Shown: positions 1 to 57,267, counted from the first letter of the whole stretch. The stretch: DNA of 57,267 nucleotides, filler included, from Sphacelaria rigidula (GCA_964200075.2; 8 parts of 8 records of this genome joined end to end with filler, not necessarily neighbours in it); one strand, 5' to 3'. Program-made: numbers and translations. Notes: a model not told the origin generated them from the sequence alone.

Positions 1-75
1 TCCAGGAATCGAACCCCACAACTCAACCACCAGAAGGTTACGAGGTTACCGACTGAGCCACCGGGGCGACCGGTT
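1..75 (-). mobile_element. tRNA-like head of a SINE (truncated by the window start)
   Basis: Minus strand reads CCGGTCGCCCCGGTGGCTCAGTCGGTAACC...GGGGTTCGATTCCTGG, with A-box and B-box-like motifs. It is similar to the SINE heads at ~26088(-) and ~19590(+). Confidence 0.7.
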
Positions 76-289
76 GCATGTTGTGAAGGTCATTTGTGAT
101 GACTTCAGGTGAGGAAAAACACTGTTTTGGAGTTGAACGTGAAATTCATGTTTGATCTCATTGTCAAAAATAGCATGCGTTTTTTGTCAAGGAGTACAGT
201 TCCCCCTGTCCCCCAGAAAAGAAAAATATTGTGTAACGGCTACGAGTATTATTGCCGAGGTAGACCAAGGAGGCCCAAAGAGGGTCCTA

Positions 290-323
<34 letters not shown>

Positions 324-3300
324 TATGTGTTGCTTGGTGATACCTAGATTTGATTTGGTTTTCTTCCTGCCCGCCGCAGTCTCTGCGCGTGCTGGTTGGA
401 TGTCCAGGCACATGCGCGTGTGTGGGTCATGAGCGATTCGCTGAATGCATGCGTACCCTCCTCCACGCTACACAAGTCGTCACACCCATGTTTCCCCCCC
501 ACGACTCCTCTTCGGCATTTTTTCTCGTGGTGAAACTGCGATTGGTCCTGTCCCGAAAACGTTCTTTTGAGAACTGGACACAGGCTCGCCGAAATTTTTC
601 GAATTAATTAGCGAGATAGTAATTGTCAACTTCAAAAGTCCGCTTTGGCATCAGCAAAACAAACACCCCGCAGATCGGATGTTCTTTTTTTGACAAGGAT
701 AAAGGTGTCGTCGTCCCGAGTAAGGTGAAAACTATTACAGTAGTACAGGCAATGAGTGTGTCCTCCTATCGCGCACGGACCACCCGCGACACCACAATGG
801 AGCATCGATGCTCATTGCATCTGTAATTCCTCCCCCCGCCCGCACAATCATTATATCCAGGCCGCTTCGTCTTCTCGACACTTGATCGCGACAGGTATCG
901 ATATCTTCTCCTCTTGTGGATCTCTTACGACACGAGACCTTCATCGATGCATGACACACACGTGAGGTTCTTCGCTTTAAGGCTCAGTCAGTACTGTACA
1001 GCATAGACAGTGCAGCCCAGTCCGGTTCAACTTTTTCGGTGTGGTACAGGCTTCGTGCATGATAGGGAGTGTTGGGCTGATGAGTGTCGTGCGCTGACTG
1101 CTTCCTGGCCGTTGTATGGTCCAGTACATGCTACTCTCAGTGTATACGGTTTTCATTTGAAGAAAGAGACTACGGCGGTTGGCCCTTCTCTGTGAGGGCG
1201 TCCACCGTCACCATATGTGCGTCATTGTGTACATGGATGTAATTGTGAGTTCGGGGGAGTGTGTCATCATATGATCGATTGCTCGAGATGGTAACGACCA
1301 AGGTGATGCTACCCTGCCATCGTATATCAGGGCTCGAGGCCTCTTGTTGGTGTAATGGGAGAGTGGTGGCAGAGGTGTGGCCATACCAGACACCGGGTTG
1401 TTGGCACGGTTCGAGCCAGGTAGGAATCGCATATGGTTGAACTGTAACGGTACATGCACCCATTATTTTAATTATTTTGGTATTTCGTGTGATATTCTTC
1501 ATTATGTCGGTATTTCGTGTGATGGGCGAGACAGAAATATGAGGATGTCTGGCATCATGCGTTGCTGTCGGCCAATACACACATTGCCCACAATACCCTG
1601 CCGAGTGAGTTAGCCAAGACGCAGTTCGCAGTACGTACAACCCTTAGCACATCAAATGCACCAGGCCCAGTGGAAATGCCGAAGACATTACCCTGTCATT
1701 CTTGAAAGATATGCTGTCTATCTACTGACTGTATCGGTTGCGATCTGCGATCCTCATAAAAGTATACACTGTCCCTCTTTGGCTCGAGTGTTCTTTGCTT
1801 CTATTTTTGAGGTCGTATGATTCTGTGACGCAATATTTTTTGTACGTGGCTGTTCGTTCTTATGATGAGATGCCGACCAAAACTTGAAAAAGAAAATTCA
1901 CCACACCGTACAGATGTAGTAGATGCTTGGTTTGAAAACGCATTGTAACTATGTACACGACATGGACGGCACCAGCAAGGGGCCAAATCCACCAGCTATT
2001 ACTCATACACACATGAAAACCTAATGATATAGTTGTGGACACGTGTGTATCAACGTCGGCGGCGATGGTGTGCTATGCGCCAACCCACTGCTCACAACGT
2101 TCGACTATGACTATATCTCACCCTGCCGACCAACACTCGCGGCTCTTTAGGGAACGATCATGATAAAGGTTGACGAGTCGCTGTTTCATGTCCTGGTCTG
2201 ATGATCATCGCTACTCCCCCAATCCCTCCTGCTGCCCCCTCCCCCTCCCCCCTTCTCCGTCGTCTCTACCGACTACCCAACTGCGCTGCATTTTGAATAG
2301 TGAACGGTGACCATAATCAGTAGCTTCAGGCCTCATGAACTTCTACTACAGTGACGGACATCAACTGCACCACCACCAGCAGCTTTTTGGAGGAAACCAA
2401 AGGTACGCCTCGGTACTTCTTGTGGCTTTGATCGTACTCCGAGTTTCGTTGATATTTATACTGTACATCGTTCTCGAGAGAAGGATATATACGGTCGACT
2501 CATCCCTCCCTCATGCCGAATAGACTTTCAAAGCACCCCAGAATCCTTGTGCTGATATCTCCTTTTGTTTCCAGTGCTCTACACTGCTGCTGCAGTGAAG
2601 TGTACTGCTCTGTACTTTGTCGTGACCTTTCCCCGTGTGTACATGCATGTTGGAAGCTGCCGCCTCCCGGCAGTCTAACTGGTACATTGAATAACAGAGT
2701 GAACCAATCACAAATTTGCGGACAAGTTGTACCTCTCTCAGTTAGGGCGGACCGTCGTGGGCTCAAACTCCGAACTGGTCGTCGGCATTTTCGAGCAAAT
2801 CTGTTTCCAAACGCTGAAAACTACACTATTTGCTGCTTGGGAGGTTTGGTAGATGAGTACCCCCTAGCAAGCTACCTTGCGCGCACCTAGCGCGTATACT
2901 GTATCGCCATAATACGACGGCGAATCGTCGTGCACTTCCTGCACCTTAATTGCTGCACTTTATACCAGCGTTTCCCTGCAGCAACACGCTGCCTATGTCG
3001 TCTGCTATCCATAAGTTCTCATCCACCACCGCCTCGTGACTTGTGGATATGCGGCAAGTCATGTGTGTTCTGAAGGAACATCTACAAATGCAATAAATAT
3101 TGTTCATGCTTTTAAACGAATCGGTTGTAGTTGCATCTCATTTCAACCAGCAAACACTTACTTGGAAGACTCATTTGGCGATGCGGGCGGCCCTCATTCA
3201 GACACGAATGCTCCCGGAATAGCGCGAACCGATCGATCGCCTTGCCACCTCATAGGCCTGAGAAAATCTTGACGATTCTCTCAAGTGAGCTTCCCTCTGC

Positions 3301-3574
3301 CCTTCAAAAATCCCGATCAAAATGACTTTGTTGGACATGGAGACATGAAAAAAAAGAGGTCGTGGCAGTTTTGCGCTAGTCATACTGTACATACGAATAA
3401 CGCGTGGCCTCAGATCTGTTCACGTGGTGGCACGTGTGGTGACTCGACAATATCAATTATTTTAGAATAATTCAAGGCCATTTCCAAGTCACGACTTGGA
3501 AATGGTCATGTCGAAGAAAAGTCCAGCCGTGATTTGATTACCTGCCCGCGTTCGTCGCATCCCTTGTAGTCAAA

Positions 3575-4970
3575 TACACTGACACAGCCCGTAGCCATCG
3601 TTCAAGCCATCACACAGTGCAAACGGCCTCGTAGCGGACGAGAAACGCGCCTACTGCACAGTGCCAAAAAATGCAGCCGCCCACTGTACTTGAACACAGC
3701 GTACTATGTCCAAGTCGCGACATGGAAAAAGTTACATCCAAGTCCAGCGAGTGGAATGCCTATCCGGGTTCGTCCCATGTGCCTTGACATCGACACCATA
3801 GCAGCTGCAATACACTCACACAGTCCGCAGTCATCGTCCAAGCCATCATGGGGTCTAAACGACCTCGTCCCGGACAAGAGACGCGCCTGCTACATAAAAC
3901 AGTGCCAAACATTGTGACACGACTGTACTTGGACATGAGCTATGTCCGAGTCCAGCGAGTGGAATACCTGTCCGCGCTCGTCCCATGTGCTTTGTATCGA
4001 CACCACAGCAGCTGTAGTATACTCACACAGTCCGCAGCCACCGTTCAAGCCATCGTGGGGTGCAAACGTCCTCGTAACGGACGGGGAACGCGCCTGTTGC
4101 ACGTATTGCCAAAAAATACGGTCACCCGATGGACTCGGACAAAACCTATGTCCAAGTCCAGTCGGGTGCAGTGTTCTTGGCATCGTGAGTAGCGTGCGCG
4201 ATTTGCGCCCGTTGCGAGATGGCTTGCACCGTGCGATGGCTTGAGCAATGGCTGCGGGCTATTGGGTATATTTCAGCTGCTGTGGTGGCACTTTCTACGA
4301 TACCCCCCCCCCCCCAAAAAAAAAAACATCCAAAAAGTGTCACGAAAAAAATGGTCATACAGCGCCTGGTGTTTGAGTTCAGGCTGCATGAATCGCCCCA
4401 TATGGGCGACATCGGCGAGAACGAACCCAAGCGTGGGAATTCCCGGCTGCTCGTTGTGCTCGGCTTTTCCATTTTGATTTAAGTGAAGATTTTGCCTCTC
4501 CCCAAACCAGGCAGTTTTGGGCGATGGGGCTATCGTAGAAAGTGTCAGGTGTCCATACAAGGCACATGGGACGAGCGGACAGGTATTCCACTCGCTGAAC
4601 TTGGACATAGTTCATGCCCAAGTCCAGTCGGGTCGCATTATATTTTGGCACTGTATGTAGCAGGCGCGTCTCTTGTCCGGGACGAGGTCGTTTGCACCCC
4701 ACGATGGCTTGAACGGTGGCTGCGGACTGTGTGAGTGTATTGCAGCTGCTGTAATGACGATGCAAGGCACATGGGACGAGCGCGGATGGGTATTATTCCA
4801 TTCGCTGGACGTGGACATAGCTCATGCCCAAGTCCAGTCGGGTGGCAGTATATTTTGGCACTGTGTGTAGCAGGCGCGTTTCTCGTCCGGTACAAGGTCA
4901 TTTGCATCCCAAGATGGCTTGAACGATGACTACGGATGTGTGAGTGTATCACAGCTGCTGTGGTATCGAG
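3575..4970. repeat. Fold-back element built from ~210-230-bp tandem subunits in inverted arms
   Basis: The unit CACACAGTCCGCAG..CCATCGTGGGGTGCAAACG.CCTCGT..CGGAC..GA.ACGCGCCTG occurs three times forward (~3580-4160) and twice in reverse complement (~4545-4970). Confidence 0.8.
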
Positions 4971-5595
4971 GTTCAGGGTTGGGGTTTAGGGCTAGGGCGT
5001 GCCTTGAAGCGTGTCTTCGCATTTTTTTCCGATCGTGACGATGAGGTCGTGGGACTGATTATAGCGAAAATCGCTCATTTTTGTCGAGTTGGGTCCAAGC
5101 GAATTTTCAACCTTTCGATCTATACAAGACAACAGTGAAACTCGTGAACTACATGGTCACTCGTGTACAGTAGACAGTCTGTACTGTCTGCACTGCTTGC
5201 AAACAGTTTGTCTTGAGTGCGTGTGTGCATGTGTGCTTGTTTCGTACAGGAGGATCTTGAAGGAAAGCGGGCAACGTGCAGTGCAGACAGCCCAGTACTG
5301 TCAGTTCTCTCTGCTTACAATTCGGCGTGAAAAATAGGAGCTTCGGCAACATGCAGCTTTGTACTGCCTGCACCGTCCATGAGCGTGCACGCAACTCCGT
5401 TGTCCGCCGTACCACGCAGTTCCGTCGCTGATCCTACCATGAAAGATCAACAAGTTTTCGCCAACAAAAAAAAAGAACAAAGCATACCCAACTACTACAG
5501 TGTATATATCGCTGTGCTCAACTCGTACTCGATGCTGCAGGATTGCGGTGGTAACTGAAAATGAGTTGGACGGAGTTTGCATGGTTCTGTGAACG

Positions 5596-5972
5596 AACAC
5601 GGGATTTTATAAATTGGGGATGGTTTATCACTGAGGATGAAAACCCGGAGAAGAAAAATATTCGTATCCCCACCAAATCGTCGAAATATGGTTCCATATC
5701 TTCACTTGCTGGTAGCTATTGACAACTATTACACGCCATACAAATTTGGATTTCGGTAACCGAAATGTCGGGGTACTAGACGAAAAAACCAATAGCTATT
5801 ATTGACAACTATAACACGCCATAAACATTTGGATTTCGGTAACCGAAATGTCGGGGTACTAGACGAAAAAACCAAGTAGAAAACCATGTTTCGACGATTT
5901 GGTGTGCATTTTGCTCCTCCGGGTTTTCATCCCCAATAAATAATTCATCCCCAATTTGTAAAATCCCGTGTT
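5596..5972. mobile_element. MITE-like element with long imperfect terminal inverted repeats and an internal ~80-bp tandem duplication
   Basis: AACACGGGATTTTATAAATTGGGGATG... pairs with ...CATCCCCAATTTGTAAAATCCCGTGTT. The segment TAGCTATT..GACAACTAT.ACACGCCATA...GACGAAAAAACCAA is repeated at ~5713 and ~5793. Confidence 0.75.
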
Positions 5973-6434
5973 GACTGGTGTTATCTGGCGTGGTGGTCTG
6001 TAAATTAGGAGTCAAGTGCCGCTTGGTGCTTTGTGATCGCAAGTTTTGGATCGGAAAAGCTTGGCTATATACTGTCTTGTAGATTTTCTCCGCGCGCCGC
6101 TAATCGTGAATAATAGTTGAAGCCTGCTAGGAACATAAATGCGGTGGACCTATCAGATCGAGAAAAAAAATCGATCGCACGTTTCGATCGATGAAAAATG
6201 TGCGGCAGAGAGGAGAAACTCCGATCTGATAGGTTGTGATTTCAACTACCGAAAGAATTTTTGTTGACAGTGGTTGAAATCACAGCCTATCAGATCTGCA
6301 TTCTTGTTTCCCACCGCACTCTTTCGATTAAAAATATCATGTGCCAAGACACAGCCTTAGAGATAATGTCGGTCGGTGGGGTGATCAACTGTGGCAGAAA
6401 GAGGCGCTGTGTGAGCAAGCACTAAGCCCGTGCA

Positions 6435-6600
6435 TACGCAGAAGGAAGGTGGAGAACTAAAACAACTTTGAGAGAGGAAAAAAATCCTGTGTTGACCTTC
6501 CTCCTTCGTGAGCCCTGTTGGTGCGCGCCCACATGTACCGGAAGGTGTGAAGATTTGGCGTCCACAATAGATGGGATGACAACACACACAACACACAACT
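6435..6600 (+). mobile_element. 3' fragment of the (CA)n-tailed tRNA-SINE family
   Basis: CGCAGAAGGAAGGTGGAG...CCTTCCTCC...GCGCCCACATGTACCG.AAGGTG...GGCGTCCA.AATAGA...ACACAC matches the copies at 19590, 21620 and 25699. Confidence 0.75.
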
Positions 6601-7071
6601 ACGAGTCCATGTCTTATTGTGACAGAAAAGGGTAGAACCGAACAAGCGATGCAGTTATTTCGCGGGAGGTGTAATGCGTGAGAGGAGCGCGTGCTTAGAG
6701 GACCGCATCGTAGTCCAAAATCCCTCACGATCGACTTCTTCCAAAAGCGATCGGGGCAGTCCCTGCAGGGACCACGCCCCTGATTCCAACCCCAACACTA
6801 ACCCTAATCATAGATATGTTCAAACTCCGATGCGGTCTTTGAAGCACGCGGTCCTCTCACGCATTACAGAGGTTCGAAACCTTAGAGCTACTTCGGCAGC
6901 CGATATGATGAGTGGTATTTTCTATTTTGTTATTTCATATGTCTGGTCAAGATAATTGGGTATGTTGACTATTTTGGCCATTTCTTCCCCCCAGTCCAGC
7001 AATTGGCCTGGTCCGGCGAGAACCCGGCGTGCTCCGTCCCGGCTTTGTAGGGGCGGACCCCCGATGGGGTT

Positions 7072-7171
7072 NNNNNNNNNNNNNNNNNNNNNNNNNNNNN
7101 NNNNNNNNNNNNNNNTTAATTAATTAANNNNNNNNNNNNNNNNNNNNNNNNNNNNNNNNNNNNNNNNNNNN
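7072..7171. other. Artificial scaffold-joining linker (44 N + TTAATTAATTAA + 44 N); identical linkers at 14243-14342, 21414-21513, 28585-28684, 35756-35855, 42927-43026, 50098-50197
   Basis: Identical 100-bp spacer with stops in all six frames. The intervening segments are 7071 bp (last one 7070 bp), as expected for length-sorted concatenated scaffolds. Confidence 0.98.
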
Positions 7172-7920
7172 TTTTATCACTGATTGAGGGCGTTTTAGTA
7201 TGGTAACGATGATTTTTTTACGAGAACGCCCGAACCTCTCATGAAAAAAAAAAGGCCTTCATTTTTTTTTTACTCGGCATACCTCTGTCGTTCTCCATGC
7301 CGAGTTTCAAATCACAATTATAATAATTGAGCTGAAAAATTGAGATGAGGCCCACTAGCAATTTCATTTCTCCTCAAAACCCCCCTAAACACACGAAAAA
7401 AGATTAGAAAAAACGAGAAAAAAAACCGAAAAAGCGATATATTTTATTTCATTATGCACTAGCGGTTCTCTATACCAAATTTCATAGCCCAGCTCTCAAA
7501 AACTGAGACGCGATATCCAGATTTAGGTCTTCTAGTGCCTCTGTTCGTAATATACTGATTTTAGTATAGAACCTTATGTGCGCCATTTCTCGAGATAGAT
7601 AACGAATTAGGTGAAAGTGGGGGTATCTATCGTCTCCCCGTGCTCCAGGGAAGGTCCACACCAAAAATCGTCATCATCCGCTTGATCGATCGTTCGGAGT
7701 TTCATATAGATTTTAGTCTGGACGCCATCTCCGCTAGGTATAGGAATTACTATACATGGGGTTTACTCGACGAGAAAGAATTGGCCCAGATTCTTGAGCA
7801 GATGAGCACCTTCCCCTTGATCAGACGATTAATACGATATGTGGATCACGGCCTAACTCGTCTGTGCCGTTGAGATATCGCTTTGAGAGCTTAAATCTAT
7901 TTTTTGACTGGCCCAGCTCG
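7172..7920 (-). mobile_element. Non-autonomous TA-flanked (Tc1/mariner-like) DNA element in the kinesin intron, truncated by the scaffold end
   Basis: The reverse complement begins TA|CGAGCTGGGCCAG and aligns by eye along its length with the complete copy at 16625-17846. Confidence 0.75.
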
Positions 7921-7969
7921 TACAGTACAAGTAGTACTCGATCAGGTTCTATGGTGAACCATGAATTAC

Positions 7970-8181
7970 CTGTGGACTTCGCCTGGGTTCGCAGGGTTCT
8001 CCAGACAAGCGGTTCCATTCTCGATTCTGAAGCAGCTTTTTTCCGCCTTGACTAGCTCACTCTTTGACATCGGGCGGCATCGTACCGCCACCTTGATGTT
8101 GGTCACAGCTGCCTCTTCCTCATTCTGCTCGCGACCGCCTCCTCCCTTGTTGGTCGAATTCCGCCCGTCCGTCGCCTCCAT
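7970..8181 (-). CDS. First coding exon of a kinesin-like motor protein
   Basis: MEATDG...NIKVAVRCRPMSKSE matches the N-terminal kinesin motor motif (I.VAVR.RP). The exon ends at a canonical donor, CAG|GTAATT (7970/7969). Later exons were not found on this scaffold. Confidence 0.85.
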
Positions 8182-10399
8182 CCGTGTTACTGTACTGTAC
8201 AGTACAGACAGGAGTTCTTTTCGCGTAAATACCGAACGCTCCGTACTCGAGGTCGGCGTGATGGTTGGTCAGTTCTCCACTAGAACGGAGAAAAGGGTGC
8301 CAAATGGACCGCAATTAGTAGTTGAAAGGTTGAACATTGCGCGCTATGGCGCTATGCTTCTCCCGAGACCATGCTCGAGGTGTCCCCCGCGACGATGTGT
8401 GCTCAAACCTTATTTCCTTTCGGTCAGTGTGTTATCGCATGTTTGATCTCAACTACACTGCATGCAGGTGCTGTGCTCACCCCAACATGTGTATTTCGAT
8501 GGACAACTTGCTTCGGCCGCGAGACGAGGAACGCGATCGTTTGACGTCGTTTTGCTGCTACCGCACTGTAGTTGACGGTGCTGAGCAGTGAAACAGGCTA
8601 ATCCGTTTTGCACTCGTCCCGGGCGACTTCGAGTATGGCGGTACTGTACAAGAGCACGAGCGGATGGCTGGACTTCGACCATTTATTTCGTTCTTCCGAG
8701 GGTGCTCCTTCACACAGTAAAAGCACACGGGAAACATGAAATATACAACCAAAGCGCGGCTGAAACAAATCAGTCTGTTCCGGCCAGCAGTAACGTGCCC
8801 AAGCACAAACGTCTGTTTAGAGCGAAGAGTCGCCTCCTATTTTCCGTCTTCTCTCGCCCATGTTGAACACTAGCATCGCCACAAAAACACGAGATCTTTC
8901 AAAGATCGCGAGTACCGAGGTCACACAGTAAGTACTGTTATGCGGTCAAGCAATGTCCATGCTACACTGTCTGTAGACATCACAGTATGATTCAGCAAGA
9001 CGAAGTGTAACGGCCAATAGAACGCCTACTTACTAGATCCGAAACCCAAACTTGTTTAGGGATAATAAAAAAATCAAAACAGTTCCGAATGTTTTCAATA
9101 TTCACTGCAGGACTCGTTGGGAACCGCACCATGCGAGGAGGCGGGATGTAGGTCCCGCGATGTACAACTGTTCTGCTATCTGTGAAAAACTCCAGCACCG
9201 GTGTGCGTACGTACTACAGTTTCTTGGTTCAGCCAATCTACAAAGGAGGTACGCACGTCGCAACGCTATACAATTTACGATACACATCTCCATGCGCTAT
9301 GCAAACTTTGCTGTGCGGTGCTACATGTGCTACTAAACTGTATGATACTGTCCGGTTGTGCCTGCACTGTAGGACACGTGCGTGCCGCTCTATTTTGCCC
9401 ATAACTAAATGCTTTCAGTAGTGATGCCAGCGAGACGGACTCGCTTGCAATCGCTGCAGCCAACATGGTCATCGGTTGTCTTGTGTTACGAAATGCCTGC
9501 CACGATGAACGTCCACAGGCCCTCTATTAGCTACTCTCCAACCCGTTCAAACAAACCGTGCAACCTCTGCACTGTACTGTTGCGACTGTTCGCACCATTA
9601 TGGTGTCCTATGTCCCATACTGTTTTCCGTATAGTTTCCAGGAGCACCGGAGAGTTGTCCTGCTATTCAGACCATCAATAGACCGAGTCGGTGCGCCTAA
9701 CCGAGTCAACTGCCCTCAGATGGCCGTAAATCATCACTATGCCCCCCTAGGTCCTGAGGTGTGCACCTTACTTGACACAGGCGGGGCGTTTTTCCCAGTT
9801 CGAATATTGAGAGAGTAGATAAAAAGGGCTGTGCTCTCCGTCCTACATTACAGAGCGGAGGGGTGTTGATATCGTGTTATCCAACGTGTGCTTGGTGTGG
9901 CGTGAAAGGTCCTGACTTGAATTGACTTGATTTTTATACAGCGGTACGTTTTTGGGATACATGCCATATAACTCCGTGCCCCCAGAAAAGTGCTTGCGTA
10001 CTCCATAAAACGCGTGCGTGTTTGCAGTTGAGCACCTCGGGTCGGGGGTACTGCACTACACATTTCTCCGTCCTGTATGAACACGCCACACACAAGTCCC
10101 CCCCGCTTCCACGTCATTTATCCAGCGCGCCCAGTTGACAGCATCTTGGCTGTCTGTTGCCTGCGGCTGCTGTCTGCCATCTTATCGAATCAAGGGGAGC
10201 AGCAAATTGAAGAGGGTGCTGTGACCTGCGCTCTGTGACAAGCTACAGGTCAACATATTCTAGCAGGTGAGGGACTTTTGAGGGTCCACCCTGTTTGTCC
10301 TCTGGATGGCACAGTTTTGTGTCTGTGGCAAATGCAACCACCAGTTACTTTTGGCAGGAAGCCGCATGTGTTCGTGTTGCTGGGGTCGGGGAACTACCT

Positions 10400-13130
10400 A
10401 CAACTGTACCCCCATCAGGGCTAATCGCTTTGCGTTTGCAGTGCTGACGAGGAAAGTGGAGATGTAATGGTGCTTGTGGTGAACATGGATTGATTCTGTG
10501 GACAGATATCGGCTTGTTCGATGACATTTTCGAAATATTTCGAGAAGAGCACGATCTTCATTTTTCCGTCGATACAGTTTGTTCTTCCTCATCATGAGGG
10601 GCTGGAAAAACGGAAAATCATTCAAACAGGCACCGGGCCATCTATCTCTGACAACATCCGACATCACGTCATCTAGTGTTTGTGGTCGTATCCCGTGTGT
10701 ACGGTGTGTGGAGTTTGTACGCAGTGAAACCACAGGTTCTTTACTCTCGCGGTGGTACTGTGGCTCCCGTGGATCATGATGTCCTCGTAGCCGAACTCGG
10801 CGGGTGCATGTCCAGACCTGAAACAAACCCGTCATCGTTTGAGTGATTCTTGTTGTGTTTCATCAGGCGGGGGAAACCGTTGTAAGGGTCCAATACCGTA
10901 CACGGCAGAGTTTGTAGCACAACACATGTGAACGCAAGCCCCCCCTCCCGCGCGGTCATTCGAACGAAGAGAGAAATCAGGGCAAATACTTGGTAGACAC
11001 GAAGATATCTTCGATGATACCCGGATATCGTAGTTGTATCCTCCTTCCCCATTTGCAGGCTATCAAAAACCGACACCCACCTTGTGTTGTCGGCGATACT
11101 CAGTAGCTTACCGTGTTCCATATGTGTATACTCACACTCTGCTCTTGAATTTCCTGTACTTATGAGGATATCGACGAAGGACCCCGAGCTAAGAAAACTT
11201 GTAGACTTTCAAAATATCTCGACGAAACACACTACTGTGATCACCATCGTTGCGAGGATGATCAGTTCAGTCGAGAGCGGTTTATCGTCATCAGTCTCTC
11301 GTGTGGGAGGGAGCGGCCGCGGTTGGTACGTCACCCCCCAGAAGTGGTCGTTGAAGAACTGATGACTCAAGTCTAGGATGGGGTGATGTAACCAGTTTCG
11401 TGCATACGTATTTCTGTACGTATCTCTGTGGTTATCACCTCATCGTAAATTCTAGTGTACGGCATCACACGAAATTTCCCCCTGTTAAAAAAACAACAAC
11501 TCGAAAGTATCGTACTTGTTCTTCGAGTGTCTTCCTTTCGTGGACTGTGAAGTACTCGGCGTAGTATATTCTTTCGAAAACAAAGGCAAGCTCGGTCGTC
11601 AAACCATGATCATAACGGCAAGTCGAAACTAAGGCTCGACAGCTCACACACCAAGCATACTGATCTCGACAATGTTCGAACACTAGACATTTCCACACAC
11701 CCTGTGCATTTTGACTCTGACTGCTCTTGACCATGGCTATCGGCAGCCACCTGATACATTACGGGATCTCATCATATTTTTTGCTTCGTGGTGTTCGGGG
11801 CCGCTAGCATGCATGTATCGACCTGAACCACAGACAGCAGGGAGCGCAAACAAGCACTTTTGTACAACAGTTTTTGATGCGAGCCCTGTTCGCCGTGGGA
11901 TACCCTTTGTCGGTGTATAAATAATTGCACATCAAACGCGCAATACCCCGCCCGTGTGCGGCCAGATGTACAGAGGAGGCGATACATACCACTACGTGGG
12001 AGTCAGTTGGTCTGTTCGTCTTGCCTCCGCCTTTGGCTGTCCATATTTCCTCCCGGGCAACACTCAAAGGCGACGCCGGGTACGCTTGTACAGCATGGTA
12101 TGTACCTCCACAGCCCGAAGACGAAGAAGGGGCCCGTAAATCATTTGACGCCGAGGGTAGGTCATTTGTTGAATCGAGATCTATTTGACCTGAAAAACGT
12201 TTGCATGACGTAAGAGGACTACCCTCCCCGTATAAGGGTTGAACCCGCGCGTATATGTACACCGCCATCGTTGCAGTTGCCAGGGTTATTGCTGAATTAT
12301 TATTGCCGCCGCGTCTCGACAAGAAAAGCGGGCGTGGCAATGTCGGACGTGTCTTGTTTCCCTCTATTATATTTTCTCCGCGAGTCCACACGATGACTCA
12401 TTTATTCTGTACCAGATCATGGTACGTACGGCACTCTGTATACTTTATTTTATGGAACAGAGGTCAATTGGTGAGAAAAGCTGCCGAAGAAACGAAAACA
12501 TTTGCACATGGAGCTGGAGGTCGCGCACCTAGGGAAGGTGCCTACGTACCACACGGGTTTGTGGAGAGCTCCTTTCCCGTCCCTTGCTGATGAGATTTCA
12601 GCTTTTTGTTGCGCTAGTTCTCTTTCTCGGAGCTCGTGGCGATACGATATCTCTGTCTGAGCATGGGATGACCTGCTGAGTCATCGAACAGCGTGTTCTA
12701 AGGGACCAGACGGATAATATATATAGGGGCAGTGTGAAGATACGGGCAATTTCGGTAGTAGTATTGTGCCCTCTTGCCTCCATCCATCTCTCGAGAGAAA
12801 TACACGATATTCAAGCCGATATGTGGTTCTTCCTACGAGTGTGCCTACTGATTCTGTCTCGCATTTCTCGTAACCAATTGTGGACATGATTTTTCTCGAC
12901 CGCGACTACCTGCGCCGAAAATTGTCGATGGTCGGGCTCATACAGCACATCAACCTCTGCCAGGTATTTCCGAAGGTTTGACCACTTGGTGGGTGGATCA
13001 GCAGCCTGTCTGTTCTTCCATCCATGTCCCAGTCCATTGCCCATCAACACACGCACGCCCACGATGAAATAGGGTGTTCCGGCTGAACTGCGAAGATAAC
13101 CGACCATGTACTGATCGATAGAGGTGAACT
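10400..13130 (-). pseudogene. Probable degenerate hAT-superfamily transposase relic
   Basis: Collinear minus-strand fragments: TKWSNLRKYL (BED-finger-like, ~12980), LLSIADNTRWVSVFDSL (TRW.S catalytic-region motif, ~11080) and DFPFFQPLM...YISTFLVSTANAKR (dimerisation-domain-like, ~10430-10620). Many stops and frameshifts. Confidence 0.45.
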
Positions 13131-26522: not shown

Positions 26523-27054
26523 CTAGAAAAATGCCAGAAGAAAAGGAAAACAATCAATGCACAGACAGTACCACAAAAGTTGACTCTTTGCGCAACAGTA
26601 CAACAGTACACAATTGCGAGCTGAGCTAACTTCTTAAAAGTATGGTTGTGTCAGCCCCCAGCCGTCGGTCGCGTGTCACATTTTGCGATTTTTTATTCAT
26701 TTTGAAACAACAACGTGTACCGTACTTTTTTCTTGTTTTTTCTTTCTTGCCAAGGATCTGTCGTGAAATGATAGTACTCGCAATTGGAAGTACAATAGTG
26801 CATGCAGTAGTTGTTTTTTTCAACATAGTTTCGTTTTTTCTTTATAACATAATTAATTAATCACCGACATTCCGATTAATCGTGTGGGTCTGTCGCAAAA
26901 ACCGCTCGACACAATGTGGCCGATACCTGAATATCTGACAACCCCACGTGTTTTCTTCCCCTTCAGTCATGTAGTTATTACATCCCCCCACCCCCCCCTC
27001 AAGGGTTGACGTCGATTGGCATCGACGCTGTAAAAGACGCTACTCAATGCATCA

Positions 27055-27516
27055 AGACCACTTTGTATGGCAACCAATCCGTATTTGTAAAAATATGGGG
27101 ATTTCAGCTCGTTTGCATCCGATTTCTTCCCGTGGATTGATTTTTCGGCCCCCAGTCCGTTGGTTCATGTTTTTCGCCTAGCTGTGAGGAAACCAGATCA
27201 ATTCTCCGATTCTCTGGGCGCTGACTTTTGCTTCATCACCTTCCTGCTCAGATCGGGAGACTCCCGCATCTCTCCCGAATCCGGGGCTCGAATCGGGGGA
27301 GATGCCGGAGTCTCCCGATCTGAGCAGGAAGGTGATGAAGCAAAAGTCAGCGCCCAGAGAATCGGAGAATTGATCTGGTTTCCTCACAGCTAGGCGAGAA
27401 ACATAAACCAACGGACTAGGGGCCGAAAAATCAATCCACGGGAGGAAATCGGATGTAAACGAGCTGAAATCCCCATATTTTTACAAATACGGATTGGTCG
27501 CCATACAAATTGGTCT
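27055..27516. mobile_element. Near-perfect ~460-bp palindromic (fold-back) MITE
   Basis: Arms of ~225 bp are reverse complements with few mismatches around a centre near 27285. An older homologue lies at 46494-46966. Confidence 0.88.
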
Positions 27517-27519
27517 GAG

Positions 27520-27975
27520 CTAAAATAGGCAACCAGGTTCCTGTACCGCAATTTTCCTCGTTATTTTGTTCTGCGGTAAGCATAACGGTGGTCGAGCTAA
27601 ATCATTATGTGCGGGGTGGAGAACTCGAACTCCGTCCAAAGGGGATGGTCGTACTACGTAGCGTTAATCTCTTCCGCCACTGTGGAACCCGTGATTGTCT
27701 CTGGAAGTAGCTACACTAAAAAAAAAAAATCATTGGAGGATGTCATCCATACGCACGATAATCAGTACGCTTCGAGCCCAACAATCTTAGCAGGATGCAG
27801 CTCATCCCTCATGCGACTCACTGAACAAATTACGACGCCTCGCGCTTGGTGATTGCGAGCCTGGTTCGGCGAAAACCCGGCGTGCTCCGTCCCGGCTTTG
27901 TAAGGATGCGAGGTCAATGGTCTGATGACTAAGGCATGCACCATCATGAATACATGATTACACCCCCCCCCCTCC
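27520..27975 (+). mobile_element. Oligo(C)-tailed repeat, family B
   Basis: Body and 3' module are homologous to 15029-15520(-). It ends in TACACCCCCCCCCC and is immediately followed by a family A copy. Confidence 0.8.
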
Positions 27976-27979
27976 TTCC

Positions 27980-28261
27980 GGACATACGAAGATAGCATGA
28001 AATCGTTTGATGCATTAGACAGTAGCGAGAAAACGATAGCTATACTAGGGCATAGATGATGGCCACAGACGGCGAAACAGGACGGGGATAAAATACATGA
28101 AAGGTGTTTGTGTAATGTATGTTAGAAACGTAATGAACGCCGGAATGTTGAAGGTGGCTCTACTAGGAGTAGGGACGGTGCTCCGTCTCGAAAGGGATGC
28201 CGTGGTCAATGGTCAAACGACCAAGGCAAGCAACAAAAGAGTACGCCCCTCCCCCCCCCCC
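27980..28261 (+). mobile_element. 5'-truncated family A retroelement end with oligo(C) tail
   Basis: ATGAAATCGTTTGATGCATTAGACAGTAGCGAGAAAA... matches 14343-14749(-). It ends GTGCTCCGTCTCGAAAGGGATG...GAGTACG(C)n. Confidence 0.8.
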
Positions 28262-28355
28262 TTTCCCTCCGGTGAATCGTAGGCAGTAACGATACACCGT
28301 GAGTTCTACTAGGGAAGAGTCGCGTGATTCTTTTTTTCTTCTCTTCATAGATCGT

Positions 28356-28584
28356 GCCGCCGCGCCCCGGTGGTGTAATGGTCCGACTGTCGCTATTAGG
28401 GTGGAGAGAACGGGGGTTCGATTCCCGATGCGTTGAGTTTTTTAATCGTAACGTATGATGTCCACCGCGGAAAGTATGAGAACGTGAGTAAACAAAAGTA
28501 GTCGAGATCAAAATGAAAGGCACGTACGGGGGGAGAGATGGGTTGATCCCTTGAGACCACGGACTCATCCCGAAAGAGGGGAGG
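28356..28584 (+). mobile_element. Second tRNA-derived SINE family
   Basis: Head GCCCCGGTGGTGTAATGG...GGGGTTCGATTCCC (A/B boxes, no proper cloverleaf). The body GAGAGATGGGTTGATCCCTTGAGACCACGGACTC recurs inverted at ~18290-18350. Confidence 0.65.
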
Positions 28585-31500
28585 NNNNNNNNNNNNNNNN
28601 NNNNNNNNNNNNNNNNNNNNNNNNNNNNTTAATTAATTAANNNNNNNNNNNNNNNNNNNNNNNNNNNNNNNNNNNNNNNNNNNNGGGGTGTACTCATGAT
28701 GATGCATGCCATAGTCATAAGACCATAGGGGCGGGGGGGGGGAGGGGGGGGTTTATTCTACGAAAAAGTGGGCTCATACTTGTAGGTATGTCAGACGATA
28801 GAATAGAACAAAGTCGCGGTGCGCTTGTATTTGGGTAAAAACGGTGTCAAGCAGTAGGAAGAGAGCGTTATTTATCGGTAACAAGAGCATGACCCGGGGG
28901 ACGTACAGTAAGTACCACCCACCGGTACCTTGACGCTATGGACGCTCTGGACCCAGCCCGAGCAATGAGGGGAGGGATTAAAACTGTGGCAAGACATGCG
29001 AAAGATAGCATTCTTCAAATAATCTATCCGCCTTTCTATCCAGAACCTAAACTTAGTGCGAGAACGTGAACGGTTGTGTAGAAGGAGGAACGAGACGTGT
29101 TATGATAGACGTGGAAGTGTTGCAAATAAACGAATATGACGTGAGGTCGTTTGGTGCATTAGACAGTAGCGAGAAAACGGTCGCTATGGTAGGAGATGGA
29201 TGGTGGTAACAGACGGCGGAACAGGAAGGGGCATAAGATATGTAGAAGATTCTGGTGTAGTGTGTGGAAGACACATAACGAGCGCGCCCAAATGCTGGAC
29301 GTGTCTCCCTTAGGAGTAAAAAACGGTGCTCCGTTTCAAAACACATGCGTGGTCAATGGTCAATTGGATGAGGCAATGAACAAATACGTACACCCGCCTG
29401 CCCAAAATGGCAAGGCACCCATGAACCAATGTAACCAACTCATGGCTGTCTCTGGAAGTGGCGATGTCAGAGAAAGAAGTAACTCATTCGAGGCTGTCAT
29501 CCTTATCCAAGATGATCAGTACGTTTCGGGCCGAACAATCTTGGCAGGATGCAACCTACGCTTCATGCGACCGGCCGAACACATGACGACCGTTGGTGCT
29601 TGGTGATAGGTTGCGAACCTGGTCCGGCGAAAACCCGGCGTGGTGCCTCTCGGCTTTGTAGGGATGCGAGGCCAACGGTGTACAGTAGTCAGCGTCAGAA
29701 GTATGCATAATTCGTGATTTCTTGGTTTCCCAAAGATTTTCCAAATCTGTTTCGCTCACCACCGCTGATCACAGTGACTGTTGGATGCCAAAAAATCGGT
29801 ATCTGGAGACATTTTGATCCTCTTGACGAATGTTGAAAGAAAACGTAGCTGTGATCGATATTGGAGTGACTTACGGGCTTGACCGCTCTTCGGGAGTCCT
29901 GCGAAAGTGTAACCCCAGGTTCTAGCTTTTCGGTATTTTCGGTGGACCGACTCGATCCCGATCATAGAAGTGAAGACTCAAAAAAAATATATATATAAAT
30001 TTTGAAATATCACCTATTCACTGCGCCAAAGCCGGAAAGTTATGTTTCTTTGACCGCTCACGGCCAGTAACACCCTCTTGATAAACGGGGTATCTAGTCC
30101 GTATTGCCCCCTCAACACCAACTTGGGCATTGTGATTTGAGCACAGTTTGCTCTTTTTGCCGAAACTATCGACGCTAGCACTTTCGAGTGCTCATGGAAA
30201 ATGTTATGCGGAAACCCCCCGAAAAGAGGCCATCCGCAGAAAATACTAGACTGGGGTCTGTGCAGTATAGGAGGGAAACGATCTCGATCGTTATTGTGAA
30301 GAGTTGTATACGTATTCATTTATCTGAATATTTACCGTTCTGTTGCGGATGAACTGGAGAACTGTTTTTATTGGACCAAAAACGGTCAATAACATCCTCG
30401 TGATCAACGGGGTATTTAGTCCGCATCGCCCCAAAAACACTAACTTGGGCATTGCAGTTTGAGCGCGGCCTGTACGCTTCCTCCCTAAATCTACCGGCGC
30501 TGGCACTTTCAAGTAGGGATGAAGAATAGTACTCGAGAAAAGCTCGTAAACTACAACAACTACGAATTCTGAAAACTTGTGATGCCGACTACCATATTGA
30601 CTATGGCATGCATGATCATGAGTACACCCCCCACCTCCTACCCCACTGCCTGGTCCGACGAAAGCCCCGCGTGCTCCGTCCCGGCTTTGTAGGGATGGAC
30701 CCCCTACTGTATGGGGTTGGCGTCGGTTGGCAATGACGGGGTGCAACACGCTACTCACTGCGTAAGCTAGGCAACCAGGTTACCGATGTTTTTTGCCGTT
30801 TGCATTTTTTTCGCGGTAACGACGATGGTGGTCGAGCTGGATCATATTGTGCGAGGTGGGAGAACCTCAACTCCGCGCCAGGAGGTATGATCATACTTCG
30901 TAGTGCTTCAATGGTGAGACACCCGTGAGGCAGTGTGCAACTCGTGGCTATCTCTTGAAGTTTCGAGATCAGAGGACGAAGCAACTTATTCGAAGCTGTC
31001 ATCCTCGTCCAAGATTTAGATGATCCGATCAGATCGCGGAAATTCCCCGAAATTGGTTTTTCACCTACGACCCTAACATTCCGGTTATCGATATCCCAAT
31101 TTGTGTGGCGTGTAGTATTGCAGTTGTCAATAGCTACCAGCAAGCAAAGAAATGGAACCATATTCCGAAGATTTGGTGTGGATACGAAGGTATGAATCAT
31201 CCGAGTTTCTTATCGTCAATAAAAAGCGACATCCCAATTAGTGAAATCCCGTGTTGCAAGCACCCAGCAACGTTACGAGTCCTTCTTACCACTTACCACT
31301 TACCGCCTATCGGCCGATGCACAGAGAAAGGACAGACAGTGCTAGCACCCGTGCGTACCAAGCAGGAGTGCAGTTATACAGTAGGATGCCCACCAAGAGC
31401 ACTGCATCTATTCGAAAAACGAAAGGCCGCTTCCAGACCAAAGTACACACGGGACGACAAGAGACAGCCTAACTCTCTCACCGTGGGCATACTTTTGTTT

Positions 31501-31894
31501 TTCCTCTCTTTACTCTGGTATGTCACATTTTTATATCATTAATGTTTCTGTATTTGTTCTTGATTTTTCCTTGCTTTTTTTTTCTTCAAATGAACAAAGA
31601 TGGGGAAAAAATCGAGAGCGTAAATTCCTGTAAAAAAACAACAACCAATAAATGAATCTGGAGCATCTGGCAGGGAAAAAGAAAAGCAGAGCAGAAGTCT
31701 CACGAAGAACGGCAATCGGAAACATGAGAGCAAACGGACCTGAAGCCCAGCCCATATTAAGACCAACAACGACGATAGCAACGGCAACAACAACAACTTG
31801 AATGTACCGACCTACCGGTACGACCACATTCTCCAGGAGGGAGCAAGGTCTCTGCTGCTCGACGCGATCTCTTCCCCGTGCTGGGGGGGGGGCG

Positions 31895-32430
31895 GTCGCC
31901 GAGGACAGGAGGGTGTCGTCGCCGTCCGGGCTTCCCTCGCTGTCGAGCGATGGGTCAGAGGTGAAAATTGGGGCGGTAGACGCTGCCCTGGCGAGCATCT
32001 CCTGTGTAAACATCAGAGAAGACACCGAGATTGATCGTGCCCGTACCGCCGACTCCACGCGGCGAACCTTCGGCGACCTCTCCCTGCCGGCCGGTGACAC
32101 CTCTTCCTTCGATGGCTTTGGGGTACAGTATGTTGGGACGAAACGGAGAGAGGCGGAGGGGGGTGTACTCGTGATTCGTACACCCCCCTCCGCCTCTCTC
32201 CGTTTCGTCCCAACATACTGTACCCCAAAGCCATCGAAGGAAGAGGTGTCACCGGCCGGCAGGGAGAGGTCGCCGAAGGTTCGCCTCGTGGAGTCGGTGT
32301 TACGGGCACGATCAATCTCGGTGTCTTCTCTGATGTTTACGGAGGAGATGCTCACCAGGGCAGCGTCTACCGCCCCAATTTCAAGGTCTAACCCTTCCCT
32401 CGACGACAACGCCACCCTCCTCTCCCCGAC
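31895..32430. repeat. Long GC-rich inverted repeat (hairpin 1)
   Basis: 32061-32168 is the exact reverse complement of 32178-32285 around a 9-nt loop. The outer arms are imperfect, with an 18-nt indel. Confidence 0.92.
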
Positions 32431-32693
32431 ATCAGACAGCGAGGCCGAAGAGTTGCATCAGGCAGCGCAAAATACGGAAAATGAAGAAACAAAACATGAA
32501 ACGATGAGTGAACGGCAGAGCAGAACACGTACGTATTCAAGGCAAACATGTAGGAGGGCCAGATATAGCACGCAAGACAGGGTTCAACACGCACGAGAAA
32601 GGAGACAAGGAGCACACACACAAACATAACGAACATATCGTCTTGAATCATGCGCTGCATTGCCTTGCCCGGAAGCATGTATGTGGTGATCTG

Positions 32694-33510
32694 CGCTCCC
32701 AATGTCCATCACGAGACATTGAATCCTTCCCGAATGGTGAAAACACCTGAACCCCAGCCCTACCGCTTATTCACCTTGACTGTGCCTGCCTGCCTTGCAC
32801 CTATCCACGGCTGTGTTCGCAACGGATTTACACTAGTTCACGTGCTGCAACCAACCATCAAACCGACCAACCAATCATCGGATCAACCAATCAACCATAC
32901 AAGCAAGCAAGCAACCGTTACACCAGCGATGATATCCACGAGAAGGCAGACACAGCACTCACCGATCCTTCGTAGCCTTCGTCCCTTCGCCTCTTCCTCC
33001 CCGTCATTGCGTCTCCGCCGCTGTTTCCGTCCCCGCCATTCCCCCCCCTTCGCCTCGGGGGAATCGCCATTCGAGTGAATGTTGCAGCGCTAAGTGGTGA
33101 GGGATACGCACGCGTTCGTACGTGGTACCACCCACGACCACGTGCAAACGTGTGCGTATCCCTCACCGCCGTAGCGCGGCAACGCTCACTCGAATGGCAA
33201 CTCCCCGGAGGTGGAGGGGGGGATGACGGCGACGGCAATAGCGGCGGAGGCGGAATGGCCAGGAGCAAGACGCGAAGGGACGAAGACGATGAAGGATCGG
33301 CGAGTGCTGTGTCTGACTTGGATATCATCGCTGGTGTGATGGTTGGTCGGTTGGCTGCAGCACGTCAATCATTGTAATCCGTTGCTGACACAGCCATGAA
33401 TAAATGCAAGGCAGGCAGACACAGTCAAGGTGAATAAGCGGTGGGGTTGAGGTTAAGGTGTTTTCACCATTCGGGAAGGATTTAGTATTTGGTGATGGAG
33501 GTTGGGAGCG
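32694..33510. repeat. Long imperfect inverted repeat (hairpin 2)
   Basis: Arms pair from CGCTCCCAA../..TTGGGAGCG inward to GTGAGGGATACGCAC..ACGTGGT / ACCACGT..GTGCGTATCCCTCAC around ~33131. The left arm has an extra (CAAC/CAAT)n expansion. Confidence 0.88.
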
Positions 33511-36500
33511 TCACCGCTGGCTGAAAGGCGACAAAATAACACGATCGCTGAGCTGGAGGGCCTGGCCGACAGGGTGAACCGCTTCGTAATAGCGCACATG
33601 GCACAAATCCAGGAGCACGCGGAATGGTCCCGCGAATTCTCCATCGAGTGCGCTGGCAGCGACATCAAGGACTGGATGAATGATATCGACCGGGTAGCGA
33701 CATCTCTGCGGCAAACGTATCCTCTTGCCCCGCCGGACTACAACGACGGCGGCACCTGCCCCCTCCCAGCATTTGGGCGAGTGAACAAACTGATCAAGAT
33801 GGGACACCCGCTTTACCTGATTGGCCGGCAGCGGTTGGGATTTTGAGCCCAAGTCCCGACCATCACCAAACGAAAAGCAAGACGCAGCAACAACCTCACC
33901 AACGCCTGCCCCGAGCCAGGAGAAGATGACGCGCCCATCCGCGCCGACACCACCTCAGGGTCTCCGCTCAGGATACAACACGTCCGCAGGCCTCGTGACT
34001 CTTTTGACGAACCTGCCAGAGGAACTCTCCTCGTGGGCCCTGCACATGCGCGTTTGTCTTCGGAACTGGCAGGACCTGCGCTGTACGCGGGGTACGAAAT
34101 GCATGTTCCAAAAGCATGACGAAATTCACCCCGACGTAGCGGGAGGAACGGCCGCCGTCACGGAAGGCGGAAAGGGGCCAGGAAGCAGCGGCGTCGTCAG
34201 CAACAACCAGGAGCCGATTTTGAAGTTTAGTAACGGGGGGGGGGGGGGCGTACTCATTTGTTGCTTGCCTTAGTCATTTGACCATTGACCACGCATCCCT
34301 TTCGAGACGGAAGTAAACGGGGGGAGTGAGGAGTGCAGCCAGGGAACGGCGGAGGCGGAAGCGGTGTAGCGGGGGGAGGAGGAGCGAACGGAGCGAGTGG
34401 AGGCCGCTCGGCGAGCGGATGAGGGTACGGGCCCTGTCGCTTGGCGGCGGAGCCGACCGGGAAGGAGCACATTCCAGCCACACCTTCGTTCACTGACCCA
34501 CGCAGGTGGGTGGGCATCGCTGGAGCACCTCTACGTGGGTCGGTGGCTCCTCATGTTCGCACTGTGGGGCTACAATTACCGACGTAGCAAGTAGAAAAGA
34601 GACGGTTGTACGTAGCAAGGATAGTAGGCTTCGTCAATCGTTCAGGACAGTCTTTCGCATGAGTAGCAACGCAGGGAAGCATAGTGGTACAAATACAGGT
34701 GTATACAACACGTCGCCCCACGTCACGCCTGCTCCGTCTCGAAAGGGATGCGTAGTCAGTGGTCAAACGACTAAGGCAAGCAACAAATGAGTAGCCCCCC
34801 CCCAACGTCGCGCCCGCAGGTTCACCGCCCCAAAGATAGGTCCGACCTGGGAGGCAGATAGGTCAGTAGGTGGGCTACATTGCCTTAAAAATGAAGAAAA
34901 ACACAGTGTACAGCCTCTGAAATCGGCAGCAACACATCAACTTGCAGAATCCAATGAACTGCCTTGTACGACCCCGCCCAACTCGGAAAAATACAGTGAT
35001 AACCCAACCCCAAGCGACATAGCAATCAGTAGGATAACACATGCTGAAAGCGCGAAAAATGGGTCGGCTAAACGATGCACCAAAAATCGGGTAGGAAAAT
35101 CAACAGGACTGTCTCACCATCCCCTGTCAAAAGTGCTTGACGGGAATAACCCTAACTCTAAGTTTAACCCTAAGCCTATCCCTTTATCTTAGCAAAACTA
35201 CAACCCGGCGAAGGTGACCAGTCGGCGTTACTGGCGTCCACCTCTCTCGCCTCTGATCATCTGAGATTATTCGGACCGAGCGAGTGTGGTGAAACCTCAA
35301 TCGTAGCACCTAGTAAAAGTACTGATTGTCCGGCCACACGATGCTATTTTTCCGTGGCCAGCTTCGGCGCTTTTGGAGGATACTGCCTAGAGTTGAAGAT
35401 ATTCTGGCCATACACCCCTCCCCCTGCCCTTACGTAGGAACCCGTCCGAAAAGCAAAAGTAAGAGAAAACTGTTCCATCACAATCAATCTTTTAGAGTTG
35501 CGCGGCATGATGATGATGGCGTGCGTTATCTAGATTGCTTGAGGGAAAAACCACGACCGAGCCAGGAGAACCCGTATTGATGCTGGGCGACAACGCCTCA
35601 GCCGTATCGTGGGTGACCCGGTGTGGGTGTCCTCGAGACAGACGTGCTGGTCTCGTCATGAGAATGATGGGTCGGATGGAAATTACATGGGGATAGTGTC
35701 CAACAGTAAAACACATTCGAGGTACTGTATTGACAATGTCCTGGCCGACGGAATTNNNNNNNNNNNNNNNNNNNNNNNNNNNNNNNNNNNNNNNNNNNNT
35801 TAATTAATTAANNNNNNNNNNNNNNNNNNNNNNNNNNNNNNNNNNNNNNNNNNNNTCGGGCAATCATGCAGGAGAAATCGTGAATTTGGTGATTTTGAGT
35901 CGTGATGATTTGTTCTAACCGTGCAAGCGTCCAGCCTGGTAGTCGGCTACTACTGTTTGACTTGAGATAAGATATGAAGTACTGACAAACAAAACAAAGG
36001 CTGCACTCTAACAGAGCGCCCCCCCCAAATAAGTTGTTATGACTCATGATCAGAGTACAACTAATACGATTGCGGTGACTTGAAGTAAGTACGTATATGC
36101 ACAAACCAATTGTACACATATCAATACGTCGGATAAGATGAAATCATGCGCCTCGGTATTCCGAATCTCTTCGTGTGAGCACAAGTACGAGTGGGGTGTT
36201 TTCCTGTATTTGCTGCCATCTCATGTGCGTCTAAAAACGTTTCTCCTATAACATGACACATCATACATGCATAAACTTGGTTTTCATGAGTGGGTCCCAC
36301 ACCCTGATACCCAGCGTACCGAAAGGGCGGGACAGCGCATGGGGGAGTTGCCAAGCAATACACACACATTTCAATGCAATTTATATCCATGATATATCCT
36401 GGAACATGACGGACGAAAAATTGATCGTACCTGGACGCGAGTATTGCATGGGCGGGTGGGGGAAACTGGGGGGAACTGGGGGGGGCGTACTCATTTGTTA

Positions 36501-36677
36501 CCTGCCTTAATCGTTTGGCCATTGACCACGCACCCCTTTCGAGACGGAGCACCGTTGCGTGGTGGGGGACTGGCCGTGGAGGGTTGAACCTTGCTCGACA
36601 TTGCCGACACAACCCTGTGAAGAGCTCTCATCAGTACAACTATGGTGCTGTACACTTTGGAAGGTTTGTGATGTTAC

Positions 36678-36787
36678 CTTGATTCTTGTCAGCTCCGCCG
36701 GCGTAAACTCACTGGACGCGAAGTACAAATGGGCAGTCACCATCCAGCCCAGCACAGCGTCACCGAGGAACTCCAGCCGTTGGTAGT
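36678..36787 (-). CDS. Dicer-like protein, exon with the RNase III signature
   Basis: (D)YQRLEFLGDAVLGWMVTAHLYFASSEFTPAELTRIK contains the RNase III signature RLEFLGDAVL. Acceptor ATCAG (phase 1), donor AAG|GTAAC. Confidence 0.92.
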
Positions 36788-36889
36788 CTGATTGCATTTA
36801 CAGTCCGTTCGAACAGAAACACAACACGCATGACACAATAAATCGTCGGCGACAACACATTCAATTCTCAGTATTACCCGCACAGAAAC

Positions 36890-36924
<35 letters not shown>

Positions 36925-38961
36925 CACAAAAAAAAACAAAAACATCGGCGATGATGAGAACACCCAGAAAATCCAGCCGCTGATAGTCTGACATCATCCA
37001 CAGTCTGTTCGAACAGAAACACAACACGCACACAGCGCAACAAAACGTCGGCGACAACAAATGACAGGCTTGTTCATGGGGTGGAAAAAATAACGAACAC
37101 TGACCAGTACAACTAAAATGAAGGACGGGCCGGCGGCGCATACCCGAAACATGATTTGCCAGCAACAAACCAGCACAACCCCGGCACACACTAGAGCACC
37201 GCGCACGCACCTAGAGGATTTTGTCCGGGGAAGTGCGGATGAGCGGAAAGATTGAAAAAGGAATCCTTCCAGCTGTGTTCTGGTGCATATCGTTTTGTTT
37301 TTCCTTCCAACTCCATGTGTGCGACAGAAAAAATAGTCTGTATGTCACATACACGGATCAATGTAAGCTGACTGAAAGGGGGCAAAAGCATTTGTCTTCG
37401 TGACAGGACTGATCGTTTCATGCCAGCTCGCACCGTGGGTACATCGAGGCGCCAGATGTCGTGTGACACATATCATGAGGGGTGACCGCGTGAGGGTACG
37501 TGCGGTGTAACATGGAGGTACATGGTACTGACCGATTTAAGGTAGCACGGAAAAGAATGCTCTCTGTCCTGGACAGATAACATGGACCGAAGCTTGTGTG
37601 GAAAGAAAATAAAACCGCATCATCCTGCACCAATTTTGATGCCCACCCTTGTGCGCAGGTACACACGACGCTTGTGCCTAGCTGTCGAGATATTGGGTGA
37701 TATGTTCACCTACATATATATATATATATATCCCAGCAGTTCTCCATTCCTTTCCCTTCCCTTTTCCGCTTCGCTTCGCTGTTGTGTTGTTTTCCAGTTC
37801 TCTCTACTTTTTTTCTCGCCCTTCTTGTGTTTTCCACTTGTCTTCCTTTTTTTCAGCCAACACTTCCGTGTTGTTCACCTTGGGCGCGGCACGTCTGTCC
37901 AGTGGATAAAGACCACGCCCTCGTGTATCAATATATGTGCGACAATAACTCGATCAACTTCAATCTACATCGTGAGTGGCCGTGAGTGTATCGATTCGCC
38001 CTACCGCATCTCTGTAAAACGTGTCAAAACCCCTCCCACTGCCGACGCAATGATTCTCAATCGTTTGGCGGGCACGTCGTCAGCACCCATTTTTCCCTAC
38101 TCATGGCGGCACGGCCCGAGCACACATGCCCAAAAAAGCAAAAAACACGTCGCCGCGTACTGTACAGGTAGTGACTGACTCACATAGGTCGAATGCCCTC
38201 ATTTCCATGCGGTGTGCGCACTGCATAGAGCGCATATCTAAACGCAGGTCAACCATGCAGCCATGCACGCGCAGACATGGATTATTCAGCTCCTTGCAAT
38301 ACAAGTGAGCAGCATTGAAACCTATCACGCGTGGCCTAGGCCTATTTTCTCCACAAACTACGTTTCAGGGGCAGTGTGATCCAAGGGACATTTTTCCGTG
38401 ACATAACGCTGATTTGTGAAGCATTCCTTGACGGGAACAGTGGAAACATGGACCGGAAAAAAAAAGAAAAAAAAAGACGATTCATGATGGAATCTCGTGA
38501 GAGCTGCGAAGCCGTGGAATTCCTCCAAACCTTTTACTTGTTACTGACTATTTGCTGCTATTGCCTGCTGTCTGCTCCCTGTCGCGTAGTTGTCTGTTTT
38601 TTGCTCTGCAGCTGCACCGTACATTTTTAGGAACAGGTAGCCTTGGCTACTACTTTCATCCAACAGTATTGTTGGTATACAACAGGTATTCGTTATACAA
38701 CAATCGTGAATACGGGTGCATTGCCACTGACGTCTACGTGCAACGCGATTTCCTTACTGTTTTTACGCGATAATATTGCATGATCGAGACTCAAACACGA
38801 ACATGTAACAACACATCACATGATATCGTACAGTTTCATGGGAGTAGCTAACAGCCTACAGGGACATCGTGTTCCGGCATGCTAATTCAAAACTCACTCA
38901 TCAGGTCTGCATGCTCATCATTATGACAACGAGCAGAGGCAATCATCGCCATACCCGTTAC

Positions 38962-39055
38962 CTTGTGCGGGCACTGTCCCAGGAGGAAGCGCGGGGGCTA
39001 CCCTTTGCGGCACTCTCCCGCAGCCTTCACTCTCCTCCACCTCTTGCTTCCATTG
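38962..39055 (-). CDS. Dicer-like protein, small linking exon (94 bp)
   Basis: GACAG|CAA TGG AAG...GCA CAA G|GTAACG translates QWKQEVEESEGCGRVPQRVAPALPPGTVPAQ. Phase 0 in and phase 1 out reconciles the flanking exons exactly. Confidence 0.7.
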
Positions 39056-39685
39056 CTGTCACGATTAAAAAACATCGGGCAAATCCCAACATTATGCGCG
39101 TACGCAAGAAAAAGAGAGATGTCGCATTTTTCAAGGGAAACAGCATTCGGGAGTGAGCAGCGATCCGGGGGGCGGTGATACTTTAGACGTGTAGACTTTG
39201 TGTTGCGGCGTGCTCCTCCTAGCTCGATCCCTGTCATCGACGTTTCCGGTGTTCATGTTTCGTTTGGTGTTTCCGTGGACAAGGTATCGGGTCACTGACG
39301 ATGTGTTCGATTCAATAGCATTTCTTGTCGCCTTACATCCTAATTTTCCCTAGTGCTGTCTTCCGGTCGCCTTACACGTTTGCATTGGTAAATATTGTTC
39401 TTCGTCAAGGTGACTACTGCTTTGACTAGTATAATCACGATGGAATCGTACGTATATGCAGGAGAACAAGACCTAGTGCGGTCCCCCCCTTGCTCGTGAC
39501 AACGATATGCGGAAAGCACGTTCAGAAAAAGGGAGGGGGGAGGGGTCCGTAGGCGCCAAAAACGAAACAACATCGCAACCCCATGGCGACCAAAAAGGTT
39601 CACGCAGCGCGGAATCAAAAGTCATCACTGCAGGCTGGAGATATCGGTTACAAAGGGAGCCCTCATTTCCGTTGATGTGCGTTAC

Positions 39686-39823
39686 CTTGTCGAACATGGT
39701 CCATGAAGGGTGGGTAATCGCTTGCAAGCACAGCCAAGGGTGTCGGAATTTGTAGCCGAGCATCTTCTCCAAACCTCGGATGTTTCCCATCAGTCTCTCG
39801 GACGGTCTTGTTGTTACATACAC
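39686..39823 (-). CDS. Dicer-like protein, exon with the start of an RNase III domain
   Basis: VYVTTRPSERLMGNIRGLEKMLGYKFRHPWLCLQAITHPSWTMFDK matches LE..LGY.F....L...A.TH.S. Donor AAG|GTAACG. Confidence 0.85.
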
Positions 39824-40137
39824 CTTTGTAGCGGCAGCAGAAGCAGCAGCAACAACAACAACGAAGAAGACGGAGACGACGACGGCGACGGTGACACACA
39901 TCACCACAGCAGTTTTTCAAAAGATGGTGATGCATACATTTCTCGTGACAAACAGCCGGTAGCTGCAGGCGAAACATAGACGTTGAGACGAAAAATTCGA
40001 GAACATTTCATACGGGGCGCAAGCTATATTTTCCCTTTAAATTCAACTCATAAAATAAAAATTCGCTCATCAACTATCAAATCGATCAGCGACTTCATCT
40101 CCACCTCATTAATCACACACGAAATCCAACGAAGTAC

Positions 40138-42095
40138 CTTGGGAAGAACACCGGTGTCCGCCAGGTACTCCGCACTCATCAGGGGCTCTCTCCGAATCGG
40201 CCACTGCGCGTCCTCCCTCAACCCTTCGAGCCATTCTCCCTCCTCCTCCTCCTCCTCCTCCTCCTCTTTGCCCTCCTTATCAATCTCCCCCTTTCCTTTT
40301 TCATCATCCCCAGCCGTCTTGCTTTCGCCGGCGGCCGCCTCCTTCCCTACCTCCCCGTCCTTCTTGGGTGCTTCTATTTGCCCCCCCTCGATCACCTTTG
40401 GGCCCTCGGCTCGTGCTGCGACCCTGCCCTCACAGTGATCATCTTCGCTCGCTCGTTTGGCAGCTTCATTGCTGGAACCGTCTTTCGGACCATCGAGGGG
40501 ACCATTGCCCTCACCGACGATATTTTTCTGGGAGGCACACTCCGACTCTTGCGGCGGCGGCGACAGCGACGGCGACGGTAGTGGCGGCGGCGGCTGCTGC
40601 TGCAGCTCTTCCTGCTCGTTTTCGCCGTGCTTTTCGTGGTTGGCGGTCCTGATTCTCGCCTCCGCCGCTGCCGCCCGTAAAGCCCTCGCTGAGGCCGGCG
40701 AGAGAGTCGGCATGACGTTCGAGACGGCCACGGATGGTGACGTGGACGTTGAGGCGCTGGTGGAGCCCACTTTACCGCTCGACCCCCAGCTTCCACCCAG
40801 CCTGTGTCCGCCAACTCCTCCACTCTCACTCCACGTTTGAACATCCTCCAACGAGAGTCCTCGCCGCGAAATGGCGGACCCCCGAACCTCATCACCACTG
40901 ACATCACCAGCAGCCTCAGTGCTGCGTCCCCTCTTCCCGTGCCGGCCCCAGCTTGCGTTGCTGACCATCCCCGCGTCACCGCTCTCGGTGGCCATAGAAC
41001 GCCCGATTTCAGGCGGGACGCATGAATCAGTCCCGCCAACAGCATTGCCGGGAGACGGCGGGGGCGGGGGTGACTGGCTGCGATCAAGAGGCGGGGGCGA
41101 AGGAGTGCGAACAAGCACCCTCTTGTCAGAGACCGTGCTCCGAGGCGAAGGTGGCGGCGGTGGGGAGGGTACACGAGCACTCCTTCCTCTCAGCATTCTG
41201 CGAGCATTAGTCCTAGCGCCGTCTCGGCGAACAGGGGACAACGATCGGGAGCGGCGAACAGGAGACGGCCTTCTCGCCGACGGAGCAGGCGCATCAAAGG
41301 CGCCGAACCTCCCCGGGTCGGCGAGGAGATATCCTGGGGGTTTCCAAAGCCACGGACGCTCAGAATCTTCAACCGCCGTCGGCTTCCCCGCTTTCTCTTC
41401 TTCACCATCGACGTCACCGGAGGCTGCAGCAGTTTCAGGGGACGCGCCGGAAACATCCGCGGTTACGGCGGCGGCCACCGCTGACTCTTTGATTCCATCG
41501 TCATTGCCATCAGTTATGCCGTTACCCACCCCAACCGTCCCTTCGCCGCCGTCACCGCCGCCACCGCCGCCACCACCGCCATTGCACGTGTTCTCACGCG
41601 GAGCCACGTCTCGTCCCATGTCACAGACCCCACTGCTATCGTTGGAATTCGAAACGACCGAAGACGGTGCAGTGCTGCGCGCGTCCTCCCCACCGTTGCC
41701 GACATCTCCGGTAGAAGCACTTCCAGGGCTGTGCCCATCTGGGGTCCTCATACGCTTGACCCCCGCCTCCAGCCTCTCTCCACAGGCCGGTGCCTCCCCT
41801 GCCGCCGCTTCAACATCGCCCTGTTTGCGTTTGCCGGTCGATGACGATGACGATGACCCTGAGCCGCTGAACTTTGACTCTAAATCGTTGGATGCGGGGC
41901 CGACTGTAGCGGCGGCAGCGGTAACGCCGACCGTAGCGGTACTATTGGAGATGATAGTTTCGTCTCCGGATGTGGATATCAAACCAGAAATGCGGTTGCT
42001 ACTGCTGCCGCCGCGTCCTTTTCCCTCGTCTTGGTCCACCGGATCGTGCGGCAGAGAATACCGGGAGAGAGGGCTCTTGTTGCCAACGTCGCCGC
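40138..42095 (-). CDS. Dicer-like protein, 1958-bp low-complexity exon
   Basis: Open frame of ~650 aa rich in G/S/P/E. The acceptor TAG|GC is phase 1 and matches the upstream exon. The donor AAG|GTACT is phase 0 and matches the downstream exon. Confidence 0.75.
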
Positions 42096-42307
42096 CTACT
42101 CGGTGTGCGTTGACACGTGCGCAGCAGGGACGTTCAGAATAGGCTTTTCAATCACACGGCGGAGGACATGCTAATGCTGTGCCTCACCAAGACACGGATA
42201 CCACTGGCGGCTCCATGCATCAATGGCCAGACAACGAGCTACAGTATTACGAGCGACCGAAATAAGAAGCGACGCGAATTCAAGACAAATATATATATGG
42301 TGGCTAT

Positions 42308-42369
<62 letters not shown>
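42308..42369. repeat. (AAC)n microsatellite in the Dicer-like intron; (CA)n tracts also at 36891-36922 and 48946-49004
   Basis: Perfect short tandem repeats are directly visible. Confidence 0.95.
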
Positions 42370-42402
42370 GTCACCAACGGCATCTCCCACAGAATCACTC
42401 AC

Positions 42403-42789
42403 CATCACAGCCCAACCCCGACCCCGATCCCGCCAATCCCTCCTGCAACTCAAAGGCCGCCGCAGCCCCCGCTGCAGCCAACTCGACGATGCCCTGGGGG
42501 GGCGACGTATCAGTCGTCCCGGCGGCCGCCACCACCGTTCCAACATCACCCGAAGCCACACAAGCACCAGCAGCACAAGCACCATCACTTTTGTCCTCCT
42601 CCTTCCCATCCACAGCTTCCGGCTCACCGCCCTTCTCTTCCCCATCTCGAGCGGCTTTTGGTCTGAATGCCCTCGGGCGAATCTTGAAGGCGTTTTCCTG
42701 CTGTGGTCTAGCAGGGTCGTTGGAGGACTCGAGGGTCGGCAGCCCCAGCCACTCCATCAGGTAAGCCGCGCTGCGATTTCCCCCGGCCA
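42403..42789 (-). CDS. Dicer-like protein, exon with the probable end of the first RNase III domain
   Basis: AGGNRSAAYLMEWLGL resembles the GG...A..F..WLG end of Dicer RNase IIIa. Donor GATG|GTGAGT. The 5' boundary is approximate. Confidence 0.7.
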
Positions 42790-43134
42790 CTGGGGCGGCT
42801 CTGGGCAGCGCGTTGTGGTACGGTTGCCGATTCGCGCGCGCGTGTGTGTTTGTGTGGGGGGGGGGGGGGTGGCGCTAGCGGGCAGCGGGGGAGGTGGGGG
42901 GGGGACCGTGGCATGGGCCATGGCTTNNNNNNNNNNNNNNNNNNNNNNNNNNNNNNNNNNNNNNNNNNNNTTAATTAATTAANNNNNNNNNNNNNNNNNN
43001 NNNNNNNNNNNNNNNNNNNNNNNNNNGATCTAATGGTCAAATGACGAAGGCAAGCAACAAATGAGTACGCCCTCCCTCCACTCCCCCCAACTCCCGCCCT
43101 CGCGGCGCACCTCCGCCACGGCAAGTTCGCGTCG

Positions 43135-45658
43135 TCACTGCGTGGTAATGAACCCGGTCTTGATGTCAAGGATGGTGCGGTGTGCCTTGTGCTTCTCGCG
43201 CATCGCCTCGTCTCCGACGTCCGCCTTCGGGACGTCGCCGCCTGCGTCCTTGATTTGCGCCATCTCACGGTACGCCCGGCAGAAGTCTCGAGTGCGTCGC
43301 GCAAAGCGTCGCACTTGGCCCAGCGTCAACTTTGCGACGCGGCACAGAGACTTGACGATAGTAGCGTGTAGGTTTGTTGGCACCCCGTCATTGATTTCCC
43401 GCCGAAAGGGCCCCTTCGACATCCCCCAGGAATATTCGATCCCAACCCCTGCAACCTCGGGGTGGTATTTGGGCGATAGCACCAGGATGTGGCCACGACT
43501 CTCTATGGTGTGCTGCAGTGCTATTTTCTCGTTCCGAAAGTCCGGCAAATTTTCCCAGAACGGTTGCCATGTTCTCCTCCGGCTGTACCTCATCTCCCGT
43601 GCGCATCTTGTCCACCCACAGTCCGCGCTCCCACAACACCTGCTTCATACCTTTCGGTTTACCGACGTAACACTCTCTGATCCACTCCTCCGTTGTTGCG
43701 GTTGCGCTAGTTGCTCCCTCCGTGCCCCCGCCTTCTGAAACGAGAGCGTTATCATTTTTGTTGGATGCTTTCTCTCGTACCTCCTTCGTGTCTCTCTGGG
43801 GGGCATCCACATCGTAAAAGGGTGGCGGGTCACCTGCCTGAAATACCATGCGTTGTGTGTCACCTACGGCGAGCTTCCTCGGATAAGGTTTGGCTCCTGG
43901 GCTGTATACTGTGCTCCACTTTTCTTTTAATTTGTACATGGTCGCCTGCGAGTTGCCCAAACACCCCTCCGTCACTTTGGTATTCCGTAGCATCCTCTGC
44001 GTGCCTCCATATTTGACATTCATGTAGGATGTATGCAGTCCATCCTCACGCATTTTTGAGTGTCCCGCGGAATGATCCACCTCAAACACTATTTGCTTGT
44101 CCTTTTCGATGACCTCTAGAACATCCATGACATCCACGAACTGTTTCTCAAACCGATCGAAATCCCAGGAGCCACCCTTGTCTTTGCCGAACACAAGATG
44201 TCGCGTGCCCGGGGTCCTTTTCAGCGCCGACCGGCCCCGTTCTTCTCGAAATTTGGTTACCCTGTCCAGCTCATCTTGCGACAGAGGCAAGCCGAAGCCG
44301 CGCGTCTCGTCCTGGAAAGCCGAAACCATCTCTGCCGGCCCCTCCGTCTTCTTTCGCGGGCCACGCACACTCTGGATCACCCACTCATTGACCTCGAGCG
44401 CGAACGCTTTGGAAATGCTTTCACCCTGCCCAATGTAGTACACCTCACGATCGCACTTGCACACCTCCTTGGAATGTTGCGCCTTGCAGGAAGCCCGAGC
44501 AGCTTCTGGAAAGCGGACGCTGTAGTGCCCCCCATCTCGCCCGAGAGCACTGCGGAGTGCATCAAAGGTTTCGATCACGCCGCCATCGTTCAAGAGGTCA
44601 ACGTGGAACTCGATGCACGCCTTGCCATCAATTTCGCAGTCGTATACCTCTGCATAAAAATCCTCGTCGCCGCTTTTCTTCAGATTGTCGAAATTCGCTA
44701 GCTCCTGGGGCGATAGAGAAGACTTTTCCACGCGCACCCACAGCGGTTGGCGCAATGCGATTGACCGCTTCTGTTCGATGTACACGTTGCGGCTGTGCAC
44801 TACAGGCCTCTCGTGGCCATCAGTGAAATACGTTTGACTGTGCCCCTCATACGTACACCCCAGTTTTGTCACCCATGAGTAAACCATGGATGTCGAGATA
44901 GGGAGTGTCAGATGATACTGGTCCAGCTTCAGCATCCCTCCTTCGCCCGCGAGTAGGCCGTCATTCACGTATCGACGGACGGACTTGATCCTGACCTGCT
45001 TCTGCGACTTGATCCACCGTAAGAGCTTCAGCTTGATATCCTCCTCGGACAATATCCACTCCCTCTCGTACACCTCCCTTCCGTCGCCCTTGAAGTACCC
45101 CTTGAGTTTCTCAAACTCGCACGCCCACTTCAGAATCGTCCACGGCTTCACGCCTCTGAGGCCGTCACGCACCGTCAGGCTCGCCGCCGTCTTCAGAAGA
45201 GGGGATTCATGGCGAAGCCCGTACGCCTCCGACATAAGGTCGAACACGCGGCGATCGGCGATCCTCACGGCAGTTTGTGTTGCGGGTGTGCCTCCGTCAC
45301 AAATATCTTTCGCTTGCTCCAGGTATTCCAAGACTTTTCCGTTACGCTCACGTTTCGCCTTGAGAATTTCTATTATTGTCGTCGCTTGGATGTGCACACG
45401 AATTCTTTGCGCGTCCGGCACAGGCGAGGACACGCCGGGCCCCACCCCTGCTGCATTTTGAGCTTCTGGGTACACATCCTCGTCGGGCAGGAGTAGCACC
45501 AACGGACGTCCCCACATGTTCGCCGCGAGACGGCGGATCAATGAGTCGAGGATTTCGTTCTGTGTTTTTAGCCCCGTGATCCGTGGACCAAGGTAGGAAG
45601 CACGTCTGCTAAACCTGCCGCAAACCCTGGCATCCCTCCTTCGCCAACCCCGTTCCAA
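43135..45658 (-). pseudogene. IS630/Tc1/mariner-superfamily (DDE) transposase, frameshifted
   Basis: Motifs TDGHER, GQGES (Asp expected at the second G), MVSAFQDE, FEVDHSAGH and PKGMKQVLWERGL. After a frameshift near 43555 it continues LPDFRNEK...RGHILVLSPKYHPEVAGVGIEYSWGMSK (P.Y.PE...IE..W...K). Confidence 0.85.
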
Positions 45659-46493
45659 GGATTTTCGCTCTCGGCTGGAAAGGGGCGACGAAGAAGCGAA
45701 CTCCGTGCGGCAAATTTGGTGCCCTTCCAGGCGTAGCCGCTTAAGTGTTTGGTCTTGGGCGCAGCTGAGTCGGGCGAGGCTGCTTTCCGATTTCCCTGTG
45801 GGATGTGGCGAGGGATGGGATTTGGCCGAGATGGGTTACACACCACCGATGCATGTCGGCGCACCGTGTGCGTACGCACAGCCGTGAACGCCATCTGTGA
45901 CAGCAGCAGCATGTACAACCACGCGTGTTGGAAACATCCAAAAGACGACGTAATTTCTTCCTATGCTTTGCTTCTGTTGACCTTTTCAAACATTTTTTTC
46001 ACATCTTAGTCTACTATGTCGTTTTGTTTGACTTCTTTCTGCTCCTTTTTTTCTTCAGCGAGTAGTTCAGCTTTGTTTTTATTGGGTACGTCCATCATGA
46101 GACCACGGCTGGACCCCTGGGGGATCAGTTTAAGTGCGACAATCGATCAATCAACCAATCAATCAAAATCAATCAACGCCCGGCCTATGACGAGGGTTAT
46201 AAACGTGGGGCACCGATCATAACAGGGTTACAGACTGTGGCTCATGGAGTAGCAAGGAAGTTTACACAATGTACGGACGGCATGGTGCCCGGCCTGCAAC
46301 GCACCGTGCGCGCGTAGAGAACCACGCCATTTGCAGGACTTCACGTCGGGCGAATACACATGCCGTGAAGTCGAGCGTCATCATGGAAACGGTGGAGTAT
46401 GGCATCATTCCATTGCTTGAAGCTGCAGGAGAGCAGCAGTCGTTCCGTCCAGGCCACATCCCGTCCTTCGGGGAGGCAAGTGATTATCACACA

Positions 46494-46966
46494 AGACTAT
46501 CTTTTATGGAAACCAATCTCGATTTGTACAAATATGAGGATTTCTGTCCGTCTACAGGCGATTTTCTCCCGTGAATTGATTTTTCGGACCCCAGTACATT
46601 GAGTAATATTTTTTGACTAGCTGCGAGAAAGCCAATTCAATTCTCCGATTCTCTGGACATTGACTTTTGATAGTTCACATTTCTATTCATATTGGGACAC
46701 TCCGGCATCTCCCCCGATTTTTCCCGAATTTTTCGAAAAATTGGGAAAGATGTGGGAGTGTCCCGATTTGACCAGAAAAGGTAATAATCCAAAAACCAAC
46801 GCTCAAATAATTAGAGAATGTATCTGGTTTTGTCTCAGCTAACCGAGAAACATTACCCAACGGACTGGGGCCCGGAAAATTAATCCAAGGGAGAAAGTCG
46901 CTGGTAGACGGACTGCAATTCTCATATTTGTACGAATCAAGATTGGTTGCCGTAAAAGATGGCCTA
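46494..46966. mobile_element. Diverged palindromic MITE, same family as 27055-27516
   Basis: Shared segments (ACCAATC...TTTGTA.AAATATG.GGATTTC; ATTGATTTTTCGG.CCCCAGT; AATTCTCCGATTCTCTGG) and a self-complementary layout. Confidence 0.8.
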
Positions 46967-48941
46967 AAACGAACCACATCACATGCAGACTACCTTTGGT
47001 GTTTGTTTGAGGTTACCACATATGTCATCATCGGAGGGGTGATGTCTTGCGTCATGCTTCAGCAACAGGAAGGAGCAGCAGCAGCAGCGGCGGCGGCGGC
47101 GGCACCGCAAAATACGGCGCTGCGCGACAGCACAAGCAGTACCACTCGTGAAAACACCACCCATATGCATTCGCAAACAGCAAGAGGCAGGCGAAGCGTG
47201 CGAATACCTAATCCGAAACCGCCGTGCAGGCAGTAACACCTTCGTTGCGCACTTTTCTTGCCATTTCTTTTATTTCCCTCTTTTGTCGGTGTGCTTTTCT
47301 TAGCAGATCTGACTTTTTTTTCTTCAAGCTGTTGAACTCGGGGAAGCTACTTGTCATGTTTTTCTTGGCGTTTCTCTTCTCACTTTCATTTTGGTAATAT
47401 TTGAGTTAATTGCGTGTGTTCATGTAATTAGGCTGGAGTCTCCGAAAAACGATGGGGGACTCTTGTCTTGTAAGGAATAGCAGGGACGGTATTGGAAAGA
47501 CACACCTACGTCTGTGACCACGGGTTCGAGAGATCGGACTAATGTGCGGAAATAATAATAATAATAATAGTGTGCAAATATCTGTACGGTACTGCATGAC
47601 GGACACCATTTCAAACATACAGCAGTCATTGTGCACTGCATATCACGCAAGAAACATGTCGCTTCCAACGATCCACATTACCTGTAGAAAACCAACTCAG
47701 GCGATACGATTTGATCCGAGCGAAAGTGCTGCCATGGACAGGGTGGTTTCTAACGTCATGTCCATAGTACAGAATTCAGCAGGATTAACAACAGTAACGA
47801 CATACCTGCAGCCTCGAAGGACTTACCTAAGGGAACAGCTGATTGCCCATGAGCTGAGCTCGTGATATTTTTCGGCAAGATTTCATGAGTAGGGCGACCT
47901 CTCCTCCCTTCCTCCTAGTTTAATCTCCACCCCTCGGCAGCTACTTCCGCCTGCTGCCGTGTCTCAAATCGTGGTGATTTCTTCCGCTCGAGCCTTTCGC
48001 CCTTTGCTGGTGTGAACCTCAGTGAGAGACGATATTTTCTAGACTTTCTGTCGACATGAACAGTTGGTGCAGATGCCTTTGACCATAGATGTCCGCCCGT
48101 GGAAGAGCTGGGCGGCGTGTTTTCGTTTTTCATATCCATCGTGAGCACCGGCTTGTGTTGCGGTCGTGGCCACTTGTGCCTCAAGGTTTTAATTCAGTCT
48201 TGCGCCAGGATTGCCCAAAAATTAATCCCAGACCCTATGTACCCCTCCCCCCCCCCTCCCCCCCCTTGTACACGGTCGTGGGACTTCTTTTTTTCTTCAC
48301 GTTATAACACTCAATAAATAACACTTTTGGGGCGACTTGGGTGAGATATACGAGTAGCGCCTTTGATTGTTGGCCCTATTTGCCACCGCACAAGATGCGA
48401 CGCACACTAGACGCAAATTTGCGGCGCAAGTAGATGTGTTTAGTTAGCTTGATTTTTTGTAGCAAGCATTGCACAGCATTCATTGTGGTAGTTGTCTGGT
48501 CTTGTTTTCGTAGTGGGAGTGTGATGTGCTGTGTATGGTATGCCGAAGCCCACAAATGTAACTTGGCCTTACTTGGCTCCGGAGCTGTCCGAAGAATCAA
48601 ACCGTCATCAACACGATTTTTTATTAATGAAGGAACATCATGCGTCAATGCCAGATATATATTGAACGACAAGGGCACATTGACTTACATTGACTCATCG
48701 CTAAATTATCGACGTTATATATTTGGTACATCGGCACCTTAACTAACTACTGAGGAGCGAACAGCGACTTGGAACAAAGCTAAATACTGTTTCTTTCATG
48801 AACTTTCTTTATCAACAAACGCGATTTTTTTGCGTTTGTATGGGATTGGGTAACCCCCCCCCCCGAAAAAATCCAGTATTAAAAAAAGAGGCGTAGAGTC
48901 TCTGCGATCGATTTTTTTGGGCACCCTTGCTTGCGCGGAAA

Positions 48942-49009
<68 letters not shown>

Positions 49010-49419
49010 ATACCGGAATGCCCCGCCCTATATGTGTGGCAAAAGGCTTGGCGAAGAAAGGTCATGACATGAAGACTGTCTTTATGTCATAACCTTTGCC
49101 CTATATTTGTGGTTGCCCGCACTTGGCCCCTACACAGTAATAATTGCACTTTTGACTGTAAGAAGGACCTTGGTACTAATAATGCGTCTACTGTTGCAAA
49201 AGTTAATTTCCCCTTTTCATATATTAGCACCAACCACCACGTCGTCACCCCCCTCTTCTTGTGAGCCTTTTTTCTATGCTTTTTTACGAGAAGAGGCTTG
49301 TGAAGGTGTAACCTTCCCCCCCGGCTGACGGTGAGGACACGTGTGCACCTCATCTTCTCCAGCCCATGATTTCTTCGTGCGTGTTTTGGGTTGCTCCCTG
49401 CAGAAGACTTCCCCGTGGG

Positions 49420-50097
49420 GGATGTGGACTTTGCTTGCTATTTTGTACACAGGCGGCCATTTGGCTACCTCCAAAATTCCTTCAGGCGGGTAAACTTTTC
49501 GAGCCTCTAGAGGAATTAAACGTCTCCGGAGGGGTGCGCTGCCCTCCAGGTCGGTAGTTTTTGGTTTCCCCCAGAGAGATTGAAGGCCTCCGGAGCTTTG
49601 TTTCACCTCGGAGGGCCGCGCATCCCTCCGGAGGCATTTTGGGTTGAAGCCAAATGGCCGCGTGTGTAACCGTCATCAACGGAGTCGAATTATGCCCGAA
49701 ACCGTGATGTTACGGTGATGTGGGGTTTTGGCGTCGTCTCATTTCCACTGATGATACGCACGAAAAACCCAGGAAGCCTCACGACGGCTTCCCTTATATA
49801 TGTTGCAGAAAAGCTCAGAGGGCCAAATGGAAAATTTCACACGCAGCCTTTTGGCTACCCCCCAAAATGCCTCCGGAGGGATGCGCGGCCCTCCAGAGGG
49901 AAAACAAGCCTCCGGAGGCCTTCAATTCCTCTGGAGGAAACCAAAAACTACTAACCTGGAGTGTCGCGCACCCCTCCGGAGGAATTTGGGGGCATGCGCG
50001 GCCCTCCAGAGGCAAAAATAAGCCTCCGGAGGCGTTTAATCCTCCTGGAGGGACCACAACATTTCCTCTGGAGGGCCGCGCACCCCTCCGGCGGTGG
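49420..50097. repeat. Inverted GC-rich CCTCCGGAGG-containing repeat arms (fold-back element), truncated by the scaffold end
   Basis: ~49500-49667 is the reverse complement of ~49838-49985, and the subunit GCGCGGCCCTCCAGAGG / CCCTCCGGAGG is reiterated. Confidence 0.75.
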
Positions 50098-52808
50098 NNN
50101 NNNNNNNNNNNNNNNNNNNNNNNNNNNNNNNNNNNNNNNNNTTAATTAATTAANNNNNNNNNNNNNNNNNNNNNNNNNNNNNNNNNNNNNNNNNNNNGGG
50201 GGCGTACTCATTTGTTGCTTGCCTTAGTCATTTGACCATTGACCACGCATCCCTTTCGAGACGGAGCAGGGCAGGCGAATGGAGCAAGGAAGGCCCCGGG
50301 GGCAGGTGTTCATAGTAGTCGTGATGAGGAGTGCTGCCGACAAGATGGCGAGAGGATGGCGAGTGTAGCGGGAGGGAAATCGGACCCGGGACCAGATCCT
50401 ACTAATCGCAGTTGTTGCGACGGCGGTCTACATGGTCCGCCAGAGGGCAGATCGAAGCATTCAGCCGGGATCTGGCTTGGAGATTCAGACTCCGAGTGTA
50501 GCGACTCAGAGGAAGAGGATTCGGCATCGGAAGCGGGCAAATACTACGACGACGAATTCGCGTTTTGATTGCACCTGTATCGAAAGTCGTAGACATGTTT
50601 CCTGCAGATGAGTTGCGTAGGTATATAAGTAACCGTGGGAGTTATCTTCAGCGGACGGAAGTTATAACCCGTGCGTAGGGTTGATGGGGACGTTGTAGAG
50701 TGCCTGCTGCAGTGCGCCCTTGTGTGCAGACGTCTACGGCGGGTCGTCCGGCGACACCCTCGGGCGAATCGCCGGTTGTATCTCGAGATACTGCGTGATA
50801 CTATAATAGTGGAACGAACGACAAATAAAGCGAAAATGATGATCAAGACGCGGTGTTGCAGAGAACCTTATGGAATATTGTGCAACACGACCACCACACG
50901 CGCGTGGATTGCAGTCGTGAGGCGGCGTTCATAGCGCTCTGCACGGCGGGCGAACCGCCACGAATATTTGGTGTGATAACAACCGATTGTGAAAATTGAG
51001 GACAACGGTTTTCATTGACGACGATAAGTCGGTTTATTACAATCTTCATATGTGTAGACCATTTTTTTTATATATGCCTGCATTCCTTCACGTGCCAATA
51101 GCTATCACCAATTTCTGCATGCCATACAAGATTGAAATCCGATAACCGAATTTGTAGGGTCCCATGTGTATATGTTCTGTGGCCATGGTGGGGGGGGGGG
51201 CGGGTGTGTGATAAAGATGTAACACGTAATCCATCCTCCATGTCGCAGGCTGCACGCTGGAGGAACATCAGATGATGTTTTCCGTCTCTAACCCTTCATT
51301 ATTGCCCACCAAACTTCGGTCCCCATCACACCGCACAGTCGATGCGATGTGACTACGTGTGTTTCGACGCAAACCCTGAAGCAGTTTCCGTGGTATCTCT
51401 CTTTTGTTTCCGGCAGCTTACAGTACCACTGACGACACAAGGAATCGGCAGACCGTGAGTGTTTCCTTTCTTTCATTTTTTTCATTCTTCTCATTTTTCT
51501 TCTCTGATGACGAGCTGGAGTATTGCAATCAGCTACGTCATGCGCGATCATCATCTTTTTTTGTTCGTGCTTGTGCTTGTTGTGTTAGTGTGTGTTTGAT
51601 CGTCGTTATTTCGTTGTCGTTCTTGTTGCTTGGTGGTGTTGGTGGTGGTGTTGGTGTTGGTGTTTTTGTTGTTGTTATCGCTGCCCCCTTTCTTCCCTTC
51701 CTGAGGTCGTTGCACCTGTCTTTTTCTGGTCCTTTCTTTCTTCTTTATTTTTATTATTATGTTCTATTTTTGCTGGTCCTGACCACGGGTCGGATTGTAG
51801 CAACCAGCTAGTGTGAGATAATCAATCAATCAATCAAGTGTGCGTTTACACCTTGCGCGGCGATCCCGTAGGCACGCTTCATGCGCCGCCCCAGCGATAA
51901 TGACAAGCACAAGTCTGGAACATCTTTCCCACTGGCGGGCAATGTTAATTGTTGCATGTATGCTTGCGAGAGAAGATACTCCCCACGCTGTAAACCAAAT
52001 GGACGCGGCGCAATTACTACCTGCTCAATGTGGATATCATGTGACCCGATGGATTTTCACGCGGCACCTCACATGTTGTAACACCCGCCACTGAGATGGC
52101 AATATATCGACGCACACGGTAGTTATCGACACAGATCGAATTGCTCTGTGTAAAAAAAACGCGTACCTAACAGTCCTTCACTTCTTGGCGACCAGCACCT
52201 TTGTCACAAATTGGGAAGTAGGGGTGAAGTGAAGATCATCTACTTCAGATATTGCACTGTTTCGACACTCAATTGAAGTCTGCCAGCGCTTGAACGACGG
52301 CTAGTGTCTAGCAGTACCTGCCTGTAGAGTTTCGGCTTCGTGGCGTCCGTCAGTGGTGAATAATCTTCTATCGCGTGAGGGACGGATATGTTGGAAAATG
52401 ACTTTTTCGTTTGTACAAAAAAAGCAGTACTTTTTTTAGGGATATCCATCGCTGGTTTGTGAGCTGTACTGGGTGGAATCGAGCCGGACTGAGATGAGAA
52501 GGTAGCTTCAAATACATACTATAGCCGTGTATCGCTTTAGTTGCTATGTAACGTTCTGTACACTTCTTAGACTCTGTCGCGTCTTCATTTCGAGGATGGT
52601 GGTGGGAAACGTGACACTAACCCCCGGCGTAACACTACTGGTCTCTATGAAAATTTGATCTGACAGTATATAAAGACAAAAGGGCAAAGGCGCCTTGAAG
52701 GCTACTGCTTGGCGATAGAGTATCTTCGTATCTTCCTACATGTGAGGACGCCTCCGAGTCATTGTGTTGTTTAATTTTCCTGCACATGTATCCACGGTTC
52801 GTTAAGTA

Positions 52809-54242
52809 ATGCTCGGCGTGATCGTTTCAACGGTAACCGCAGGGCTTTTGCTACCGGGGGCCCCTGCGCTGAGGGTATCGGACAGTCTGGTTGAATACGA
52901 ATTTAGTCGGACGGACTGTCTCTCAGGTTACGCCCCGGATTCAAGTAATCGAACATCCGTGTTTGGAGATCTGAACATCAACACGTCCTCCATCACTTGT
53001 AAAGGGCTGGGGGTGGAAGCGAAAATCGGGACTCTCGCAAATCAACGAATCGTCTCGTCCTTGAACAGTTCGCTCTTCTTGGATTACCTCAGCAGCAGCG
53101 AATTCACTTTCGAGGTATGGGCCAGCTTTGAAGATTTCTCCGAGTGTGAGCAGTGCTCGAGACGACACTTTGTGTCGACTAGCGACACTGGCAATGGCCT
53201 GATCCCGATGACGTGTAACGCCTCGAATTTCCTCTTTTTCCAATCAAGCAGCCAACATTCTGTGGGTGTACAAGTATCTATCCCAGAAATCAGCTCCGAT
53301 TGTCAGTTGACATCCGCCGACTCTAGGATTGAGTGGGGCGTGCCTACTCATGTGGTTTTCACTGTCACGGCTCCTGGAGGAGCTGAAGATGACACCGTAA
53401 CGTTTCGCTGGTACCTAGACGGACTGCTCGTGTACGAAGACGAACTGAAGGTTGCCGGCAACAGCTTCGCCTCAGGTTGGCTTGGTGACTTCCATCTTCA
53501 ACTACTGGGCGACATAGCGGTCGAAAATTCTTCGGAACTCTCGTATGCACCTCCTAGCGGAAGCATATACCTCCTGGCCATGTACGACCGGCCTCTTGAG
53601 AGCGGCGAAGTTGCGCAAAACTATGAAGCGGGGCTTCAAAATAGTCCCCCGGTTGCCGAAGATGTATCCGCACTTATCAACGAGGACGGAGAGGTTGGTG
53701 ATCACTATGACACTCCTGAGTACTACCTTCAGGATCCCACGGTGTTACCTCTCAACCTGTCCGTCATATCCCTCCTCGTTGTTGATCTCGACACGGAGGA
53801 AGGGTTCCCTGGGTTTGATGCTGAGACAGAGGTGATCCCTAGCGAGGTTTACATCGAGAGCTTACCTTCAAGAGGTGACCTGTTCACCATCAGCGGGCAA
53901 ACGATTTGTTGTGTTCCCTACAAGGTTTCTGATGACAACGGCTACGCTGTGCGATATCGCCCCGTAAAGGATGAGTTTTCCGCACCAAATGTCACGTACA
54001 CATCTTTCGCATACTCCGCAGTAGATGCTGTTACAGGGACACCGTCTGTTATACCCGGGATCGTCACCGTCTACGTGCTGGCGAAAAATGACCCTCCAGT
54101 GCCTACGAACACTTCTGAAACAGTCATCACTGGACGGGAAAACGTGCTAGTTTTGGTTGGTACCGACGTGGACAGTTCCGGTGGTGATGTGATTGAGGGA
54201 GCCCAAATCATCGACCTGCCAGTGCACGGAGTACTGTATCAG
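52809..54242 (+). CDS. Exon 1 of a predicted secreted or membrane-anchored protein with a LamG/ConA-like domain and cadherin/Ig-like repeats
   Basis: 478 codons with a hydrophobic N-terminus. LamG-like motifs FTFEVW, THVVFT, WYLDG and GSIYLLAMYDRPL...EVAQNY. Repeat junctions NSPPVAED...INEDG and NDPPVP...GTDVD...DLPVHGVL. Donor CAG|GTCAGC, phase 0. Confidence 0.85.
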
Positions 54243-55305
54243 GTCAGCCATCAGTAAAACCATTGCGGAAAGTAGGTCAGAGCTAATGCCTGGCACACTT
54301 GAAGTAGACACTAGTATTGTTTTCGCTGAATCCGATATTTGGCGAATCGGTGACTTAAAGTGGCTGAAGATGGTGTCGTAATGCTTGCTGAATGTAGACA
54401 CTGACCCCTGTCGAGAGCAACGCGAATAGCTAGGGAAGGGGCATTCGAGGCTGACTTTGACACGACTGGGCCCGTGCGGAAGGAATTATCCTCTGTAATT
54501 ATACCTACCATCATCATTACCTATCCGAGGTATACGATACCTCAAGTTCAAAGTAGGATATTAGGTCATTTCTTCGTAACTGGCGACTTTCTTAGCTTTC
54601 GCTTGCCACCGCTCATCACATTGGAGATCTGAAGATACTAATGTCCGCTCCACATTCTAAGAAAAAAAAACATATGTATTTAATATTGAGTGACTCACGT
54701 GCTGACCGGTCATCGGGGATCCTGCCACTTTTCAGTCCCAGATTCTAACTCTTCGGTATTTTCGGTCGATCGAGCTTGTGCCGATCGTGTTTGTGAAGAA
54801 ATGAAAATGCTTGCTTTTTTTTATTCCGCCTACCCGTTGCACGAGAGCCGAAAACCTGTAGTTTCACGGTCAATAACACCCTCCTGATACGTGGGGTATT
54901 TGCTCTTGTCGCCCGATAACACCAACTAACACTAACTTGGGCACTGTGGTTTGAGGAAAATCTGTTTATTTTACCAAAAGCTATCGACGCTAGCACTTTG
55001 GAGTCCTATCGAAGAGTAGCACGCGAAAAAGAAACTACTCTGAACTTGAGGGACTGTATATGCTCGATAACATTGACCCAAATATTTCAAATATCAATCA
55101 TCCTTAGCGATTCGATTACCGTCCTTCGTCCCAAAACGTAGACGTAGTGCTTGAAAATTCATGTGCGTAATCCATTTTTTCTCGCCTGCGGGGTCCTCTG
55201 TCCCCGCTCGGCCAGACTTAACTGCCAGCGCCGGACGAACAGTGTGCCGAACCGGTGGGTTCTCAGATAACACACACATGCCTTGTCGCCATGTCACTAC
55301 CTTAG

Positions 55306-56559
55306 GTATACAACAACGACACGAGGTCAGATATTGTGGTCAACAGCGGCGATCACTTATGGAAGGTACAAACACGTTACGTGTACACTGGGAACACATC
55401 GCGGGCCGCAGCTGCGTCTTCCAGAGACTTTCTTGTCGAAGATAGTCTTTCATTCGTTTTGTACGATTCTTTTTTTGCTTCATCGACAATTGGGATCGTC
55501 ACGTTGGACGTTGCAAGTGGACTGAAGGCGTTGACTTCTCAGAGCCAAAACGATTCTTCCTTTGTGTGCTTCGAAGATACAGGAAGCGTTGTGAACGTAT
55601 ACGCCGAGACTACACTATCTAGTGCCATGGAGGTCACGATCGTCATTTCAGGACTACCGAATCATGGCTCCTTGCTACGAGCGAACGCCAGCGAAGCCCT
55701 CGTACCGGGCAATAACTTCACAGCCGGTTGCTCGAGCAGTATGTTATGCTCAGCGTCTGTGAGCTACCACCCGGACTTTAATTACTTCAACTCTCCCAGC
55801 TCGTCATGGGACGAAGATCTAGTGGGGGGAGGTTCAGGCCCTGACTCCTTCAAATTTTTCGTCGTCGCAGAAAACGGCGAATACTCACAAGAAGCAATAC
55901 AAGATATCCAGGTAGTCAACGTGAACGACCCGTCTGCTATAGAATGCCCTGCACAACAACAACACGTACGAGCTTTTGGCACGAGTGTATACTACAGTGG
56001 AGAGCCCTTCGTCCCCCTTGATAGAATAACTATTCGGGAGGTTGTCATTGTAGACCCCGATAAAGGCGTGGACATGGTTAAAGTGCACGTACATACGCAG
56101 TATGGCCTTCTAAGCCTAAATGAGGACCATCTCGATCTCCTCGATTTTAGCTCTGTGACGTATTGCTATGAGGACGGTAATATGCGCTGTTCCGGTAGTG
56201 GCACCAGTGACCGTGAACTCATGTTTATTGCACACCCAAGGGACACGCAACTGGCCCTGGATGGGTTGGTGTACCAGAGTGTAGCTTCGAATATTATCGA
56301 TGTTATCAATATCACCATACTTGATGGTGCCGATGGAGACTGTCTTTCTGCAAGCAAGTTTTCGACCGAATCCATCCGACATGAGTGCTGGCAGGTTTCG
56401 TGCTCGTTCAACCTCTCGGTCGAAGGATATGCGGTCGGTCAAGAGCACTTGCTAAGTGTTAATCTACCTGCACAGATCTGGATCAGTGCCACCGTCACTT
56501 TTTCGACCTTCTCGTTCGGCCTTTACCGATGCTGTAACTCCTGTCACCGTAAGAGATGA
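55306..56559 (+). CDS. Exon 2 (terminal) of the same protein; 895 aa in total
   Basis: Acceptor CCTTAG|GTA TAC is in frame with ORF 55336-56559. Further repeats (FEDT...LPNHGSL...YHPDFNYF...DSFKF...VVNVNDP; DPDKG...GLLSL) and a moderately hydrophobic C-terminal stretch followed by a basic tail. Confidence 0.85.
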   Translation, partial: VYNNDTRSDIVVNSGDHLWKVQTRYVYTGNTSRAAAASSRDFLVEDSLSFVLYDSFFASSTIGIVTLDVASGLKALTSQSQNDSSFVCFEDTGSVVNVYAETTLSSAMEVTIVISGLPNHGSLLRANASEALVPGNNFTAGCSSSMLCSASVSYHPDFNYFNSPSSSWDEDLVGGGSGPDSFKFFVVAENGEYSQEAIQDIQVVNVNDPSAIECPAQQQHVRAFGTSVYYSGEPFVPLDRITIREVVIVDPDKGVDMVKVHVHTQYGLLSLNEDHLDLLDFSSVTYCYEDGNMRCSGSGTSDRELMFIAHPRDTQLALDGLVYQSVASNIIDVINITILDGADGDCLSASKFSTESIRHECWQVSCSFNLSVEGYAVGQEHLLSVNLPAQIWISATVTFSTFSFGLYRCCNSCHRKR

Positions 56560-57267
56560 GCTCAACAAACCGCCTCGTCTGGAGTTGCTGGCAATTTCAT
56601 ATACGCCTACCAGACGTGCCACTCATGATAGTAGTTCCTATTCGTACGCGAACTTGACGGGAGGGCCGGAAGGCAGACGGGCACCAGGTAGACTTGATGA
56701 AGTACACGAGTAGATATAGATGGAAGTAGAACTTTGGACTTAAAGGCAAAGGTGATGAAGAATCCCGGATTTTCGATCCTGCCGCAATGTGACACCACCC
56801 TCGACATCCTTTGCTATGGTGTTCTCGGAACTTGAGGTGGCACGGGATGGCACAAGGCTGAGCTCTATCACTCCCAAAGTGTTCCACCTTGGACGAAAAT
56901 ATTTCATATTGGCCAGAAAGTAGCTTGACAGCACCCTGCAGGCGCAGCTACAATAGTTACCTCACGCGCATGGACGTTTGCTAGGTCACCTGATTCCCCC
57001 CATCCTCTACGCCGTGTGGGATGGTACTCCGGCACTTTCGTACCGCAGCCGACCTTTCGATGTATGAAGTCACCGTATAAGCTCAATCTCTCTGACGTGC
57101 TCTCACTTCTCGTCAGTCTCTTGAAATAGTACCTACGGTATCCTTACTACAACTCACACAATTTCAGCCCAGGAGTCTGACCGTATATCAAAGCTTCCAC
57201 GGTTAGGACAAATCATCACGACTCAAAATCACCAAATTCACGATTTCTTCGGCCTGATTGCCCAAAA

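What the first reader, a model, noticed from the sequence alone, without database searches (positions are those of the whole stretch)
28175..28261. Conserved ~75-90-nt structured 3' module plus oligo(C) tail shared by two repeat families: candidate poly(C)-tailed retroelement system
Seen in sequence: family A ends GTGCTC-CGTCTC-GAAA-GGGATG-CGTGGTCAA-TGGTC-AAAC-GACCA-AGGCAAGCAACAAAT-GAGTAC-G(C)n. Family B ends GTGCTC-CGTCCC-GGCTTTGTA-GGGATG-CGAGGTCAA-TGGTC-TGAT-GACTA-TGGCATGCA..TCAT-GAGTAC-A(C)n. Both can fold the same three-way junction: P1 GTGCTC/GAGTAC, P2 CGTCYC/GGGATG and P3 TGGTC/GACYA. Loops differ completely while stem changes keep pairing (U-G to C-G, G-C to G-U). The upstream bodies look unrelated. 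Roughly 15-20 whole or partial copies are spread over nearly all eight scaffolds. Established knowledge: LINE/SINE partners share a 3' RNA structure recognised by the reverse transcriptase, but their tails are normally poly(A) or short A/T-rich repeats. Inference: an autonomous element (A, zinc-knuckle ORF) and a partner (B) are primed at, or add, C/G homopolymers. This would be an unusual tail or target chemistry.
Basis: partly seen in the sequence, partly recalled or inferred. Interest (0 to 1): 0.85.

Follow-up and report, generated by a model that had tools for sequence, protein, structure and literature searches.

The report
Poly(C)-tailed LINE end and its hitch-hiker
The conserved 70-base block ending in a run of Cs is the tail end of a jumping gene (a LINE retrotransposon) of a brown alga, shared with a short non-coding hitch-hiker element, and both insert at runs of C; the same kind of element has already been catalogued in the model brown alga Ectocarpus.

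Summary
A ~70-nt module followed by oligo(C) occurs about 18-20 times in 7 of the 8 contigs in the window. The organism is a brown alga.

Family A is the 3' end of an APE-endonuclease plus reverse-transcriptase LINE. Full-length copies found elsewhere (L024, L121) carry one ORF of 1253-1382 aa that runs through the module and stops 5 nt before the C-run. Family B is a non-coding partner with an unrelated body and the same 3' module.

Four A insertions have target-site duplications that begin with a C-run. Two of them sit in the C-tail of a B copy. The elements therefore prime at C/G homopolymers.

The proposed three-way junction is compatible with the sequences. A and B differ at 1 of 40 stem bases against 9 of 23 unpaired bases. 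Covariation is not significant.

An Ectocarpus TE library published in 2025 already lists RTE-X LINEs with "(C)n 3'" ends, "C-rich" TSDs and partners that share the 3' end. This is a new member of a known kind.

Two points appear new. The module is coding, and it leaves a fixed-position "GCVVNG" peptide in distant relatives.

The parts
27982..28245 (+). Family A copy: a 5'-truncated LINE 3' end of about 264 nt. It encodes the last ~80 residues of the ORF, with one frameshift.
   Evidence: blastn to L121 4913-5165 at 84%. tblastn to P0059 1174-1253. Homology to 14343-14601 reaches 27986.
28176..28245 (+). 3' module of family A, the finding itself. P1 is GTGCTC/GAGTAC, P2 is CGTCTC-GAAA-GGGATG, P3 is TGGTC-AAAC-GACCA. 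The ORF stop lies inside the 3' strand of P1.
   Evidence: 95.5 bits, E 5e-26.
28246..28272 (+). Oligo(C) tail (C4 T C11) merged with the 3' copy of the target-site duplication (TTTCCCTCCGG).
   Evidence: The 5' copy, (C)10 TCCTTCCGG, lies at 27963-27981.
27563..27972 (+). Family B copy. The body is about 390 nt, the module is at 27880-27954, and the tail is ..TGATTACA(C)10. Its C-tail was the target of the A insertion next to it.
21323..21413 (-). Family B 3' end, cut by the contig end, with the best-preserved B module and a (C)8 tail at 21319-21326.
   Evidence: (55 bits).
21223..21304 (-). Short variant A copy (A'): GTGCCC...GGGCACA plus a C-run. It is inserted in the tail of the B copy above, with TSD (C)6-8 TCCCTCGCC.
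   Evidence: (64 bits).
24078..24163 (+). Family B module plus (C)11. The B body extends upstream to about 23874.
15030..15523 (-). Longest family B copy, about 480 nt, with a (C)27 tail (G-run 15030-15056 on the + strand).
15554..15679 (+). 5'-truncated, decayed family B 3' end.
   Evidence: 15.5 bits, E 0.048.
14343..14744 (-). Longest family A fragment in the window, 402 nt. It holds the C-terminal 131-135 residues of the LINE ORF, including the CCHC knuckle. The tail is lost at the contig end.
   Evidence: L121 4751-5152, 80%. (P0059 1118-1252, 67%).
14742..14807 (-). Short A module copy that directly abuts the 5' end of the 402-nt copy, with no C-run left between them.
29124..29396 (+). 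Old family A fragment (78% to L121), followed by a B fragment at 29436-29681.
34235..34324 (-). Short A copy (module 34249-34311), a (C)14 tail and TSD CCCCCCGTT(T)ACT.
34716..34814 (+). Short A copy (34730-34794), a (C)9 tail and TSD CCCC(A)ACGTC[A/G]CGCC.
36478..36556 (-). Short A copy plus (C)8. It lies downstream of an RNase III-like exon and is probably intronic.
50198..50268 (-). Short A copy, 100% identical to L121 over 71 nt. The tail is cut by the contig start.
43032..43087 (+). 3' half of an A module plus a C-run at a contig start.

Best explanation
The module is the 3'-terminal ~70 nt of a brown-algal non-LTR retrotransposon (LINE). The LINE has a single ORF that encodes an APE-type endonuclease, a reverse transcriptase and a CCHC knuckle. 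The module covers the last ~22 codons, the TGA stop and 5 further bases, and is followed by oligo(C).

Family A copies in the window are 5'-truncated copies of this LINE. Family B is a non-autonomous element of at least 480 nt with no coding capacity. It carries the same 3' module and is mobilised in trans.

Inferred mechanism (target-primed reverse transcription):
1. The endonuclease nicks the G-strand of a C·G homopolymer.
2. The freed oligo(G) 3' end anneals to the oligo(C) that follows the module in the RNA.
3. The reverse transcriptase, bound to the module, starts cDNA synthesis there. This is 'stringent' 3'-end recognition.
4. The second nick falls 12-20 bp downstream, so the target-site duplication begins with the C-run.
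5. Each new tail is a new target, which gives nested and tandem copies.

Shown here: the anatomy, the parent ORF, the TSDs and the nesting. Inferred: binding of the RT to the module, the RNA fold and the nick site.
For: Parent element:
- L024 has a 1253-aa open frame, and L121 a 1382-aa stop-to-stop frame, that run through the module and end at TGA in AAATGAGTACG just before (C)8 and (C)13.
- Pfam finds RVT_1 at 7.7e-33 and Exo_endo_phos at 3.1e-11.
- No second ORF of 100 aa or more lies on that strand of L121.

Window A copies:
- They match L121 only at its 3' end, with 5' ends at L121 positions 4751, 4888, 4913 and six times at 5082-5090.
- They translate to the C-terminus of the ORF.

Family B:
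- No protein similarity.
- A 5-nt longer P2 loop breaks the frame.

Module conservation:
- A and B differ at 1 of 40 stem bases, against 9 of 23 aligned unpaired bases plus 12 indel columns. Fisher p = 2.6e-4.
- The majority letter in read contigs restores GGGATG in B at 27903.
- Variant A' has GTGCCC/GGGCAC, a U-A to C-G double change in P1.

Target sites:
- TSDs that start with a C-run are seen in 4 of 9 A copies examined. One is ambiguous, one has none, and three cannot be judged.
- Two of the four insertions sit in B tails.
- The 3' run is longer than the 5' run in 3 of the 4.
- C/G runs of 7 or more number 42, against a mean of 5.7 (maximum 12) in 200 shuffles.

Precedent: Ectocarpus RTEX-1/2_Ec32 are listed as 'single EN-RT ORF; (C)n 3'' with TSD 'C-rich'. 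RTEX-N1/N2 share 60-100 bp of the 3' end and 'can be present in tandem'. Ectocarpus proteins are 71-44% identical to P0059 over its last 400 residues and end in the same peptide.
Against: Covariation does not exceed the controls.
- On 15 clean copies, 172 of 500 shuffles reach the observed percentage paired and 152 of 500 reach the observed number of double changes.
- On 18 distinct rows, which include weak matches, the figures are 12 of 500 and 9 of 500.
- The RNAalifold covariation term is +0.21, and it predicts a different P3.

Single-sequence folds are unremarkable.
- z-scores run from -2.8 to +0.9.
- The best B copy does not form P1 or P3 in its minimum-energy fold.

Coding could explain part of the conservation. 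In A the module is coding, and its peptide is conserved in distant relatives.

Gaps in the evidence.
- No RT or EN domain was found in the window itself. The parent is known only from two contigs of other assemblies, 95-100% alike to each other.
- Assignment to the RTE-X clade was not tested by phylogeny.
- One short copy (14742-14807) has no C-run at all.
Confidence: 0.85

Rival explanations
1. The element has no C-tail of its own. It is a site-specific inserter into pre-existing C-runs, and every C at its 3' end comes from the target (the duplicated run). The G-run primer starts directly on ...GUACG.
For: All four clear TSDs begin with a C-run, so the run pre-exists. The Ectocarpus table calls it '(C)n termini/TSD'. 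One copy (14742-14807) ends in GAGTAC with no C.
Against: The 3' run is longer than the 5' run in 3 of 4 cases: 14 against 6, 9 against 4, and 4+11 against 10. Copies at unrelated loci (L024, L045, L121) all carry 8-13 C. B tails reach 27 C. Any transcript of a genomic copy carries the run behind the module.
Confidence: 0.2
2. The module is conserved only as a protein-coding C-terminus of the LINE. B is a chimera that picked up a LINE 3' fragment by chance or by template switching. No RNA structure is recognised.
For: The module lies inside the ORF. The peptide [CR]V[VA][NDY]G sits 7-8 residues from the end in 21 of the 23 proteins that carry it, out of 124 homologues examined. There is no significant covariation.
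Against: B does not keep the frame: its loop is 5 nt longer and there are stops in the corresponding frames (read from the sequence). Yet it keeps 39 of 40 stem bases while 9 of 23 unpaired bases differ. B is very abundant in the read contigs, so its 3' end is functional for mobilisation. The Ectocarpus partners also share just the 3' 60-100 bp.
Confidence: 0.1
3. The module is the terminal inverted repeat of a DNA transposon or MITE. The pair at 34235-34311 (-) and 34730-34803 (+) is inverted with the C-runs facing outward.
For: The inverted pair lies about 420 bp apart.
Against: Each member of the pair has its own TSD in the retroposon arrangement (5' flank against behind-the-tail). The outer flanks of the pair do not match each other. 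Other copies are single, direct or nested. The module is the end of an EN-RT ORF.
Confidence: 0.01
4. The module is a processed small RNA: a self-cleaving ribozyme, or a tRNA-like 3' end with an acceptor-like P1, a discriminator base and CCC. Its ~66-70-nt product is itself the main retroposed unit.
For: Six of nine A copies start within 8 nt of the first base of P1. In 2 of 4 runs the consensus of the letters before the module is a C-run, and in none is it the LINE's own upstream sequence (table 7). Module-(C)n-module joints are seen (table 5c).
Against: Rfam finds nothing for the module at the gathering cut-off or at E<=5. ARAGORN finds nothing. The 5' ends scatter over 5082-5090 instead of one position. 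Early loss of the template after the RT-bound module would give the same picture.
Confidence: 0.07

Closest known systems
Ectocarpus RTE-X LINEs RTEX-1_Ec32 / RTEX-2_Ec32 and their non-autonomous partners RTEX-N1_Ec32 / RTEX-N2_Ec32 (Genome Biol 2025, 26:320, PMC12477816). I read passages of the main text and supplementary table 1, part 1 of 3.
   Same: A single EN-RT ORF, a '(C)n 3'' end and a 'C-rich' TSD. Partners have an unknown 5' head and share only the last 60-100 bp. Tandem occurrence and very high copy number are also shared. Ectocarpus proteins 71-44% identical to P0059 end in the same peptide.
   Different: This is another order of brown algae. The paper's main text does not mention the C tail, any RNA fold or the coding nature of the 3' end (no occurrence of 'C-rich'). 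The consensus FASTA files of that library could not be read here, so identity of the modules is inferred, not shown.
Stringent-type LINE/SINE pairs, for example eel UnaL2/UnaSINE1 (review PMC3747384; I read passages only).
   Same: The LINE and its partner share a conserved 3' end with a stem-loop. A short terminal repeat follows, thought to serve in priming and slippage.
   Different: The tail here is a C homopolymer instead of TGTAA, TAA or A repeats. The recognition element lies inside the ORF, not in a 3' UTR. Dependence on the module has not been tested.
Mammalian L1 / Alu (relaxed type; from established knowledge).
   Same: The logic of homopolymer tail and homopolymer target is the same. 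The nicked strand's homopolymer end anneals to the complementary RNA tail, and the TSD begins with the homopolymer.
   Different: C·G replaces A·T. The tail is templated in the DNA copy and is not added by polyadenylation. The partners share a specific 3' sequence.

Membership tests
APE-type non-LTR retrotransposon (LINE) | Reverse transcriptase domain | tested here: met
   PF00078 at 7.7e-33 in P0059, from L024. Not present in the window itself.
APE-type non-LTR retrotransposon (LINE) | N-terminal apurinic-like endonuclease | tested here: met
   PF03372 at 3.1e-11 and PF14529 at 9.2e-7.
APE-type non-LTR retrotransposon (LINE) | 5'-truncated copies that share the 3' end, with TSDs of variable length | tested here: met
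   5' ends lie at nine different L121 positions. TSDs of about 13-20 bp are seen in 4 of 9 A copies.
RTE-X clade (as annotated for Ectocarpus RTEX-1/2_Ec32) | Placement of the RT domain in the RTE-X clade by phylogeny | not testable with these tools
   No named reference sequences were at hand. The library FASTA is unreadable. The atlas and protein searches gave no clade names.
RTE-X clade (as annotated for Ectocarpus RTEX-1/2_Ec32) | Single EN-RT ORF, (C)n 3' end, C-rich TSD | tested here: met
   compared with the table rows.
RTE-X clade (as annotated for Ectocarpus RTEX-1/2_Ec32) | Sequence homology to the Ectocarpus elements | tested here: inconclusive
   Ectocarpus proteins are 71-44% identical over the last 400 aa. 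That these proteins are RTEX-1/2_Ec32 was not verified.
SINE in the strict sense (family B) | Pol III promoter head derived from tRNA, 5S or 7SL | tested here: not met
   No tRNA and no Rfam family anywhere in the window, the B bodies included. The 5' end of B is not firmly defined. B is therefore filed as a LINE-dependent non-autonomous element.
Stringent-type LINE/partner pair | The partner shares the LINE's 3' end but not its body | tested here: met
Stringent-type LINE/partner pair | The 3' end is required for retrotransposition and is bound by the RT | not testable with these tools
   Needs an assay.
Structured RNA element (three-way junction) | Significant covariation in the helices | tested here: not met
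   Power is low because the copies fall into about three lineages.
DNA transposon TIR / MITE | Inverted termini with one TSD flanking the pair | tested here: not met
Known self-cleaving ribozymes or tRNA-like RNAs | Match to a curated covariance model | tested here: not met
   Rfam gathering cut-off, 0 hits. At E<=5 on 27840-28460, two unrelated weak hits and none on the module.

The most novel reading that the evidence does not exclude
The module may be an old, bifunctional coding-and-RNA element of a whole LINE clade. On this reading, the fixed-position C-terminal peptide G-[CR]-V-V-N-G, 7-8 codons before the stop in relatives only 40% identical, is the protein shadow of the RT-binding RNA. 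The bare 66-70-nt module plus (C)n would then be the dominant retroposed unit (a 'nano-SINE'). It would arise because the template is processed, or the RT released, exactly at the base of P1. The stem-discriminator-CCC end might act like a tRNA-type 3' end for priming.
Probability: 0.15. Interest if true: 0.65.

Novelty: new member of a known kind. Interest (0 to 1): 0.4.

Why it matters
Poly(C)-tailed LINEs that prime on G-runs are the C·G counterpart of the L1 poly(A)/T-run system. They are rare, and so far documented only as notes in one supplementary table.

This case adds direct target-site evidence that the C-run pre-exists and is lengthened. It explains why these elements nest in each other's tails and why homopolymer runs break the assembly at them. 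It also shows that the recognition module sits inside the ORF.

It gives brown-algal genome annotators a compact signature: the module plus (C)n. It also gives experimenters a small, defined RNA/target pair for testing how a LINE chooses its template and its nick site.

Tried and rejected
- Whole genome: none is held.
- Earlier findings: none by place or by sequence.
- RT/EN in the window: Pfam on 184 ORFs found none. About 100 of the 275 ORFs of 75 aa or more, mostly on contigs 6-8, were not scanned.
- Metagenome scan with the 20-mer: 120 loci, of which 118 are chance matches. They have no module by nhmmer and no LINE by tblastn.
- Viral-contig scan with the protein alignment: nothing.
- The covariance model on the two MAGs behind L121 and L122 found only the known copy.
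- Sequencing runs: no RNA holder listed. X8 is only guessed to be RNA, so nothing is said on expression.
- Read laying gave no clean empty-site joint for the A insertion at 27982-28245 (table 5). The joints listed have short sides and come from repeats.
- The protein atlas gave no clade or useful taxa.
- Literature: searches for RTE-X/RTEX and for 'poly C' with non-LTR terms found no other description of C-tailed LINEs. This covers only the open-access library searched.
- MAFFT misaligned the B loop, so the model-based alignments A4 and A5 were used. These lean towards the given structure.
- The hammerhead idea (CUGAUGA in two B copies) was dropped. The motif is absent from A and from other B copies, and Rfam finds nothing.

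Full report
**What the window is**

The 57,267 bases are eight 7071-bp contigs joined by N44-TTAATTAATTAA-N44 linkers. A transposase-like ORF at 43388-45835 (-) is 96% identical to an NCBI protein whose source names a brown alga, Sphacelaria rigidula. That protein sits on a 7071-bp contig. The next hits are Laminaria, Ectocarpus and Pylaiella. The genome is therefore a fragmented brown-algal assembly. No whole genome is held for it.

**The observation**

Family A lies at 28176-28245 (+), followed by C4 T C11 up to 28261. Family B is seen best at 21323-21401 (-).

- The 20-mer core matches 11 times with up to 3 mismatches, against 0 expected in 100 shuffles.
- A profile HMM finds 20 stretches, 18 of them at E<=2.5e-6, on 7 of 8 contigs.
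- A covariance model finds 19 matches, 16 of them at E<=2.6e-8.
- Rfam (gathering cut-off, and E<=5 around the finding) and ARAGORN find nothing on the module.

**What family A is**

No ORF of the window has an RT or endonuclease domain. This covers 184 ORFs scanned; about 100 of the 275 ORFs of 75 aa or more, mostly on contigs 6-8, were not scanned.

A scan of public metagenome contigs with the 20-mer gave 120 loci. Only two, L024 and L045, carry the whole module.

- In L024 an open frame of 1253 aa runs on the module's strand, through the module. It ends at the TGA of AAATGAGTACG, 5 nt before (C)8.
- That frame has Exo_endo_phos (3.1e-11), RVT_1 (7.7e-33) and a CX1CX8HX4C knuckle near the end.
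- A second, 95%-identical copy is L121, an algal contig binned into a bacterial MAG. It has a 1382-aa stop-to-stop frame, no other ORF of 100 aa or more on that strand, and (C)13.

The window's A copies align only to the 3' end of L121. Three are longer, starting at L121 4751, 4888 and 4913. Six are short, starting at 5082-5090. They translate to the C-terminus of the ORF, and the 402-nt copy at 14343-14744 includes the knuckle. Family A is thus a set of 5'-truncated copies of an APE-type LINE, and the 'module' is its last ~22 codons plus the stop and GTACG.

**What family B is**

B copies share a body of about 390-480 nt with each other (23874-24152, 27563-27954, 15045-15523, 29436-29679). 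The body has no nucleotide similarity to L121 outside the module and no protein similarity to the LINE.

In B the P2 loop is 9 nt instead of 4, so the LINE frame is not kept. No tRNA or other Pol III-type head was detected. B is a non-autonomous partner that carries only the LINE's 3' end.

**The tail and the target**

For four A copies both flanks are readable and the boundaries are clear. All four have a target-site duplication that begins with a C-run (coordinates).

| A copy | 5' TSD copy | 3' TSD copy (merged with the tail) |
|---|---|---|
| 34249-34311 (-) | CCCCCCGTTTACT | (C)14 GTTACT |
| 34730-34794 (+) | CCCCACGTCACGCC | (C)9 AACGTCGCGCC |
| 21238-21304 (-) | (C)8 TCCCTCGCC | (C)6 TCCCTCGCC |
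| 27982-28245 (+) | (C)10 TCCTTCCGG | C4TC11 TTTCCCTCCGG |

In the last two rows the duplicated C-run is the tail of a B copy, so A inserted into B's tail. Of the other five A copies, one is ambiguous, one shows no TSD, and three are nested or cut by contig ends.

The C-run therefore pre-exists at the target. It is longer on the 3' side in 3 of the 4 cases, which suggests that Cs are also brought in by the template or by slippage.

Tails reach 27 C on B (15030-15056). Runs of 7 or more C or G number 42 in the window, against a mean of 5.7 and a maximum of 12 in 200 shuffles.

The inverted pair at 34235-34311 / 34730-34803 is two independent insertions with separate TSDs, not a TIR pair.

**Abundance**

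When Logan contigs of four runs were laid on 27500-28560 at 90% likeness or more, 66,100 contigs of run X1 alone were placed. Almost all fell on the repeat parts, while the unique flank is covered by single contigs (tables 1, 2, 8). The tool warns that these summed depths are not copy numbers.

- The majority letters correct private changes of this locus. 27903 A>G restores GGGATG in B. The extra C at 28200 is private. 28222 C>T makes GACTA the common form (tables 3, 4).
- Contigs with module-(C)n-module joints exist (table 5c).
- The consensus before the module is a C-run in 2 of 4 runs. In none is it the LINE's own upstream sequence (table 7). This fits the six short copies in the window.

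**The RNA fold**

The three-way junction can be drawn for A, and it is the minimum-energy fold of complete A copies. The statistics are weak.

- z-scores run from -2.8 to +0.9.
- The best B copy folds otherwise, apart from P2.
- On 15 clean copies, 92.6% of cells pair, against 31-48% when the partners are slid. However, 172 of 500 column shuffles do as well, and double changes are not enriched (152 of 500).
- With weak matches included, the figures are 12 of 500 and 9 of 500.
- RNAalifold keeps P1 and P2 but proposes another P3, with a covariation term of +0.21.

Genomic copies are dead fossils of about three master lineages (A, A', B), so power is low. Three observations do speak for a constrained structure or binding site.

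- A and B differ at 1 of 40 stem bases, against 9 of 23 aligned unpaired bases plus 12 indel columns (p = 2.6e-4).
- The single stem difference is U·G to C-G.
- A' has GTGCCC/GGGCAC, a U-A to C-G double change plus G·U to G-C in P1.

I regard P2 as likely, P1 as plausible and P3 as open.

**A coding shadow in distant relatives**

The C-terminal peptide ...NGAPSRKG[CR]VVNGQMTKASNK is kept in Ectocarpus proteins that are 71% identical over the last 400 residues. A shorter form...NNAPSSRGRVVNGLTAK, is found in proteins 50% and 44% identical.

Among 124 homologues examined, many of them truncated gene models, 23 have [CR]V[VA][NDY]G in their last 30 residues. In 21 of these it lies 7-8 residues before the end. 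VVNG occurs 16 times in those tails but only once in the remaining 137,857 residues.

G-C-V-V-N-G is the translation of GGATGCGTGGTCAATGG, which spans the P2 3' strand, the junction and the start of P3. B keeps these bases without coding. A likely but unproven reading is that the RNA or DNA element is old, and the peptide is its by-product. The DNA of those relatives could not be fetched.

**Comparison with what is known**

The curated Ectocarpus TE library (Genome Biol 2025, 26:320) is the closest precedent. I saw passages of its main text and part 1 of 3 of supplementary table 1.

- RTEX-1_Ec32 is listed as 'single EN-RT ORF; (C)n 3'', and RTEX-2_Ec32 as '(C)n termini/TSD'. The TSD column for both reads 'C-rich'.
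- RTEX-N1 (607 bp, more than 6000 copies, 'can be present in tandem') and RTEX-N2 (188 bp) share only the last 60-100 bp.
- The main text does not discuss the C tail.

That is the same architecture as here, so the finding is a new member of a known kind. Membership in RTE-X itself rests on this parallel and on protein homology to Ectocarpus. I could not run a phylogeny with named references or read the library FASTA.

Functionally it works like a stringent-type LINE/SINE pair such as UnaL2/UnaSINE1 (passages). It combines this with an L1-like homopolymer tail/target logic, transposed from A·T to C·G.

I found no other description of C-tailed LINEs in the open-access library searched.

**Verdict**

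The retroelement interpretation is supported. The RNA junction is not demonstrated. The novelty is reduced by the Ectocarpus annotation.

Still new or open are four points: the coding nature of the module, its peptide shadow in distant relatives, the direct TSD evidence for self-targeting of tails, and the unexplained pile-up of 5' ends at the base of P1.

Noticed in passing
window 28357-28443 (+): An ~87-nt tRNA-like repeat with a T-arm-like GGTTCGATTCC, followed by TTTTTT. It is very abundant in the read contigs (tables 2 and 8) but is not called by ARAGORN or Rfam. It may be a tRNA-derived SINE head or pseudogene family. Some contigs join the A tail at 28249 directly to 28359.
   Followed up: partly
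window 43388-45835 (-): An 815-aa open frame (P0001) with relatives in many brown algae and, distantly, in proteins with PF13358 (DDE_3 transposase). Pfam itself finds nothing. It is probably a DDE transposon gene family of brown algae.
   Followed up: partly
window 26357-26448 and 26488-26579: Direct repeats that start with G23 and G36 runs, followed by CTAAAAAAAAGG / CTAGAAAAATGC. On the other strand these are ...TTTTYTAG(C)23-36. This may be a further (C)n-tailed family with a different 3' end. Other long runs without the module lie at 4303, 13176, 14896 and 24258.
   Followed up: no
window 34249-34311, 34730-34794, 36486-36556, 50203-50268, 21238-21304, 14742-14807: Six of nine A copies begin within 8 nt of the first base of stem P1 (L121 positions 5082-5090). 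This is not the broad spread expected of random 5' truncation. The cause is unknown: RT release, RNA processing or a mini-element.
   Followed up: partly
L121 470-540 (-): A degenerate module-like stretch (GGTGCTCCGTCTC ... GGCAAGGCATTTGTTTCATGAG) in reverse orientation, upstream of the full-length LINE. It may be a remnant of another subfamily.
   Followed up: no
window 20756-21082 (+), 24378-24740 (-), 36675-36782 (-): Host gene fragments: a class I tRNA synthetase exon (1.1e-22), PPR repeats (5.7e-13) and an RNase III-like exon (5.3e-6). The repeat copies lie next to them, probably in introns or flanks.
   Followed up: no
window 40048-42147 (-): A 699-aa open frame of low complexity (runs of G, S, P, E) in a GC-rich stretch of up to 61% GC, with no family match.
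   Followed up: no
window 3573-4969: A block of direct and inverted repeats of about 150-380 bp at 77-86% identity, unrelated to the A and B families.
   Followed up: no
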